From the NCBI GenBank assembly GCA_964550955.1, contig CAZKAF010000003.1, forward strand, positions 7,489 through 71,488: DNA of 64,000 bases. Direction: 5' to 3'. Origin of the DNA: an uncultured Candidatus Saccharibacteria bacterium (GTDB lineage: Bacteria; Patescibacteriota; Minisyncoccia; Phycocordibacterales; CAIZLB01). Under the pieces are notes generated by a model. That model made no database searches. It worked only from the letters and a program-made list of their open reading frames with translations, and had not been told where the DNA came from. Below are positions 1-64,000 of this stretch, one piece after another (position 1 is the first letter of the stretch; every line of letters begins with the position of its first letter). The position numbers and the translations under genes are program-made.

Positions 1-51
1 TGGCGGCATATTTGCTAAATATCCAGTAATCTGGTACATTCTTGTCTACAT

Positions 52-315
52 ATGCCAATTATTCAATCAGCAAAAAAAGCTCTCCGAGGCTCTTCAAAGA
101 AGAAGGTTTTCAACCTCCGAAGGCAGAAGAACGTGGACGAAGCTATCAAGGATATCAAAAGGCTCGTTTCCGCGAAGAAAATCAAGGAAGCCGAGAAAGC
201 GCTCCCGACAGCTTACAAGGCGCTCGATAAGGCAGCCAGGGCTGGAACTATCAAGAAGGGGGAAGCTTCTCGAAGGAAGTCTCGAATGTCAGCACTGATC
301 GTTCGAAGCAAATAA
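52..315 (+). CDS. rpsT: 30S ribosomal protein S20
   Basis: 87 aa, lysine/alanine-rich; N-terminus MPIIQSAKKA and overall pattern match S20; followed by a terminator. Confidence 0.85.
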   Translation: MPIIQSAKKALRGSSKKKVFNLRRQKNVDEAIKDIKRLVSAKKIKEAEKALPTAYKALDKAARAGTIKKGEASRRKSRMSALIVRSK

Positions 316-332
316 TATCAGCAATAAGAAAA

Positions 333-360
333 AGCCTCCGGCAACGCGGAGGCTTTTTTG
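333..360 (+). terminator. rho-independent terminator after rpsT
   Basis: hairpin gcctccg-gcaacg-cggaggc followed by TTTTTT. Confidence 0.7.
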
Positions 361-369
361 TGCCAAGGC

Positions 370-927
370 TTATATTGAATTGGAATGACGCGATTCTTTC
401 ACGGCTTCCGCCCGCTTCGTGATCTCGTCTTTTGCCGCTTGCGGATTGGGCACGTCATGGAAGGCGAAGCGGTGCTCGGCCCCGGCGGTCTGCACCTCTA
501 TGTCGCCGTAACCCATCATCGTCGGAATCGCGCCCTCCATCCTTATCGATATGTCCTGAACGTTATGAAGGCTCAGCTCGGAAATTCTCCTGTCAAAGAA
601 TCCGCACTGGACGCTGTTTATGACGCGCATGTTCGTCACGATCCATGTTTCCAGCGTATACATCGTGAGTATGTAAAAGAGCGCGAACCAGAGCGCCATG
701 TAATAGCAGGAGCTCAGAAGGATGAAGACGGAAAGGAGATTGTTTTGGATGATGATTTGCCCGAAGACGATGAGCGCTCCGAGAGGAATCAGCGCTCCCA
801 CGAAAAGATATGCGACCTTGCTCGCGATGGTGAACCAGTGCCTGTGCAGAAAAAGATACACGACCTCGTCGTCCTTCTTGCCCTCGAACGTGTATGATGT
901 CTTGCTTATGAATGAAAATAAGTTCAT
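370..927 (-). CDS. membrane protein with bacterial PH domain (bPH_2/DUF304, YdbS-like)
   Basis: two N-terminal TM segments then motif RISELSLHNVQDISI...GYGDIEVQTAG typical of bPH_2. Confidence 0.55.
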   Translation of the reverse strand: MNLFSFISKTSYTFEGKKDDEVVYLFLHRHWFTIASKVAYLFVGALIPLGALIVFGQIIIQNNLLSVFILLSSCYYMALWFALFYILTMYTLETWIVTNMRVINSVQCGFFDRRISELSLHNVQDISIRMEGAIPTMMGYGDIEVQTAGAEHRFAFHDVPNPQAAKDEITKRAEAVKESRHSNSI

Positions 928-937
928 GGATTTTAGA

Positions 938-1222
938 TTAGACTGATAAGACCGCCTGGACGTAAAAGAGCGTCGTTATCAGGGAAAGAAAGATCGATCC
1001 CGCCAGGAAGGCGATGGCTATCTTTTTCGGCTGGCCGCTGACGCCGAAGCGGATAAGATGATAGAGAATAAAGAAGGCCGCGGTCCAGTAAATGAGCATC
1101 GCGAGCGTGAAGACGAAAGTTAAGAGGCTCGTAGTGCTCGCCAGCGAAGATGTTTCTGAAAGAAGTTCAAGCGTCGGATTGTTCATACGTTTAAAGTATA
1201 TCAAATGGTATACTTTAGTCAT
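938..1222 (-). CDS. small hydrophobic membrane protein, hypothetical
   Basis: 94 aa ORF with multiple TM-like stretches; no recognisable family. Confidence 0.3.
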   Translation of the reverse strand: MTKVYHLIYFKRMNNPTLELLSETSSLASTTSLLTFVFTLAMLIYWTAAFFILYHLIRFGVSGQPKKIAIAFLAGSIFLSLITTLFYVQAVLSV

Positions 1223-1229
1223 TCAGATT

Positions 1230-2330
1230 ATGTCTCAATCTGCGTTAGAAAAAATAATACAGACCGCCCTGCTCGTTCTGACCCCGCTTTGCGTCGGCAT
1301 ATTCGGCACCTATTTTGCAATGTATTTCATACGGCCGCCTGTCATTCAAAATGCATTCGCCCTGGAAATGGAGGATGAGACCGACATTCCGGACGTGCCC
1401 CTTGTAGGAAGGCTGGATTTGTCCGAAGCGTCATCTTCGGCCGAAGCTGAGATGCTGTCCTTGGAAAACATAGGCGAAGAGCATCTCGGAACGACAACTG
1501 AAATGCAGGGCGCGCCGTCATCGGCGCCAGCTGCCTCCTTGTCAGCCTCCGCCACATCTACGGCGGCATCCGCTTCGACGCCTGCGCCAAAGGCCGCGAC
1601 CTCCACGACGGCAGCCTCGCCTGCGGTTTCTGCTGCCATTGGTCCCGTGCTTCCGGCTTCAGCCCCTTCGTCCGCGCAGTCTTCACAGCCATCTTCTTCG
1701 ACTCCTCAGGTTCAGCCCGCTTCGACCGGCTTCAAGCTCAATGTCCCGTATTTTGCGCAGCAGTATGTGAACAGCTGCGAAGCCGCCGCGCTCCGCATGG
1801 CGCTGGCCTTCAAGGGCGTCTTGAAAAATTCTGACATAGAGATAATAAGCGCGATGGGATATAACCCGAGGCCGAAGGATACCGTGAACAACATCTGGGA
1901 TGATCCGCAAGAAATGTACGTCGGCGAAGTCGATGTCGTTGATATCTCGAAAGGGTATGGCGTTTATGGAAAGCCGGTCGCAAAAGCCGCTCAGGCCTTT
2001 GGAAGGCAGGCGGAATATACGAACTCCATGACCGCATCAAGAATGGCGCGGGAAATCAGCAACGGAAACCCTGTCATCTTATGGGGATACACGAGCCTGA
2101 CGGGCGAGCCTTATACGTGGACTACGCCGGCCGGGAAGACGGTCAAGGCTTTCAGGGGCGAGCATGCCCGCGTGGTGGTTGGGTTTGAGGGAACAATCGA
2201 GAACCCGACGGGCTTCTACGTTCATGACTCGACGACGGGCAAGCAGAACCAGTATTGGAGCTCCAATGTCCTGATGGCCCAGTTCCATGCGATTCCCGAA
2301 GTTACGAATCAGGCGGTCATAGTCAGATAG
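1230..2330 (+). CDS. membrane-anchored peptidase C39-like domain protein with Ser/Ala/Thr/Pro-rich linker
   Basis: start moved to the ATG at 1230 (MSQSALEK) to avoid overlap with the upstream minus-strand gene; N-terminal TM; low-complexity S/A/T/P linker (nt ~1540-1720); C-terminal VPYFAQQYVNSCEAAALRMAL...FYVHDS resembles the Peptidase_C39_2 Q/C...H/D arrangement. Confidence 0.5.
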   Translation: MSQSALEKIIQTALLVLTPLCVGIFGTYFAMYFIRPPVIQNAFALEMEDETDIPDVPLVGRLDLSEASSSAEAEMLSLENIGEEHLGTTTEMQGAPSSAPAASLSASATSTAASASTPAPKAATSTTAASPAVSAAIGPVLPASAPSSAQSSQPSSSTPQVQPASTGFKLNVPYFAQQYVNSCEAAALRMALAFKGVLKNSDIEIISAMGYNPRPKDTVNNIWDDPQEMYVGEVDVVDISKGYGVYGKPVAKAAQAFGRQAEYTNSMTASRMAREISNGNPVILWGYTSLTGEPYTWTTPAGKTVKAFRGEHARVVVGFEGTIENPTGFYVHDSTTGKQNQYWSSNVLMAQFHAIPEVTNQAVIVR

Positions 2331-2434
2331 CCGCTTTCTGCAGGAATCCCCGACTGCGCCGGCGGGCGCTCTCCTCATCCTGCCAAACTGAAAAATAAAA
2401 AGACCCGCGCAAAGGGCGAGTCATTTTATTTATG

Positions 2435-2506
2435 TGCTCTCGACAGGAATCGAACCTGTATTTTAGCTTCCGCAAAGCTATGTCCTATCCATTGAACGAC
2501 GAAAGC
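2435..2506 (-). tRNA. tRNA-Arg (anticodon GCG)
   Basis: manual cloverleaf: acceptor gctttcg/cgagagc, D-arm gttc-aatggata-ggac, anticodon stem tagct/agcta with loop ttGCGga, T-arm acagg-ttcgatt-cctgt; 72 nt, no encoded CCA. Confidence 0.7.
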
Positions 2507-2625
2507 GTATGAGGCGTCGACTGCTGCCCGCGCAGCCTGCCGACACGTATTCGCGGGCCGCACGCATGCTTACTTAAGCCCACGTTTGCGCCGCCTGCGA
2601 ATAACCTGAAAATATCACAATTCAT

Positions 2626-3099
2626 CTAAAAGCCAAAGTATTCGAGAATCTTCTGTCCAAGCGGTTCCGGGTGGTGGTCTTCGAGCAGGTTGTCGAGCAG
2701 GAAATCTCGCACGTCGTCCGGGTCTATGCCGTCGAGGGGAATGGCGATGAGGGGAACGATGGCCTTCCTCGATTTTACGATAAGCTTTGAGGGGGTGCCT
2801 ATGTGACGATTGTCCTCAACCCAGAAAGAGTCGAGCGTCGCGTACGGATACAGCGTCCGCTCGATCATGATGCCTTTCTTGCTGACTTCGAACCGGACGA
2901 CGTGAGGCCGCTTCGAGGCGAAGAGGGCCAGGGCGAACGTGCTGATGAGAATGAGGAGCGCAAAGAGCGTGTCGCCGAAAATCATCGCGAGAATCGCGAT
3001 CGAAATGCCGATGATGCCGACCACCCAGTACCAGTCAGATGTCTTCTCTTGGAAATAGTATTCCTCCGTTTCCCAAATGAAAGGATCTTTTTTTGCCAT
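2626..3099 (-). CDS. hypothetical membrane protein
   Basis: 157 aa, two central TM helices; no family recognised. Confidence 0.4.
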   Translation of the reverse strand: MAKKDPFIWETEEYYFQEKTSDWYWVVGIIGISIAILAMIFGDTLFALLILISTFALALFASKRPHVVRFEVSKKGIMIERTLYPYATLDSFWVEDNRHIGTPSKLIVKSRKAIVPLIAIPLDGIDPDDVRDFLLDNLLEDHHPEPLGQKILEYFGF

Positions 3100-3162
3100 G
3101 CAGATATTCTACCATATAAATAAATTTGTTAAGCGGGAACCGCCTGGCGGAACTGGGATTAG

Positions 3163-3750
3163 CTAGTCCTTAAAAACTTCCTGCTTGCTGGGATTGAAAA
3201 ACACGAAATACATTGCTGCCACGGACGACAAGGCTATGATGACAGCGCCTGTCCAAAAAGCTATGCCTGCGATATGCGGGGTGTATTGAAGCAGGTCCAG
3301 CCGCGTCAAGATATAATTCCAGTCATGAATGGCCGCGTCGCCCCCGAGCAAGGGAAGCTCTTTCGCGGCGGCATCCCTGATGTAAAGCGACGCGTTCACG
3401 ATGCTCTGTCCCGTCCAAAGGGATATGATCGATCCTGAATAGTAGTCTCCTCTGGCAATAAAATAGAGCGCCACGAAGACCGGTATGCCTATCTGAAAAA
3501 TAGTTCCGCCGAGCACCGACATGAAGTCTCCGAAGATGAAAAATATTGAGTGCCCGGCTTCATGGAACATCAGATTTGCGGCATCCAGGACAAAGCCCGT
3601 TTCGGGATTGACGGCATATGAGAAGAAATAGGCCGCAAGAAATAAGGTTGCGAGTCCTTGTATGGCGGCAAACAAAAATTCAAGAGGCTTTTTCATTGTC
3701 TTTAGTATATTGCCTAAGCCGAGTTTATTCAAACTGCCCTGGTCGGGCAT
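3163..3750 (-). CDS. polytopic membrane protein with HExxH (HEAGH) motif, putative membrane metalloprotease-like
   Basis: 195 aa (start could be the internal MKKPLEF); several TM segments; HEAGH lies inside a hydrophobic segment. Confidence 0.35.
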   Translation of the reverse strand: MPDQGSLNKLGLGNILKTMKKPLEFLFAAIQGLATLFLAAYFFSYAVNPETGFVLDAANLMFHEAGHSIFFIFGDFMSVLGGTIFQIGIPVFVALYFIARGDYYSGSIISLWTGQSIVNASLYIRDAAAKELPLLGGDAAIHDWNYILTRLDLLQYTPHIAGIAFWTGAVIIALSSVAAMYFVFFNPSKQEVFKD

Positions 3751-3764
3751 CTAATATGTATGAT

Positions 3765-3804
3765 GGAAAATAAAAAGCACCGGCAGGTTCGAACCTGCCG
3801 GTGC
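3765..3804 (-). terminator. rho-independent terminator (minus strand) after the 3856-4812 gene
   Basis: perfect hairpin gcaccggcagg-ttcgaa-cctgccggtgc, followed on the minus strand by a T-run; a second hairpin ccgagcaatcc...ggattgctcgg lies just upstream. Confidence 0.65.
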
Positions 3805-3855
3805 TGAATTTCCGAGCAATCCGAGCAATCCTCGGATTGCTCGGGCCGCTCGTCG

Positions 3856-4812
3856 TCACTTCGCCTTGACCCAGCTGTCCTTGTCGCATAGCGCGACGAA
3901 GGCAGGGAACGGTGATGTTCCTTTGGTTCGGATTATCACCATGAACTTCTCCTTGATCGCATATGCGGGAGGAGCCATTCCTCTGGTACGAAACACGACG
4001 GCCGAGCTTGCCTCGATGCCTGCTTCGCTCAGGTTAAGCTTGACGAACTTGAGCGCCTCGTCCACGGAGAAGGCGGGCGACGCCATTCCTTCGAGAAACG
4101 AGATGTCAATCTCTTTCTCGAAGGCGACCTTTGGAATTATCACCGCCGAAAACTTGCCGCTGATTTCGCTTGGCTTGAGGTCGGTGAGAACCTCGTTTCC
4201 AAGCGAGAGCAGTTCCTTGTCTTCGGAAATTTCTCCCTGATACTCGGTGATGAAGATTTCCCAGTCTTGCGACAGGGGCTTCATCTCAAAGACGGGCTTG
4301 TCATGCTTGGGTGACGAATGAACGCCTCCCAATTTATCAAAGCTCATTTTTGCCGCGGCGAACATGTCGTCCCCGACTTTTGTCTCGCTGGCCGCGCCTG
4401 GGACCTCCCAAGCGAGCTTGAGGTCAAAGACTGCCGCGACCGAACGGTCTCCGCTCGGCCGGACCCAGAAGCCTTTCGTTTTCAGCCACTCGTTGATGGC
4501 CGCTCCGCTTCCGGCTTTTCCTTCAAGCGCCCCCGAGTCTTTCATCGCCTTGATCCATTGAGGAGTTTCCTCGGAAGAATAGGCTTTGAAGAACTCGGCT
4601 TGCGCGGCATTCATCTGAACCCCGTCAAGGGCAGGGAATGCCTGGCTTGTAGCCTCAAGTACTGCCGGGAGGCAGTACGCTCTTGTATTCTGCGCCTGGA
4701 CATTGCCAAGGCAGAAGATATTAATGATCATGGTTACGGCTGCAAGAGATGCAGCCCTGACTTTGATGTTTTGGTATGCCCTCATGGGACCAGATATACG
4801 AAACATGTTCAT
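3856..4812 (-). CDS. secreted protein, serpin-like (possible serine protease inhibitor)
   Basis: signal-peptide-like N-terminus; C-terminal segment SEAGIEASSAVV...FMVIIRTKGTSPFPAFVAL resembles the serpin hinge/RCL and C-terminal strand; protein is shorter than typical serpins. Confidence 0.35.
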   Translation of the reverse strand: MNMFRISGPMRAYQNIKVRAASLAAVTMIINIFCLGNVQAQNTRAYCLPAVLEATSQAFPALDGVQMNAAQAEFFKAYSSEETPQWIKAMKDSGALEGKAGSGAAINEWLKTKGFWVRPSGDRSVAAVFDLKLAWEVPGAASETKVGDDMFAAAKMSFDKLGGVHSSPKHDKPVFEMKPLSQDWEIFITEYQGEISEDKELLSLGNEVLTDLKPSEISGKFSAVIIPKVAFEKEIDISFLEGMASPAFSVDEALKFVKLNLSEAGIEASSAVVFRTRGMAPPAYAIKEKFMVIIRTKGTSPFPAFVALCDKDSWVKAK

Positions 4813-4946
4813 ATGGCTAGTGCCATGAGGGATGAAACTCTATTATATATAATATCATATATTTACATATATGTCAATGTAGAATGGGGGTCTTAGGCGC
4901 TTTGCCGTGGCGTACCGAGCGGCGGAACATGACTCGCATCAGGCTC

Positions 4947-5648
4947 TCAGGAAGCGGCCTTTCTTAAGGACAGATACATTCTGATTTTGGCTATTCCTAC
5001 CGCAAAGCTGATTGCCGCGACTATGGCTATTGATGCGTACCCCTCCCGGTTTGAAACGTCATTGATGTTTATAAAAAGAGGAATGATGAACGCGACGGCT
5101 CCCACGAACAGGGTCGCGCAGAATCTTACCCAAAGAGACGAGATGAAAACTTTGAACGGATTGCCTCCCTCGACGATCTGGGCGACTTCGTAACTGGCCC
5201 TGAAGGCGGGGAACCATGTCGTCCATATTCGATGGCTTACACGGTAATCCTCATTTTCTTCCAGCCTGATTATCTTTTTTCTGTATATTTTTGCCAAATA
5301 TATGTTGATGATTCCCGAGATGCTCCAGCCGATGAAGATAAGGAATATCGTGATGAGGGAAACAAGCATTCCTTTCGTTTGAGATATGATTGCCAACAGC
5401 AAGACCAGGCTTGCGCCGGGGAAAAAGCTGCCGATAAAGTACAGCCCCTCGATGAGTATTGAAAAGAAAGCTGCCAGATAAATATACTGGTCATCTATAG
5501 TGCCTAAGAAACTGATTAGGACTTCGAGGCCTGGAATGTTTGCGTTTTGAGATATTAAAATGCCATAAATCGACAAAGCCAGGCCTGACAGCATCCAGAT
5601 GATGCCGGAATATAAGACGCCTTTTGCTTTGTTGTGTTCGACGCTCAT
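4947..5648 (-). CDS. DedA/VTT-family membrane protein
   Basis: 233 aa polytopic; LAAFFSILIEGLYFIGSFFPGASLV motif typical of DedA (SNARE-associated) proteins. Confidence 0.45.
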   Translation of the reverse strand: MSVEHNKAKGVLYSGIIWMLSGLALSIYGILISQNANIPGLEVLISFLGTIDDQYIYLAAFFSILIEGLYFIGSFFPGASLVLLLAIISQTKGMLVSLITIFLIFIGWSISGIINIYLAKIYRKKIIRLEENEDYRVSHRIWTTWFPAFRASYEVAQIVEGGNPFKVFISSLWVRFCATLFVGAVAFIIPLFININDVSNREGYASIAIVAAISFAVGIAKIRMYLSLRKAAS

Positions 5649-5778
5649 GGTTTCTTGGCAGGGATATTATACCGCAGAAAGGCGCGGCTGCTTGAGGGAT
5701 TTCGAGAGAGGGTAAGGCGGGTGCGGTCTAAATTTGTCTCAGTTCAGTCTTAATTTAGACGAAAGACTTCTATATGTT

Positions 5779-5890
5779 ACCGGGATTTCGCTTTTTCTGA
5801 AATAAATGCAATTTCCCGGTTAAATCTGCCAAAATAACCTTTAAACACACCGGGAATTATGGTAAATTGCAAAAAATACCAAATCCCGGT
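5779..5890. promoter_or_regulatory. two tandem 42-bp units, each ACCGGGA-N28-TCCCGGT; candidate operator sites upstream of the HATPase/STAS operon
   Basis: accggg at 5779-5784 pairs with cccggt at 5815-5820; a second unit has accggg at 5849-5854 and cccggt at 5885-5890; ends 15 bp before the 5905 ATG. Confidence 0.35.
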
Positions 5891-5904
5891 AGTATCTAAG
5901 GCAC

Positions 5905-6864
5905 ATGCGGATACATATACCCAACAGCGCCTTCCTGGGCAATATAGATTCTTTTCTAAGAGGATTCGATCCTGCTAATCCTAATATCTTGGAATTGACT
6001 GCAAATAAAAGCTGGATTCATGTTCACCCGGTCGTATTGACCATGCTTGCCTCACTCGGTCTTAATGTTTCAAGGGTAGTGTGTGAGAAAATAGAGGCTC
6101 GCTCAGGACATTATTTGGAAAGAATGGGTCTGTTTAATGCTCTTGGGGTTGATTCGGGTATCATTGTTACGGAACACGAGCCGTCGGGACGGTTCATTCC
6201 GCTGACCTTTATCAAGAATCCGAACGAGTTGGCGGGTTTTATAAAGGAAATGATACCTTTATTGCATCTTGAGCCGAGACAGGCTCAACCTATACAGTAC
6301 ATAGTTAGCGAACTTGTAAGGAATGTTTTGGAACATTCTCAAGCAGAGCATGGCGCGGTTGTTGCTGCCCAATACTTTGCAAAAAGCAATACTATACGGA
6401 TAGGCATCACCGATGTCGGCGTGGGAATTCGACGAACAATCAGCCGCTCGCACAAGGCCGATTCAGATACGGAAGCGCTAAGGCTTGCTTTGACGCCAGG
6501 TGTTACGGGCACTACGCCAAAAGAAGGGGGCACTGAATTCAATGCAGGCGCTGGTCTCTTCTTCATCAAGTCTGTTGCGAATGTGAACAGGGGCTTCTTC
6601 ATGATATACAGCGGATCATCCATGTATAAATTGCTGAAAAGAGATTCGAAGTCCAAGCATTTCGCTCTGGAAGCTGACCCGTTCGAAGACAGGCACTCAA
6701 AGTCTTCCGATCTTCCATACTGGCAAGGTACGGCCGTGGGGATAGACATTCCATTGGATACGACGGAAGACTTTTCAAAATTACTCGATTTAATAAGGGA
6801 AACCTACTCTCATGCAGTCAAGGCGAGAAAGAAAGAGAGGTATAAAGGGCCTCAATTCATATGA
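5905..6864 (+). CDS. GHKL-superfamily ATP-binding protein (HATPase_c), anti-sigma/RsbW-like kinase candidate
   Basis: N-box-like ELVRNVLEHS and G1-box-like GITDVGVGIRRTI; 319 aa; stop overlaps the next gene's start (ATGA). Confidence 0.5.
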   Translation: MRIHIPNSAFLGNIDSFLRGFDPANPNILELTANKSWIHVHPVVLTMLASLGLNVSRVVCEKIEARSGHYLERMGLFNALGVDSGIIVTEHEPSGRFIPLTFIKNPNELAGFIKEMIPLLHLEPRQAQPIQYIVSELVRNVLEHSQAEHGAVVAAQYFAKSNTIRIGITDVGVGIRRTISRSHKADSDTEALRLALTPGVTGTTPKEGGTEFNAGAGLFFIKSVANVNRGFFMIYSGSSMYKLLKRDSKSKHFALEADPFEDRHSKSSDLPYWQGTAVGIDIPLDTTEDFSKLLDLIRETYSHAVKARKKERYKGPQFI

Positions 6865-7151
6865 TTACAATTAATTTATTCGAAGAAGTCGGCAGCTTTG
6901 CGGAGGATAAGGATAAGGCGAGAGAAATCCGTCTCGGCATCCTAATGCCTTCAATCAAGGATGGGAAGGAAATAGTTCTTGATTTCAACAAAGTTGATTC
7001 GGCGACGCAATCTTTCGTCCACGCACTCATTAGTGATGTAATCAGGGTGCACGGCATCGATGTCTTGGAAAAGCTCTTTTTCAAGAACTGTACGGATACC
7101 GTTAAGAAGATTATAAATATCGTTGTTGAGTACATGGTCGAGAGTCAGTAA
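6861..7151 (+). CDS. small STAS-like protein (DUF4325-type), anti-anti-sigma-like partner
   Basis: 96 aa; EIVLDFNKVDSATQSFVHALI... matches the STAS-like DUF4325 pattern usually found next to HATPase ATP-binding proteins; translationally coupled. Confidence 0.45.
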   Translation: MITINLFEEVGSFAEDKDKAREIRLGILMPSIKDGKEIVLDFNKVDSATQSFVHALISDVIRVHGIDVLEKLFFKNCTDTVKKIINIVVEYMVESQ

Positions 7152-7227
7152 GGGATTTGGAAAGGTGAAAAAAAGGAGATGAGATGCTTGCAATCTCACA
7201 AGTCTTTCCGCGGGCATAAAAACAAAA

Positions 7228-7257
7228 ACCGCCCTTGCGGGCAGTCCTTGTTTTTAT
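7228..7257 (-). terminator. terminator hairpin flanking tRNA-Ser
   Basis: ccgcccttgcgggcag hairpin with an A-run on plus / T-run on minus. Confidence 0.5.
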
Positions 7258-7260
7258 GTG

Positions 7261-7347
7261 CGGAGGAGGTGAGATTCGAACTCACGGGCCCCGTAAAGGG
7301 CCTTCTGTTTTCAAGACAGACGCATTCGACCACTCTGCCACTCCTCC
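7261..7347 (-). tRNA. tRNA-Ser (anticodon TGA)
   Basis: reverse complement folds: acceptor ggaggag, anticodon stem tctgt/acaga with loop ctTGAaa, long variable arm aggccctttacggggccc, T-arm gtgag-ttcgaat-ctcac. Confidence 0.75.
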
Positions 7348-7427
7348 GAGTAAGACTATATATCAAAGCTGGCATTTTTTCAACTTTTTGACATACTGAG
7401 GACGAGAGCGCCAAAAAGCTTCTATTT

Positions 7428-7841
7428 ATGAGATATCTTGGAATCGACTACGGATCAAAAAGGATAGGCTTGGCATTGTCCGACGAGTCGGCTTTCTTTG
7501 CGTTTCCGAAAGGGGTCATCGAAAGCTCCAGGAATGCGGCCAATGAAATAAAGGCCATATGCCGGAAAGAGGGCATCTCGGAGGCGGTGGTCGGGGAGTC
7601 CAGAAACTTCAAGGGGCAGGAGAATTTGATAATGACCGATACGAAGAGGTTCGTGTCCGAGCTCGAAGCTCTCGGCCTTACGGTCATATACGAGCCGGAA
7701 ATATTCTCGACCGTGCAGGCCCAGCAGATACAGGGCGACAGCAAGGACCTGGACGCGTCAGCTGCTGCCGTAATCCTTCAAAGCTATCTTGACCGACTCA
7801 GGTTCAGGTCAGCCGGGGAGGCCGCGGCGGATGCAGAATAA
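7428..7841 (+). CDS. ruvX: Holliday-junction resolvase-like putative pre-16S rRNA nuclease YqgF/RuvX
   Basis: MRYLGIDYGSKRIGLALSD N-terminus is the RuvX signature; 137 aa. Confidence 0.8.
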   Translation: MRYLGIDYGSKRIGLALSDESAFFAFPKGVIESSRNAANEIKAICRKEGISEAVVGESRNFKGQENLIMTDTKRFVSELEALGLTVIYEPEIFSTVQAQQIQGDSKDLDASAAAVILQSYLDRLRFRSAGEAAADAE

Positions 7842-7856
7842 TTTAAAGACTAAATA

Positions 7857-8258
7857 ATGAATATGAACGAAAACAATATGAATGCCAGTGAAACTAAAAA
7901 TGAAGAAAATATCGCCCCTGCTTCCGCGCCCGCATACGCGTCCATAGACGACTTCTGCAAGATAGAGATGAAGATAGGGAAAGTGCTTGAGGCCGTTCCT
8001 GTCGAAGGGTCCGAAAAGCTTCTCAGGCTGAGCGTTGATTTCGGCGAGGAAAAGCCGAGACAGGTCCTCTCCGGCATTGCAAAGTTCGTCGCGTTGGAAG
8101 AGTTGATAGGAAATTCATTTCCCTTCGTGACGAACCTGAAGCCGAGGCCGATGATGGGCATGGAAAGCCAGGCAATGATACTTGCGGTCAATGACGATCA
8201 GAATTTTGCGTTGCTCAAGCCTACGGCTGAAATAAAAATCGGAACTCAGCTGAAATAG
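7857..8258 (+). CDS. tRNA-binding OB-fold protein (CsaA/Trbp111/MetRS-C-like)
   Basis: KIGKVLEAVPVEGSEKLLRLSVDFGEE...RQVLSGIAKF...LKPRPMMGMESQAMIL matches the tRNA-binding domain pattern. Confidence 0.6.
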   Translation: MNMNENNMNASETKNEENIAPASAPAYASIDDFCKIEMKIGKVLEAVPVEGSEKLLRLSVDFGEEKPRQVLSGIAKFVALEELIGNSFPFVTNLKPRPMMGMESQAMILAVNDDQNFALLKPTAEIKIGTQLK

Positions 8259-8392
8259 GCTTGCGCGAATCAGCCGCGCGCGTGATATTTCCAAGAATGC
8301 ATTCCGTTTGCCCGGTCCGGGCATCGGCTGACCGAAGTATTCAACAGTCGGCTCATATTTAATATGAGCATTTTGTCGTATAATGAAGCGAC

Positions 8393-9481
8393 ATGGGTAT
8401 CGCTCAAAAAATATTCAAACACTTTCCTGCTCCGAGAATCATCTCGATGCCGAGGGTCGGCGTCGAAATCACGTCAACTTCCGTCCGATACATGGAACTC
8501 GTCAAATCCGGACGCGGCTTGAGGCTGGGAAGATACGGCACCCAGGACATACCGAACGGCACCGCCGCGGGCGAATCGCTCTTGGCGAACAAGGACCTTT
8601 CTGCTGCGCTTAAGAAAATTCAGCGGGCAAACCGCTTCCAGTTCGTCGAAGTGGCAATTCCGGAAGTGGACTCGTATCTTTTTACCACCGAAATTCCCTT
8701 GGGAGATGACGATTCCATCCGAAGCCACATAGAGTTTCATCTTGAGGAAAACGTGCCGATCAATCTCGCCGACGCGGTTTTCGACTATTACATAATTCAT
8801 GAGGACGAAAAGAAAAAGACCGGCTTTGCCTCGGTCTCCGTCGTTCAGAGGGCCGTCATCGAGCAATATATAGACCTGTTCGAATCGTGCGGAATGACCC
8901 CCATATCTTTCCTCATCGAGAACCAGGCTCTTTCCCGGGCTGTCGTCTCCCAGGAAGACAGCTCCATGTGCCTTGTCGTCCACATCGGCCTGACAAAGAC
9001 GGTCCTGTCCGCCGTAAGCGAGGGGGCCGTTCAGTTTACCTCGACCATCAATATCGGAGGCAACGACCTCACGGCGGCCATCTCGAAGGAATACGGCATC
9101 ACGGCGGACGAGGCGGAGAAGATGAAGAGGGACAAGGGGTATGTCAAGAACGCCGAAAACAACGAATTTTTCATGTCATTGATCAACGCGGTCTCGGCCC
9201 TCCGGGACGAGATTCAGAGAGTCTACATGTACTGGCAATCGCACGGCGAGAAAAGCGGAAAAGATCAGAAGAAGCAGATGAAGATAGTCTTGGCGGGAAG
9301 GGACTCTTCCATCATCGGATTCAGGGAATATCTCGCCCTGTCGCTCAGGGTTCCCGTCGAGCTCGCCAATGTCTGGGCCAACGTGTTCTCTTTCGAAGAG
9401 GAGATTCCTCCGATTGAGTACTTGGAATCGCTCGATTACGCCGTCGCGGTCGGATTGGCTCTACCAAAAAATGCAGACTAG
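8393..9481 (+). CDS. pilM: type IV pilus assembly ATPase-like protein PilM
   Basis: 362 aa actin-like fold pattern; followed by two single-TM genes in PilN/PilO arrangement. Confidence 0.6.
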   Translation: MGIAQKIFKHFPAPRIISMPRVGVEITSTSVRYMELVKSGRGLRLGRYGTQDIPNGTAAGESLLANKDLSAALKKIQRANRFQFVEVAIPEVDSYLFTTEIPLGDDDSIRSHIEFHLEENVPINLADAVFDYYIIHEDEKKKTGFASVSVVQRAVIEQYIDLFESCGMTPISFLIENQALSRAVVSQEDSSMCLVVHIGLTKTVLSAVSEGAVQFTSTINIGGNDLTAAISKEYGITADEAEKMKRDKGYVKNAENNEFFMSLINAVSALRDEIQRVYMYWQSHGEKSGKDQKKQMKIVLAGRDSSIIGFREYLALSLRVPVELANVWANVFSFEEEIPPIEYLESLDYAVAVGLALPKNAD

Positions 9482-9497
9482 CGTACAATAAAAATAT

Positions 9498-10148
9498 ATG
9501 CTTCATCTTCTGACCGAAGAACATAAAAAGAAAATAGTAAGGCAATATCGAATGAGGATCTTGATCGTTCTTTGCCTCGGCATCGTCGCTACCGTCGTCG
9601 CCAGCGCCGTTTTTCTCATTCCTTCTTATGTCATTTCATTCGGAACATACGCCGAAGTCGAGAATGAAAAGGAGAACCTGAACAGGCTCATCGCCGCGAA
9701 GCAGACTGACGAGGCTGCCGGCGACATCAAGGCCGTGTCGGATACCCTGAATGCCCTGAAAGCTCATACCACCAAGCGCGACCCCACGAGGATTTTCGAG
9801 AGAATCGTCCAGGATAAGCCAAGCGGCATCTCGATCGTGAGCTTCAATTTTACTCCGGAATCTGACGCGGGCGTGACGGTGGACATTTCCGGAAGGGCGA
9901 ACACCCGGTCGGCCCTCTCGGCATACGTGGATGTCCTGAAGAAAGACGCGGCCTTCGCCGGGGTCAGCATTCCGCTTTCAAACTTTGCCCGGGAGAGGGA
10001 TATCGGATTCAACCTGAAGCTGCAGGTCAATACGAGTCCCGAATTCTGGATCGTAAGCTCGCCGCACGCGCTTGAGATCGACCTGAACGATGACGCGGAA
10101 GCAGTTATCGGGAATCCTGGCGCCTCCGAAGAAAATCAAAATGAATAA
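9498..10148 (+). CDS. pilN: PilN-like single-TM pilus assembly protein
   Basis: 216 aa, N-terminal TM, position after pilM. Confidence 0.45.
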   Translation: MLHLLTEEHKKKIVRQYRMRILIVLCLGIVATVVASAVFLIPSYVISFGTYAEVENEKENLNRLIAAKQTDEAAGDIKAVSDTLNALKAHTTKRDPTRIFERIVQDKPSGISIVSFNFTPESDAGVTVDISGRANTRSALSAYVDVLKKDAAFAGVSIPLSNFARERDIGFNLKLQVNTSPEFWIVSSPHALEIDLNDDAEAVIGNPGASEENQNE

Positions 10149-10713
10149 AACATCCCAAATATTTACATTCAGCCTGGTCCTGATGCTCGCCGCGGTCGGC
10201 GGATATGTTTATGGCGTGCGATACGTCGCCAGCTTGTCCGAAAGGACTTCGGCCTTGAAAAAAGACGTCGAGGTCATCGACATCAAGTACAGCCACATAC
10301 TTTCTCTTGAGAAGGCTGCCAAGGAGACGGGGGATGAGACATTGAGGGTTAACAAGATCCTGATTCCGGCAAACGGCGCGATAGACTTCGTCAGCCGGAT
10401 AGAAGCCAGCGCGAGCCAAAAGGGCCTGACATATAATACCGACTCGATCGAAGCCCGATCCGTTCCTGATTTGGAAAGCCATGGCAAGGAGCTCCTCGTC
10501 GTCAGCTTCACGGCAAGCGGGCGGTGGTCCTCGGTCGTTCGCCTGATAAAGAGCATCGAAAACATGCCGCACGCGATCAAGTTCGAGAAGCTGGACCTTA
10601 TCATGCTCGGCGAGAGCCAGCCTGCCGCGGGCGCCTCATCGACCGCCGCCGCCATAGACAGGAGCTGGAAGGCGTCCATCATCTTCACGGCAATAAAAGT
10701 AAAAGACAACTAA
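10141..10713 (+). CDS. pilO: PilO-like single-TM pilus assembly protein
   Basis: start set at ATG 10141 (MNKTSQIF), giving an ATGA-type overlap with pilN; N-terminal TM. Confidence 0.4.
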   Translation: MNKTSQIFTFSLVLMLAAVGGYVYGVRYVASLSERTSALKKDVEVIDIKYSHILSLEKAAKETGDETLRVNKILIPANGAIDFVSRIEASASQKGLTYNTDSIEARSVPDLESHGKELLVVSFTASGRWSSVVRLIKSIENMPHAIKFEKLDLIMLGESQPAAGASSTAAAIDRSWKASIIFTAIKVKDN

Positions 10714-10714
10714 C

Positions 10715-11029
10715 ATGTATCAAAGCTTCCTGGAAAAAATAAAAGGCATCCGAATCATAAGAAATGAGCCGGAACGGGACTGGGGGATAATCTTCTCCGT
10801 GCTTGTCGCGTTCGTCGCCGTGTCGCTGGGCTGGAGCGTCACGTTTTTCTTCAAGAACCTTAGCGACGTGAAGGCGAGCCGCGCGACGGTCGAGAAAAAC
10901 GTGCAGAGCTCGCTCGGAGAGACCGAGGTTGAATTAAGAAGCGTAATCGAGCTGTATGAGGCCAAGGAAGCTGAAAATGCGAGGGTTCAGGGAGGAGGGG
11001 CCGTACTTGGCGACCCGTCCATATTTTGA
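10715..11029 (+). CDS. small single-TM protein, possibly PilP-like
   Basis: 104 aa with N-terminal TM directly after pilO. Confidence 0.3.
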   Translation: MYQSFLEKIKGIRIIRNEPERDWGIIFSVLVAFVAVSLGWSVTFFFKNLSDVKASRATVEKNVQSSLGETEVELRSVIELYEAKEAENARVQGGGAVLGDPSIF

Positions 11030-11151
11030 TATGGTACACGTGCCAGCTGTTCGCGGCTCATCCGCGTTCCTCGGTAAAACAAGCGCGTGCCTCGGCGCTT
11101 GAATCGTTCAGCGAAGATGGAGGACAGCCATATCCGTCCCGACATATAAAT

Positions 11152-11223
11152 GCCCCTGTAGTTCAATGGATAGAACTGCGGACTTCTAAGCCGTTAATGT
11201 AGGTTCGATTCCTACCGGGGGCA
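11152..11223 (+). tRNA. tRNA-Arg (anticodon TCT)
   Basis: acceptor gcccctg/cgggggc, D-arm gttc-aatggata-gaac, anticodon loop ctTCTaa (one 31-39 mismatch), T-arm gtagg-ttcgatt-cctac; 72 nt. Confidence 0.75.
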
Positions 11224-11273
11224 CATACAAAAGAAAGAGTGTCAGCGAAAGCTGATGCTCTTTCTTTTGTATG
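11224..11273 (+). other. extended perfect hairpin immediately 3' of tRNA-Arg
   Basis: 16-bp stem catacaaaagaaagag/ctctttcttttgtatg enclosing an inner tcagc-GAAA-gctga tetraloop hairpin. Confidence 0.5.
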
Positions 11274-11387
11274 TCGTATGCAGGAGCGAGCCAACTGCTT
11301 GGCTCGCGTTAGGAATCGAAAAGGTTGAGCGTATCGCACGGAACGCAGTGAGTACGATGCGAAACCTGTACTGCGCTCGTAGAGCGA

Positions 11388-11407
11388 GATTCCTACCGGG
11401 GGCACCA
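11388..11407 (+). repeat. 17-nt direct repeat of the tRNA-Arg 3' end plus CCA (gattcctaccgggggca-cca)
   Basis: identical to 11207-11223; no complete tRNA folds around it. Confidence 0.5.
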
Positions 11408-11419
11408 GAAAAAGCAAGG

Positions 11420-11445
11420 CGCACCTGCCGGTGCGTTTTTGTTTT
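11420..11445 (+). terminator. rho-independent terminator
   Basis: cgcacc-tgcc-ggtgcg hairpin followed by tttttgtttt. Confidence 0.55.
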
Positions 11446-11494
11446 GTCACTGGGCTACTGGGCCTAGGCAAGTATCAAGAATCTGCCTGTGGCT

Positions 11495-12298
11495 TTATTT
11501 GCTTATTGCCGACGATTCCCAGCACATATTGAAGATGGTCTTCATCATGTTGTGGATTTTCTCATCCTCTATGATCGTGCCGATCGCATTTGATTTGGAG
11601 AAATTTACGATCGAAACTTTGCTCTTTCCGTATACGACAATTTCTCCGGTCATGGGAAACGCGTCTTTGGAGGCAAATCTTATGTCAGGCCAAATGCTCT
11701 TTCTAATGTCCCCATAACGGATGTCGTTGAATTGCCGGCCTTCAGGCGTGTCCGGCGTGATTCCTCTGGTGGTTATCCCGATTCTCTCCTTGCCTTTCAC
11801 ATAGTCGTCAAAGAATGTCTTTGGCAGAAACTCTCTCAATTCCGAAGTATCAGCCCAGGCGAGCATTTCATATGGCTTGCTTGTCGCCAGATGGTCTTCG
11901 TAGATGGTCGTTATCCCTTCCACTCCCTCGTAATAGGTAATTTTTGGCTTATCTCCAAGCAATCCATGAAGCTCGTTGATTTCGGGAATTATAGACTTGG
12001 CCGTATCCAATGATTCTTCCGCCTGCTTTACCTTGTTCTCGGCATATTTGATAAATCGGTCCGGCTTCTCAACCTGATAAAACAGCTTGTTCTTCTTTTC
12101 GATTTCATTTACCAATCCGCGAATAGAAAGGTTAAGGAGGATTTTGTACACAGTGCTTCTATTCAGCCCTGAATACTCGGCTATTTTAGAAGGGTAGGCT
12201 CCTCCGAGCTCCAAAAGAGCTAGGTACACAAGGGCTTCTTTGTCAGAAAAGCCGGTCTTTTCCAATTTTCTGAGGAATAAAGGGTTTTTTATATTCAT
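11495..12298 (-). CDS. TrmB-family HTH transcriptional regulator (paralog 1 of 5)
   Basis: start at ATG 12298 (MNIKNPLF); N-terminal LEKTGFSDKEALVYLALLELGGAYPSKIAEYSGLNRSTVYKIL matches the TrmB winged-HTH domain; divergent from SBP gene. Confidence 0.65.
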   Translation of the reverse strand: MNIKNPLFLRKLEKTGFSDKEALVYLALLELGGAYPSKIAEYSGLNRSTVYKILLNLSIRGLVNEIEKKNKLFYQVEKPDRFIKYAENKVKQAEESLDTAKSIIPEINELHGLLGDKPKITYYEGVEGITTIYEDHLATSKPYEMLAWADTSELREFLPKTFFDDYVKGKERIGITTRGITPDTPEGRQFNDIRYGDIRKSIWPDIRFASKDAFPMTGEIVVYGKSKVSIVNFSKSNAIGTIIEDEKIHNMMKTIFNMCWESSAISK

Positions 12299-12311
12299 GC
12301 TCTTTAACCAG

Positions 12312-12341
12312 ATTATACCGAACGGCAGCATTTTTTGTCAA
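12312..12341 (-). promoter_or_regulatory. consensus sigma70-like promoter for TrmB paralog 1 (TTGACA-N18-TATAAT)
   Basis: minus-strand reading gives TTGACA (plus 12336-12341) then an 18-nt spacer then TATAAT (plus 12312-12317), with the ATG 13 nt downstream. Confidence 0.4.
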
Positions 12342-12398
12342 CATCAACGAACAAAATATGTATTATATCAGATATATGTCTATAAATAAGCGTCTTTC

Positions 12399-12425
12399 GT
12401 GTTTATACTGTCACAGTATAAACAC
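12399..12425. promoter_or_regulatory. 27-bp perfect palindrome GTGTTTATACTGT-C-ACAGTATAAACAC, candidate TrmB operator
   Basis: perfect dyad symmetry in the divergent intergenic region between the TrmB and SBP genes. Confidence 0.4.
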
Positions 12426-12689
12426 AAGTAAGAAAATGTGTGTCATAGTTATTTCAGAATTTAAACAAGTTCTTAAGCAACCAGCAAAAGACAATCAATT
12501 TGCGGATATGGCCGTATTACGGGGCATGGCGATATGTCCGCTTGGTTACTGGAGTCGGTCTAAAAATCTCCCTGTCTCGGAATGCATGTTCCGACTGAAG
12601 AGCTCGAGAGGGCGAAACAGAGAATCTTGCTGACAAGATCAGCCAAGATAAAAGAGTAGAAGCATTATCAATTATTATTAAATTTACAA

Positions 12690-13805
12690 ATGAATAAAAC
12701 AATCAAGGTAGTCATGGGCATTATTGCGGTCATTCTTGTCGCTTGGTGCGTCGCTTCAGTTGCCGCGAAGAAGAATCCTGAGACAAGGCCGACAGTCAGG
12801 ATCGGTGTCACCCTTCCTCTTACGGGGGACGTGGCGATGCTCGGTCAAAATAGTCGACAGGCTCTGCTTCTTGCCCGGGAACAGTTGCCCAAGAACACCA
12901 AATACAATTACGAATTTGTATTCGAAGACGACCAGTTCAGGCCTCAGGCCGGAGCATCTGCTGCCAATAAGCTTATTAGCATAGATAATGTCTCGGCTCT
13001 CTTCTCATTCGGTTCGCCTGTCGGAAACGCGGTAAGCCCGATTGCAGAAAAGGCAAAGGTTCCTCACATCAACTTTTTCGCCTCTGACATGAATGTGGCA
13101 AACGGAGATTACAACTTCGTAAATTACACTCCTCCCTACAAGGATTCGGAGATGTTTATCAAGGAATTGAACAAGCGAGGGGTGAAGACGGTCGCGTTCT
13201 TCGGTCAACAGGATAATCCTGGGGTAGGGGCAATCATAGCTGCCTTTGAGAACGATATCAAGAATACCGATATCAAGGTTCTTTCTAACCAGAAGTTCAA
13301 TACCGGCTCTCGAGATTTTCGAACTCAGATTGCGGCCGTGAAGAATCTCAATCCCGATATCTACGTTCTTGAGGCAACTTCTCCGGAACTGGAAATTCTC
13401 ACCAAGCAGCTTCGTGAGGCGGGAATTCAAACGCCTGTTACCTCGATGGAAGCGTTTGAATTTTCTTCCGAACTCTCATTGTTTGAGGGAATGTGGTATG
13501 TAAATGCTGCGGATCCTCAGCAGTGGTTCGTGAATCTCTTTGCAAAAAGATACCCTAACGACACTCCGAAGTTCGGCGCGGCAAACGGATATGATTCGTT
13601 GAATCTTATTGTCCGGGCCGCAGAAGAAATAGGGGACGGAAAGACCGTTCCTACTCGAGAAGAAATCAGGGATGCCCTCTCCAAAATCAAGGGATTTGAC
13701 GGCGCGCTCGGCAACAACCTAAGCGTCGACGAACATGGAGTCGTGGTATCTGGCGCCGTCGTTCGAGAAATCAGGAATGGAAGTCCCGTGACAATCAGCA
13801 AATAA
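12690..13805 (+). CDS. ABC transporter substrate-binding protein, LivK/Peripla_BP_6 family (SBP paralog 1)
   Basis: signal/TM N-terminus; RIGVTLPLTGDVAMLGQNSRQALLLAREQL...FEDDQFRPQAGASAANKLIS follows the LivK-type architecture. Confidence 0.7.
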   Translation: MNKTIKVVMGIIAVILVAWCVASVAAKKNPETRPTVRIGVTLPLTGDVAMLGQNSRQALLLAREQLPKNTKYNYEFVFEDDQFRPQAGASAANKLISIDNVSALFSFGSPVGNAVSPIAEKAKVPHINFFASDMNVANGDYNFVNYTPPYKDSEMFIKELNKRGVKTVAFFGQQDNPGVGAIIAAFENDIKNTDIKVLSNQKFNTGSRDFRTQIAAVKNLNPDIYVLEATSPELEILTKQLREAGIQTPVTSMEAFEFSSELSLFEGMWYVNAADPQQWFVNLFAKRYPNDTPKFGAANGYDSLNLIVRAAEEIGDGKTVPTREEIRDALSKIKGFDGALGNNLSVDEHGVVVSGAVVREIRNGSPVTISK

Positions 13806-13928
13806 TCTTTATCAGAAGATGAGCTGACAAAACCGCCATACGGCGGTTTTGCGTTGAAATTTAAAGATAAATATCCGGGGCTTACGTGCATCTCCCTGGT
13901 TATTCTCGGCGGTCTTATTGCGGGATAT

Positions 13929-14711
13929 TTATTTCCCATCGCCGTTCTTCTTCCATACCATCTCGAATATCTCCTTCATGGTCTTCGCGACATCCGGGTT
14001 CTCGATCACGACCGCTTGCAAGTCTCCGTTCATGACGATTCTTACGAACGTGTCTCCCGCGTCAATGGAGACGGTCGAAGAGTATTCGGAATAGGGAACA
14101 GTCTGAATGTTGTGGCCGAGAGAAAGGTCCCTCTCGAGAGACTCTTTCGTGGAGGAATGATGCGGAGTGATGCCCCGTATCTTGATTCCATGCTTCAGCA
14201 GCTTGTCTTCCCATGAATCAAGGACTGGCAGCAGGTCGGGCGATATCCTTTCGGCTGTCGCGAAGAATCCCACGATTTCCTTGTTGTGCATGTCGGCGCA
14301 ACCGTAACTGATCGCCTCGTCTATCCCCTTGAGGCCCTCGTAATACAGCACCTTCACTTTCCGTTCGGGGTTGCCGGCGATTGATATGAGCTCGGGAAGA
14401 ACCTGTTTTGACATCTGCACTTTAAGTTCCTGATTTCGGAAGAACTCCTGCGGCGATTTGGCAACGAAATTTCGCTTTTTTGCCTTGGGAATTTTCAAGA
14501 CAAGACCCTTTTTTCTCAATTCATCCAGTATCACGTAGGTGGTAGGCCTCTTGATTCCGGACTTTTCTGCAATTGCATACGCCGAGGCGGTCCCCATTTC
14601 AAGCAAAGTAAGATACACCCGAGCCTCTTTCTCGGAAAGTCCCACGTTTTGAAGAGCCTCAAGGTGTTTGTTCACAGTGGCAACACTACCGAATTTGCAA
14701 AAAATAGTCAA
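13929..14711 (-). CDS. TrmB-family HTH transcriptional regulator (paralog 2)
   Basis: apparent TTG start at 14711; HTH VGLSEKEARVYLTLLEMGTASAYAIAEKSGIKRPTTYVILDELRKKGLV; paralogous to 11495-12298. Confidence 0.6.
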   Translation of the reverse strand: MTIFCKFGSVATVNKHLEALQNVGLSEKEARVYLTLLEMGTASAYAIAEKSGIKRPTTYVILDELRKKGLVLKIPKAKKRNFVAKSPQEFFRNQELKVQMSKQVLPELISIAGNPERKVKVLYYEGLKGIDEAISYGCADMHNKEIVGFFATAERISPDLLPVLDSWEDKLLKHGIKIRGITPHHSSTKESLERDLSLGHNIQTVPYSEYSSTVSIDAGDTFVRIVMNGDLQAVVIENPDVAKTMKEIFEMVWKKNGDGK

Positions 14712-14870
14712 TACTTATGACGACAAAACAGTACAGATATATAATATGGCTATAAATATAAGCACATTATGGGTATATAATATCTGTTCTTTTGACTAAG
14801 ATACTGATACCATGATATCAATGTAGCGTTATTAAAGGCAGGGAATTACACGAAACAATATAAAATAAAT

Positions 14871-15956
14871 ATGAATAAATTTTACAAGATTTCTGGTGCG
14901 GTACTGATTATTGCGCTGGCCACGCTGGCAATAGCGCGAATGCGCCCGGCTTCCGGAGACATTAAGATTGGCGTCATTTCACCCATGACAGGTCTTATTT
15001 CCGGAGGTTCAAACTTGGGGGAAAATTATGCCAACGGAGTCAAGCTGGCCATTGAAGACTATAAGGCGCTTCATCCGGGAATAAATATTTCATATGTTTT
15101 GGAAGATGATGGATATGATTCCAAGAAGGGGGTAAGCGCATATCAGAAGCTGGTGAATCTGGACAAAGTGGACGCCCTTCTCAATCTTTCATCGCCTACG
15201 ATTGATGCCGTGTATGAGACTGCGCGCAAGGACGGCCTTCCTATCATGCAGCTGGGAGAACAAGCCCAGTCTTCCGACGATAATATTTTCCAAGTATATC
15301 CTGGAAACAAGGCGGCAATCGAGGCTTTGGGAGCCGAGCTTCAAAATCGCGGATACCAGAAAATCGTGGTTGCATCCCAGCAGCTTGCCGCATACGAGCG
15401 GTGGGTAAACGACATAAAAACCACGTTCAAGGGGAATGTCGTGCATGAAAGAATTTCCCCGACGGAAAATGACTTGAGGCCGATTGCCCTCAAGGTGGCT
15501 CAAGAGAAGCCTGATGCCTTGGTTATCCTGATGGGATCGTCTGCCGGCGCGGAGCTCGTGAAGAACTTGCATCAGCAGAATAATCTTCCTCCTTTGTATC
15601 TCGATACGGCGCTGAACCTGGGGCTCGGCGATTTCCAAAAAGTTCTCGGCAGCGACCTCGGAGCTCTTGAGGGAACGGTCGCCGTTTCGATCACCAGCTA
15701 CACGTCAGATGATTTCAAGGAGAGATATAAGGCAAAATACGGCATGGACGCCGGAGCCTTGGCCGATTATGGATATGATTCGGCGATGATATTGCTCAGC
15801 AGTCATGATTCGAATCGAGGCAAGTGGATGGAAAATATTTCCAATGCCGACTATCAGGGCGTTTCAGGAAGGGTTTCTTTCGAGCCGGACGGCACTCGAA
15901 TTCCGGAGTATAAGCTGGTTACGGTACGAAGCGGCGCTATAGTCGATCTGAAATAA
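14871..15956 (+). CDS. ABC transporter substrate-binding protein, LivK/Peripla_BP_6 family (SBP paralog 2)
   Basis: IKIGVISPMTGLISGGSNLGENYANGVKLAIEDY...LEDDGYDSKKGVSAYQKLV; close paralog of SBP 5. Confidence 0.7.
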   Translation: MNKFYKISGAVLIIALATLAIARMRPASGDIKIGVISPMTGLISGGSNLGENYANGVKLAIEDYKALHPGINISYVLEDDGYDSKKGVSAYQKLVNLDKVDALLNLSSPTIDAVYETARKDGLPIMQLGEQAQSSDDNIFQVYPGNKAAIEALGAELQNRGYQKIVVASQQLAAYERWVNDIKTTFKGNVVHERISPTENDLRPIALKVAQEKPDALVILMGSSAGAELVKNLHQQNNLPPLYLDTALNLGLGDFQKVLGSDLGALEGTVAVSITSYTSDDFKERYKAKYGMDAGALADYGYDSAMILLSSHDSNRGKWMENISNADYQGVSGRVSFEPDGTRIPEYKLVTVRSGAIVDLK

Positions 15957-15987
15957 GCCATTCGGGCATTGTCCGCAAAAAAAGGGG

Positions 15988-17226
15988 CTAATCGAAAAAG
16001 ATATCATCATCGTCGTCGAAGCTGTCACCTCTCCCTATGGTTTCATGGCGGCTTATCCCTTCGCGATCCTCATCCAGCGAAATCACTCGATGCTTTTTCA
16101 GGCCCCTGGCCGTAAAATCAAGAGTTCTGAATACGTAGCCTAAAAATGTCTTGTTCTTTTTCCAGAGGTAGAGACACCTGTCCACGCGCTCGTTCATTTT
16201 TTCCGGATTTTGGGCGAGAGAAGCTGGGAGGGCCTCGCTATCCAGCCATTTCGTAATCGCGGGCTGCAGAAATTGGGTGAACGTCTCTTTTGCTTCCTGA
16301 TTTCCCTTGCGAATCAGGTCGATAAAATCCATGCAAATCTGATTCACCGCATCCTCTTCATGCTTGCCGGTCGATTCGTAGAAGAGATACAGCGAATCCT
16401 TGTGCTTTTCCAGCAGCTGATCAACTTCCTCCTGGTTGGAATATCCTTCCGCTACGGTGATATCCTCAAGGAATATCTTCCGTTTCCATGATGCCTGGTA
16501 TTCCGGAGGCAAGAGCGAGATAAGCCTGTCCCATTCTATGCCGCCCTTTGCATTTGTTAAATTTCTCTCGGCAAACCTGAAAACATGCCGGGCTTTTTTC
16601 GCCAGAAAAGTAGGCGACCATTCTTTGGGCTTTTCTTTCTCCAGCAATGCTTGCACCTCGGAACTTATGCTTTCCAAGGTATATTTCCGAGCCGCCTCGG
16701 CTTTTTTCTGAATGTTGCTGTCCAGCGCGCCTTCCTGCCATTTGTCTTTCCACTCGCCGATCGAGTCAATCAAATCTGCCCATATGGCGGGCCTAGGGTT
16801 TCCTGTTCCAGCCTGAGAATTCAAATACCTGTAAAGCTTCGCGTCCTGCCTGATTATCCATTTTTTATTGAACTGTGCCGGCTTATCCCGCTCGAGCAAT
16901 TGAACGAGCCGTTCTTTGGCCTTTTCGAAATCCCATTTTTCAAAGCTTTCTTTGGACCAGCGCTCTTGCCAGCTTTCGGGCAGCTGAGCGGTAAATTCGC
17001 CCCAATCCTTTATCAGGCCGGCCCTCATGCTTCTGGTAAAATATGCGTATACGTTGGGAAGCTTTTTATGAATCCACTTCGGACCAAAATTTTGAGGGTT
17101 TTCTTGCTCCAATTCATTGAGAACGAGCTGGCTGGCGGAAGCCAAATCCAAGTAAAGCCGTTTCGGCTTGTCTTCGATTGTTGACGGAGCAGGGGCTGGT
17201 TGGGGGAAACCTTCGGGCGAATGCAT
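15988..17226 (-). CDS. hypothetical protein with three ~60-aa Trp/Lys-rich internal repeats and an acidic C-terminal tail
   Basis: repeats around KWIHKKLPNVYAYF / KKWIIRQDAKLYRYL / PTFLAKKARHVFRFAERNL (possibly helicase-associated-domain-like); sits in the slot a TrmB regulator occupies in the other cassettes. Confidence 0.35.
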   Translation of the reverse strand: MHSPEGFPQPAPAPSTIEDKPKRLYLDLASASQLVLNELEQENPQNFGPKWIHKKLPNVYAYFTRSMRAGLIKDWGEFTAQLPESWQERWSKESFEKWDFEKAKERLVQLLERDKPAQFNKKWIIRQDAKLYRYLNSQAGTGNPRPAIWADLIDSIGEWKDKWQEGALDSNIQKKAEAARKYTLESISSEVQALLEKEKPKEWSPTFLAKKARHVFRFAERNLTNAKGGIEWDRLISLLPPEYQASWKRKIFLEDITVAEGYSNQEEVDQLLEKHKDSLYLFYESTGKHEEDAVNQICMDFIDLIRKGNQEAKETFTQFLQPAITKWLDSEALPASLAQNPEKMNERVDRCLYLWKKNKTFLGYVFRTLDFTARGLKKHRVISLDEDREGISRHETIGRGDSFDDDDDIFFD

Positions 17227-17302
17227 GCAGTAATTGTAGCAGATTATCTCGACGCTTGGTTCGCAAGCGCCGTCGTCAGGTTCTTTTTCCGAGAATCATG
17301 GT

Positions 17303-18193
17303 TTGCTTTTTTATGATAAAATTACATTCGTGAACATTCTGCCCCAGCTTATAATAAACAGCGTAATTGCCGGGTCGATCTATTCCCTGGTGGCTCTCGG
17401 TTTCAATCTCATTTATGGAACTACCAAATTCTTCAATCTCGCTCACGGCGCCTTGGCGGCCATCGGCGGGTATGCAGTTTTCTATCTTTCGAAGTCTTTA
17501 GGCTTTCCCTTGATGCCGAGCATTGCCGCGGGAATGCTCGTCGCCGGCCTTGCCGGATACCTGATTGACAGGAGCGTCTTTCGCGCGCTGAGAAAAAGAA
17601 AAGCTTCAGGCATGGTTTTTCTGGTGGCGTCGCTTGGAATCATGACAGCGCTTCAGGCCATTATCGCCATCCTGTTTACCAGTCAGTTTCAGACGCTTTC
17701 GTTCAGCGGCGACTTCAGGGCATATCAGATATTTGGCGGGGTCATTACTCAGGTTCAGCTGGCTATCCTCTTTTCCGTCGCGGTCATCGCTCTTGCCTTG
17801 TCCCTCGCATTCAAATATACGCGTTTTGGCAAAGTGGTGCGCGCGGTAAGCGACGATGAGGAGGTGTCAAAAATCGTGGGAATAAACACTGACAAGGTCA
17901 TCGGAAGGGTATTTTTCGCTGGATCCGCGCTCGCCGGCCTTGCCGGAATCCTAGTCGGTCTTGATACGGGCATCGAGCCGACCATGGGAACGGCGCTCCT
18001 GTTCAAGGGGGTAATAGCTTCCATTATCGGAGGGATAGGGAACGTATACGGGGGAGTGCTCGGCGCGTTCCTTCTCGGATTCGTCGAGAACTTCGGCATC
18101 TGGAAGATTTCGGGCGAATGGAAGGATGCCATCGCGTTCGGCGTGCTGCTGATTTTCCTCCTGGTCCGCCCTCAGGGAATATTTAAGAAATAG
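17303..18193 (+). CDS. livH: branched-chain amino acid-type ABC transporter permease (LivH-like)
   Basis: 296 aa polytopic; N-terminus ...LIINSVIAGSIYSLVALGFNLIYGTTKFFNLAHGAL typical of LivH. Confidence 0.7.
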   Translation: MLFYDKITFVNILPQLIINSVIAGSIYSLVALGFNLIYGTTKFFNLAHGALAAIGGYAVFYLSKSLGFPLMPSIAAGMLVAGLAGYLIDRSVFRALRKRKASGMVFLVASLGIMTALQAIIAILFTSQFQTLSFSGDFRAYQIFGGVITQVQLAILFSVAVIALALSLAFKYTRFGKVVRAVSDDEEVSKIVGINTDKVIGRVFFAGSALAGLAGILVGLDTGIEPTMGTALLFKGVIASIIGGIGNVYGGVLGAFLLGFVENFGIWKISGEWKDAIAFGVLLIFLLVRPQGIFKK

Positions 18194-18971
18194 CTTTTTT
18201 CTGCAAGAGATCCCATGTGCACATGAAAAAGCTTTTGATCATGGCCACGATGGTCTTTGATTCTATGATGACGGAATATATCTCGTTGTCCGCGAGAGAG
18301 AAAAAAGCGACCTTGTTTCCATAAATGCACAATGATCCGTCAAAATAATAGTTCTCGGGCATAAGGCGAATTTCCCGATTGCTGTCTTCCTTGTACACGG
18401 ACGATATCTCGCTTGCGCCGGCCGGCACCAAAATCATCCTTGTATGAACCTGGTGCCTCTTTTTTATCTTATCGAGCTTTTCCGGAAAACCCCGGGGGAG
18501 GATTTTGCTAAGCAGGGTATTTGAAACGGTGAATATCTGCCTAACGTCTTTTACCTGTTCCTTGCTGAATATTTCGTCAAAGACTAATTTAACCCCATCG
18601 TTGCCCGTATAGGTCCTAACGGAGGAATGGGTTCTTGCGCTCGACCGCAAGCTCTCAAGCGTCGGGAGCAGGTCTTGAAACATCCTCTGCTTTTCCTGGA
18701 GATCGTTTTGCATGCGAGAGGGATGTTCAGCCAGGAAATGGCTTACATTATTGATCTTATATAAACTTACGAGTTTGCTCGACATCAGCCTGTCTAGGTT
18801 GAGGTAAACGGTGCTTCGGGGGAGCGACAAGCTTTTTGCTACCTGAAAAGCAGTGTTCTTTGTCCTTTCGGTTCCTACTTTTAGAAGAAAAATGTAAATA
18901 TTGGCAGCTTCGGAAGAGAGGCCGATTCTGCCCAATTGTTCTATTATTTTATCATCAGGCGTTACTGTCAT
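18183..18971 (-). CDS. TrmB-family HTH transcriptional regulator (paralog 3)
   Basis: HTH region IGLSSEAANIYIFLLKVGTERTKNTAFQVAKSLSLPRSTVYLNLDRLMSSKLV; convergent 11-nt overlap with livH. Confidence 0.55.
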   Translation of the reverse strand: MTVTPDDKIIEQLGRIGLSSEAANIYIFLLKVGTERTKNTAFQVAKSLSLPRSTVYLNLDRLMSSKLVSLYKINNVSHFLAEHPSRMQNDLQEKQRMFQDLLPTLESLRSSARTHSSVRTYTGNDGVKLVFDEIFSKEQVKDVRQIFTVSNTLLSKILPRGFPEKLDKIKKRHQVHTRMILVPAGASEISSVYKEDSNREIRLMPENYYFDGSLCIYGNKVAFFSLADNEIYSVIIESKTIVAMIKSFFMCTWDLLQKKAIS

Positions 18972-19105
18972 ATTTTATGACTACATTTATACCTTATTTA
19001 GTCATTATCTGTCAACATATTTATATAACATGGCGTATATTTGTCATATTTTATATACAGTACTTCTATCTTGTTTCATAATGGTTTTGTTACAAATAAG
19101 TTCAA

Positions 19106-20179
19106 TTGCAAATGAAAAAACTAATAATTATCAGCGTTGCGGCGCTAGTCGTCGCGTCAGTCGTCGCATTTCGGTTTAAAGATGCGCAGCCCTCGGTTGT
19201 AAAAATCGGAATCGTTGCGCCCCTGACTGGCGGAGCGAGCGTGTTCGGCAACTCGCTGGTCAAAGGAGTAGAGATGGCGTTAAGGGACTTGGAGGGTTCA
19301 AAATACAATTATGAGCTGGTGATCGAAGATGATGCTACCAATATCGCGCAATCAGCCAGCGCGGCAAACAAGCTCGCGTCAATTGACAAGGTTTCCGTAA
19401 TCATCTCGGTTACCGCCGGTACCGGCTCTGCCGTGGCGCCGATTGCGGATGCGAACAAGATAGTGCACGTCTGCGTCGCTTGCGCTGACAAGAAGATTGC
19501 CTTCGGGGATTACAGCTATATAAGCAGCGTGTTGCCGGAAGATGAGGCAAAACGATGGTTCGAGGAGGCGATGCTTGCCAGCCCCCAGACAATCGGCCTG
19601 CTTACGATGAATCATCCGGGCGTAAATGCGATTACGGATGAAGTAAAAAGGCAGGCGAAAGAAAAAGGGGTCAGGATCGTTTTTGAAGAGCGATTTGACG
19701 GGACTAACCGCGATTTTAAGACAATCGTCTTGAAGGCAAAGGAAGCGAATGCTGATATCTACTATCTCCAAACGCTTCCTCCGGCGCTCGATATCATCGG
19801 CAAGGACATCAACGACCTTGGTCTTAGGAATGTTGCCGGAGGGGCGGGCACCTTTACCATCGGCGCCAACCTGCGATTGTTCGAAGGAAACTGGTATACA
19901 GAGGCGATGGTGACAGACGGGGAGTTCCAGAATCGGTTTGCTAGCTTGCATCCTGAAACCAGATTCAACATTCGTACCGCGCCTTTCGGATATGACATAT
20001 TCAACATCGTAGTCCTGGGCATTGAAAGCGACGGGGGGTTGGTTTCATATCTGAAGAATCTCGGGGGTTACTCGGGGATTGTCGGCAATCTTTCAAAAGA
20101 CGCCGATCATAACTATATAAAAGCTATTCCGGGCATCTGGAAGATTGAGAACGGGCAAGCGTTACCGATTAAAAAATAG
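19106..20179 (+). CDS. ABC transporter substrate-binding protein, LivK/Peripla_BP_6 family (SBP paralog 3)
   Basis: VKIGIVAPLTGGASVFGNSLVKGVEMALRDL...KYNYELVIEDDATNIAQSASAANKLASIDKVS; close paralog of SBP 1. Confidence 0.7.
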   Translation: MQMKKLIIISVAALVVASVVAFRFKDAQPSVVKIGIVAPLTGGASVFGNSLVKGVEMALRDLEGSKYNYELVIEDDATNIAQSASAANKLASIDKVSVIISVTAGTGSAVAPIADANKIVHVCVACADKKIAFGDYSYISSVLPEDEAKRWFEEAMLASPQTIGLLTMNHPGVNAITDEVKRQAKEKGVRIVFEERFDGTNRDFKTIVLKAKEANADIYYLQTLPPALDIIGKDINDLGLRNVAGGAGTFTIGANLRLFEGNWYTEAMVTDGEFQNRFASLHPETRFNIRTAPFGYDIFNIVVLGIESDGGLVSYLKNLGGYSGIVGNLSKDADHNYIKAIPGIWKIENGQALPIKK

Positions 20180-20187
20180 GTGTTAGA

Positions 20188-21063
20188 ATGGAGCGAATGG
20201 AATACTTCATTCACCTCGCGATTCTGGTTTCGATTTATGCGATGCTCGGCCTGTCGCTCAACCTGATTGTCGGATATGCGGGGCTCCTGTCCATGACGCC
20301 GGCCGCGTTCTATGGAATCGGGGCGTATGCGACAGCCATTCTCATGACTTCGCACGGAATGAACTTCTTCCTTTCCGTCCTTGTCGGAATGGTCGTCTCC
20401 GCCGCGATTGCCCTCTTGGTCGGCTTCGTCCTGTCAAAATTTGACGGAGATTATTTTGCTCTCGGATCGTTCGGATTCAATATCATCATTTTCAGCATCT
20501 TTCTTAATTGGCAGGAGCTTACGCGGGGCCCTCTCGGCATTCCTGGAATTGGCCGACCGACCGCGTTTGGATTTGAATTTTCAGAGAATCTCTCGTTCCT
20601 TGTCCTGAGCGTCCTTTTTGCAGCTGCGGCATACTGGGCGGCGCAGTTCATCGGGAATTCCTCGTTCGGCCGCGTGCTCAAGGCGATTCGCGAAGACGAA
20701 AGAGCCATTCAGGTGTTCGGGTACAACACTCACTATTATAAGCTCGCCATTTTTGTCATCGGCGCGATGATGGGCGCGGTCGCAGGTTCTCTTTTTGCTT
20801 CGTACATCACGTTCATTGACCCGTCTTCATTCGGCTTGACCGAATCCATCTTCATTCTCGCCATCATCATCTTGGGAGGCCTGGCAAACAACAAAGGAGC
20901 AATTCTCGGAGCGGCGTTTCTCATTCTTCTTCCCGAAGCGCTGCGCTTTGTCGGCTTTCCGTCCGACGTTGCCGCCCAGCTGCGTCAAGTCGTCTACGGC
21001 CTCATTCTCGTGGGCCTGATGCTGTACAGGCCTCAAGGGCTGGTCGGGGAATATAAGCTATAA
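20188..21063 (+). CDS. livM: branched-chain amino acid-type ABC transporter permease (LivM-like)
   Basis: 291 aa polytopic; LNLIVGYAGLLSMTPAAFYGIGAYATAIL typical of LivM. Confidence 0.65.
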   Translation: MERMEYFIHLAILVSIYAMLGLSLNLIVGYAGLLSMTPAAFYGIGAYATAILMTSHGMNFFLSVLVGMVVSAAIALLVGFVLSKFDGDYFALGSFGFNIIIFSIFLNWQELTRGPLGIPGIGRPTAFGFEFSENLSFLVLSVLFAAAAYWAAQFIGNSSFGRVLKAIREDERAIQVFGYNTHYYKLAIFVIGAMMGAVAGSLFASYITFIDPSSFGLTESIFILAIIILGGLANNKGAILGAAFLILLPEALRFVGFPSDVAAQLRQVVYGLILVGLMLYRPQGLVGEYKL

Positions 21064-21065
21064 TC

Positions 21066-21800
21066 ATGAAATCTTTAGAAATCAAAAAACTGCATAAGCA
21101 TTTTGACGGAATAAAAGCCGTGAACGGGCTGTCCGTTTCTTTTGAGGCGGGGAAAATCACGGGACTTATCGGTCCTAACGGGTCCGGCAAGTCGACGCTC
21201 ATCAATCTTCTTACGGGGGTCAATTCTTTTGATTCGGGCATCGTGGTCGTCGCGGAGACAACTTCGCTTTCAAAGATGCTTTCTCATGAGATAAGGGATT
21301 TCGGCATGACGCGGACGTTTCAGGATGTGAGGCTCTTCGAGCAAATGCCCGTGCTCGACAACGTCCTTCTTGCGCTCACTGAACGCGGCCCGACTGCGGC
21401 ATTGCTTGAGAGGCACAAGGCGTATCACCTGAAGCAGGCCGAGGAGGTCTTGGAACAGGTCGGTCTGTGGGAAAAGAGGAATGAGCTGGCCGTCAACCTG
21501 TCGTACGGGCAGCGCAAGCTTCTTGAGGTGGCGCGGGCATCGGCGATGAATGCCGGAATATATTTCTTCGACGAGCCGTTTGCGGGATTGTTTCCTGAGA
21601 TGATCAAGACGGTCGCCTCCATCTTGCGCGGGCTGCGAGATGCCGGAAAGACGGTCATACTGGTTGAGCACAACATGGAGCTTATCAGGGAGCTTTCTGA
21701 CTATTGCATCGTCATGGACGCGGGCAAGCTTTTGGCGGAAGGGAATCCGACAGAAGTCCTGTCGCGAAAAGAGGTAATTGAGGCATACTTGGGCGAATAG
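21066..21800 (+). CDS. livG: ABC transporter ATP-binding protein (LivG-like)
   Basis: Walker A GPNGSGKST, signature LSYGQRKLLEV, Walker B IYFFDEPFAGL. Confidence 0.75.
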   Translation: MKSLEIKKLHKHFDGIKAVNGLSVSFEAGKITGLIGPNGSGKSTLINLLTGVNSFDSGIVVVAETTSLSKMLSHEIRDFGMTRTFQDVRLFEQMPVLDNVLLALTERGPTAALLERHKAYHLKQAEEVLEQVGLWEKRNELAVNLSYGQRKLLEVARASAMNAGIYFFDEPFAGLFPEMIKTVASILRGLRDAGKTVILVEHNMELIRELSDYCIVMDAGKLLAEGNPTEVLSRKEVIEAYLGE

Positions 21801-21815
21801 CCGTCAATTGTCGAA

Positions 21816-22643
21816 TCAGGCTACTTTCTTTTTCCATTCTCTCATGTATTCGTTGAAGTCAATTTTCTTGCCATAGCCTTTGGCCAAAACATACAGCTCC
21901 TTCAGGAAATCAATCATGTCTTGGTTTTCGATCTTGATGCCGACTTCATTTTCCCAGTTCATGAGAAATGCATGAGATGAAGTGATGAATAATTCGGCAT
22001 TGTTGTTGAGATATTCATTGCTCACTTTCGTCACGTCCGCCCTTCTGTCCAGGAAGCTCTCGATGATCTTTTTCTGAACGCCTGGCTGTCCGGCATATGT
22101 CCGCATGTAAGAAGGGAAGCCGTCTTCTTTCATGATGGCATCCATGATCACCTTGTTTTTCTTGATAGCGTCGTTGATGGGCACGAATTCGCCCGGCTTG
22201 AATAGCTTGAGCGTATGCATAAGCGATCTTGTGGGCTGGATCACGTATATCCTCCGATTTTTTTCATATGCAAGACTTTCCCACACTTGAAGCATGGCTT
22301 TTTTGCCGTATATCAAGGTGAAGCCGGAACTCTTGCCCGTTTTGCTTATGCTGGAAACTCGGATATTGCCCTCAAGGCTGAGGGCCGCCGCGCTTTCGGC
22401 GAACAGGTCTGAGATCTTGTCGGCAGGCACGGACGATATCAGCACCGATTTGCCTTGAGGAAATTTGGCAATAAGTCCTCGGCCCTGAAGGGAAGAAATC
22501 GCGGTGTAGAGAGTCGTGCGAGGGAAACGCGTCCGCTCGGAAAGCAGGGATATGTTCGAAGGGCCGCTTTCCAGGGCCTGGAGAATCTTATATTCCTGAG
22601 GAGTAAGGTTAAGGAGAGATACTGCTTTGGGGCTAAGGGGCAT
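21816..22643 (-). CDS. TrmB-family HTH transcriptional regulator (paralog 4)
   Basis: HTH LTPQEYKILQALESGPSNISLLSERTRFPRTTLYTAISSLQGRGLIAK. Confidence 0.55.
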   Translation of the reverse strand: MPLSPKAVSLLNLTPQEYKILQALESGPSNISLLSERTRFPRTTLYTAISSLQGRGLIAKFPQGKSVLISSVPADKISDLFAESAAALSLEGNIRVSSISKTGKSSGFTLIYGKKAMLQVWESLAYEKNRRIYVIQPTRSLMHTLKLFKPGEFVPINDAIKKNKVIMDAIMKEDGFPSYMRTYAGQPGVQKKIIESFLDRRADVTKVSNEYLNNNAELFITSSHAFLMNWENEVGIKIENQDMIDFLKELYVLAKGYGKKIDFNEYMREWKKKVA

Positions 22644-22799
22644 GAGCGAAGGCTAGCATGTGACGATAATGTCGTCAATACAATGTAAAAGAATGTTCTT
22701 ATATGAAGCCGTCATGATGCGAAAGTAATCATTTCCTCGTATTATTTTGTATGTTTGCGCGCATTTCTCCATAATGGCCTCGTGAATAAAAATAAAAGC

Positions 22800-23888
22800 A
22801 TGAAAAACATCGCCGTCCTTGTCGCGCTTGCCGCCGCCATTGTTTTCGGGACGGCATTGTTCAAGGACGAAGGCGGCGATGCTGCACGCAGCGAAATTAT
22901 TAGAGTCGGCGTTATCATTCCGTTGTCTGGCCAATATGCCGCCCTGGGGGAGAGCAATCGCAATGCCATCCTCATGGCAAAAGAAGAACTCAAAGCCCAT
23001 AATATCGAGGTTTTCTTTGAGGATGACAAATACGATGCAAAGACGGCGGTTTCCGCATATCAAAAGCTGAAGAATATTGACGGCATCGATGCCGTCATAA
23101 TGACCAGCGCTCCGTCTATCCAGTCAGTCGCCCCTCTGACGAATCAGGGCAATATTCCTCTTTTGGGCCTCGGCGGCACTGTCGTTTATGAAAAAGATTC
23201 CGTTTTCCAATTGATGCCCTCGAGCAATCTGCTGTTTCCTGCGCTCGGAAAGATTTCCGGGGATATGTATAAAAAGATAGCCGTAGTTCACAGCAACGCT
23301 CCGTTGTTCCTCGAGAATGCCAAAGCTTTCATGAAAGGCGTTCCGTCCGGTACCGATGCCCGGTACGTGACTGTCAATCCGGCAAGCGATTACCGAACCG
23401 AAGTCCAAAAGATTATTGCCTCAGGTCCTGATGCTGTGACCACCCTTTTGCCGAAGGAGGACGCCATAAAATTCTTGAGGGCGCTCCGGGTGCAGGATGC
23501 CCAGGGAAAGATCAAGGTTATCTGTGATTTTGGCACTGAAATTTATCCCGATGAATATGCCGCCGCGATAGGGAAGGAAAGGCTGGAAGGATGCATTTCT
23601 ACGAACTTGGCAGATACGGCCGCCTCCGATTTCATGGAAAGATATAAGGGGAAATACGGAAGCGACCTGCAGATTACCGGAGATTTCGCGTATGACGCTC
23701 TCGGCATCATTAAAAAGTTGAGCGAAAATTATCCGAAAGATGCATGGGTTGAAAAGCTTCAGTCTCCGGATTTCGAATACCGGGGAGGCGTCTCGGGCGA
23801 TATCAGATTTAACGATGACGGAACCCGTCTTGATTTGCCGCCGAAAGTAAACGTGTTCAAGGAAGGCAAGTTTGTCCCTATGAAATAA
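22800..23888 (+). CDS. ABC transporter substrate-binding protein, LivK/Peripla_BP_6 family (SBP paralog 4)
   Basis: start chosen at MKNIAVLVALAAA (22800); IRVGVIIPLSGQYAALGESNRNAILMAKEEL...FEDDKYDAKTAVSAYQKL. Confidence 0.65.
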   Translation: MKNIAVLVALAAAIVFGTALFKDEGGDAARSEIIRVGVIIPLSGQYAALGESNRNAILMAKEELKAHNIEVFFEDDKYDAKTAVSAYQKLKNIDGIDAVIMTSAPSIQSVAPLTNQGNIPLLGLGGTVVYEKDSVFQLMPSSNLLFPALGKISGDMYKKIAVVHSNAPLFLENAKAFMKGVPSGTDARYVTVNPASDYRTEVQKIIASGPDAVTTLLPKEDAIKFLRALRVQDAQGKIKVICDFGTEIYPDEYAAAIGKERLEGCISTNLADTAASDFMERYKGKYGSDLQITGDFAYDALGIIKKLSENYPKDAWVEKLQSPDFEYRGGVSGDIRFNDDGTRLDLPPKVNVFKEGKFVPMK

Positions 23889-23889
23889 G

Positions 23890-24735
23890 CTATTCGCTGT
23901 CAAAATCGATAAGCTTTCTTGCGATTTTCTCATTCTGATCGTACTTGCCGAGCAAGTATTTGGTCGAGTTGAACATCTCCTTCACGAGTTCGAACACGTC
24001 TTTGTTCTCGATGATTACTGCAAATTCCTCGTGCCAGTTGACGATCGCCACCTTGTCTTCATAGAGATAGATTTCCGCCTTCGTCTTATTTAAGAAATTG
24101 TTCGGCAGCTTGGCCGTGTCTGCCGAACGGTTGGCGAAGCTTCTAAGCAGCTCAAGTCCTTCGTTCTCGGGCAGGGCGGCAAACATCGAATCGGTGCCTC
24201 TTTCATGAACGATTCCCTCGACTATCATTCTCTTTGCGTTTATTCTCTGATTGAAGCTGATAATTTTTTCAATCGGATTTCTTGTTACTGCCGCGATGAT
24301 GGACTGTTCTGGCTGGATGCCGAAGAAGCGGCTTTTTGGAGGCATGCTCAGGATTTCGTCGAAGACGGTCAGGACCTTTTCGTTGCCTTGGTAAAGGCCG
24401 ATTCGCGCGGCATCTGAGATTGCCCGGACCTCGCTGCTCCCTCCGCCGTTTTCGGCATCTGACGCGCCCTTAAACCTCTTCAGAGCTTCCTCGTACGCAT
24501 TGCATATGTCTTCGTCGCTCGCTTTTCTCCATAGGATTTTCCTGCTTCTCCTCACTTTTTCCAGAAACCCGCGCTCCTGCAATCTTGGCAGCATGTAGTA
24601 TAGGGAAGTGCGGGGTATTTGCGTGGAGAGTGCCAAATCGGACACGGCTTGCTCTTTGAAAGAGAGCGCTTTCAGGATGGTCACGTCATTCGCGCACAAT
24701 CCCAGAAGGACGGAAGATTTCTTGTCTATGTGCAT
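23890..24735 (-). CDS. TrmB-family HTH transcriptional regulator (paralog 5)
   Basis: HTH LGLCANDVTILKALSFKEQAVSDLALSTQIPRTSLYYMLPRLQERGFLEK. Confidence 0.55.
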   Translation of the reverse strand: MHIDKKSSVLLGLCANDVTILKALSFKEQAVSDLALSTQIPRTSLYYMLPRLQERGFLEKVRRSRKILWRKASDEDICNAYEEALKRFKGASDAENGGGSSEVRAISDAARIGLYQGNEKVLTVFDEILSMPPKSRFFGIQPEQSIIAAVTRNPIEKIISFNQRINAKRMIVEGIVHERGTDSMFAALPENEGLELLRSFANRSADTAKLPNNFLNKTKAEIYLYEDKVAIVNWHEEFAVIIENKDVFELVKEMFNSTKYLLGKYDQNEKIARKLIDFDSE

Positions 24736-24935
24736 GCTGAAATATTAGTCTTTGTCGAAAATTTAGTCAATCTAAATCCAGGAAATCCTTATCTATAAAG
24801 GGTATACAGGTATTTGTTAAAAATAATAAACTTTTTTACAAGCTCGTAATTGTGTTTTATAGTGATGCTGCTTAGGATTTATCAATAAGCCATCCTGCAG
24901 CCCGCCAGACGGCATTTAACGCAATAAAATACTTT

Positions 24936-26027
24936 ATGAAGAAAAATACAAAAATAATTTGGTCAGCGCTTGTCCTGCTGGCAGTCGTTGTCGCGCTTGG
25001 CATCGGATTTGCCAACAGTTCCAAGCAGCCGGAATCCCTTTCACTCGGCTTGATGCTTCCGTTGTCGGGCGATTATGCGGTAGCGGGCGAGAATTATCGG
25101 AAAGGAGTCGAGCTCGCGTTGGATCAGTACAAAAAAGAGCATCCTGACGCGGTCATAAGGCTGGTCGTGGAAGACGACGGCTTTGATGCCAAAAAGGGCG
25201 TGAGCGCCTACAGGAAGCTTGTTGATTTCGACAAGGTTGACGCGATCATGATGCTTTCCACGCCCGTAATAGACGCAATCCATCAGGATGCGGTCAAGAC
25301 CGGCATTCCCGTCATGCAGCTCGGAATTCAAACGGTCGGAATCGCCAAAGACAACATATTTCAGATTAGCCCTTCGGGAGAGGCTCCCATAGCTGAATTT
25401 GCCGATTATCTCACGAAAAATTATTCTTTCTCGAAAATGGCGGTCATGTACGACAACACGGCCGGCGGATTGAGTTTCTTCAAGGCGTTTCAGGATGGTT
25501 ATAAAGGAAACTTTACTCCGCTCATCGTCAATGCGAACGGAGACCTGAAGGGGTACGCCGCGAAAATCGCCGGCGAAGATTACGATGCCGTCATATTTCT
25601 CACTTCGCCGACAAATGGCGCGCTTGCGGTAAGGGAGATTCTCACGGTTGATCAGACCCCTCCGTTTTTCGGGTTCGATGCCCAGCTTCAGACGGGATTT
25701 GCGGATTACGAGAGGATTCTCGGCGATGCCAATAAATTGAACGGCGCCAGGTCGCTATGGCTGAAATCCGGCAATGCTGATCAGTTCAAGGTCGCATTCA
25801 ACGCGAAATTCGGCGAAGATCCGGGCTTCATTGCGGACTTCGGATATGACATCTTCAACGTGCTCGTAAAAAATCATGACAGCGACAATGCGAAATGGGT
25901 AAGCAATATTCAGAAAGTGAAGGAGGGCGGCGTTTCAGGACCTATCTCGTTTGATGAGAACGGGGTCAGGATTCAGCCTATCGTCGTGAACAAGATTGAG
26001 AACGGGCAAATAATGCAGATTGAATAG
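24936..26027 (+). CDS. ABC transporter substrate-binding protein, LivK/Peripla_BP_6 family (SBP paralog 5)
   Basis: LSLGLMLPLSGDYAVAGENYRKGVELALDQY...VEDDGFDAKKGVSAYRKLVDFDKVDAIMMLSTP. Confidence 0.7.
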   Translation: MKKNTKIIWSALVLLAVVVALGIGFANSSKQPESLSLGLMLPLSGDYAVAGENYRKGVELALDQYKKEHPDAVIRLVVEDDGFDAKKGVSAYRKLVDFDKVDAIMMLSTPVIDAIHQDAVKTGIPVMQLGIQTVGIAKDNIFQISPSGEAPIAEFADYLTKNYSFSKMAVMYDNTAGGLSFFKAFQDGYKGNFTPLIVNANGDLKGYAAKIAGEDYDAVIFLTSPTNGALAVREILTVDQTPPFFGFDAQLQTGFADYERILGDANKLNGARSLWLKSGNADQFKVAFNAKFGEDPGFIADFGYDIFNVLVKNHDSDNAKWVSNIQKVKEGGVSGPISFDENGVRIQPIVVNKIENGQIMQIE

Positions 26028-26072
26028 ACGGAACGAATAGATAATTACCGGGATACAAGATAGAATGGAATC

Positions 26073-26795
26073 ATGCAAAAAGAAATGCTTCTGGAACTGA
26101 AAGACGTCAGGGTGCATTACGGAGGGGTCAGGGCCTTGGATGGCGCGGCTATCAGGATTGATGGGGGCGAAATCGTGGCGCTCATGGGTCCGAACGGCGC
26201 GGGAAAATCAACAGTCCTGAAAGCCATATTTGGCCTGGCTCGCATGGAATCGGGCAGCGTAATCTGGGAAGGTCGCGAAATCAAGCTTAAGCCATACGAG
26301 GTGGTGGAGCTTGGAATATCGCTTGTTCCTCAAGGCAAGCGCGTGTTCAAGCATCTCTCGGTCTATGAAAATATTGAAATCGGCGGGCATGCGATCAAGA
26401 ATAAGGCGGTTCTGAAAGAGCGAATCAGCGAAGCCCTTGATATTTTCCCCGCGCTGAAGGAAAAATTAAATCAGAAGGCGGGACAGCTTTCAGGAGGACA
26501 GCAGCAAATGGTCGCCATTGCCCGCGGCCTGGTTACTGATCCGAAGCTTTTGCTTCTGGATGAGCCGTCCCTCGGCCTTGCTCCGAAGGTGGTAAAGGAG
26601 GTCTTTGCGAAGATAAAGGAGGCCAATGAAAAAAGAAACACGGCGATTATCATCGTGGAGCATAATCTCAAGTCGCTTTTGGAAATTACCGATAGGGCAT
26701 ACGTGCTTGATAAGGGGAAAGTTGTCGCGGAAGGAAAAGGCGGGGATTTTCTTCAGAGCGACATCCTGGAAAAGGTGTTCATGGGAAAACAATGA
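26073..26795 (+). CDS. livF: ABC transporter ATP-binding protein (LivF-like)
   Basis: Walker A GPNGAGKST, signature LSGGQQQMVAIARGL, Walker B LLLLDEPSLGL; 240 aa. Confidence 0.75.
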   Translation: MQKEMLLELKDVRVHYGGVRALDGAAIRIDGGEIVALMGPNGAGKSTVLKAIFGLARMESGSVIWEGREIKLKPYEVVELGISLVPQGKRVFKHLSVYENIEIGGHAIKNKAVLKERISEALDIFPALKEKLNQKAGQLSGGQQQMVAIARGLVTDPKLLLLDEPSLGLAPKVVKEVFAKIKEANEKRNTAIIIVEHNLKSLLEITDRAYVLDKGKVVAEGKGGDFLQSDILEKVFMGKQ

Positions 26796-26885
26796 TTGCG
26801 GTCGCAAGAATATCGCGGTCGATGCCGTGTGCCTGCCGGCTCGCCTGGATTGATGTCCGGGTTGAATCGCGCGAAGATTGATATT

Positions 26886-26925
26886 GATCAAATGAAAATG
26901 CCCTAACAGCAGTTAGGGCATTTTC
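26886..26925. terminator. bidirectional terminator-like perfect palindrome
   Basis: gaaaatgccctaac-agcag-ttagggcattttc between livF and tRNA-Val. Confidence 0.55.
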
Positions 26926-26970
26926 ATGATAAGGGCAAGCGCCTTGTCGAAAGGGCTTGTCGGCTTACGG

Positions 26971-27043
26971 TGGGGGATACAGGACTCGAACCTGTGACCT
27001 TCTCAGTGTAAATGAGTTGCTCTACCAACTGAGCTAATCCCCC
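26971..27043 (-). tRNA. tRNA-Val (anticodon TAC)
   Basis: reverse complement gggggattagctcagttggtagagcaactcatTTACActgagaaggtcacaggttcgagtcctgtatccccca aligns closely with bacterial tRNA-Val(UAC). Confidence 0.75.
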
Positions 27044-27120
27044 GATGACGCCACTATACAGCATAATTATTTTAATTTCAAACATTTGAAAACGGCCTCG
27101 CGCATGGTACTGTAACGTCA

Positions 27121-27942
27121 ATGGACCGATCTCCCGAGGAAATCTCAAAAAAAGCTCAAGATTTGAATATGCCGATTCTGCATGAAACGGCCGATTTTTT
27201 AGTGATAAACAAGCCTGCCGGCCTCGTCGTTCATTCGGACGGCAAGACCAAGGAGGCGACGCTTTGCGACTGGATACTCGAGCATTATCCAGAGGCGAAA
27301 GGGGTGGGCGAGCCTGCGCGGCTGCCTGACGGGACGTTCGTGGACAGGCCGGGCATCGTTCATCGTCTTGACCGGGACACGACGGGCGCGCTCATCATTG
27401 CCAAGAATCAGGCTTCTTTCGAATTTTTCAAGGATCTGTTCAAGAGGCATGTCATTCAGAAAAGATACAATACTATAGTATGGGGTCATCTGAAGGAAGA
27501 TAAGGGCAAGATAGACCGGCCTATCGGCAGAAGCAAGAGCGATTTCCGGAAATGGTCGGCTGAACGGTTTGCCCGCGGGGAGCTCAGAGAAGCTCTTACG
27601 GAGTATCAAGTCATTCAAAGGATCGATCTGGGCGCCACTACGAGCAGCCAGGTCCAGATGGGTCATTCTTTCAAGAATAACCAGAGCTTTCCGGAGAAAT
27701 TCACATTCCTTGACGTGTATCCCAAAACAGGCCGCACGCATCAAATCAGGGTTCATTTTAAGGCCATAAACCATCCGGTAATCGCAGACAGCCTTTATGC
27801 GCCAAATCACCCGAAAGCCCTTGGTTTTGAGCGTTTAGCGCTTCATGCACGTTCAGTTGAATTCAGCCTTCCTTCAGGCGAACGACTGCTTATCGAGGCG
27901 CCGCTGCCGCAGGACTTCAATGACGCTTTACTTAATATATAA
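27121..27942 (+). CDS. RluA-family 23S rRNA/tRNA pseudouridine synthase
   Basis: [13 protein letters not shown] and catalytic HRLDRDTTG motif. Confidence 0.75.
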
Positions 27943-27953
27943 GGTCTGCTATA

Positions 27954-28421
27954 TTGTTGTCCCATATGACAGCTACAACTAAAACAGCTAAAAAGCCTGT
28001 AAAGCTCGCTTCAGAGAAGACTGCAAGTCTCAAGGATTTCGACATGCGAGTGGGTGACACAGTACGAGTTCACCAGAAGATTCAGGAAAAGGGAAAGACG
28101 CGAGTTCAGGTTTTCGAAGGCATGATTCTTGCCCGAAAGCACGGTGCAGAAGCCGGAGCAACATTTACTGTTCGAAAGAACGCAGGCGGATACGGCGTTG
28201 AAAGAATTTTCCCTCTTTTCTCTCCAATCATCGCCAAGATTGAAGTGGTGCGACGAGCCAAGGTAAGACGAGCGAAGCTCTACTACATCCGAGACAAGGC
28301 GGCTAAGGAGATCAGCAAGCGAATGAAAATGGAAATGATGCGATCTGACAGCAGCGATGTCGCTGAGGAACCAGAAGCAGAAACTGAGGTCGCTGAAAAG
28401 GTTGAAGTTGCAGCTGAATAA
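27954..28421 (+). CDS. rplS: 50S ribosomal protein L19 with C-terminal acidic extension
   Basis: [30 protein letters not shown]...[41 protein letters not shown] matches L19. Confidence 0.85.
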
Positions 28422-28435
28422 TCTCAATGCGAACT

Positions 28436-28461
28436 AAGCCCCGCTCCCGGGGCTTTTTTCT
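28436..28461 (+). terminator. rho-independent terminator after rplS
   Basis: aagccccg-ctcc-cggggctt + TTTTTT. Confidence 0.7.
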
Positions 28462-28549
28462 TTGCCTCTTTGGGCTGCCTGCGGTTTGCAAAACAGGAGG
28501 TTTTTATGTACTATTCCGTCACAAGCATGAGCAATCCTGCTTGGAAAAT

Positions 28550-28633
28550 GCGCGGGTGTTGAAACTGGTAGACAAGCTACCTTGAGGTGGTAGTGCTCGC
28601 AAGGGCGTGGAGGTTCAAGTCCTCTCCCGCGCA
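28550..28633 (+). tRNA. tRNA-Leu (anticodon GAG)
   Basis: acceptor gcgcggg/cccgcgc, anticodon stem ctacc/ggtag with loop ttGAGgt, long variable arm, T-arm gaggttcaagtcctc; 84 nt. Confidence 0.75.
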
Positions 28634-28637
28634 CAAT

Positions 28638-28668
28638 AAAAAAGCCCGGCCTTGTGCCGGGCTTTTTC
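28638..28668 (+). terminator. rho-independent terminator after tRNA-Leu
   Basis: agcccggc-cttgt-gccgggct + TTTTT. Confidence 0.65.
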
Positions 28669-28737
28669 CGTCCTTTGCGGTTTTTGCTTGCGTGAATTTT
28701 TCATGAGGCTTTTGCGGCCTCAACTTCGGGTGAGCTG

Positions 28738-29550
28738 GTGTATAATGAAATCATGATGCAGACATTCAAAAAAAGAAATCCATTAGTCGTCGTTCTCGTG
28801 CTTGCGATCGCTCTTTTCGCCGTTGCGCTTTACGTATTCTTCAGCTCGAGGCGCCCGAGCGAGCTGCCGACGAGCGTCTTCGGCATCGCGACATCGACTC
28901 CGAGCCTGACGTCGAACGTAAAAATCGAATCTTCAAAAGAGGAGACGAACTCATATCAGATTGAGACCGGAATTCCCCAGTTCGAGAATCCCGGAGATTC
29001 GTTCGCGCTTCAGTTCATCAACAAGCAGATAAAGGACAATGTTGCCGAAGCCGTGCGGGCGTTCAAGGATGAGTTGGTTCAAATTCAGCAGGAAACGCCC
29101 GGCGGCATTTTCAATGATGCCGGCTTGCCGAAGCATTCCCTTCTCATCAATCCGGTCAAGGCTCATGAGGTAGGCGGCAGGTACTTCGTCGTCGAGCTGA
29201 AGGACTTTTCGTACATAACCGGATCGGCGCATCCTTTCACGAGCACGATCACGTACAACTTCGATCTGAAAACGGGCGATCTCATAAAGCTTGAGGACTT
29301 GTATAGGGACAAGGCGCAATTCCTGCAAGCGGTGTCCACGTATACCAGAAAGGAACTTCAGCCGAAGCTCGAATCTTTCTTTGAAGAGGGCATCGCTCCC
29401 GATGAGCGAAACTTTTCAATATTTACTTTGGAGGAAGGGGCGGTGCGTTTCGTGTTCGATCAATATCAGGTCGCTCCATACGCGGCAGGAGAACAGGAGG
29501 TCGTGATGCCGGCTTCGGCGCTTTCGGGCCTCTTGAAGATACAGCTCTAG
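28738..29550 (+). CDS. membrane-anchored hypothetical protein (DUF3298/DUF4163-like, RsiV-type fold suspected)
   Basis: N-terminal TM, extracytoplasmic domain; weak resemblance to DUF4163/DUF3298 proteins. Confidence 0.35.
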   Translation: MYNEIMMQTFKKRNPLVVVLVLAIALFAVALYVFFSSRRPSELPTSVFGIATSTPSLTSNVKIESSKEETNSYQIETGIPQFENPGDSFALQFINKQIKDNVAEAVRAFKDELVQIQQETPGGIFNDAGLPKHSLLINPVKAHEVGGRYFVVELKDFSYITGSAHPFTSTITYNFDLKTGDLIKLEDLYRDKAQFLQAVSTYTRKELQPKLESFFEEGIAPDERNFSIFTLEEGAVRFVFDQYQVAPYAAGEQEVVMPASALSGLLKIQL

Positions 29551-29720
29551 TTCTGTTGAGGTCGCGAGCACGGCTTGTGTCGAGCCGGAAGGTTGGCCTC
29601 GTGCCGCCATGCCGTTCGGGTCCTTGGCCTCAAATCATTCGCGGCGCGCCTTTCGCTAGCCATTTCTTCGAAGATTTGGTATAACTGTCAGCACGCAACG
29701 GCTTCGGCTGCGGCGCATAT

Positions 29721-29795
29721 GGTGCCCATAGCTTAGTGGTAAAGCTCCAGTCTGTGGATCTGGCTACGAGAGTTCGATCCTCTCTGGGCACCCCA
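29721..29795 (+). tRNA. tRNA-His (anticodon GTG) with encoded G-1 and CCA
   Basis: 8-bp acceptor stem including G-1:C73, anticodon loop ctGTGga, T-arm gagag-ttcgatc-ctctc, 3' CCA encoded. Confidence 0.75.
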
Positions 29796-29915
29796 TGATT
29801 CTTACTCGCAAAATTTCTTCCTGGTCCAGTTTTGCCTAGCTCGGCTATCGGGCCTTTTCCGTTTTTTCGTTTGCTCCTGATTCAGATTTCAACCCTCAGC
29901 AGAAAGGATATCGAC

Positions 29916-30302
29916 ATGACCCTCTCAGATTCTCTGGCTAAAAGCATCGTCTCGACTGCAAATGGTTACTTGGGAACGCCATTTTGCATGAAAACCTTCA
30001 ATTGCGTTCATTTTGTGCGCGAAGTGTATTGCAAGGTCGGCTTGTCCCTGCCTTTGTTGGCGAGGCATCAGCCTCCTCCTTGCGAGTTTCATCTGTCTCC
30101 TGAAAAATTTGAAATGATGCCTGCGGGACACAGCGTATTCTTCAAAAGAAAAGGGAGCCTCTCTTCGAGACATTGGACGCACGTTGCAATCATTGTCGGA
30201 TCCGATACCTTGGTGCATTGCACTCGGAATATCGGCGATGGCGTGGTCGCAACCCGCGTGCCTGAATTCTTGGAGGTATACGACTTGGCTTCATCAGCGT
30301 AA
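29916..30302 (+). CDS. NlpC/P60-family (papain-like Cys/His) putative peptidoglycan hydrolase
   Basis: start at ATG 29916 with an upstream agaaagga RBS; GTPFCMKTFNCVHFVREVYCKVGLSLP (catalytic Cys context) and HVAIIVGSDTLVHC (His). Confidence 0.45.
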   Translation: MTLSDSLAKSIVSTANGYLGTPFCMKTFNCVHFVREVYCKVGLSLPLLARHQPPPCEFHLSPEKFEMMPAGHSVFFKRKGSLSSRHWTHVAIIVGSDTLVHCTRNIGDGVVATRVPEFLEVYDLASSA

Positions 30303-30329
30303 TATAGTTCTTTGCATTGTTCTTCATTC

Positions 30330-30357
30330 AGCCCCGACCAAACGGTCGGGGCTTTTG
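30330..30357 (+). terminator. rho-independent terminator
   Basis: agccccgacc-aaac-ggtcggggct + TTTT. Confidence 0.65.
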
Positions 30358-30391
30358 TGTGCCGCTGATTGAATAGCTTTGCCCGTGAGAC

Positions 30392-31063
30392 TTGCACGAA
30401 TCAAACTGGTATAATTCTGACATGATATATCTTATCGGAGGAACCCCGCGTTGCGGCAAAACTACGGTAGCGAAGAGGCTGGCGAAACAATTAAACATAT
30501 CTTGGATAGCGACTGATTATTTAACAGCGTCAGCTTTTCAGTTTATCCCGGAACATGAACAGGGTAATAATTTTCCATTAAGCAAGGCATATGAAGAATA
30601 TGGGACGAACGATGGCGTGTATCGGCAGTATTCAGCTCAGGAAATTGCCGGTTTTTACAAAAGCCAAGCTAAAACGATGTGGCCAGCGGTCAAGATGTTC
30701 ATGCGGGCGGCAGTGCGTGACGGTGAAGATTTTGTTCTTGAGGGATATCATTTTTTACCGCAACTTGTCGCAGGGTTGGATGAAGAAATCATAAAGAATA
30801 TCAAAGTCGTGTTTTTATACAGGGAAGATGTCGCTGATATTGAAACTAATCTACGGAAGGGGAGTCATCCTGAGGATTGGGCGATACAGAATACTCAGAA
30901 TCAATCCACATTCGTCAAAATAGCAGAAATGATTTCTACGTATGGATTAGAGATAAAAAATGAGGCAGAGGAGTGCAACATGCCCGTATTCTGTATGGAT
31001 GGAAGCTTTGAAATTAATGTCAAAAAGGCGGTCGATCAGATTCTTTCAGAATCAAACGCATGA
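30392..31063 (+). CDS. P-loop NTPase/small-molecule kinase-like protein (2-phosphoglycerate kinase/AAA_33-like)
   Basis: Walker A GGTPRCGKTT near the N-terminus (true start may be MIYLIGG at 30422); ~220 aa. Confidence 0.4.
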   Translation: MHESNWYNSDMIYLIGGTPRCGKTTVAKRLAKQLNISWIATDYLTASAFQFIPEHEQGNNFPLSKAYEEYGTNDGVYRQYSAQEIAGFYKSQAKTMWPAVKMFMRAAVRDGEDFVLEGYHFLPQLVAGLDEEIIKNIKVVFLYREDVADIETNLRKGSHPEDWAIQNTQNQSTFVKIAEMISTYGLEIKNEAEECNMPVFCMDGSFEINVKKAVDQILSESNA

Positions 31064-31683
31064 AATTAATCTACTTTGTTCGTCATGGTGAGTCTGATGC
31101 GAACGTCAATCAAAATGCGCGAAGCTCCAACCTCCTGACAGAAAGGGGGCTGGGACAAGCAAGAGTCGTTGCCGAGCGGTTTAAAAATATCAGAGTCGAA
31201 AAGCTCATCGAAACGTCAAAGGCTCGCTCCAAACAAACAGCGGAAGCAATCAAGGCGGTCATACATTTGGAACCAGAAGAAAATGACCTTTTCATAGAAC
31301 GTGCAGGGGAGTTTGAGGCGATGTACGAGTATAAGCATCTTTCCGTTCCAGAGCTTACGGAAGCCATGAAGAAAAAGCTTGATAAGACCCACTGGGATTA
31401 TGAAAAGCAGGAACTCTTTGAGACGCTGAAGGAAAGGGTAAAAAAGGCAACTGAATATCTTGAGAACATCCCGGAAGAAAGAATTGCTATCGTAACGCAC
31501 GGAGCGTTTCTTAAGGTGCTGCTAGCTTATTTCATTTTCAAAGATTCGCTTACGGAAGAACAGGCGGTTCTGTTTATGAAAGGTACGGCTACAACAAATA
31601 CGGGCATTACCCTGTGCAAATTCAACACTGAGAAAAGGGAATGGAGGCTGATCACTTGGAACGACGAGTCGCATCTGGGTTAG
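31060..31683 (+). CDS. histidine phosphatase superfamily protein (phosphoglycerate mutase-like)
   Basis: RHGES catalytic motif at the N-terminus (IYFVRHGESDAN) and C-terminal VTHG; 4-nt overlap with the upstream gene. Confidence 0.65.
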   Translation: MKLIYFVRHGESDANVNQNARSSNLLTERGLGQARVVAERFKNIRVEKLIETSKARSKQTAEAIKAVIHLEPEENDLFIERAGEFEAMYEYKHLSVPELTEAMKKKLDKTHWDYEKQELFETLKERVKKATEYLENIPEERIAIVTHGAFLKVLLAYFIFKDSLTEEQAVLFMKGTATTNTGITLCKFNTEKREWRLITWNDESHLG

Positions 31684-31711
31684 TATTTTCAAATACAGAA
31701 ATCAGTCCCCT

Positions 31712-32347
31712 TTGAAAAAAAGTGTCTTAATTCAGAGAGCTTGCTATAATCTTCACATGAAAAAGCATCTCGGAAAAAGGCTGTTCGTCACGGGAATTCC
31801 CACGGCAGGGAAGTCGTATCTTTCCCGAAAACTTGCAGCAGAAGTCGGCGGCATTTCGGTTTCCCTGGATCACCATAGGCAGGCAATAAGTTCTGATCCG
31901 AGATATCAAAAATGGATTCAGTTCTATTGGAATGTGGACGAGAAGGAATACTTTTCCAAGACGATTCCTGAGCAGCAGTGGCAAAATCTAGTTAACCAAT
32001 CCGAAGCGCTTTGGCCGGCGTTTATGGAAAAGATCAATTCGTACAGCGAAGAAACGAAGCCCGTCATCTTCGAATGCGTAAACATGCTGCCTCATATCGT
32101 CAAGAAGGATATTGATTTTCCGGGCATCGTTCTGGTCGGAACTTCCTATGAGACCATTCTCGAAAGAAACATCGCTGACCCTCGATGGGGCAATACGAAA
32201 GAGCTTCAGGAGATGGAAGCCTTCTCTTTCTTTAACGTGGAACGACCGAACTATATCAAAGAGGCCGAACGGTTCGGATATCAGGTATTTCAGACGGCCG
32301 ATGAAGCGTACGAGGCGGCAAAGGCTCTCTTGATTGAAGCGCTGTAA
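31712..32347 (+). CDS. P-loop NTPase/kinase-like protein, paralogous to 30392-31063
   Basis: Walker A GIPTAGKS; start may be MKKHLGKRLFVTG at 31757. Confidence 0.4.
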   Translation: MKKSVLIQRACYNLHMKKHLGKRLFVTGIPTAGKSYLSRKLAAEVGGISVSLDHHRQAISSDPRYQKWIQFYWNVDEKEYFSKTIPEQQWQNLVNQSEALWPAFMEKINSYSEETKPVIFECVNMLPHIVKKDIDFPGIVLVGTSYETILERNIADPRWGNTKELQEMEAFSFFNVERPNYIKEAERFGYQVFQTADEAYEAAKALLIEAL

Positions 32348-32437
32348 TCACGGATTTCGCGCGGCTGTGAGTAACGTCCGCAAGATTCTCCGCGTTTGTA
32401 TGTATAATAAACATGCTTCAGCCTAAATTTAACGCAC

Positions 32438-33079
32438 ATGCCTGCACGCTCCTCTCAAAATATCTTTCAGTCATTCGTCAAGGTGGTGATGCTTCTTGTC
32501 ATATTCGGATTCTTCCCGGTCTTCCTTGCCATCGTGGTCTATAACTACAACACCAATGCGTCGTCCCTGATAAAGATAACGAACGCGCTCGATCAGGAGT
32601 ATTCGAGCGCGTCGACGGGACTGGTAGTGCTCACCCAGGAGCAGGCGAATGTTCTCAGGAAAATAAACGAATTCTCCGTCGGCGTCTGGATCGACAAGAA
32701 GGACGTCGAGTCGAAGACGGTCATCAATCCGGACAATACCTTCGCGGAATACAAGGAAAAAAGCCGGATAGCTTTCGGAACTTGGCGGGCGAAGATAATT
32801 CAGGACAAGGAGGGGGAGGCCGTGCAGACAAGGTACATGCTTCAGAAGAATCATCTTGAGCAGAACAAGAGGGTGTCGATTCTGTATGAAATAGTGCAGC
32901 TGGACACTGAACTGTTCGTTCTCAAGGCGATCGCGTCCGGATCGACGGAGGAAATCAACAAGGCTTTCGATTCCGCGACGGGCACCGATTTCATCTATAG
33001 GTATCGATTCACGGACAATCTCGAAACGACCATAACCTTGCTCAAGGCCACCACCACGTTCGACATGCCTCGCGAATAG
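32438..33079 (+). CDS. membrane-anchored hypothetical protein
   Basis: 213 aa, N-terminal TM, no recognisable family. Confidence 0.35.
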   Translation: MPARSSQNIFQSFVKVVMLLVIFGFFPVFLAIVVYNYNTNASSLIKITNALDQEYSSASTGLVVLTQEQANVLRKINEFSVGVWIDKKDVESKTVINPDNTFAEYKEKSRIAFGTWRAKIIQDKEGEAVQTRYMLQKNHLEQNKRVSILYEIVQLDTELFVLKAIASGSTEEINKAFDSATGTDFIYRYRFTDNLETTITLLKATTTFDMPRE

Positions 33080-33134
33080 CGGCTGGATTTTCCGCGACGG
33101 GCAGCCCCGGCGCCTTTTATAGTATAATTCCAAA

Positions 33135-33698
33135 ATGGTCACTCTTCCGATAAGTTCCGCCCAAAACGCCTTCAATGCCGCCATTGCCGATTTCGTCTCC
33201 CAATTCAAGTCGCCTGCGCTTACGGAACTGATGATTCTCCTGACCGACCTCGGAAGCCCGCAGAATCTCGCGATGCTTGCGCTCGTGCTCGTCTGCGTGT
33301 ATTGGCTTCATAAAAAATACGTGCACATGGCGCAGTTCATCATCGCCTTCGCTGCCGTAAACGTGATTACCACTTTGCTGAAATACTTCTTCGCCATGCC
33401 GCGTCCTGCCGACCCCGCGATTCTCGTAAGCGGCTTCAGCTTTCCGAGCGGGCACACTTCCGCGGCGACCCTGTTCTTCCTGCTGATCGCGTATACGTTC
33501 AAGAACCATTTCAGGCCCGGCTGGAAAAGGCTCTCGTTCATCGGCGCGAACGTGCTCGCCATATTCATGATAGGCGTCAGCCGGGTATATCTCAGCGTTC
33601 ACTATGCGAATGACATACTTGCGGGCATCCTGGTCGGGCTGATCGTCGCGCTGCTTTCGGTTCTCGTGACGGAATTAAAATATAAAGAAATAATATGA
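33135..33698 (+). CDS. PAP2-family phosphatase (BcrC/PgpB-like)
   Basis: PAP2 motifs KYFFAMPRP, PSGHTS, SRVYLSVHYANDILAG. Confidence 0.7.
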   Translation: MVTLPISSAQNAFNAAIADFVSQFKSPALTELMILLTDLGSPQNLAMLALVLVCVYWLHKKYVHMAQFIIAFAAVNVITTLLKYFFAMPRPADPAILVSGFSFPSGHTSAATLFFLLIAYTFKNHFRPGWKRLSFIGANVLAIFMIGVSRVYLSVHYANDILAGILVGLIVALLSVLVTELKYKEII

Positions 33699-34525
33699 TG
33701 AACTTTTTTGATGCAATCCTGCTTGGCGTAATCGAGGGCCTGACCGAGTTCTTGCCCGTTTCTTCGACGGGTCACATGATCCTGGCGAGCAACATCCTCG
33801 GCATAGCGAATGATCCGTTTACCAAGACTTTTGAAATTGTCATCCAATTGGCTGCGATTTGCGCGGTCATATTCATATATTGGAAAACCGTGCTTGCGAG
33901 CAGGGATGTCATGCTCAAGATCATAAGCGCGTTCATTCCTACGGCAATTCTCGGCTTCACGCTATATCCGTTCATAAAGGAATACCTTTTTGCCAGCCCT
34001 CTGGTGGTCGTCTCGGCTCTCTTTCTCGGAGGCGTCGCCATCATCGCGTTTGAGAAAATTTCCGCAAGAAGAACGGGCGGCATTGTCGGAAACGCCGAAG
34101 CGGCTTCGGACGTTCGACCGGGCGAGTCAGCCGCGGAGGAAAAGCCTCTCAAGGACGTGACGTACAAGAAAGCAGTTCTCATCGGCCTTTGGCAGTCATT
34201 GGCGATGATTCCGGGAGTATCAAGGTCCGCAGCCACCATCATTGGCGGGGAAGTCATGGGCATCAGCCGCAAGACGATCGTCGAATTCTCATTCCTGCTT
34301 GCCATACCGACCATGCTTGGCGCCACAGTGCTGGATCTTTACTCGACGGACCTTTCCTTCTCGAATCAGGAATGGCAGATTCTGGCGGTCGGCTGCATCG
34401 TCGCCTTCGCCGTGGCGTTCGTCGCCGTCAAGTCATTCTTGAAATACATTCAAAGCCATTCATTCTCCGCCTTCGGATATTACAGGATTCTCTTGGCTGT
34501 CGCGTACGCGCTGTTCTTCCTCTAG
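33695..34525 (+). CDS. uppP: undecaprenyl-diphosphatase UppP (BacA)
   Basis: N-terminal GVIEGLTEFLPVSSTGHMIL and overall BacA pattern; 4-nt overlap with the PAP2 gene. Confidence 0.8.
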   Translation: MMNFFDAILLGVIEGLTEFLPVSSTGHMILASNILGIANDPFTKTFEIVIQLAAICAVIFIYWKTVLASRDVMLKIISAFIPTAILGFTLYPFIKEYLFASPLVVVSALFLGGVAIIAFEKISARRTGGIVGNAEAASDVRPGESAAEEKPLKDVTYKKAVLIGLWQSLAMIPGVSRSAATIIGGEVMGISRKTIVEFSFLLAIPTMLGATVLDLYSTDLSFSNQEWQILAVGCIVAFAVAFVAVKSFLKYIQSHSFSAFGYYRILLAVAYALFFL

Positions 34526-34606
34526 TTAATTTTTATCCGCTTCCTTTTCCTTTCTTGCCGCGCCTTTCGGTTGCATCAATGTGCCGGGGATGTATACTCT
34601 GAGAAT

Positions 34607-35473
34607 ATGCCAGCCATCATTCTCGACGGAAAGAAGCTAAGGACCGAAATCGCCGACAGGCTGAGGGCTGTCGTTTCGGAAAAAGTAAAGGAAGGCTTCG
34701 TTAAGCCGTCTTTGGCCATTCTTCAGATAGGGGACAACAAGGAGTCCGAGACGTACATACGGAACAAGAAAAAATTCGGCGAAAGCGTCGGCATCAATGT
34801 CCTGCACATCCATCTGCCTGAAAATATCGAGCAGGCCGAAGCGCTCAGGGAAATCAAGAATCTCAACGATGACAATTCGGTCGACGGCATCATTCTCCAG
34901 CTGCCGATTCCGAAGCATCTGCACAAGGAGCTCCTGATTGAATCGATCTCTTCAAGGAAGGATGTCGACGGGCTGTCTTCGAGGAGCGTGAAGGGCCTGT
35001 GGATCAATTCCGAGCTGACGCTCATGCCCGCGACGACGCGGGGAATTCTCTCGCTGCTTAAAAAATACGAGATTGACATTGCCGGCAAGAAGGCGACGGT
35101 CATCGGAAGGTCCGCGCTGGTCGGAAAGCCGACCGCCATGGCATTTTTGAATCGCGGCGCCACCGTTACGGTCTGTCATTCCGAAACCAGGAATCTTGAA
35201 TTGCATACCGTCGACGCGGACATCATCGTTTCGGCTGTCGGGCGGCCGCGGCTTCTCACGCGCCACCATGTCAGGCCCGGCCAAGTCATCATCGACGTCG
35301 GGACGACCATAGAAAATCCTGACGACAAGAAATGCGTGGGCGACGTAGACTATGCGGACGTGTCCGATATCGTGAAGATGATCTCTCCCGTGCCCGGCGG
35401 CGTCGGTCCCATGACGGTCGCGTCCCTCTTTGAAAACGTCGTCGACGTGTATCTGAGAAAAATAATGATATAA
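34607..35473 (+). CDS. folD: bifunctional methylenetetrahydrofolate dehydrogenase/cyclohydrolase FolD
   Basis: MPAIILDGKKL start; VIGRSALVGKPTAMAFLNRGATVTVCHS motif. Confidence 0.85.
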   Translation: MPAIILDGKKLRTEIADRLRAVVSEKVKEGFVKPSLAILQIGDNKESETYIRNKKKFGESVGINVLHIHLPENIEQAEALREIKNLNDDNSVDGIILQLPIPKHLHKELLIESISSRKDVDGLSSRSVKGLWINSELTLMPATTRGILSLLKKYEIDIAGKKATVIGRSALVGKPTAMAFLNRGATVTVCHSETRNLELHTVDADIIVSAVGRPRLLTRHHVRPGQVIIDVGTTIENPDDKKCVGDVDYADVSDIVKMISPVPGGVGPMTVASLFENVVDVYLRKIMI

Positions 35474-35526
35474 TGACAGGCATATCTGCCAATTAATCAT
35501 TATTCAAATTACATCGCACATTACAT

Positions 35527-36429
35527 ATGAATTTTAACTTCAAGAAAAGTCACATCAATCTCTCTTCGGAAGAATTAAGCAGCTTCCTGAAGGGCGCCGG
35601 CATCATCTGCATCGGCCTGCTATCCCTCTTCATTCTCGTCAAGACCGTCAATGAAATCAAGACGTATACGACTATCGGCAGCACGCCCGAAACCCAGAAC
35701 GTCATTTCCGTAACGGGCAAGTCCGAAATGTTCATCAAGCCCGACATCACCACGTTTTCATGGACTGTCGACGGCGAGGGAAGGACCGTGGAAGCTGCTC
35801 AGACTGCGGCTTCAGAAAAAGGCAACAAGGCAATCGCATTTTTGAAAGAGAAGGGCATCAAGGAGGCGGATATCAAGACTACCAATTATTATACGAGCAC
35901 AAAATATGACACGCAGGTTCGTCCATGCGCCGTCTCCCGGCCGGCATCTCCCGCGATTGACGAGGCTCCCGACACGGCCGTCTCATCCGCGCCCATGATT
36001 GCCCCTTGCTCGAATACCGATCAGGTCGCGGTAGGCTACACGGTGCAGCAGACCGTCGAGGTCAAGGTTCGGAACGTCAACGACTATCCGAATCTGACAA
36101 GCGAGCTCGTCGCCGGCCTCGGCTCGATCGGAGCGAAAGTTTCGAATCCTTACAGCACCGTGGACAATCCTGACAAGTACCAGCAGAAAGTCAGGCAGGA
36201 AGCTATCGTCAAGGCAAGAAACGAGGCGGAAGCCTTGGCAAAATCGCTTGGCGTGAAGCTCGTCAAGGTGGTAGGATACAGCGACAACTCGTATCCCGCA
36301 TACCCCATGTACGACATGGCGATGTCCGCCCGCGGTTCGGCAGGAAACATGGCCTCTCCGGCGCCTTCATTGCCCACTGGAACAAACAAGATCTCGGCCG
36401 ACGTGATGGTCACGTATCAAATTAGATAA
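35527..36429 (+). CDS. SIMPL-domain (DUF541) secreted/periplasmic protein
   Basis: N-terminal TM/signal; ISVTGKSEMFIKPDITTFSWTV...EKGIKEADIKTTNYY pattern typical of SIMPL. Confidence 0.55.
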   Translation: MNFNFKKSHINLSSEELSSFLKGAGIICIGLLSLFILVKTVNEIKTYTTIGSTPETQNVISVTGKSEMFIKPDITTFSWTVDGEGRTVEAAQTAASEKGNKAIAFLKEKGIKEADIKTTNYYTSTKYDTQVRPCAVSRPASPAIDEAPDTAVSSAPMIAPCSNTDQVAVGYTVQQTVEVKVRNVNDYPNLTSELVAGLGSIGAKVSNPYSTVDNPDKYQQKVRQEAIVKARNEAEALAKSLGVKLVKVVGYSDNSYPAYPMYDMAMSARGSAGNMASPAPSLPTGTNKISADVMVTYQIR

Positions 36430-36442
36430 TACTTCCTCGAGA

Positions 36443-36470
36443 TTGACAAAATCTTTGAATCTAATACTAT
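36443..36470 (+). promoter_or_regulatory. candidate sigma70-like promoter upstream of secE (TTGACA-N16-TACTAT)
   Basis: TTGACA at 36443-36448, TACTAT at 36465-36470; a hairpin follows in the leader. Confidence 0.3.
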
Positions 36471-36498
36471 ATAGACAACAGCAAAGGCACCCGAAAGG

Positions 36499-36717
36499 GT
36501 GTTTTTGAATAGAAAATTAAACAAATATATGGCTATAAAACAATATATCAACGAAACAAAGGCTGAAATGAAGCACGTGACCTGGCCGACAAGAAAGCAG
36601 ACGGTCGCTTACTCCGCTCTCGTGGTAGTCATTTCATTGGTCGTGGCCGGATATCTCGGCCTTCTCGATTCGGCGTTCAGCACGGTCATCAAGCTCATCA
36701 TCCCGTCGTTCAACTAG
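36499..36717 (+). CDS. secE: preprotein translocase subunit SecE
   Basis: ~60-70 aa, MKHVTWPTRKQTVAYSALVVVISLVVAGYLGLLD matches SecE; upstream of nusG (possible start at 36529). Confidence 0.7.
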   Translation: MFLNRKLNKYMAIKQYINETKAEMKHVTWPTRKQTVAYSALVVVISLVVAGYLGLLDSAFSTVIKLIIPSFN

Positions 36718-36800
36718 GGGCCCGAATCTCAGAATCTGGAATGGCAAGGCGGCGTCGACAATGCAGGCAATATAAAAGTTTCAATTAACACAAAACCATC

Positions 36801-37343
36801 ATGTCAAAACAAGTACAAGGCGAGCGAAATTGGTACGCGATTCATACATATGCAGGGTATGAGAATGCGGTACTGCGAAATCTCAAGCAGCGAATCGAGT
36901 CTCTCGGCATGGAAGACAAGATTTTCAATGTCATCGTTCCCGTAGAAAAGAAAATCAAGATCAAGGCCGGCAAGCGAGTCGAGGAAGAGGAGAAAATCTA
37001 CCCCGGATACGTGCTCGTGGACATGTGCGTGACGGACGACTCGTGGTACGTCGTTCGAAACACTCCCCGAGTGACCGGCTTCGTCGGATCCGGGACAGTT
37101 CCCGTGCCGGTAGACAAGGCGGAAGTCGAGACTCTTTTCAAGAGGATGAATGCCGACAGCGTCAAGCACACCATCGACCTCGCGTCGGGCGACCTCATCA
37201 TCATTACGGACGGTCCGTTCAAGGAACTTGAGGGCAAGGTATCGGAAGTCGATACTGATCGAGGCAAGGTAAAGGTTCTCGTGTCGATGTTCGGGCGAGA
37301 AACTCCCGTCGAGCTCGATTTCTTGCAAGTTCGAAGGATGTAA
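36801..37343 (+). CDS. nusG: transcription termination/antitermination factor NusG
   Basis: WYAIHTYAGYEN N-terminus and C-terminal KOW region; conserved secE-nusG-rplK order. Confidence 0.85.
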   Translation: MSKQVQGERNWYAIHTYAGYENAVLRNLKQRIESLGMEDKIFNVIVPVEKKIKIKAGKRVEEEEKIYPGYVLVDMCVTDDSWYVVRNTPRVTGFVGSGTVPVPVDKAEVETLFKRMNADSVKHTIDLASGDLIIITDGPFKELEGKVSEVDTDRGKVKVLVSMFGRETPVELDFLQVRRM

Positions 37344-37394
37344 GGTATCGTACTGCTTAAGGCCAGCTCGCTCGCGCTTCTACTTGTCGAAATG

Positions 37395-37432
37395 GTCATA
37401 AATTAAACAAAAGGCTCGGCCCGTCAGGGCAT
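37395..37432 (+). terminator. terminator-like hairpin after nusG
   Basis: cggccc-gtcagggcattt-gggccg + TTTT. Confidence 0.5.
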
Positions 37433-37479
37433 TTGGGCCGTTTTAAGAACTAAGATTCAGGCTAAAACAATACAAATTT

Positions 37480-37902
37480 ATGGCAAAGAAAATAATCAAA
37501 CAGCTCAAGCTCCAGATTCCTGCAGCTAAGGCGACTCCTGCTCCGCCTATCGGTCCCGCGCTAGGTCAGGCCGGCATTCCTATCGGCGAATTCGTGAAGA
37601 AATTCAACGACGCCACTGCTCAGATGGCAGGGGACATCATCCCGACTGTCATTACGGTTTATGAAGACCGGTCTTACGACTTCGTCCTCAAGACTCCTCC
37701 TGCCGCGAACCTCGTCAAGAAGGCCGTCGGCATCGAGTCAGGTTCGGGAACTCCGAACAGCAAGAAGGCGGGCAAAATTACCAAGGCTCAGGTCCGGGAA
37801 ATCGCAGAGAAGAAGATGCCCGACCTTAATGCCAAGGACATCGAAGGCGCTATCAAGATGATCGAAGGCACGTGCCGGTCTCTCGGGGTAGAGGTGGTGT
37901 AA
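37480..37902 (+). CDS. rplK: 50S ribosomal protein L11
   Basis: [43 protein letters not shown] is the L11 signature. Confidence 0.9.
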
Positions 37903-37917
37903 ATCTCCAAATCAATT

Positions 37918-37965
37918 TAGCAAAAAAAGCGCTGGCATTGCAAAAAAATGCCAGCGCTTTTTTGA
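37918..37965 (+). terminator. rho-independent terminator after rplK
   Basis: aaagcgctggcatt-gcaaaaaa-atgccagcgcttt + TTTTT. Confidence 0.7.
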
Positions 37966-38125
37966 TTACATTTTAATCGAATCTTTGGTAAAAGACTTAT
38001 GCACAATCTGATTGCGCGAATGAGCTTGCTAATGCGGCTGCCGCGCTATAAACTTAAATCAATATCTAGCCGTCTCGTCCATAAAGCATCCATGAAGATA
38101 TTGCATGGATTGCCTCAAAAATTAA

Positions 38126-39172
38126 ATGATTTCTCGCGTATCGAAATACATAATGCTGTCCGCCTTGATTTTAATAATCGGCGCGGCGTTCTCGGCTTTC
38201 AGGCCCGCGCAGACAGAGGCCCAGGGAAGTGCAGGGAGCGACCCTCAGCTAGTCGGTTGGTCTTGGTCATCTAATATAGGCTGGATATGCTTCAGCGGCT
38301 CAACGGTCCCTGATTGTCCCGGAGCAAGAGTAACTTTTTCGCCCGCTTCCGGGGCAGGCGAGAGGATGCTTTCGGGCTGGGCATGGTCGAATAACATAGG
38401 GTGGATAAAATTCGGAGGGTTATCCTCTTTGCCTGCCGGCGGCACAAATGCAAAATATGATCCAGCAAATGGAAGGATAACTGGATTTGTTCGGGCATGC
38501 GCCGGAACTGTAAATGAGGATTGCAACAGCGCGACGAGAACTGACGGATGGGACGGATGGATATCCCTCGGAAATCTGGGTGATCCTCGGTACGGGCTCA
38601 AGGTCGATCTGGCGACGAAAAAAGTAGTTGGCGCGAATGCCCTGTCATATGGCTGGGCATGGGGTTCAACGGTCGTCGGCTGGATAAGATTCGATGACAT
38701 GAAGGTGGAGGGCGAATTGGAAAATCCAGGCGGACAATGCGCGTTTACGGATATAAACGGATCTTCCCAGGTCTTGTCGGACGGACAGTCGCTTGTTGTT
38801 CCTGATGCTTCATGCGCAGGGCGGACGCATACGTATTCGTGCGCTTGCACGAGCGGCACTTGTTCCCCTTCGGTGAGTTCGGCGGGCACAGCTTGCGTTG
38901 ACGATTCCGTCGCCTCCTGCACGCTGCCCGGTTCTGCGGTCCCTCCGGCCACTCTTCCGTCCGGCGAAACGGCTGTCAGGTACTCGAGAAATCAAGTTCG
39001 CGCCGGCCTGTCCTGCTCAGCTTTCAGGGCATCGCTCGTTTGCCGTCCGGGATCCGGAGAAGAGGCCTCGGTGCTCGGCTTTGAAACGCTCCCTGTTTCT
39101 CCAGCATCGCAAAACGTCGCCGATTACGTCTACTCCGAGTGCAGGCCTCTTCCTTCGTACATCGAATCATAA
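38126..39172 (+). CDS. secreted Cys-rich protein with G-W-x-W-S-x-N-I-G-W-I-x-F repeats (family A, copy 1)
   Basis: signal peptide; repeats VGWSWSSNIGWICFSG / SGWAWSNNIGWIKFGG / YGWAWGSTVVGWIRFDD; C-terminal ...ECRPLPSYIES shared with 41593-42678. Confidence 0.55.
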   Translation: MISRVSKYIMLSALILIIGAAFSAFRPAQTEAQGSAGSDPQLVGWSWSSNIGWICFSGSTVPDCPGARVTFSPASGAGERMLSGWAWSNNIGWIKFGGLSSLPAGGTNAKYDPANGRITGFVRACAGTVNEDCNSATRTDGWDGWISLGNLGDPRYGLKVDLATKKVVGANALSYGWAWGSTVVGWIRFDDMKVEGELENPGGQCAFTDINGSSQVLSDGQSLVVPDASCAGRTHTYSCACTSGTCSPSVSSAGTACVDDSVASCTLPGSAVPPATLPSGETAVRYSRNQVRAGLSCSAFRASLVCRPGSGEEASVLGFETLPVSPASQNVADYVYSECRPLPSYIES

Positions 39173-39186
39173 TTCTAACGACAAAC

Positions 39187-39531
39187 ATGAACATGCGATA
39201 CAATATTAATGATAAAAAGGGAGTTTCAAGGACGACGAAGACCGTCGCGCTGTATTCGGCGGTCACGATATTCTTCGGCCTGCTGCTCGGCGCGCTTTAC
39301 TTCTGGACGCTTTCTCCTCGCGTTCAGGACTCGTCTCCTCCCTCGGGAGACACGTGGTCTGAAGAGGATGCGCGGGAAAAGGAAATAATTTTAAATCAAA
39401 TCAGGCAGGATGCCGAAGACAGGGAAACGCTGGGGGCGGAAGCTTCTAAAGCCAAGGAAGACGCGCTTCGATTGATTCGAAGGGATTCGGAGACAAGGGA
39501 AGTTGAAATCGAGGATGCTGGTCAAATTTAA
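39187..39531 (+). CDS. small single-TM protein (family B, copy 1), partner of the family A protein
   Basis: SRTTKTVALYSAVTIFFGLLLGALYFW TM closely matches 42698-43021; acidic C-terminal tail. Confidence 0.5.
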   Translation: MNMRYNINDKKGVSRTTKTVALYSAVTIFFGLLLGALYFWTLSPRVQDSSPPSGDTWSEEDAREKEIILNQIRQDAEDRETLGAEASKAKEDALRLIRRDSETREVEIEDAGQI

Positions 39532-39556
39532 AAGCAGGATTAGCAATTAACATCAC

Positions 39557-40405
39557 ATGATTATTATGAAAAAACTGAATTCAAGCATGCGCAATAGCAT
39601 GATATGCAAAAGCCTTTATCAAAATGGCCGTCAGATCGCAAGTACCGTTTTAGTGGCGGCATTGACGCTCGTCGTTTTCGGATACGGCAATTCCTTCGCT
39701 CAAACCTGGTCCGCGCCGACAGGGACCGCTCCTGGCGGGAATACCCCCGCTCCGCTCAATCTCGGATCAGCTCTTCAGGAAAAGCTCGGACCCTTGGCCA
39801 TCAACACGAGCACCGTATCTCCGGCGTCCGTGGGACTGAATGTGTTCGGCAAGTCAAACTTTCATGGGCAGATTTTAGGCAAAGATGACGTATGCATCGA
39901 AGTCGATGGCGACATACGATGCTTAAGCGACGCTCTGGAGGAAGACGAGCCTGTGGTTGTCGTCCCTCCTACTTCAAGCTGTACGCAGTTATATACGTCG
40001 TTGGGTACTGGTACTCAGGTTGATCTCAGGCCGGGATGGACGTCAGTTGCGGTTCCAGCCGCCTGCAAAACGGTTACCGGATGTCTCTTGAAGCAGGAGG
40101 CGGTTCATAATAACTCAAACAACAACAAGACATTGATTTACAGGCATTTCCAGAATACCTCGACGGGCGTTTGGAGTAATGATTGGAGGCCGACGAAATC
40201 ATTTACCAACGGCGACTCGACAGTTACGCACGTGTTTCCAATGAGGCATGACGGTCATCTTGTGATTGTGGACGACAGACCGAGCATAGCCAACAACATA
40301 AATGGGGTAAAGCAAACGCTAAACTATGCCGAGACTTCAAAAGACAATATCTCAATCAGAGACACTTCCGGCGTATGGGGGACTAAGCTAAGCGTTTGCC
40401 AGTAA
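39557..40405 (+). CDS. secreted hypothetical protein (AQTWSAP... N-terminal family)
   Basis: signal peptide then AQTWSAPTGTAPGGNTPAPLNLGS; the N-terminal mature region resembles those of 43076-43429 and 43452-44567. Confidence 0.45.
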   Translation: MIIMKKLNSSMRNSMICKSLYQNGRQIASTVLVAALTLVVFGYGNSFAQTWSAPTGTAPGGNTPAPLNLGSALQEKLGPLAINTSTVSPASVGLNVFGKSNFHGQILGKDDVCIEVDGDIRCLSDALEEDEPVVVVPPTSSCTQLYTSLGTGTQVDLRPGWTSVAVPAACKTVTGCLLKQEAVHNNSNNNKTLIYRHFQNTSTGVWSNDWRPTKSFTNGDSTVTHVFPMRHDGHLVIVDDRPSIANNINGVKQTLNYAETSKDNISIRDTSGVWGTKLSVCQ

Positions 40406-40418
40406 GATTGGCCCTTGG

Positions 40419-40865
40419 CTATTTCTTGCCGCTGCTTCCGAAAGCCCCGGTTCCGCGTTCCGATTCGTTGAGCTCGTCAGCTTCGATTATCTCAACCGTC
40501 TCCACGGGCATGATGAGCATCTGGATAATCTTGTCTCCTGCTTCGAACGTGTACGGCATGTCAGTCAGATTCATCAATCCTGCGTGAAGCTCGCCCCGAT
40601 ATCCGGAGTCGATGACTCCTCCGAAAGACTTGAGCCCGTGCTTGTGCGAAAGGCCGCTCTTGTCGAGCAGCAGGCCGGCGTATCCGTATGGAATCTCCAG
40701 GGCGATGCCCAAAGGGATAGACTTCCTTTCTCCCGGTTCGATTGTCAGGGAGACCGGCGTATAGAGGTCAAAACCGGCGTCGCCGTAATGCGCATACTGG
40801 GGGATTCGGGCATCCGGATGAACCTTCTTTATTTTGAGCTTGCGTGCTTCGGTCATGTTTTCCAA
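40419..40865 (-). CDS. dut: dUTP diphosphatase
   Basis: 148 aa; GDAGFDLY, GLLLDKSGL, GVIDSGYRGE motifs of trimeric dUTPase. Confidence 0.85.
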   Translation of the reverse strand: MENMTEARKLKIKKVHPDARIPQYAHYGDAGFDLYTPVSLTIEPGERKSIPLGIALEIPYGYAGLLLDKSGLSHKHGLKSFGGVIDSGYRGELHAGLMNLTDMPYTFEAGDKIIQMLIMPVETVEIIEADELNESERGTGAFGSSGKK

Positions 40866-40869
40866 TAGC

Positions 40870-41490
40870 TTAATACTTTTCCACTTCCTTGTCCAAGACG
40901 ACCAGTTCCACTGCCGCTTCTTGGAAAACGCGCTTCGTCTGAACGGATGCCTGATAGTCTTTTTGCGCCACGACTCGCACGACGCCGGCGTTTATGATCA
41001 GCTTGGCGCAGACATAGCAAGGAACCATCTTGCAGTAAAGGTCCGCTCCCTTTACCGAGTTGCCGACCTTGGCTGCCTGGATCAGGGCGTTCTGTTCCGC
41101 ATGCACCGTCCGTATGCAATGCATCGTCTCCCTGCCGTCATCGTGGGTTACTTTGTGCATCTCATGCCCGACTTCGTCGCAATGGGGAAGTCCTGCCGGC
41201 GATCCGACATAGCCCGTCGTGATTATTCTCCTGTTCTTGACTATGATGGAACCGGATTTCCCTCGGTCGCAAGTTCCGCGGCTGCCGACTATTTCGCAAA
41301 TGGACATGAAGTACTCGTCCCAAGAAGGCCGGGCCGTTTTTGCAGCGGGCGTCTGCGTCTTGGGCATTTTGGCCTCAGGCTTTCGCGCCTTCGGGGCAAT
41401 TTTTTTCGCCAGCCCGCCTCGGGATGATTTCAAGCTGGTCTTTGCCGGCGCGGTGACGCCTCTGCTCGCCAGTTTTTTAGGATTTTTCAT
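40870..41490 (-). CDS. dCMP deaminase (ComEB-like) with Lys/Ala/Pro-rich N-terminal extension
   Basis: zinc-binding HAEQNAL and PCYVCAKLI motifs; ~45-aa basic N-terminal tail (alternative internal start MPKTQ at ~41367). Confidence 0.8.
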   Translation of the reverse strand: MKNPKKLASRGVTAPAKTSLKSSRGGLAKKIAPKARKPEAKMPKTQTPAAKTARPSWDEYFMSICEIVGSRGTCDRGKSGSIIVKNRRIITTGYVGSPAGLPHCDEVGHEMHKVTHDDGRETMHCIRTVHAEQNALIQAAKVGNSVKGADLYCKMVPCYVCAKLIINAGVVRVVAQKDYQASVQTKRVFQEAAVELVVLDKEVEKY

Positions 41491-41592
41491 TGCGCCCTAA
41501 TTATAGCTCAAATGGGGTTCATGTGTGTAACTTGATATTTACGCCAGATGTTATGTGGTAGAATTTAAGCATTAGCTATTTAAATCATTTAA

Positions 41593-42678
41593 ATGAAGAG
41601 AATTAAAAACATAATATTCGCAATGGTCCTGGTGCTGATTGCCGTGACGGCATCTCAGCTTTTCGCGCCTGAGGCAAACAAGGCAGAGGCACAAGGGTCG
41701 CCTCTCGTCGGCAAGCGGCTCGTCGGATACGCCTGGTCCGCGAATGTCGGCTGGATTTCGTTTAACGAGGCCTCGACGGCCGTAACCATTGATTCTGACT
41801 TGGCATTGAAGGGTTTTGCCTGGTCTCCAAGCATCGGCTGGATCAAGTTCGGTGGTCTGGATCGCAGGACGTCGTCATTCCTCGGGCTTACCGGTGATGC
41901 TAAAGTATACGGTCAGTCAGGTGCGGCAGGATTTCTGGGCGGTTATGCTCGAGCCTGCAACGGCATGCCTTCTTCCTCGGTTGCCAGTTGCGATGCTAAG
42001 GATTTTTTAGATGCCTCCCTTGTGTCGGAAAATGGAGGCTGGGACGGGCTCATACAACTGGGCAAGGTCACGGGCACGAGTAACCATCCTTATTCAGGCG
42101 GAACGTACGGCATCACCATAGCTTCGGACGGGACAACCTTGATTGGACAAGGCGGCAGAGGCAAGCCGTTTGCCTGGGGAGGGGACATCTTCGGCTGGAT
42201 AAGCTTTGAGAACGTCTCTGTCAGGTCTCAGAGCGAGTTCTGCGTCATTCCTACGACTGAAGGCGGAATAGTGATGGTCGGCCAGACGAAGGCTTCGGTT
42301 TCAAGGACGGGCGATACGTGCAGCGAATCTGTCTGGTCATGCCCGGTAGGCGGTCAGCCGGCAGTTCAGGTAGGGGCTTCAACGGAAGTTGATTGTAGCG
42401 ACGACGATGACGACGATGACTTTGCCGTGCCGTTCAACTGTACTCACGCAGGCTCCTTTGTCGGCGGCGGGGAAGAGGTCACTCTCTTCTCCAGGTCTCA
42501 GGTGCGAGCCGAGCAGTCTTGTTCAGATTATTCGGCCACTCTCAGATGCGAGAGGGTCGCAAATGACAATCCGGTCGGACAAATGGAGATAATTGCTCCG
42601 AATGCTCATCTTGGGGACGAGGCTCAGAATTACAAATATCAAGGATGCCGCGCGTTTCCTTCGTATATTGAACAATAA
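41593..42678 (+). CDS. secreted Cys-rich protein with G-[YF]-AWS-x-N/S-[IV]GWI-x-F repeats (family A, copy 2)
   Basis: repeats VGYAWSANVGWISFNE / KGFAWSPSIGWIKFGG / FAWGGDIFGWISFEN; poly-Asp stretch; C-terminal ...GCRAFPSYIEQ. Confidence 0.55.
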   Translation: MKRIKNIIFAMVLVLIAVTASQLFAPEANKAEAQGSPLVGKRLVGYAWSANVGWISFNEASTAVTIDSDLALKGFAWSPSIGWIKFGGLDRRTSSFLGLTGDAKVYGQSGAAGFLGGYARACNGMPSSSVASCDAKDFLDASLVSENGGWDGLIQLGKVTGTSNHPYSGGTYGITIASDGTTLIGQGGRGKPFAWGGDIFGWISFENVSVRSQSEFCVIPTTEGGIVMVGQTKASVSRTGDTCSESVWSCPVGGQPAVQVGASTEVDCSDDDDDDDFAVPFNCTHAGSFVGGGEEVTLFSRSQVRAEQSCSDYSATLRCERVANDNPVGQMEIIAPNAHLGDEAQNYKYQGCRAFPSYIEQ

Positions 42679-42697
42679 TTAGCACAGCATAATATAT

Positions 42698-43021
42698 ATG
42701 TCATATAACATGGAAAACAATAACGGAGCGTCAAGGACAGTCAAAACGATTATCCTGTATTCGGCCATAATCGTATTCTTCGGCGTCCTGCTCGGATCTG
42801 TATATTTCTTCGCAAGCCGGCCCGTGGTAGTGGACGAGGGGGAGATGCAGAACATCAGGGATTCCTGGACGCAGGAACAAAGAGATATCTATGAAGTGAA
42901 TCTGTATGAAATCGACCCTGATCTTGTCTTCGAGAGCGAAGAAGACATTCAGGCTTATATCGACAGCCATATACCGCCAGAATACACGGATGAAGAGGAT
43001 GCTGGCGGGGCTGCTCGGTAG
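42698..43021 (+). CDS. small single-TM protein (family B, copy 2)
   Basis: SRTVKTIILYSAIIVFFGVLLGSVYFF TM; acidic C-terminus; paralog of 39187-39531. Confidence 0.5.
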   Translation: MSYNMENNNGASRTVKTIILYSAIIVFFGVLLGSVYFFASRPVVVDEGEMQNIRDSWTQEQRDIYEVNLYEIDPDLVFESEEDIQAYIDSHIPPEYTDEEDAGGAAR

Positions 43022-43075
43022 AGCGTGGGAAAAATCGCCAATATTAAATTAGCTTATTAAAATTAAAAACAACGT

Positions 43076-43429
43076 ATGAAAAAACAAATTAAAGAAACAA
43101 TGTATGGGTTCGTTCTGGCAGTGATATTGCTTGGAGGCGCAAACTTCGTGTATGCGCAGTCCTGGTCGGCAACATGGAACCCGGCTCCTTCTCAGGTGCC
43201 TCCAGCTTCGACCAATGTTCCTGCCCCTATCAACACCGGTCCTACTACCCAGATTAAAAATGGTTCGTTCATTGTCAGCGGCACATTTACTACGCTCGGA
43301 AACATCCTCATGTCCGGCGGCTTGAGAATTTCAACCGGCGCCGGCAACGGAAAAGTTCTCACTTCGAATGCGACAGGCGTCGCTACATGGCAAGAGCTTC
43401 CGGCTGCCTGTGTCGCTGCTTCAAATTAG
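43076..43429 (+). CDS. small secreted protein (AQSWSA... family)
   Basis: signal peptide, AQSWSATWNPAPSQVPPAS; contains ...GNGKVLTSNATGVATW, a fibre-like motif also present in the next gene. Confidence 0.45.
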   Translation: MKKQIKETMYGFVLAVILLGGANFVYAQSWSATWNPAPSQVPPASTNVPAPINTGPTTQIKNGSFIVSGTFTTLGNILMSGGLRISTGAGNGKVLTSNATGVATWQELPAACVAASN

Positions 43430-43451
43430 CCTAGCCCGATAACCAAAAAAT

Positions 43452-44567
43452 ATGAAACTAAATATCCTTAAAAAAACGCAGACGTATCATATCCTTCTTT
43501 GGGTGCTGTTCTTCGCTGCTGGTTCGCAGGTAGTGCTTTCTTTTACAGATACGACCATCTCGCCGCCGACTGCTGCCGGTCAATCGGTACCGAGCATTAA
43601 GTATCCCGTAATGTCGGCTACGACGACCGCGACCCAGACGAAATCGGGAGGGCTTACCATCCATAACGGAAACTTTGAGGTAAAGGGCCTCACTACGCTG
43701 TCCGGACCGGTCACGATCGTTGCAGGTTCTCCTGGAATAGGAAAGGTTCTTGTTTCAGACGGTGATGGCAACGGACGATGGGCGTCGCTTGTCGTCAACG
43801 ATGCCGTCGTCAACGCTTGCCGAAGGCAGACCGAAAGCACTAACGGTTCCCAGAGGGTATCCATGTCCACCAGGACATACAAGAATGCTGCTGGTCAGCA
43901 TGTCTGGGATTTGCAGAGAGGCGGAACGGGAAAGCCTTGGTATAATGGCACCAGCAGGAAATTTCCAGCCAACGGCACTCATCTCATAGGCCGGGAAGCC
44001 TGCGTGTATTATTACTATCAAGTTCAGTCCGGCGGATCTGAGGCATATCGCTATTGCGACGGCGTCGATGTCAGAGTCAGCGCGAAAAATGAAAGCTGGG
44101 GCGACTGCACTGGCCAGGCATATGGCTTAAATGGCACGTATGCGAAAGACAAGAATGACTGCGGAGGAAACGGCGCCGCCTCGGCGGTCTGTCGGGAGGT
44201 GAATTTCAATTATGTCTACAAAACAGCCGCAGACTGCACGAATGGTTCGGGCACGGTCGGAATGGGTCATTATACCGGGACAGCTGCCGCTGCCGTGACC
44301 GACACGACGGTAAGTTCGTCTCCTATCATACCGTGCAACATGAAATTCTATCCGAAGTGGGAATGTCCTGCGGATAATGCCACGTACAGGTTCTCGAAGG
44401 AACCCAATCTTTCGACCGGAAAATGTACCAGAACCAAGATATCCAATAACCAGACAGCGGAAGTCAATGCCGTGAAGCCTGGCGCAATAAAGCAATGCAA
44501 TGTTGCGGGAGGATGGACTCCGTTTCGCGTGACGGGACGATGCATCGGAGGGACGGTTACGAATTAG
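43452..44567 (+). CDS. secreted Cys-rich hypothetical protein (same N-terminal family)
   Basis: signal peptide; ...GSPGIGKVLVSDGDGNGRWAS motif; many Cys in the C-terminal half. Confidence 0.45.
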   Translation: MKLNILKKTQTYHILLWVLFFAAGSQVVLSFTDTTISPPTAAGQSVPSIKYPVMSATTTATQTKSGGLTIHNGNFEVKGLTTLSGPVTIVAGSPGIGKVLVSDGDGNGRWASLVVNDAVVNACRRQTESTNGSQRVSMSTRTYKNAAGQHVWDLQRGGTGKPWYNGTSRKFPANGTHLIGREACVYYYYQVQSGGSEAYRYCDGVDVRVSAKNESWGDCTGQAYGLNGTYAKDKNDCGGNGAASAVCREVNFNYVYKTAADCTNGSGTVGMGHYTGTAAAAVTDTTVSSSPIIPCNMKFYPKWECPADNATYRFSKEPNLSTGKCTRTKISNNQTAEVNAVKPGAIKQCNVAGGWTPFRVTGRCIGGTVTN

Positions 44568-44617
44568 TTTAATATTGCCGGTTGTCGTCAATGACGACAG
44601 GATAAAAGCCGCTGATT

Positions 44618-44650
44618 CATACCAGCGGCTTTTATGTTTGCGGGTTCTCG
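44618..44650. terminator. bidirectional terminator hairpin between convergent genes
   Basis: aaagccgctg-attcatacc-agcggctttt with T-runs on both strands. Confidence 0.55.
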
Positions 44651-44715
44651 CTCTGTCCGTGCGGTTCAAGTTGCGCAATCTGCGCCCGATCAAAATTTAT
44701 TTAGCCAGGAGAAAT

Positions 44716-46074
44716 TTAGCTTTTCTTCACGATGTCCTGAGCGCCTCGCTTGATGTCCCATTCGTCTTCGGACATGTCGGCATGGAGCTGAATCTGCGGA
44801 ATGATTGACTTCAGGTATGCGGACATCTGCTGCGCCACGACCCTGAGCGTCGGGTGAACGGTCTGGCTTGCCCGAAGTTCCGATACGTATACCGTTTGAG
44901 GGAGGCTGTACGTTACCTCGCAGGCGATGGCAAATCCCATGGCTATGTAGTATTGCCTGACATACTCATCGCAGTTCAGACTGCTGATTTTTTCAGCCTG
45001 ATTCTTGATGGCCGTTTCGACCTCTTCCCTGAGCCCTGCCGGAAGCTGTTCCAGATACCAAGGCAGGAAGCCGTGATTTGTCGTAAGAAGAGGCATTTCG
45101 GAGATTCCGTTCCTGTGTCTTTGGATATCCCTGAATGATCCGAAGTCCAGGGGGAATTGGAAGCGGATGGAGCCGTACTTCGCGAGCTTCGCCGGAAGTT
45201 CGGTCTTTTGAGGCCGCTGTTCGAGCAGGTCGGTATGGACGCTGAGCCCTGCCAGGTCCAAGTTATGCACGGCGCTGAAGCCGGCCATGAGAGCGTTCTC
45301 TTTTCGGTCATAGAAATCGAGCTTTGAGCTCAAGTCATAAAAAGCCTCCTGTTCCGGATACAGCTTATGGCTGAAGCTGCTCGGGTATTTTGACTTAAGC
45401 GCGGTTCGGATCGTTTCGGCGATTTCTCGCACCTCGGGCAATGCATGATGCTCCATATACTTGAGGTGGTCATGCGCCTGCCTGAAGTCGGTGTGCCAGC
45501 TCGCGTATGTCGTCGCGCCGGCCGGGAGAAGCCCGCGGGCGATGTCGAACGCCTTGGCCTTGATGGCTTTTTCATACACGGTGTCTTTCTCTTCCTCTTT
45601 CTTCGGGTACTTTTCCTTGAAATGGGGAATAAGCGTTTCCAGAGCTTTGACGTACAAATTCATCCACTCCTGCTGGATGCTTTTTCCGAGCTCTTCCTGG
45701 CTCGGATCGATATCCTTGATGGGGTTCAAGACCTTTTGCGATGCCATATCCAGATATCGGGTGCTGGCTTCCTGCCCCCTGTAGAGCTGCCAATCCTGCA
45801 ATGCCTTGGCAGCCAGCATGCTGACGTTCTCTATGAAAAGCGTGGTGCTGCCGCAGTCGCCGATGCTCTTGTGCCCGTATCCTACATAAAAAGTATCCAT
45901 GAACTTCTCATATCCGACTTCGGAAATCTTCTGCAGGTGGTTGACCACGCTTTGGGGCGATCGCGAATAAAGAGCCTGGGCCATCGCTGTCGCTTCAGGA
46001 TGGAGGCCGTCAACGATAAATACTTCCGAGCCTTCCTTGGTCACGGCGTCGGGCTTGATGCTTGTTTGGTTCAT
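44716..46074 (-). CDS. thyX: FAD-dependent thymidylate synthase ThyX-like, apparent tandem-duplicated (pseudo-dimeric) form
   Basis: N-terminal half has the ThyX-like GYGHKSIGDCGSTTLFIENVSMLAAKALQDWQLYRGQEASTRY but lacks RHR; C-terminal half has FRDIQRHRNGISE (RHR motif); genomic context with dut, dCMP deaminase, glyA and tmk. Confidence 0.5.
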   Translation of the reverse strand: MNQTSIKPDAVTKEGSEVFIVDGLHPEATAMAQALYSRSPQSVVNHLQKISEVGYEKFMDTFYVGYGHKSIGDCGSTTLFIENVSMLAAKALQDWQLYRGQEASTRYLDMASQKVLNPIKDIDPSQEELGKSIQQEWMNLYVKALETLIPHFKEKYPKKEEEKDTVYEKAIKAKAFDIARGLLPAGATTYASWHTDFRQAHDHLKYMEHHALPEVREIAETIRTALKSKYPSSFSHKLYPEQEAFYDLSSKLDFYDRKENALMAGFSAVHNLDLAGLSVHTDLLEQRPQKTELPAKLAKYGSIRFQFPLDFGSFRDIQRHRNGISEMPLLTTNHGFLPWYLEQLPAGLREEVETAIKNQAEKISSLNCDEYVRQYYIAMGFAIACEVTYSLPQTVYVSELRASQTVHPTLRVVAQQMSAYLKSIIPQIQLHADMSEDEWDIKRGAQDIVKKS

Positions 46075-46204
46075 GGCTCAATTGTACCAAATACAACGCC
46101 CGTGCAAATGCAGTTTCCGGCCTTGTTCATGGCCCTTTAAATCCGCTTTACGGGCTTTCTGAAAAAGACGTATAATTAGCGCACCTTAACCATACATCAA
46201 ACCA

Positions 46205-47482
46205 ATGAAAGACATACAAATAAAGAAACTGATCGAGGCTGAAAAGAAGAGGCAGAAAGGAGTCATCAATCTCATCGCTTCCGAAAACTATTGCTCGGCA
46301 GACGCGCTCGAGGCTCTCGGTTCGGTGTTCGACAACAAGTATGCGGAGGGATATCCTCATGCGCGGTACTACGGAGGGAATCAGGTCGTCGACGAGCTTG
46401 AGGTGCTTGCTCAGACGCGCGCCTTGAAGCTCTTCGGCCTCGACTCCGGGGTTCACAAGGACAGCAAGGCTCCGCTCAAGAGCAAATGGCACGTGAATGT
46501 TCAGCCCTGGTCGGGCGCGAACGCTAACTTGGCAGCATATCTTGGGGCGGTGCCAATCGGATCGAAAATCATGGGCATGGCCCTTTCATCGGGAGGGCAT
46601 CTTTCTCATGCGCAAAAAGTCTCCATTACGGGAAAAGTTTGGCAGCCGGTTTCTTTCGTCGTCAATCCGGACACCGAAGTTCTCGATTACGATTACGTGG
46701 AGAAACTGGCAAAGGCGGAAAAGCCCGCGCTCATCGTTGCGGGATTCACCGCGTATCCCAGGGCAGTTGATTGGGCGCGATTCAGGAAAATAGCCGACGC
46801 ATGCGGCGCCCTTCTCATGGTGGACATGTCGCACCTTTCCGGGCTTGTGGCAGGCAAAGCGTATGCAAGCCCTTTTCCATATGCTGACATCGTGACGACG
46901 ACTACTCATAAGACGCTTCGGGGTCCGCGAGGGGCAATAATATTTTCCAGGATAGATTCCCGGGAGCTTCACAAGAAAATAGACAAGGCTCTTTTCCCGG
47001 GCCTTCAGGGCGGTCCGCATGAAAGCCAAGTTGCAGGCATCGCGGTGGCGCTCAAGGAAGCGGATCAGGCTTCATTCAGGGCCTACGCGAAGCAGGTCAT
47101 CAAGAATGCAAAAGTGCTTGCGAAGGAGCTTCAGAAAAAAGGGTGGCATGTAGTTTCCGGCGGCACGGACAGCCATATGGTCCTTGTCGACACGTGGATG
47201 GGCGGAGAGAAGGTAAGCGCCGAGACCGCGAAGAAGAAAAAACTTGGCAAGGATGCCGCGGGCGCCGGGGCAGTGCCTGGCAAAGCGGCGGAGCTTGCTC
47301 TCGAAAAGGCAGGCATTATCTGCAATAAGAACACGGTGCCGGGAGAGACTCGGTCGCCGTTTGATCCGTCGGGCATCCGGCTTGGAACTCCGGCAGAAAC
47401 CACGAGAGGGAAGAAAGAGGCGGACTTCAGGAAGATAGCCGAAAAGATAGACGCGGCGTTGAGAAAGGCCGATTATTCATAA
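46205..47482 (+). CDS. glyA: serine hydroxymethyltransferase
   Basis: N-terminus ...LIASENYCSADALEALGSVFDNKYAEGYP and PLP-lysine context TTTTHKTLRGPRG. Confidence 0.9.
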   Translation: MKDIQIKKLIEAEKKRQKGVINLIASENYCSADALEALGSVFDNKYAEGYPHARYYGGNQVVDELEVLAQTRALKLFGLDSGVHKDSKAPLKSKWHVNVQPWSGANANLAAYLGAVPIGSKIMGMALSSGGHLSHAQKVSITGKVWQPVSFVVNPDTEVLDYDYVEKLAKAEKPALIVAGFTAYPRAVDWARFRKIADACGALLMVDMSHLSGLVAGKAYASPFPYADIVTTTTHKTLRGPRGAIIFSRIDSRELHKKIDKALFPGLQGGPHESQVAGIAVALKEADQASFRAYAKQVIKNAKVLAKELQKKGWHVVSGGTDSHMVLVDTWMGGEKVSAETAKKKKLGKDAAGAGAVPGKAAELALEKAGIICNKNTVPGETRSPFDPSGIRLGTPAETTRGKKEADFRKIAEKIDAALRKADYS

Positions 47483-47500
47483 GCAATAAGATCCAGCAGA

Positions 47501-48199
47501 ATGAAACCATTGCACATAGTCATAGAGGGAACGGACGGGTCAGGAAAGGCGACGCAGGTGAAGCTTTTGCATGAAAGGTTTTCAAAGGATGTTGGCCCTG
47601 AAAGCAGCTTCGCGATTGATTTTCCAAGATACAAGACCCCGTCCTGCTACTTCGTCGAAAAATATCTGAACGGCGGGTTCGGGACGGCCGAGGAAGTCGG
47701 TCCCTATGCCGGATCGCTTTTTTACTCATTGGACCGGTATGATCACTCGCCGACCATCCGAAAGGAATTGGCCGCAGGCCGTCATGTCATCTGCGACAGG
47801 TTCACCTCCGCGAATATGGGGCATCAGGCCGGGAAGATATCCGACTTGAAGGAGCGGGACGCATATCTCGATTGGCTGAATCATACCGAGTTCGTCCTGC
47901 TGAACATTCCGCGTCCGGATTTCGTGATACTGCTTTACGTTGACCCTGTGACAAATCAGAGGCTCGTGGCAGACAAGCCTGACAGGGAGTACATAAAGGA
48001 GGGAAAGAAGGCCGACATCCACGAAGCCGACTTGAATCACCTGAAAAAAGCGAGCGAGGCGTTCCTGTACTGCGCTAAAAAATACGGATGGACGGTCATA
48101 GACTGCGCCCCCAAAACGGAGGCGTCTCCGGACGGCGCGCTGCTGTCTCGGGAAGAGATACACGAGCTGGTATGGAACGAGGTTCAAAAGAAAAAATAA
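47501..48199 (+). CDS. tmk: thymidylate kinase
   Basis: IVIEGTDGSGKATQ P-loop and the DRF motif in ...ICDRFTSANM. Confidence 0.85.
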   Translation: MKPLHIVIEGTDGSGKATQVKLLHERFSKDVGPESSFAIDFPRYKTPSCYFVEKYLNGGFGTAEEVGPYAGSLFYSLDRYDHSPTIRKELAAGRHVICDRFTSANMGHQAGKISDLKERDAYLDWLNHTEFVLLNIPRPDFVILLYVDPVTNQRLVADKPDREYIKEGKKADIHEADLNHLKKASEAFLYCAKKYGWTVIDCAPKTEASPDGALLSREEIHELVWNEVQKKK

Positions 48200-48318
48200 A
48201 GGAGTATACTTAATATGTACGGGTCCGGCGTGCTCCTGCGTTCTGCGGTCCTGTTTTATCAGCGGCATCTTTGCGTTTCAGGGATGCTTTTGGATTATAA
48301 CTTTAACTGCATACACAT

Positions 48319-48654
48319 ATGTCTATAACACAATGGCTGGTTTCAACTCTTGCTATCATCATCGCGACTTTGCTGGTGCCTGGCGTGACGACGACGCTTG
48401 TCGGCGCGCTGCTTCTCGCCGTCGTGTTGGCGCTCATCAACCTTTTCGTCAAGCCGTTCATTTACGTCCTGACATTGCCGATCAACGTCTTCACTCTCGG
48501 GCTCTTCTCGCTCGTAATCAACGCGCTGCTCGTATTGCTTGCCGCTGAGATCGTTCCGGGCTTCACGGTCGGCGGATTCTGGACCGCGCTCATCTTTGCT
48601 GTCGTCCTGTCCCTCATCAACATGCTGTTCGGCTCGTATCAGAAGAAAGCATAA
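48319..48654 (+). CDS. DUF360/phage-holin-family-4-like small membrane protein
   Basis: 111 aa, four TM; ...PGVTTTLVGALLLAVVLALINLFVKPFIYVLTLPINVFTLGLFSLVINALLVLLAAEIVPGFTVGGFWTA matches the DUF360 pattern. Confidence 0.55.
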   Translation: MSITQWLVSTLAIIIATLLVPGVTTTLVGALLLAVVLALINLFVKPFIYVLTLPINVFTLGLFSLVINALLVLLAAEIVPGFTVGGFWTALIFAVVLSLINMLFGSYQKKA

Positions 48655-48797
48655 ATATAAATTTCGGACATCCGCCTTTGGCCAGTTTCGGGCAGAAGGG
48701 GAGCCGGCGCGACACCGCCTTGACTATTCAAGGCGGTGTTGTATTGTTTGAGTCGGTTAGAAAATTCAGAAACATCAATCACAAACAAGGAGGTAAC

Positions 48798-49484
48798 ATG
48801 TTGACACAGTTCATTACAATGCGAAGCGTTCAGTCCAGATTCGCGGCCATTTACGGGGCAAAAAACCAGGAAATGGGCCTGACCAAGGCATATCTGCGGC
48901 TGAATTTCAGGGTGGCCAGCTTTCCGGCGGCTGTCCGGAGAAAGGATTTGGAAACGGCAAAAAGCCTCGCGGCTCAGATTTTTGCCTGGATCGCAGGCAT
49001 CGCCAATCATCCGGATATCGGCATCGATTTGTACGAGCGTCTGTTGGACAAATTCCCGAACGCTTGTCCGTACTGCGGCGATTCGCCGCATACGTGCGCG
49101 GTCACGCGACCCGAATCCAGGCTCTCCCCGGAAGAGCTGGCAAGCTTGAGAAGGGGCGTTCCCGAGGGCATCGATGTCCAGCTCATGATGCACAACATCT
49201 ATCCGGAAAACGCGCTTGATACAAGCGTCGAGCACCTGGGAGCCGAGTGCGGGGAACTGGGACAGGAGCTCGCCAAGGAATCGCTTGCCGGCATGGAGAC
49301 GGAGCTGGTGGACATGCTTGCCCACCTTTTGGCGATTGCGAATCTTCTGGATTTCAGCCTGCTGGACGAGACGCTGCTTGCCTTCAAGGAGGGCTGTCCG
49401 AGCTGCAAGGGCCAAGTTTGCGCCTGCGGCGAATTCCATCAGGAAAAAGTCGGCACTCGGCCAGCCGATCCTTTTCCTGGCTGA
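48798..49484 (+). CDS. MazG-like nucleotide pyrophosphohydrolase domain protein with Cys clusters
   Basis: start set at MLTQFITM; EHLGAECGELGQELAKE...ELVDMLAHLLAIANLLDFSL resembles the MazG/NTP-PPase helix pair; CPYCGDSPHTC and CPSCKGQVCACGEF zinc-ribbon-like. Confidence 0.4.
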   Translation: MLTQFITMRSVQSRFAAIYGAKNQEMGLTKAYLRLNFRVASFPAAVRRKDLETAKSLAAQIFAWIAGIANHPDIGIDLYERLLDKFPNACPYCGDSPHTCAVTRPESRLSPEELASLRRGVPEGIDVQLMMHNIYPENALDTSVEHLGAECGELGQELAKESLAGMETELVDMLAHLLAIANLLDFSLLDETLLAFKEGCPSCKGQVCACGEFHQEKVGTRPADPFPG

Positions 49485-49573
49485 GTCTTCGACGCAGCCG
49501 TCACGCGGCTGAAACATGCGGCGCCTCCTTTTGTGGGGCGCCGTTTTTCGTGCTATATATATGTACAAATACC

Positions 49574-51523
49574 ATGAAACTGCTTATCAAAGAAACCTTG
49601 GAAAATATCGTCCGGGAACTCGGCTTCATTCCTGGCGAGCCTGAGTCGTCCAGTTCCGATTCCGATGCCAAATCTGAATCCGCACTGCTGCAGTTTGTCA
49701 TCGAGCGTCCTGCCGACATGACTCATGGAGACTATGCGACGAATGTCGCCATGGTGCTCGGTCCGAAGCTGAAGAAATCTCCCATCTCCGTTGCGATAGA
49801 CGTCGTCGATGCCTTCAAGGGCAGGATGCAAGGCGACGCCGAACTCTCCGCTGCCGTCGAGAGCGTCGAGGTTGCCGGTCCCGGTTTCATAAACATCAAG
49901 CTCAAGCCGCAGGTGCACAAGAAAGAAATCCTGAAAATCATGGAAGCCGGCGAATCATACGGCTCTCAGGAAACTCTGTCGGGCAAAAAAATAGTTTTTG
50001 AATACACTGATCCGAATCCGTTCAAGGTTTTTCATATTGGCCACCTCATGTCCAACACGGTAGGGGAAGCGCTTTCGAGGATTGCTGAGAAAAACGGCGC
50101 GAGCGTCAGGCGGTACTGCTATCAGGGAGATGTCGGCAGGCATGTCGCGCTGACCATCTGGGGCCTCCGATTCATGAATCAGGATCTCCCGAATGATGAC
50201 GCGAGCGTTTCGGACAAGGTCGCGTACTTCGGCAAGGCATATGCGCTCGGCGCCACCGAGTATAAGCGGCTTGAAGAAGAGGCTAAAAAAAACGGGCAAG
50301 TTGATTCAGAGACGAACATGCCGAACTCGGAAGCGTTCCTTTCCGCGGACAAGGAGGTCCAGCTCATAAACAAGAAGATATATGAGAGAAGCGATGGGGA
50401 GATAAACGAATTGTACGATATCGGCAAGGAATGGAGCCTCGAGCATTTCGAGGAACTGTATGAAATCCTCGGAACGAAGTTCGATCGGTATTTCTTCGAA
50501 AGCCAGGCCGCGCCTCTCGGAATCAAGACGGTGAAAGAAAATATTTCGCCGAAGGGGCTCAAGGTTTTCGAGGAGAGCAACGGGGCCGTCATTTTTCCTG
50601 GCGAGAAATACGGACTTCATACGCGGGTGTTTCTGACGCGAAACGGCCTTCCTGGATATGAGGCCAAGGAGCTTGGCCTCATGCCGCTGAAGTACGAAGC
50701 CGAAGCATATGACAAGTCGGTCATCCTTACGGCCAGCGAGCAGAATGAATATTTCAAGGTAGTATCGAAGGCTGCCGAATTCTTGTTTCCCGAGATAGCG
50801 CCGAAGAATGTCCACGTCTCTCATGGCATGCTCAGGCTGACGACGGGCAAGATGTCTTCGCGAACGGGCGACGTGATTACCGGCGAGTCGCTGCTAAAAT
50901 CCATGATCGACCTTTCGATGGAAAAGATGCGGGAGCGGGAGATGTCCGATGAGGAAAAGAAAAGCGTCGCGGAGGCCGTAGCCGTGGCTGCCATCAAGTA
51001 CACGGTGCTCAGGCAGGCGCCGGGAAAGGATGTCATTTTCGATTCGGAAAAATCCCTGTCATTCGAGGGCGATTCCGGTCCGTACCTGCAGTACTCGTAT
51101 GTACGAGCCCTGTCTCTGCTTGATAAGGCTCAAAAAGAGGGAATCGCTGATTGTGGTTCAGAGGACATTGAGGGCCTTGCTGAAGAAGGAGACAAGGGTG
51201 TTGATGGAAAGGGCGCGGAAGTTTCCGGAAATGATAATGCCAAAGCCGCCAGTTCCCATCTGGATCAGTCGGAAAGGCTTGAGCGGCTTTTGGGCAGATA
51301 CGGGGAAATCGTGGAGAAATCATGGGACGGGATGGCGCCGCACGGCCTCGCGAATTACCTCATGGAACTTGCCGGCACGTTCAACTCATTTTACGCCTCA
51401 ACTCAGATAGTTAAGGCGAATGATGCCGGGTCGCCATATAAGGTGGCCTTGGTTAAGGCTTTCTCCGTAGTCATGAAGGACGGCTTAAATGTGCTTGGCA
51501 TCAAATCTCCTTTAAAAATGTAG
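49574..51523 (+). CDS. argS: arginine--tRNA ligase
   Basis: start at MKLLIKETLENIV; class I HIGH motif (FHIGHLMSNTVGEALSRI), ...YCYQGDVGRHV, C-terminal DALK-type anticodon-binding end. Confidence 0.85.
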   Translation: MKLLIKETLENIVRELGFIPGEPESSSSDSDAKSESALLQFVIERPADMTHGDYATNVAMVLGPKLKKSPISVAIDVVDAFKGRMQGDAELSAAVESVEVAGPGFINIKLKPQVHKKEILKIMEAGESYGSQETLSGKKIVFEYTDPNPFKVFHIGHLMSNTVGEALSRIAEKNGASVRRYCYQGDVGRHVALTIWGLRFMNQDLPNDDASVSDKVAYFGKAYALGATEYKRLEEEAKKNGQVDSETNMPNSEAFLSADKEVQLINKKIYERSDGEINELYDIGKEWSLEHFEELYEILGTKFDRYFFESQAAPLGIKTVKENISPKGLKVFEESNGAVIFPGEKYGLHTRVFLTRNGLPGYEAKELGLMPLKYEAEAYDKSVILTASEQNEYFKVVSKAAEFLFPEIAPKNVHVSHGMLRLTTGKMSSRTGDVITGESLLKSMIDLSMEKMREREMSDEEKKSVAEAVAVAAIKYTVLRQAPGKDVIFDSEKSLSFEGDSGPYLQYSYVRALSLLDKAQKEGIADCGSEDIEGLAEEGDKGVDGKGAEVSGNDNAKAASSHLDQSERLERLLGRYGEIVEKSWDGMAPHGLANYLMELAGTFNSFYASTQIVKANDAGSPYKVALVKAFSVVMKDGLNVLGIKSPLKM

Positions 51524-51697
51524 TTTTGCCGGTTCAATAAGCCCAAGAATCGGGCTTTTATGGCTGTTTTCGGCCAACGAGCTTGCGGTCGCCCAGTTTG
51601 CTAATGTGGATAAGAAAGAAGGGACATGCTAGTTTAGCATAGTACAATTAGCACATAGCAATTCATGCGTTAATTATCAATCAACCCTGCATATCCA

Positions 51698-53719
51698 ATG
51701 TTTAAATTTATAAAAAATACAGCCCTTTTCTTATCAGCACTCGCTATCTTCTTTTCAGCTTTGAGCTCCGGTCAGGCATCCGCAGCGACTTGTTACAATA
51801 TCCCTGCAAATATCAGGCCGGGAGACAAGACCGCCGACGTCAGGATGCTTCAGAATTTCCTAATAGAAAGTGGCTATCTCAGGGGCAACGCTGACGGCGC
51901 ATACGGGCCCCTGACCAAAGAAGCCGTGCTGGCATTCCAGCAGTCAAGAAATCTCGTATCGAACCCGGCCGGCTTCGTGGGCGCGGGAACAAGGCAGCAA
52001 ATAAGGGATATCTCATGCGGCACGTCAACGCCTCTCGCGAATCTTCCGCTTACGAATCCTGCGGTCGCCATCAACAACACGTCTCCGTCATATCAGCAGA
52101 CTCAGTATCTTCAGCCGAACGTCTCGACATGCCAGCCCGGAATGCTATTCAACATAATGACCGGCTTGCCATGCGTAAATGCAAATTCCGTCGTTCAATA
52201 CACGAGCGTTCCGGGATGCACCGGCACTAATCTCTTCAGCACCGTTACGGGCCGGAGATGCGCTGACGGACCGCAGGCCCCTGTCACGACGACGCTTCCT
52301 CCGGGCTGCGCTGTCGGCGCGAACTTCAGCATCACGACGGGCTTGCCCTGCTCAAATTTCGTGGACCCTTGGGATTATAACTTGAACAACAACGCGAATA
52401 ACTCAATTTCAGGCAGGCCGGACTTGACGATTTCGAACGTGCTTTGCAGTCCCGTTTCGCCTGCGGTGAACGAATCAGTCTCATGCACGATTACCGTATA
52501 TAACGCCGGCAGGAGCGGCATCGACCAGCCATTCGGCATTTCAGTCAATGGCAATTATCATTCGGTGACTTCGTCGATGTCTGCTTACTCGTCGAGAACG
52601 ATTACTGTTCCAAATGCGTTTTCGCTGGGATACGGAACGACTACGGTCACGTTTGCCGTGGATTCCAACAATACAGTCGAAGAAGAAAACGAGGGGAACA
52701 ACGTCCATACTCGAACGTTCCACATACAGCCGCTGGCTCCCGTCGATCTTACTCAGAACTATTCGACGCCGGCATGTCCTTACACGTTCTCAAGCACCCT
52801 TGAGCTCGGCTCTCGAGGACAGGACGTGATCGCTTTGCAAAATTTCCTGAAGAAATTCGGATTCTACGCAGGCAATTCGCACGGTTCGTTTGATAATGCG
52901 ACGAAGCTGGCCCTTACCGCATATCAGGCAAACAGAAGCATCTCTCCGGCAGACGGTTCTTTCGGCGCCTCCACTCGGGCTTCAGTGAACGCTTCCTGCG
53001 CGTCAGGCTCGACATCCGTTTCCATTTCAGGAAACTTGAGGCTTGAGCTCGGCTCAACGGAGGTGTACAAGAAAACGCCGGCTCGCGTCGCTTGGTACAG
53101 CAGCAACAATGTCATCCCTCAAAACAACACCATGACCATGGAAGTCTTCAGGGTATCCGACAATCAGTACATGAGCGTAAAGGATACGGGCAGGTTCAAC
53201 GCGACTGTGGGTTCGGTCACGATTCCCGCATCGCTTCCTGCCGGTCAATACAAGCTGGTAGTTTCAACTACGGTAGCGGGGACTGTCCATAAGGCTGAGA
53301 CGCCTGCGTTCACGGTGCCTGAGGCGACAGCGGTCTTTGCCAAGCCAAGCAATCCGACGATTGCCGTAACGGGAACGACTGCTGCCACGAAGGGGCTGAC
53401 AGCCGAGTTCAAGCTCAGCATGCTGGCAAAGGGCGTCGACATTCCGCTTCTCGCGGCGAATGACATCACCGTGGTGTTCATCAATCCGAATGGAAACACG
53501 ATTTCGGCAGACAGCGTCACGGTAGCGACCGATCCGAGAAAGGCCACTGCCAGCGGCTCGACTGCCCAGGTGACAATTACCGCGAAGATTTCGGGGAGCA
53601 AGCTGATTACCAGCGGCAGTTACCGAGCGGAGCTGAAAGCTGTCCGATGGGGAAGCGCTACGGAAATTGCGAACTTCTCGGGCACATACGTGACGCCGAC
53701 TGGCGTGCAGTACCCATAA
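51698..53719 (+). CDS. secreted protein with two peptidoglycan-binding (PG_binding_1) domains and three Cys-bracketed repeats
   Basis: signal peptide; DVRMLQNFLIESGYLRGNADGAYGPLTKEAVLAFQ and GQDVIALQNFLKKFGFYAGNSHGSFDNATKLALTAYQ (PG_binding_1-like); repeats CQPGMLFNIMTGLPC / CTGTNLFSTVTGRRC / CAVGANFSITTGLPC. Confidence 0.5.
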   Translation: MFKFIKNTALFLSALAIFFSALSSGQASAATCYNIPANIRPGDKTADVRMLQNFLIESGYLRGNADGAYGPLTKEAVLAFQQSRNLVSNPAGFVGAGTRQQIRDISCGTSTPLANLPLTNPAVAINNTSPSYQQTQYLQPNVSTCQPGMLFNIMTGLPCVNANSVVQYTSVPGCTGTNLFSTVTGRRCADGPQAPVTTTLPPGCAVGANFSITTGLPCSNFVDPWDYNLNNNANNSISGRPDLTISNVLCSPVSPAVNESVSCTITVYNAGRSGIDQPFGISVNGNYHSVTSSMSAYSSRTITVPNAFSLGYGTTTVTFAVDSNNTVEEENEGNNVHTRTFHIQPLAPVDLTQNYSTPACPYTFSSTLELGSRGQDVIALQNFLKKFGFYAGNSHGSFDNATKLALTAYQANRSISPADGSFGASTRASVNASCASGSTSVSISGNLRLELGSTEVYKKTPARVAWYSSNNVIPQNNTMTMEVFRVSDNQYMSVKDTGRFNATVGSVTIPASLPAGQYKLVVSTTVAGTVHKAETPAFTVPEATAVFAKPSNPTIAVTGTTAATKGLTAEFKLSMLAKGVDIPLLAANDITVVFINPNGNTISADSVTVATDPRKATASGSTAQVTITAKISGSKLITSGSYRAELKAVRWGSATEIANFSGTYVTPTGVQYP

Positions 53720-53759
53720 CAGCAAGCTGCCGCGACAGCAGCTTGAGATGGGTCAAGCA

Positions 53760-53793
53760 AAAAAACATCCCGGCAGAAGGGATGTTTTTTTGT
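53760..53793 (+). terminator. rho-independent terminator
   Basis: catccc-ggcagaa-gggatg + TTTTTTT. Confidence 0.7.
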
Positions 53794-53924
53794 TGGGGAA
53801 AGCAAACTGCCGCCCAAGTCATTGCATCCGACGCATTTTGATATTATATTAGGTGCAATTATATAAGGCTTCCGGGCCTGTGCACTATATAAGTATTAGA
53901 CGCTTCATTCTACATATATACGCC

Positions 53925-54971
53925 ATGGCTGATGCACAAAAGACGAATCAATACGAAATAATCCTGTATTACAAATACCTCGATCTTGCCGATCCGCAGG
54001 GCTTTGTCGATTGGCATAAGATGGTCTGCGAAAACCTGGGCCTCAAGGGCAGGGTGCTCATCGCAAGGGAAGGCATTAACGGCACGCTCGAAGGCCGAAC
54101 CGAAGACGCGCTTGAATACTGCAGGCTCATGCATCAGCAGGACGGTTCGGGGGGAACGTTCGGCGACTTCAGGGACGTTGTTTTCAAGCGAAGCCCGGGA
54201 ACAGGCTTCTCGTTTCCGAAGCTTAAGGTGAAGCTGCGAGACGAGGTCGTTTCTCTCAAGCTGTCTCACGGTTCCGACGTCAATCCCAATGAGACGACGG
54301 GCATACATCTGAAGCCGGAGGATCTAAAGAAATGGTATGAGACAGGCGAAGACTTCCTTGTCGTGGACATGAGGAATGACTATGAGTACAAGGTGGGACA
54401 TTTCAAGGGATCGATCAATCCGAAAATGACGAACTTCCGCGACCTGCCGGACGCGTTGCCGAAGCTCGAAGACGCGAAGAGGGCTTCAAGGGAAGGCAAG
54501 AAGATTCTCACCGTCTGCACGGGCGGCATTCGATGCGAAAAGGCATCCGGCTTTCTCCTGAAGAACGGCTTTGAAAACGTGTATCAGCTCGACGGGGGAA
54601 TGCATTCGTACATGGAGAAATTTCCCGGAGAAGATTTTCTCGGAGCGCTGTATGTTTTTGACGGAAGGGAAACCATGGCATTCACTGACAAGCGGCCCGT
54701 CATCGGCACGTGCGAGGTCTGCGGCGAGACGACGGAGCTGTTCACGAACTGCGCGAACATAAAATGTCATGGGAAAATGCTTTGCTGCGACGCATGCAAG
54801 TCGAACTCGCTTGAGGAGGCGGACCAGCTTTCCGCGCGGAATCCAGGAACGGCGGATGTCATCGAAAAGATTCTCAAGAAAGAGACCACGGCTTTCGTCT
54901 TCTGTTCCGGCCAGTGCCGCGAAAAGGTCATGAGCTTGGCGCATGCCCGGCCGGCTGTCCCGGCAAGGTAA
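53925..54971 (+). CDS. trhO: rhodanese-domain protein TrhO/YceA-like (tRNA U34 hydroxylase family) with C-terminal Cys-rich extension
   Basis: start at MADAQKTNQYEIILYYKY; rhodanese active-site CTGGIRCEKA; C-terminal CxxC clusters. Confidence 0.65.
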   Translation: MADAQKTNQYEIILYYKYLDLADPQGFVDWHKMVCENLGLKGRVLIAREGINGTLEGRTEDALEYCRLMHQQDGSGGTFGDFRDVVFKRSPGTGFSFPKLKVKLRDEVVSLKLSHGSDVNPNETTGIHLKPEDLKKWYETGEDFLVVDMRNDYEYKVGHFKGSINPKMTNFRDLPDALPKLEDAKRASREGKKILTVCTGGIRCEKASGFLLKNGFENVYQLDGGMHSYMEKFPGEDFLGALYVFDGRETMAFTDKRPVIGTCEVCGETTELFTNCANIKCHGKMLCCDACKSNSLEEADQLSARNPGTADVIEKILKKETTAFVFCSGQCREKVMSLAHARPAVPAR

Positions 54972-55565
54972 GATTCTGAAAAAAATGACCAGGCTCCCTG
55001 AATGCCCGGTCGTTTGACTTTATTATTTTTCGGGAGCAGAATGAGATTCCAGATGCTCTTTGGTTCGTGATCGCAAGTCACGAAGGGCGTCTTCTCAAAT
55101 CCAACAACACATGAAAGGCGACTAATCGCATGTTGACATCAAGCAAACTCATTCCTGGAAGCTGTGCCTATCAGCGGGCATGGAAAAAGCTCCACCCGGA
55201 TGCCACTCCTTCAACCAGCCGCATGGCCGGTTCAAGAAGCGGCGGAAATGCCCGTCAAATTCCCTTGAGGGTCAGGGTAAGGTTCCTCAGATGAGCTGCC
55301 ATTGATGCGAAACCGTCACCGACTCACCATTCCGATCTCGAAAAAAAAGAGATGCTGGTCAGCCGTGAGCTGCGTGACAAGCGCCGATAGAACCGGAGCT
55401 CCATATGAACGCTAACCCCCCGCTTGGTGCAATGCCAGGCGGGGATTTTCATTGCCTGCTCAGGCCGGTTGTCGCCGGTTCTTCGAGGTGCTAGTATGTT
55501 TTTATTGCGCGGCCGAGCCGTAAAAGCGGGCCATGCAGCTTTAGAAAATAATAAAATTTCATAAA

Positions 55566-58500
55566 ATGGCAGAGCAAACCAATCCAAAGCCCCAGACAGA
55601 GGTACATGCGGGCGATGCACTCAAGACAGTCTCTGCCCAGAGGGAAGAAGCAGTTCTTTCCTTTTGGCAGAAAAACCATATATTCGAGAAGAGCCTGAAG
55701 AAGGATTCTCCCAAGGGCAATTTCGTAATTTTTGACGGTCCTCCTTATGCGACGGGACTGCCGCACTACGGGCACATGCTGCCTTCGACCATAAAAGATA
55801 TCATCCCTCGGTACAAGACGATGCAGGGATATTTCGCGCCGCGCCGATGGGGCTGGGATTGCCACGGCCTTCCCATCGAAAACCTCATAGAAAAGCAGCT
55901 TGGACTCCGAGACAAGAAAGCTATCGAAGAGTACGGTATCGGCAATTTTAATAAAGCTGCAAAAGACAGCGTATTCGGATACGACAAGGACTGGAAGCGG
56001 ATCATCCGAAGAGTGGGCCGATGGGTCGACATGGAAAATGATTACCACACCATGGACTCAAGCTACACCGAGTCCGTCTGGTGGTCTTTCAAGGCTCTCA
56101 ATGAAAAAGGCCTCGTATACGATGCATTCAAGGTGATGCCGTACTGCCCTCGATGCGAGACATCGCTTTCAAACTTCGAAGTGGGTCAGGGATACAGAGA
56201 TATTCCTGATATTTCTGCATACGTGCTTTTCCCGGTTCTTGGAACTGATGGCAAACAGACTGAGGAAAATTTCCTTGCATGGACTACGACCCCGTGGACT
56301 CTTCCTGGAAATGCCGCACTCGCACTTAACCCGGAGCTTGAATACGTTCTCGTGAAGGCAAAAACTTCCGCAGGCTCTGCGCTCGTATGGGTTGCAAAAG
56401 ACCTTGTTGAGAAGCTTGCCTCAAAAGGGATTCTTCAGAAGCCCGAGGCAGGCGACGCTGCGGCCGATGCCGGTTCGGAATTAAGCGCCCTTAAGACAGC
56501 CAGGGGCTCGGAACTTTCCGGCCTGTCATACGCAGCGCCGTTCGACTTCTATGCGGCTGCAGGAAGCATGTCGTCCGACCAGGAGCCGAAGCGCCGGAAC
56601 GCTTGGAAATCATACGCTGCGGATTTCGTGACGGCAGAAGACGGAACTGGCATCGTGCACGTTGCTCCCGCGTTCGGAGACGACGACTCGAAGCTTGCTC
56701 AGGCAAATCATGTTCCGGTCATCCAGCATGTTGAGCGAAACGGCCAGCTTGCTCCAGGTCTCGGAAACCTCTCGGGTCTTCAGGCAAAAGCGAAAGGGGA
56801 CCATCAGTCTACTGATATCGAGGTCATCAAGCTTCTTGCCCATTCGACGACTTCGAGCGGAAACCCTCTTCTTTTCGCGAAGGAGAAGCTCGTGCACTCG
56901 TACCCGCATTGCTGGAGATGCGAGACTCCGCTTCTCAACTACGCGACAGCGTCTTGGTTTGTCGAAGTGACGAAGATCAAGGACCGGCTTATCGAGGCGA
57001 ACGACGGCGTAAATTGGGTCCCGAAAGAAGTGGGCGAAGGCCGATTCGGAAAATGGCTCGAGAACGCGCGAGATTGGGCGGTATCGAGAACGCGCTACTG
57101 GGGCGCGCCTCTTCCGGTATGGAAAGGCGAGAAGACCGGCCGGGTTGAATTCATCGGTTCTGTTGCCGAGCTCAAGGAAAAGATTTCGAGCAATGGGAAC
57201 AGCTTCCTTCTCATGCGGCATGGCGAGTCCGAATCGAACACGAAGAACGTCATAAATTCAAGCGCCAGGGACCTTGACTTGCATCCGCTGACTGAAACCG
57301 GCAAGACGCAGGTTGAATTGTCGGTCCGGAGCATAAAGGAGCGGCAGGAAAAAACGGGCAGGAGAATAACTAAGATTTACGCTTCTGACTTCAGGAGAAC
57401 GCGCGAGACGGCCGAGCGAACGGCGGAGGCGCTCGGCCTCGATCCGGCCGAGATAGTCTTCGATGCGCGCCTTCGGGAGGTGAATGCGGGGGATTTTGAC
57501 GCGGGTCCGTGGTCCGCAAGATTCGAATCCTTCGACGGCCTGCATGATGCCTTGTTCAAGAAGTGCCCGAACGGGGAATCAGTTTTTGACGTGAAAAAGC
57601 GGGCGACGGAATTCTTATACGACATCGAGGCGAAGCATCAGGACGAGGACGTTCTCATCGTGACTCACGGGCTCCCGCTCAGGCTCATGCTCTGCGCGGC
57701 CGAAGGGAAAACCGCGCGAGACCTGCTTCGGTCCGGATGGAGAGATTATTCTGATCCTCTCGCGTCGATTCATGAATGCGACTTCAAGCCGCTGCCTCAT
57801 AACGAAGATTTCGAGCTCGACCTTCATCGGCCGTTCATAGACGAGGTGACTTGGATCGCAAAGACGCCTTCCGGCGAAACGGAAATCATGCGAAGGATTC
57901 CCGACGTGTTCGACGTGTGGTATGACTCGGGATCGATGCCGTTTGCTCAGAACCATTACCCGTTCGAGGGGAAGGAGGAATTCGAGAAAAAAGGGAGCGT
58001 CCTGTTCCCGGCCGACTTCATTTCCGAAGGGATTGATCAGACGCGAGGCTGGTTCTATTCGCTCATGGTCCTTTCCGTCGCGCTTTTCGGAAAGAGCCCG
58101 TATAGGAACGTCACGGTAAGCGGTCTCATCCTCGCAGAGGACGGAAGGAAAATGTCCAAGAGCCTGAAGAATTATCCGGACCTCGAGCCCACGCTTGAAA
58201 AGTACGGCGCCGACTCCCTGCGATTCATGCTTGCTTCGTCGCCCGCGACCCATGCCGAAGAAGTCCTGTTCTCGGAGAAGTCGCTCGACGAGGTTAATAA
58301 GAAAATATTCAACAGGCTTGAAAACGTATATTCGTTCTACAAGATGTACGCGGCCGAGGGCTTGGAAGGGGAAACCCTGTCTGCAGATTCCGCGCCGCAA
58401 AGCGCGCACGTTCTCGACAGGTGGATACTCTCGCGCCTTTCGGAACTCAAGTCCGATATCGAGAGAAACCTCGACTTGTACCAGATAGACAAGGCGGTCC

Positions 58501-59285
58501 GGCCGATATCCCTTTTCGTGGACGACATATCGACATGGTATCTTCGAAGGTCCCGAGACAGGTTCAAGGGCGACGATGGGCAAGACAGGCAATTCGCCAT
58601 AGACACGACGAGGTTCGCGCTTCTGACCGTCTCGAAGCTTCTCGCCCCGTTCGTGCCGTTCATGGCAGAGCACATGTACCAGAATTTGAAGAAAGATATT
58701 TCGGAGGCGAGCTCGGCCCTCGCCATAACGATGCCTGAAAGCGTGCATTTGTGCGATTGGCCCATGCTTCCGCAGGCGGACAGCGCGCTCGTCGATTCGA
58801 TGGAGTCTCTTCGAAAGCTCGTCGAAAGCGGCTTGGCGCTCAGGTCAAAGGCCGGCATCAAGGCTCGGCAGCCGCTCGCTTCGTTCACGTATGACGCGGA
58901 CGAGCTGGTTCTCGCGGACGAGCTCGTCGAAATCATGGCCGATGAATTAAACGTGAAGAAAGTATCGGCCGGCACTGAAATTTCGCTCGATACCAGCCTG
59001 ACCAAGGAATTGAAAGACGAGGGCCTCGTCAGGGACGTGATTCGTTCCGTGCAGGAGGGCCGAAAAATCGCCGGACTTAATCCGGGCGATCCCATAATCC
59101 TTTCGCTCGGTTCTGATTCCGAGACTCGGGAAATCCTGAAGTCTCATGCGCAGATGATACGGAAGCCCGTGCTCGCGGAAGACATGCTGTTTGTCGAGCT
59201 GGACGCCGATTCGAATCATGTGCTCGAAACTGATTCTGCAAAGATAAGCATCAGCATCAATGTCCCATCACATCTATCAGACTAA
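55566..59285 (+). CDS. ileS: isoleucine--tRNA ligase (eukaryote-like type) with inserted histidine-phosphatase domain
   Basis: HYGH (HIGH) motif, WGWDCHGLPIE, KMSKS; a ~210-aa insert begins with LLMRHGESESN and ends with ...VTHGLPLRL, sitting between IGSVAELKEK and DLHRPFIDEV. Confidence 0.9.
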   Translation: MAEQTNPKPQTEVHAGDALKTVSAQREEAVLSFWQKNHIFEKSLKKDSPKGNFVIFDGPPYATGLPHYGHMLPSTIKDIIPRYKTMQGYFAPRRWGWDCHGLPIENLIEKQLGLRDKKAIEEYGIGNFNKAAKDSVFGYDKDWKRIIRRVGRWVDMENDYHTMDSSYTESVWWSFKALNEKGLVYDAFKVMPYCPRCETSLSNFEVGQGYRDIPDISAYVLFPVLGTDGKQTEENFLAWTTTPWTLPGNAALALNPELEYVLVKAKTSAGSALVWVAKDLVEKLASKGILQKPEAGDAAADAGSELSALKTARGSELSGLSYAAPFDFYAAAGSMSSDQEPKRRNAWKSYAADFVTAEDGTGIVHVAPAFGDDDSKLAQANHVPVIQHVERNGQLAPGLGNLSGLQAKAKGDHQSTDIEVIKLLAHSTTSSGNPLLFAKEKLVHSYPHCWRCETPLLNYATASWFVEVTKIKDRLIEANDGVNWVPKEVGEGRFGKWLENARDWAVSRTRYWGAPLPVWKGEKTGRVEFIGSVAELKEKISSNGNSFLLMRHGESESNTKNVINSSARDLDLHPLTETGKTQVELSVRSIKERQEKTGRRITKIYASDFRRTRETAERTAEALGLDPAEIVFDARLREVNAGDFDAGPWSARFESFDGLHDALFKKCPNGESVFDVKKRATEFLYDIEAKHQDEDVLIVTHGLPLRLMLCAAEGKTARDLLRSGWRDYSDPLASIHECDFKPLPHNEDFELDLHRPFIDEVTWIAKTPSGETEIMRRIPDVFDVWYDSGSMPFAQNHYPFEGKEEFEKKGSVLFPADFISEGIDQTRGWFYSLMVLSVALFGKSPYRNVTVSGLILAEDGRKMSKSLKNYPDLEPTLEKYGADSLRFMLASSPATHAEEVLFSEKSLDEVNKKIFNRLENVYSFYKMYAAEGLEGETLSADSAPQSAHVLDRWILSRLSELKSDIERNLDLYQIDKAVRPISLFVDDISTWYLRRSRDRFKGDDGQDRQFAIDTTRFALLTVSKLLAPFVPFMAEHMYQNLKKDISEASSALAITMPESVHLCDWPMLPQADSALVDSMESLRKLVESGLALRSKAGIKARQPLASFTYDADELVLADELVEIMADELNVKKVSAGTEISLDTSLTKELKDEGLVRDVIRSVQEGRKIAGLNPGDPIILSLGSDSETREILKSHAQMIRKPVLAEDMLFVELDADSNHVLETDSAKISISINVPSHLSD

Positions 59286-59844
59286 CGCGTTCGTGCTAAG
59301 CAGCTCGAATTCAGGCGAAGCCAACAAGACGCTGCTCCTTCTCACGGAAGAGCTCGGCGTCGTGTACGCGGCCGCTCAGGGGGTGCGCCTGCAGAAGTCA
59401 AAATTGAAGGCCTCCATTCAGGACCTTTCGTACATCAGGGTCTGCCTGGTGAAAGGCAGGGAGGTCTGGAGACTTACGAGCGCCGAGAAGCTGATATCGC
59501 TCTATGACAGGCGCCTCTCTCCCGCTTCGCGGAAAATGCTCGCTCAGGTCCTGCAGTTCGTCCAAAGGATGTCGCCCGGAGAAGGCAGGCAGAAAGACCT
59601 GTTCGAGATGCTGACGAAGCTTTGCGCGTTCGTGTTTCAGAGCAAGTCTGAACATCCGGGCCTGATTTCTTCGGTTGCCAAATTCAGGATTCTGCATGCG
59701 CTCGGATACGGTTCCGTTGACGCCGATCTCATGAAGGCATATGGCGGCTCCGCTTGGAATGAAGAATTGATGAAAGCGTCCGAAAGCGACAGGAAAGCGC
59801 TTGAGAAGCACATCGAATCCGCTCTTCGGGAAAGTCATTTATGA
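59260..59844 (+). CDS. recO: DNA repair protein RecO-like (short form)
   Basis: N-terminal OB-fold pattern TNAFVLSSSNSGEANKTLLLLTEELGVVYAAAQGVRLQKSKL; overlaps the ileS 3' end by 26 nt. Confidence 0.4.
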   Translation: MSHHIYQTNAFVLSSSNSGEANKTLLLLTEELGVVYAAAQGVRLQKSKLKASIQDLSYIRVCLVKGREVWRLTSAEKLISLYDRRLSPASRKMLAQVLQFVQRMSPGEGRQKDLFEMLTKLCAFVFQSKSEHPGLISSVAKFRILHALGYGSVDADLMKAYGGSAWNEELMKASESDRKALEKHIESALRESHL

Positions 59845-59857
59845 TATACTTTTGCAT

Positions 59858-61804
59858 ATGTCCAACGATGACAGCAGGATCGAACAGCTGAAGAAGAGGC
59901 TTTATTCTAATTCGGAAACGGAAGGCGTTCCGGTTCAAAACCGGTCAAAATTGCCAAGGCACAGCGTGCTCGTGGACAAGAGCTGGCAGGCCGAGCCGAC
60001 CGAGGAAAATCCGGTCATTCGGCCCGACTTCGTGAAGCTGAACCAATATGAAGACAGAAGCCCCTTGAAAAAGGTGCTCCTTTTCGTATTCGTGCTTTTT
60101 TTCCTGGCGCTGGCGTTCGCGGGATACATCATCTTCAGCGGCTCGAACTTCGTCTCGAACAGCAATATCGATATTCGGCTGATCGGACCCGTGACGTCTC
60201 CGGCAGGAGAAGAGCTGTCGCTCGACATCGACATAACGAATCGCAACAAGACGGATCTCCTGCTTGCCGATATCGTAGTCTCATATCCGGAGGGGACGAG
60301 AAGCGCGAGCGACAAGATAAGCCCCTTGCTGACGGACAGGGTGGCCGTCGGCACCATAAAAGCCGGCGCCTCTACTCGAATCACGGTCAAGTCGATACTC
60401 TTCGGCGAGCAGGACGTGAAGAAAAATATCAACGTCGCCTTGGAATACGGCATCCCCGGCTCAAGCAACATTTTCGTGAAGGACAAGCAGTACCCGATGT
60501 TCATCGGCTCTTCTCCCATCACGGTCAACGTCGAGGCGCTCAGGGAGATAACGCCCGAGCAGGAAGCCGATTTCAAGGTCCTGGTGAAATCAAACAGCGC
60601 TTCCATCATCAGGGGCCTCATTCTGAAAATCGAGTATCCGTTCGGATTCGAATTTATCAGCTCGTCTCCTCAGACGACGGGGGATTCGGGCACCTGGGTT
60701 CTCGGCGACGTGAATCCCGGAGAGGAGCGCGAAATCACGTTGAAGGGCAGGATTATCGGCGGAGAAAATCAGGAACGGGTCTTCCGGTTCTATACGGGCA
60801 CTGAAGATCCGAGCGACAAGACTTCCATCGGCACCATTTTCGTGACGAATACGGCCACCGTCGCCCTCAAGAAGCCGTTCCTTGGCGCGGACATCTCGCT
60901 TGACGGCAAGACATCCTCGACCTACGTGACGTACGCGGGCGAAAATGTCAAAGGGGAAATCACGTGGCAGAACAATCTCAATGTTCCCCTGAACGACGTC
61001 GTGATAGAAGCGCGCATCAACGGCGAGATGCTGGACCGGCTGAGCATTCAGGGCGATCGGGGCTTCTATCGGTCGGTAGATAACACCATCCTTTGGGACA
61101 GGACGACATTGTCCGAATTGAGGGAAGTCGGCCCCGGACAAATCGGAAGGCTGCAGTTCTCATTTTCTCCGATCGACCTGACGACGAAAACCGGATCCGA
61201 GCTTCGAAGGCAGGAGATGACAATCGACCTGACCATACGGGCCAAGCGATTCAACGAGGGCGATGTGCCCGTAGAAATTGTCTCGAACATCGCGCGCAAG
61301 GTTCAGATCGCTTCGAACCTTGATATCACGACCGGCGCGCTTCGAACTATCGGCCCGTTCCAGAACACGGGTCCGATACCTCCGATGCCCGAAGTCAAAA
61401 GCACCTATACTATATATGTCAGCGTCAAGAATTCATTTAACAGCGTGAAGGACGCGGTCTATACGGCGACGCTTCCCGCATATGTTGAATGGCTCGGCAC
61501 GACATTTCCGGACAATACCGGCGTTCGCTACAATGCGGACACGAGGCAGATTACCTGGTCCATCGGCGACATACAAGCAGGAACAGGCTACTCGTCAAGC
61601 CTCAAGGAGTTTGCGTACCAAGTGACCCTTCTTCCGAGCTTGAGCCAGATCGGATCGTCGCCGATACTCGTGAGCGGTCAAAAGCTGGTCGGCCGCGATA
61701 ATTACACGGGAACCATCGTCGAGAGCAAGGTCCAGTCCGCCGATACCAAGATAAGCACTGACCCGACGTACAAGTTCGGCGATGAGAAAGTGGGCGGCCA
61801 GTAG
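59858..61804 (+). CDS. large single-TM membrane-anchored extracytoplasmic hypothetical protein
   Basis: start set at MSNDDSRIEQL; one TM (LLFVFVLFFLALAFAGYIIF) followed by ~550 aa of predicted beta-rich extracellular domain. Confidence 0.45.
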   Translation: MSNDDSRIEQLKKRLYSNSETEGVPVQNRSKLPRHSVLVDKSWQAEPTEENPVIRPDFVKLNQYEDRSPLKKVLLFVFVLFFLALAFAGYIIFSGSNFVSNSNIDIRLIGPVTSPAGEELSLDIDITNRNKTDLLLADIVVSYPEGTRSASDKISPLLTDRVAVGTIKAGASTRITVKSILFGEQDVKKNINVALEYGIPGSSNIFVKDKQYPMFIGSSPITVNVEALREITPEQEADFKVLVKSNSASIIRGLILKIEYPFGFEFISSSPQTTGDSGTWVLGDVNPGEEREITLKGRIIGGENQERVFRFYTGTEDPSDKTSIGTIFVTNTATVALKKPFLGADISLDGKTSSTYVTYAGENVKGEITWQNNLNVPLNDVVIEARINGEMLDRLSIQGDRGFYRSVDNTILWDRTTLSELREVGPGQIGRLQFSFSPIDLTTKTGSELRRQEMTIDLTIRAKRFNEGDVPVEIVSNIARKVQIASNLDITTGALRTIGPFQNTGPIPPMPEVKSTYTIYVSVKNSFNSVKDAVYTATLPAYVEWLGTTFPDNTGVRYNADTRQITWSIGDIQAGTGYSSSLKEFAYQVTLLPSLSQIGSSPILVSGQKLVGRDNYTGTIVESKVQSADTKISTDPTYKFGDEKVGGQ

Positions 61805-61962
61805 GCCGAAGCTGAGGCCATTAAGGCGGACGGGGTTCGCGCCGGCATTGCCGGACGTCCATCGCTTTGGAAGGGCGGCGCGGCAGATGGCTTGTCTCGC
61901 TGCGGTTTGCCGGATTTCTTATTATTTACTATTCCCCTTAAAACAGATACTATAGTTGCACT

Positions 61963-63435
61963 ATGTCACATACACCAACGACTCCGGCTGCAGCGAATCC
62001 GTATCCTGAAAATACCATGGAAAAGCTCATCTCTTTGGCTAAGCGGAGAGGGTTCATTTACCAGGGTTCAGAAATCTACGGAGGGCTTGCTGGTACTTGG
62101 GATTACGGACCGCTTGGTCTCGCGCTTAAGAATAATATCCAAAATATTTGGTGGAAAAAGTTCGTGCTCGATCGCGAGGACATGTACGGCATCGATGCCG
62201 CAATCCTCATGAATCAGGAAGTATGGAAAGCCTCAGGCCACGTTGGCGGTTTTGCTGATCCTTTGATTGAAGACCTTAAGACTAAGAAGAGATACCGGGC
62301 GGATCATTTGCTTGAAGAAATGGGCGTTGATCCAAGAGAGATGACTCCTGCGCAGATGGACGCTCATATTAAGGAGCGGGGAATCAAAAGTCCTGAAGGA
62401 AATCCCCTTGGTGATGTCCGACAATTTAACATGATGCTTAAGACGAGTGTTGGCGCTAACGAAGACAGTTCATCTGTTTCGTATCTTCGACCAGAAACAG
62501 CACAGGGAATTTTCGTAAACTTTAAGAACATCGTTGATTCATTCCATCCTAAGCTCCCATTCGGTATTGCTCAAATCGGTAAGGCGTTTCGAAATGAAAT
62601 AGCGCCGCGCGACTTTATTTTCCGAGTGAGAGAATTGGAACAAATGGAAATCGAGTATTTCGTGCGACCGGAACAATGGGAAGAAATATTTGAGAAACTA
62701 TATGTAGAACAGCAGGCTTTCTTAGAGGAAATCGGCCTAAGCAAAAACAAGTTGCATAAAATAGTCGTTCCGGCTGCCGACCGAGCTCATTACTCAAAGC
62801 ACAGCATAGATACCGAGTTTGATTTTCCATTCGGTCAAAAAGAGCTTTTGGGTCTTGCGTATAGAACTGATTTTGACTTGAATGCTCATATGAGCGCATC
62901 AGGAACGGATATTTCATATTTTGACGAAGCCGAAACAGATCCTGAGAAAAAAAGATTCGTACCACATTGTATTGAGCCGACATTTGGAGTCGGAAGATTG
63001 CTCCTTGCTGTTCTTGCTGACGCATACAGAGAAGATACTCTTGGCGGCGAGCCTCGAGCATACATGCAGTTTGCGCCAAAAGTCGCACCCATACTCGTTG
63101 CAGTTTCTCCTCTTCTAAAAAATAAGCCGCAGCTTGTCGAAAAGGCTCGCGAAATTTACAGCGGACTTCGAAAGGCTTTCCCGGGACGCGTCATGTTTGA
63201 CGACAATGGAAATATCGGAAAGCGATACAGAAGACAAGATGAAATCGGAACGCCATTCTGCGTGGTTGTTGATTTCGATACAATCGAAGGGACTGATGAA
63301 GCGGGGAACGACAAGTATGATGAGGCGGGACAGCCGCTTCTTGATACCGTGACGGTCCGGCATCGAGATACGGGCGAACAGGCGCGCATGGGCATTAGCG
63401 ACGTGGAAGGATATATCAGGGCTTCATTGGCATAA
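61963..63435 (+). CDS. glyQS: glycine--tRNA ligase (alpha2 GlyQS type)
   Basis: ...GFIYQGSEIYGGLAGTWDYGPLG...; class II motifs ...FRNEIAPRDFIFRVRELEQMEIEYF...; 490 aa. Confidence 0.9.
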   Translation: MSHTPTTPAAANPYPENTMEKLISLAKRRGFIYQGSEIYGGLAGTWDYGPLGLALKNNIQNIWWKKFVLDREDMYGIDAAILMNQEVWKASGHVGGFADPLIEDLKTKKRYRADHLLEEMGVDPREMTPAQMDAHIKERGIKSPEGNPLGDVRQFNMMLKTSVGANEDSSSVSYLRPETAQGIFVNFKNIVDSFHPKLPFGIAQIGKAFRNEIAPRDFIFRVRELEQMEIEYFVRPEQWEEIFEKLYVEQQAFLEEIGLSKNKLHKIVVPAADRAHYSKHSIDTEFDFPFGQKELLGLAYRTDFDLNAHMSASGTDISYFDEAETDPEKKRFVPHCIEPTFGVGRLLLAVLADAYREDTLGGEPRAYMQFAPKVAPILVAVSPLLKNKPQLVEKAREIYSGLRKAFPGRVMFDDNGNIGKRYRRQDEIGTPFCVVVDFDTIEGTDEAGNDKYDEAGQPLLDTVTVRHRDTGEQARMGISDVEGYIRASLA

Positions 63436-63528
63436 CTCCGCGGAAATATCCTCAGGATAATCAAAGTTTGCATGCAGAAAAACCGGCACGAACGAGGCCA
63501 GTTTTTTAATCGTTAGGCTGGCCAGGCC

Positions 63529-63560
63529 GCTGAAGAATAAAAAAACTCCCCACGACTTGT
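63529..63560 (-). terminator. rho-independent terminator on the minus strand
   Basis: ctcccc-acgacttgt-ggggag with A7 on plus (T7 on minus); terminates a minus-strand transcript coming from the window end. Confidence 0.6.
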
Positions 63561-64000
63561 GGGGAGGGAGTATGGGAAAGGGTGGAACGACCCCTTGGTT
63601 TAGCCTTGCGCAGATGTGACTCTGCGCCGATTCTTGCGAGCGCCTACCGGTGCTCGCAATACTCAGGAGTACTCTAGGTGCTTGTACCTTTCGCACGCGC
63701 CGCAACTCATGTCACGACAGGCTAGGTTTTGGCTGCCACGATGAGGTCCTACAACCCCGGGATGCGCATTCGCTTCACTCGGTAAAGCGTCGCCTGATTC
63801 CCTGGGGGAGTCAGGAGGCCATCCAGGTTTGGGCTTTTGGCCTGACCAATCAGGGCCAATCGGGTCCCTGCGCCGAGGCTCGGTCCGTACCTTGCCTGCA
63901 GGGGTTCTGGTTCCCTTTCTTCCAAGGAGCCGTTCCAAAAAGAATAGTACTCTTTTGAGGCAGGGAGTCAAGAATGCGGGTTGTCGGCAAAGTTGCAGGG
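63561..64000 (-). ncRNA. unidentified structured ncRNA candidate (partial, runs off the window end)
   Basis: GC-enriched (~58%) relative to the surroundings; several strong hairpins (e.g. gcgcag-atgtgact-ctgcgc, ttgcgagcg-cctaccggt-gctcgcaa); only poor ORFs; ends at a terminator. RNase P and SRP motifs were looked for by eye and not convincingly found. Confidence 0.3.

What the first reader, a model, noticed from the sequence alone, without database searches (positions are those of the whole stretch)
57130..57830. Histidine-phosphatase (PGM-family) domain inserted into the catalytic core of IleRS
Between the conserved blocks ...WGAPLPVWKGE...IGSVAELKEK and DLHRPFIDEV...DVWYDSGSMPFAQ, homologous IleRSs have about 10-15 residues. 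This gene instead has a ~210-aa in-frame insert that begins LLMRHGESESN (the RHG catalytic motif of histidine phosphatases) and ends ...LIVTHGLPLRL (the second catalytic His). No intein or homing-endonuclease motifs are visible. A free paralogous histidine phosphatase is encoded at 31060-31683. A phosphatase domain embedded in an aminoacyl-tRNA synthetase is unusual and could act in editing, in Ap4A or nucleotide turnover, or in a moonlighting role.
Basis: partly seen in the sequence, partly recalled or inferred. Interest (0 to 1): 0.7.

Follow-up and report, generated by a model that had tools for sequence, protein, structure and literature searches.

The report
Phosphatase domain nested inside isoleucyl-tRNA synthetase
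The gene for an essential translation enzyme (isoleucyl-tRNA synthetase) of an ultra-small Patescibacteria bacterium carries a complete, apparently active phosphatase enzyme inserted in its middle, and the same phosphatase family turns up either next to or inside isoleucyl- and valyl-tRNA synthetase genes across this bacterial radiation, which points to an undescribed partnership between the two activities.

Summary
ORF 55566-59285 (+) encodes a 1239-aa type-2 IleRS with intact HIGH, KMSKS and editing motifs. A ~204-aa segment (residues 537-740, nt 57174-57785) interrupts the CP3 subdomain, where solved IleRSs have almost nothing. The segment is a branch-1 histidine phosphatase (Pfam E=4e-31). 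It folds on its own (pLDDT 95) and resembles PhoE, PspA and GpgP. Its catalytic R-H-G/N/R/E/H residues are invariant in 120 of 120 homologues.

The fusion is conserved across Paceibacterota. In related Staskawiczbacteria the same phosphatase family is a separate 190-aa gene in an otherwise identical gene block, sitting immediately before an insert-less ileS, with argS just upstream in most loci. Other lineages have two copies in IleRS, in tandem or at two further loops. ValRS of Gracilibacteria and Peregrinibacteria has one to four copies at the homologous CP3 site.

My best reading is a bifunctional enzyme made when ileS captured its upstream neighbour gene, with the link to class Ia synthetases under selection. 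The substrate is unknown. A small phosphomonoester is most likely, and a phosphorylated tRNA 3' end is the most interesting alternative. I found no published description.

The parts
55566..59285 (+). ileS::HP, a 1239-aa type-2 (eukaryote-like) isoleucyl-tRNA synthetase with a nested histidine-phosphatase domain
   Evidence: ORF. Pfam architecture. NCBIfam ileS 842 bits against a cutoff of 621. Full-length AF2 model has pLDDT 86.6 and pTM 0.76 and superimposes on IleRS2 structures with TM 0.73-0.80 normalised to the target.
55566..57173 (+). IleRS N-terminal part (residues 1-536): first Rossmann half with HYGH (residues 67-70, nt 55764-55775), CP core, CP1 editing domain (TTPWT at 241, GTGIVHVAP at 360), CP2, and the first half of CP3 (two strands and a helix)
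   Evidence: Aligns to 8c8v residues 9-474. Motifs located. CP3 assignment comes from the Candida IleRS domain limits (CP3 473-534; window residue 539 aligns to Candida residue 498). Secondary structure.
57174..57785 (+). Nested histidine-phosphatase domain (residues 537-740; Pfam core 548-723 = nt 57207-57734). It is equivalent to an entire free-standing ~190-aa phosphatase, with linkers of about 6-10 residues.
   Evidence: Pfam His_Phos_1 E=4.2e-31. AF2 model of the insert alone has pLDDT 95.3 and pTM 0.92. Foldseek matches PspA, GpgP and PhoE at TM about 0.7. Alignment to free-standing relatives. pN 0.17 against pS 0.79 versus the closest relative.
57216..57224 (+). RHG motif (R551-H552-G553). 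H552 is the predicted phospho-accepting nucleophile.
   Evidence: Invariant in 120 of 120 homologues. Aligned with the RHG of PhoE 1ebb/1h2e.
57396..57398 (+). R611, the second phosphate-binding arginine
   Evidence: Invariant in 120 of 120.
57477..57479 (+). E638, the predicted general acid (proton donor)
   Evidence: Invariant in 120 of 120.
57666..57668 (+). H701, the second catalytic histidine (THG motif)
   Evidence: Invariant in 120 of 120.
57786..59285 (+). IleRS C-terminal part (residues 741-1239): second half of CP3 (beta-hairpin), second Rossmann half (DVWYDSG), KMSKS (residues 862-866, nt 58149-58163), anticodon-binding domain and C-terminal DUF5915 domain
   Evidence: Aligns to 8c8v residues 476-848. 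Pfam Anticodon_1 and DUF5915. KMSKS located.
49247..51523 (+). argS (arginyl-tRNA synthetase), the upstream member of the conserved argS...ileS-recO-DUF11 block
   Evidence: Pfam tRNA-synt_1d, DALR_1 and Arg_tRNA_synt_N. Synteny in 22 fused loci and in the free-phosphatase loci.
59260..59844 (+). recO-like gene that overlaps the ileS stop; the downstream member of the conserved block
   Evidence: Pfam RecO_N. Synteny.
31060..31683 (+). Free-standing histidine-phosphatase ORF (207 aa). It is a distant superfamily paralog and not part of the synthetase-associated family.
   Evidence: NCBIfam and BLASTP results. Mean identity 0.23 to the synthetase-associated family, against 0.34 within that family. 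Flanked by two P-loop AAA_18-like ORFs.

Best explanation
The gene encodes a bifunctional protein. It is a working housekeeping IleRS whose CP3 surface loop, which emerges at the rim of the synthetic active site, carries a complete and catalytically competent PhoE/PspA-like histidine phosphatase.

The phosphatase belongs to a dedicated synthetase-associated family. In related Patescibacteria (Staskawiczbacteria) it is a separate ~190-aa gene in the operon-like block argS-HP-ileS-recO. In the window's lineage that neighbouring gene was relocated about 1.6 kb downstream into the CP3 loop of ileS, and the upstream slot is empty.

The inferred chemistry is that of the fold. R551, R611 and N558 bind a terminal phosphate. 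H552 attacks it to form a phospho-histidine intermediate while E638 protonates the leaving group. Water, positioned with the help of H701, then releases phosphate.

The capped pocket and the nearest structural relatives point to a small phosphomonoester, possibly nucleotide-like, and not to a macromolecule. The same family has been nested repeatedly into IleRS (three loops, tandem copies) and into ValRS (the homologous CP3 site, up to four copies), with the catalytic residues kept. The physical coupling to class Ia synthetases is therefore most likely selected and not accidental.

Shown here: the anatomy, fold, conservation, distribution and synteny. Inferred: catalytic activity, the direction of the capture event, the substrate class, and the functional coupling.
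For: Domain identity and boundaries.

Independent high-confidence fold, with PspA, GpgP and PhoE as the best structural matches (all small-molecule enzymes with a cap subdomain).

The insert and the IleRS core both fold confidently in the full-length model.

The catalytic heptad is invariant in 120 of 120 homologues. The insert's mean pairwise identity is 0.45, which lies between the anticodon-binding domain (0.54) and the C-terminal domain (0.37). For the insert, pN is 0.17 and pS 0.79 against the closest relative.

IleRS motifs are intact.

All 120 best homologues (48-100% identity) carry PF00300. There are 22 species-representative Patescibacteria loci. There are 244 cluster representatives at E<=1e-30.

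Free-standing family members directly abut ileS in 6 of 8 cases examined (the other 2 are unresolved). argS lies upstream in 7 of 8. The IleRS encoded there lacks the insert.

Fused loci show the same argS-(trhO)-ileS::HP-recO-DUF11 block with no free phosphatase gene.

Free proteins are colinear with the nested segment. Free and nested forms are equally similar to one another (0.34).

Second copies and additional insertion sites occur in IleRS, and ValRS fusions exist, with the signature retained in nearly all 167 copies.

The ValRS family is large (about 70 of 120 hits). Its insertion site is homologous (between T. thermophilus ValRS residues 419 and 432). It has no phosphatase neighbour that could explain it by synteny.
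Against: No enzymatic or structural experiment exists, and activity is inferred from conservation only.

Gene adjacency alone is weak evidence of a functional link, because recO is just as syntenic with ileS and has no known connection to it.

I had no model coordinates. I therefore could not determine the orientation of the phosphatase active site relative to the IleRS synthetic and editing sites or to the tRNA.

No obvious small phosphomonoester takes part in aminoacylation. AMP and PPi are the only phosphate-bearing products, and neither is an attractive substrate.

Multiple copies per chain are not readily explained by any single-site mechanism.

The direction of the event (capture or excision) is inferred from parsimony and was not tested with rooted trees.
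Confidence: 0.55

Rival explanations
1. The anatomy is the same, but the substrate is the tRNA itself. The nested phosphatase would be a third active site that removes a phosphate or pyrophosphate from the 3'-terminal A76 (or from a 3'-phosphate left by a ribonuclease). Blocked tRNA would then become chargeable again. This would be a repair or anti-toxin function built into class Ia synthetases, analogous to the way the CCA end swings into the CP1 editing domain.
For: Nesting is specific to tRNA-handling enzymes (IleRS, ValRS) and recurs independently. CP3 springs from the rim of the synthetic site. A phosphorylated CCA end is a real physiological lesion: toxSAS enzymes pyrophosphorylate the tRNA 3'-CCA end and block aminoacylation (papers 10.1101/2021.04.30.441581 and PMC11559606, found). 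A single flipped-out 3'-phospho-nucleotide would fit a capped small-molecule pocket. The nearest NCBIfam models include nucleotide-type CobC and the RNase H/acid phosphatase fusion.
Against: To my knowledge, no branch-1 histidine phosphatase is known to act on RNA ends. The domain is slightly acidic (mean net charge -4.5), although the whole protein is acidic too. Free-standing family members lack any RNA-binding appendage. Two to four copies per chain are unnecessary for a single CCA end. The IleRS-tRNA paper I consulted lists CP3 only as a domain, and the passages retrieved describe no tRNA contact for it.
Confidence: 0.15
2. There is no functional link to aminoacylation. A housekeeping small-molecule phosphatase happened to lie next to ileS in a gene-dense, promoter-poor genome, and it was neutrally captured into an insertion-tolerant loop. 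It is retained only because its own, unrelated activity is needed.
For: The ancestral adjacency provides a simple route. recO and DUF11 are equally syntenic without any functional link. CP3 has a different topology in each solved IleRS, so it tolerates change. The other insertion sites are variable or low-confidence loops.
Against: This does not explain the independent nesting of the same family into ValRS in other phyla, where no phosphatase gene neighbours valS. It also does not explain the extra copies at two other IleRS loops. Among the 150 best family members, the only host proteins are IleRS and ValRS.
Confidence: 0.2
3. The domain is a protein phosphatase that acts in cis on the synthetase, for example reversing inhibitory phosphorylation of the KMSKS region by HipA/HipT-type kinase toxins.
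For: Some histidine phosphatases are protein phosphatases (SixA, Sts-1, PGAM5; my own knowledge). HipA- and HipT-type kinases target class I synthetases (my own knowledge). All three IleRS insertion sites lie in or next to the second Rossmann half, which carries KMSKS.
Against: The best structural matches are small-molecule enzymes with a cap over the pocket, and no protein phosphatase appears among the top 50. No kinase is known to target IleRS or ValRS. None of this was tested here.
Confidence: 0.05
4. The domain is a catalytically inert structural module that replaces the zinc knuckle of CP3 or mediates oligomerisation.
For: The window protein has lost the CP3 cysteines that P. megaterium IleRS2 has. 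Histidine phosphatases often dimerise (my own knowledge).
Against: All seven catalytic positions are invariant in 120 of 120 homologues and are retained in nearly all 167 copies. About 14 of the 120 homologues keep the cysteines together with the insert.
Confidence: 0.03
5. The insert is an artefact or a selfish element: an assembly chimera, a frameshifted neighbour, an intein or a homing element.
For: The conserved ...PHNE at the C-terminal junction superficially recalls the intein HN motif.
Against: The identical protein occurs on three independent contigs. There are more than 100 independent clusters with the same in-frame architecture. No intein or endonuclease family was found. The fold is a histidine phosphatase. 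The G+C content is the same as the flanks.
Confidence: 0.01

Closest known systems
Small broad-specificity branch-1 histidine phosphatases: PhoE/YhfR of Geobacillus stearothermophilus (1EBB, 1H2E), phosphoserine phosphatase PspA/iPSP1 of Hydrogenobacter (4IJ5), and mycobacterial glucosyl-3-phosphoglycerate phosphatase (4QIH, 6S2Q)
   Same: Same fold, size (~200 aa), cap subdomain and full catalytic set. Sequence E-values are about 1e-10. Foldseek TM is 0.67-0.72.
   Different: Those enzymes are free-standing metabolic enzymes. This one is nested in, or encoded beside, a tRNA synthetase. It does not reach any NCBIfam equivalog cutoff (PspA 63 bits against 350; CobC 75 against 163), so its substrate cannot be inferred by homology.
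Type-2 (eukaryote-like) bacterial IleRS, e.g. Priestia megaterium IleRS2 (8C8V) and Thermus thermophilus IleRS (1ILE)
   Same: Best sequence and structure matches. Same domain order, including the DUF5915 C-terminal domain. HIGH, KMSKS and editing motifs are present.
   Different: The solved enzymes have a short CP3, zinc-binding in Thermus according to PMC7191050. P. megaterium IleRS2 has paired cysteines at the corresponding positions. Here CP3 is split by a 204-aa enzyme domain and the cysteines are lost.
CP1 editing domain of class Ia synthetases
   Same: It is a hydrolytic domain nested in the connective peptide of the Rossmann fold. It gives a precedent for an inserted second active site that serves the same tRNA.
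   Different: CP1 is universal, ancient and acts on aminoacyl esters. The phosphatase is restricted to certain lineages, belongs to an unrelated fold, acts on phosphate esters, and sits in CP3.
Bifunctional RNase H/acid phosphatase (Mycobacterium Rv2228c type; NCBIfam NF005567)
   Same: It has a CobC-like histidine phosphatase fused to a nucleic-acid enzyme. It is the second-best NCBIfam match of the insert (74 bits).
   Different: That is an end-to-end fusion and not a nested one. The score is far below the cutoff (326), and the partner enzyme is different.
IleRS with an extra enzymatic domain: NCBIfam NF040702 'isoleucine--tRNA ligase, N-acetyltransferase domain-containing'
   Same: It shows that IleRS can carry an additional catalytic domain (listed).
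   Different: The added domain is different (GNAT). The window protein scores 313 bits against a cutoff of 1999, so it is not a member.

Membership tests
Histidine phosphatase superfamily, branch 1 (Pfam PF00300) | Profile score above the curated cutoff | tested here: met
   108.5 bits against a cutoff of 21.7, E=4.2e-31, residues 548-723.
Histidine phosphatase superfamily, branch 1 (Pfam PF00300) | RHG motif with the nucleophilic His, a second Arg, an acid Glu and a second His | tested here: met
   R551, H552, G553, N558, R611, E638 and H701 are present and invariant in 120 of 120 homologues. They align with the PhoE residues.
Histidine phosphatase superfamily, branch 1 (Pfam PF00300) | Alpha/beta fold of the superfamily | tested here: met
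   AF2 pLDDT 95.3. There are 258 PDB matches at E<=0.001, and all 50 listed are members of the superfamily.
Histidine phosphatase superfamily, branch 1 (Pfam PF00300) | Phosphomonoesterase or mutase activity via a phospho-histidine intermediate | not testable with these tools
   Requires an enzyme assay.
Cofactor-dependent phosphoglycerate mutase (dPGM) | NCBIfam equivalog score | tested here: not met
   NF038349 scores 60.6 against 225, TIGR01258 25 against 81.7, and GpmB NF002901 57.6 against 261.
Alpha-ribazole phosphatase CobC (TIGR03162) | NCBIfam equivalog score | tested here: not met
   75.1 bits against a cutoff of 162.9. It is the best-scoring named family, but it is below threshold.
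Phosphoserine phosphatase PspA (NF045917) | NCBIfam equivalog score | tested here: not met
   63.1 bits against a cutoff of 350, despite being the best structural match.
Isoleucyl-tRNA synthetase (TIGR00392) | Equivalog score, HIGH and KMSKS signatures, CP1 editing motifs | tested here: met
   842.4 bits against 621.4. HYGH at residue 67, KMSKS at 862, TTPWT at 241 and GTGIVHVAP at 360.
Type-2 (eukaryote-like) IleRS | Closest to IleRS2 and eukaryotic enzymes, with a DUF5915-type C-terminal domain instead of the bacterial zinc-binding domain | tested here: met
   The best PDB hits are 8c8v, 8wnd and 1ile (E about 1e-205), against type-1 8c9e and 1ffy (about 1e-90). DUF5915 E=3.5e-17. Foldseek TM 0.73-0.80, normalised to the target.
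Intein / homing element | Hint-domain fold, splicing blocks, endonuclease domain | tested here: not met
   No such Pfam family at E<=0.01. The fold is a histidine phosphatase.
Synthetase-associated histidine phosphatase family (defined here) | Profile E<=1e-30 to the insert alignment, and either encoded adjacent to ileS/argS or nested in IleRS/ValRS | tested here: met
   244 representatives. Of the top 150, 103 have synthetase flanks. 6 of 8 free members are confirmed to abut ileS. The window's own free ORF at 31060 does not belong to this family.

The most novel reading that the evidence does not exclude
Class Ia aminoacyl-tRNA synthetases of the Candidate Phyla Radiation have acquired a third catalytic site. 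This would be a histidine phosphatase that acts on the synthetase's own substrate cycle, most provocatively by dephosphorylating blocked (3'-phosphorylated or pyrophosphorylated) tRNA ends before charging. That would be a built-in tRNA repair or anti-toxin function, evolved repeatedly in IleRS and ValRS.
Probability: 0.15. Interest if true: 0.9.

Novelty: new variant of a known kind. Interest (0 to 1): 0.72.

Why it matters
Aminoacyl-tRNA synthetases are among the best-studied enzymes. Their accessory domains (editing, tRNA-binding, signalling) have repeatedly revealed new biology.

This case is a complete, conserved second enzyme of an unrelated class, nested at the rim of the active site. 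It occurs in hundreds of uncultivated Patescibacteria lineages. Natural unfused versions lie next to ileS, and there are parallel insertions into ValRS. That pattern is a textbook Rosetta-stone signal for an unknown functional partnership between phosphate-ester hydrolysis and tRNA charging.

The finding is directly testable with recombinant protein. It could expose a missing step in the translation or tRNA-maintenance biology of organisms with minimal genomes. It is also a clear natural example of a gene being captured into the middle of its neighbour.

If the link turns out to be neutral, it still documents how reduced genomes build multi-enzyme polypeptides.

Tried and rejected
- **Literature.** Eight full-text searches found no description of the fusion. 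They covered IleRS with histidine phosphatase, IleRS with phosphoglycerate mutase and insertion, Patescibacteria with synthetase and domain insertion, CPR with fusion and phosphatase, and Gracilibacteria with ValRS. Targeted reads of a domain-insertion survey and an IleRS evolution preprint also found nothing.
- **Intein, mobile element or artefact.** Rejected.
- **The window's free ORF at 31060 as the source of the insert.** Rejected. It is more distant than the ileS-adjacent family.
- **dPGM, CobC, PspA or SixA identity.** All are below the curated cutoffs.
- **Formal dN/dS.** Synonymous sites are saturated even against the closest relative, so only pN and pS could be reported.
- **Neighbour capture for ValRS.** Two insert-less valS loci have no phosphatase neighbour, so that route does not explain the ValRS fusions.
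- **Geometry of the phosphatase site relative to the tRNA path.** The model tools return no coordinates, so this could not be computed. The papers I read give no CP3-tRNA contact data.
- **Regulatory RNA in the 594-nt ileS leader.** There is no Rfam match, and the leader is conserved only in the closest relative, near the start codon.
- **Source organism name.** The cluster look-up returned no name. The closest named relative is a Candidatus Paceibacterota MAG.
- **A second, insert-less IleRS in the same genome.** I could not test this beyond the 64-kb window.
Full report

Yes. The window has a single long ORF at 55566-59285 (+) of 1239 aa. Pfam finds the class I synthetase core (tRNA-synt_1) in two stretches. 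Between them lies His_Phos_1 at residues 548-723 (E=4.2e-31, 108.5 bits against a cutoff of 21.7). The anticodon-binding domain and DUF5915 follow. NCBIfam identifies the protein as IleRS (TIGR00392, 842 bits, cutoff 621).

Against the solved P. megaterium IleRS2 (8c8v), residues 22-536 align to chain residues 9-474, and residues 741-1134 align to 476-848. About 204 residues (537-740, nt 57174-57785) therefore face about one residue in the solved enzyme. Insert-less relatives have 4-10 residues at this point.

G+C content across the insert is the same as in the flanks. No intein or endonuclease family is detected. The identical protein was assembled on three contigs from separate runs.

**2. 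What is the insert?**

On its own, the 215-residue segment is predicted with very high confidence (pLDDT 95.3, pTM 0.92). Its best structural matches are small histidine phosphatases that act on small molecules:
- phosphoserine phosphatase PspA
- glucosyl-3-phosphoglycerate phosphatase
- PhoE
- a riboflavin-pathway phosphatase

These match at TM 0.67-0.72. By sequence, the nearest solved proteins are PhoE (E=1e-10) and relatives. No NCBIfam equivalog cutoff is reached (CobC 75 against 163, PspA 63 against 350, dPGM 61 against 225). It is therefore a generic branch-1 member with no substrate assignable by homology.

In the full-length model (residues 22-1221; pLDDT 86.6, pTM 0.76), the insert stays above 90 and the IleRS body superimposes on IleRS2 structures.

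**3. Where is it inserted?**

By the Candida IleRS domain limits (CP3 = residues 473-534; PMC7191050), the break at Candida residue ~498 lies inside CP3. CP3 is the last connective-peptide subdomain before the second Rossmann half. That paper reports that CP3 has a different topology in each solved IleRS and is zinc-binding in Thermus.

In the model, two strands and a helix precede the phosphatase and a beta-hairpin follows it. The window protein has lost the CP3 cysteines that P. megaterium IleRS2 carries at these positions. About 14 of 120 homologues keep them.

HIGH (HYGH at 67), KMSKS (at 862) and the editing motifs are intact.

**4. Is the insert under selection?**

Yes. All 120 best database homologues (48-100% identity) carry PF00300. 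R551, H552, G553, N558, R611, E638 and H701 are invariant in 120 of 120.

Mean pairwise identity of the insert is 0.45. That lies between the anticodon-binding domain (0.54) and the C-terminal domain (0.37).

Against the closest relative (L001), the insert has pN 0.17 and pS 0.79. The rest of the gene has pN 0.09 and pS 0.64. Synonymous sites are saturated, so a formal dN/dS cannot be given, but purifying selection is evident.

**5. The wider pattern**

A profile of the insert was searched against 1.84 billion cluster representatives. It finds 244 proteins at E<=1e-30. I classified the best 150 as follows:

| Class | Count |
|---|---|
| Has synthetase flanks | 103 |
| Short, free-standing or fragment | 41 |
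| Other, mostly two phosphatase domains with no recognisable flank | 6 |

Most fused copies sit at CP3 like the window's (107 copies). Some IleRSs depart from this:
- a second copy in tandem at CP3 (P0172, P0193, P0219)
- a copy at a loop near residue ~805 (P0126, P0134, P0245)
- a copy at a loop near residue ~935, between the post-KMSKS helix and the anticodon-binding domain (P0134, P0210, P0245)

Three long proteins are valyl-tRNA synthetases with two to four copies (P0247 scores 997 bits on the valS model, cutoff 704). Nearly all 167 copies keep the R-H-G/A-N-R-E-H signature, with only a few scattered departures at single positions.

The ValRS fusions form a large family in Gracilibacteria and Peregrinibacteria. 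About 70 of the 120 best hits carry the domain, with lengths from ~1030 to 1626 aa, and insert-less ValRS sequences are interleaved among them. Their insertion point lies between T. thermophilus ValRS residues 419 and 432. That places it between WWGHxIPxWY and DxxDTWFSS, exactly homologous to the IleRS CP3 site.

**6. The unfused counterpart**

I looked up eight free-standing members of the family (189-196 aa).
- In six, the gene directly abuts ileS. Five are co-directional and 1-11 bp upstream of an IleRS. Where that IleRS is complete (949-984 aa) it lacks the insert. One is convergent.
- The other two could not be resolved.
- argS lies upstream in seven of the eight.

The block reads argS-HP-ileS-(small ORF)-recO-DUF11/CLIPPER.

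The window and all 22 species-representative fused loci show the same block without a free phosphatase: argS-(PG-binding)-(trhO-like)-ileS::HP-recO-DUF11. In three of these loci argS runs almost directly into ileS::HP.

The free proteins are colinear with the nested segment from about 12 residues before RHG to the last strand. They are as similar to the nested copies as the nested copies are to each other (0.34). The free form is abundant, with at least 120 clusters, named Staskawiczbacteria or Parcubacteria and annotated only as 'PhoE' or 'histidine phosphatase family protein'.

The window's own free ORF at 31060-31683 is a more distant paralog (0.23).

Insert-less valS loci have no phosphatase neighbour.

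**7. Interpretation**

The most economical history is that a phosphatase gene lying between argS and ileS was relocated into the CP3 loop of ileS in an ancestor of the window's clade. Later duplications and further insertions followed in some lineages, and there were separate acquisitions by ValRS.

The chemistry of the fold is well established. The His of RHG accepts a terminal phosphoryl group, a Glu protonates the leaving group, and water then releases phosphate. Every residue this needs is conserved, so I infer an active phosphomonoesterase.

The capped pocket and the nearest relatives favour a small substrate, possibly nucleotide-like.

The same family has been nested repeatedly, and only into IleRS and ValRS among the best 150 relatives. 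For ValRS there is no help from synteny. This argues that the coupling to class Ia synthetases is selected. Synteny alone would not show that, because recO is equally syntenic.

**8. Rivals**

The most interesting rival is that the substrate is the tRNA 3' end. Pyrophosphorylation of the CCA end by toxSAS toxins is a documented way of blocking aminoacylation (10.1101/2021.04.30.441581; PMC11559606). A phosphatase tethered to the synthetase could undo such lesions. Against this:
- no branch-1 enzyme is known to act on RNA ends
- the domain is mildly acidic
- the free forms have no RNA-binding appendage
- two to four copies per chain are unnecessary for one CCA end

Other rivals are a neutral gene-economy fusion, a cis-acting protein phosphatase, an inert structural module, and an artefact. 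I weigh each in the rivals section. The last two are effectively excluded.

**9. Novelty**

I found no description in the searchable literature. Databases label these proteins only 'class I tRNA ligase family protein' or 'isoleucyl-tRNA synthetase'.

Extra domains in synthetases are a known theme. Examples are the CP1 editing domain and an NCBIfam model for IleRS with a GNAT domain. A histidine phosphatase fused to a nucleic-acid enzyme also has a precedent in the RNase H/acid phosphatase family.

I therefore rate this a new variant of a known kind. It is unusually well supported by comparative evidence and directly testable.

**10. Limits**

- I have no enzymatic data.
- I had no model coordinates, so the position of the phosphatase active site relative to the synthetic site, the editing site and the tRNA is unknown.
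- I could not check complete genomes for a second IleRS or for correlated gene loss.
- The direction of the capture event is inferred from parsimony, not from rooted trees.

Noticed in passing
P0122, P0247, P0258 and about 70 of the 120 hits (not in the window): Valyl-tRNA synthetases of Gracilibacteria and Peregrinibacteria carry one to four histidine-phosphatase domains at the CP3-equivalent site (between T. thermophilus ValRS residues 419 and 432). Insert-less ValRS sequences are interleaved among them, and the two insert-less valS loci examined have no neighbouring phosphatase gene.
   Followed up: partly
P0126, P0134, P0172, P0193, P0210, P0219, P0245 (not in the window): Some IleRSs have two phosphatase domains. 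They are either in tandem at CP3 or at additional loops corresponding to window residues ~800-815 and ~930-950. Almost all copies keep the catalytic signature.
   Followed up: partly
window 30392-32347: The distant free histidine-phosphatase ORF (31060-31683) is sandwiched between two P-loop AAA_18-like, kinase-like ORFs (30392-31063 and 31712-32347), and the first junction overlaps. This may be a kinase-phosphatase-kinase operon unrelated to the IleRS insert.
   Followed up: partly
window 54972-55565: The leader upstream of ileS is unusually long (594 nt) and has no convincing ORF. It has a strong terminator-like hairpin (12-bp stem, 55418-55444) about 120 nt before the start codon. There is no Rfam match. 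Only the last ~70 nt are conserved, and only in the closest relative.
   Followed up: partly
window 49247-51523: The argS ORF as listed is 758 aa, against 531-577 aa in related loci. The Arg_tRNA_synt_N domain begins at residue 122. Either the GTG start is too far upstream or there is a real ~120-aa N-terminal extension.
   Followed up: no
window 59260-61804: recO overlaps the ileS stop by 26 nt, and the DUF11/CLIPPER-like ORF overlaps recO by 44 nt. This indicates a tightly packed, probably co-transcribed block that is conserved in all related loci.
   Followed up: partly
L031 2682-5609 (minus strand): In one lineage with a free phosphatase, ileS is convergent with the phosphatase gene and is called as two ORFs (412 + 554 aa), split near window residue ~450-460. 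This could be a frameshift, an assembly error or a genuinely split IleRS.
   Followed up: no
window residues 521, 524 and 765 of the ileS product (nt ~57126-57137 and ~57858-57860): The window protein lacks the CP3 cysteines that P. megaterium IleRS2 has at these positions (CP3 is zinc-binding in Thermus IleRS). About 14 of 120 insert-bearing homologues retain cysteines there, so the phosphatase did not simply replace the zinc knuckle.
   Followed up: partly
window 53853-54971: A UPF0176/rhodanese (TrhO-like, tRNA U34 hydroxylase family) gene lies between argS and ileS in most fused loci. It is another tRNA-related gene in the same conserved block.
   Followed up: no
P0486: A 195-aa free-standing phosphatase is annotated by JGI as 'isoleucyl-tRNA synthetase'. 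The label was presumably transferred from the fused proteins, which is an annotation-propagation error.
   Followed up: no
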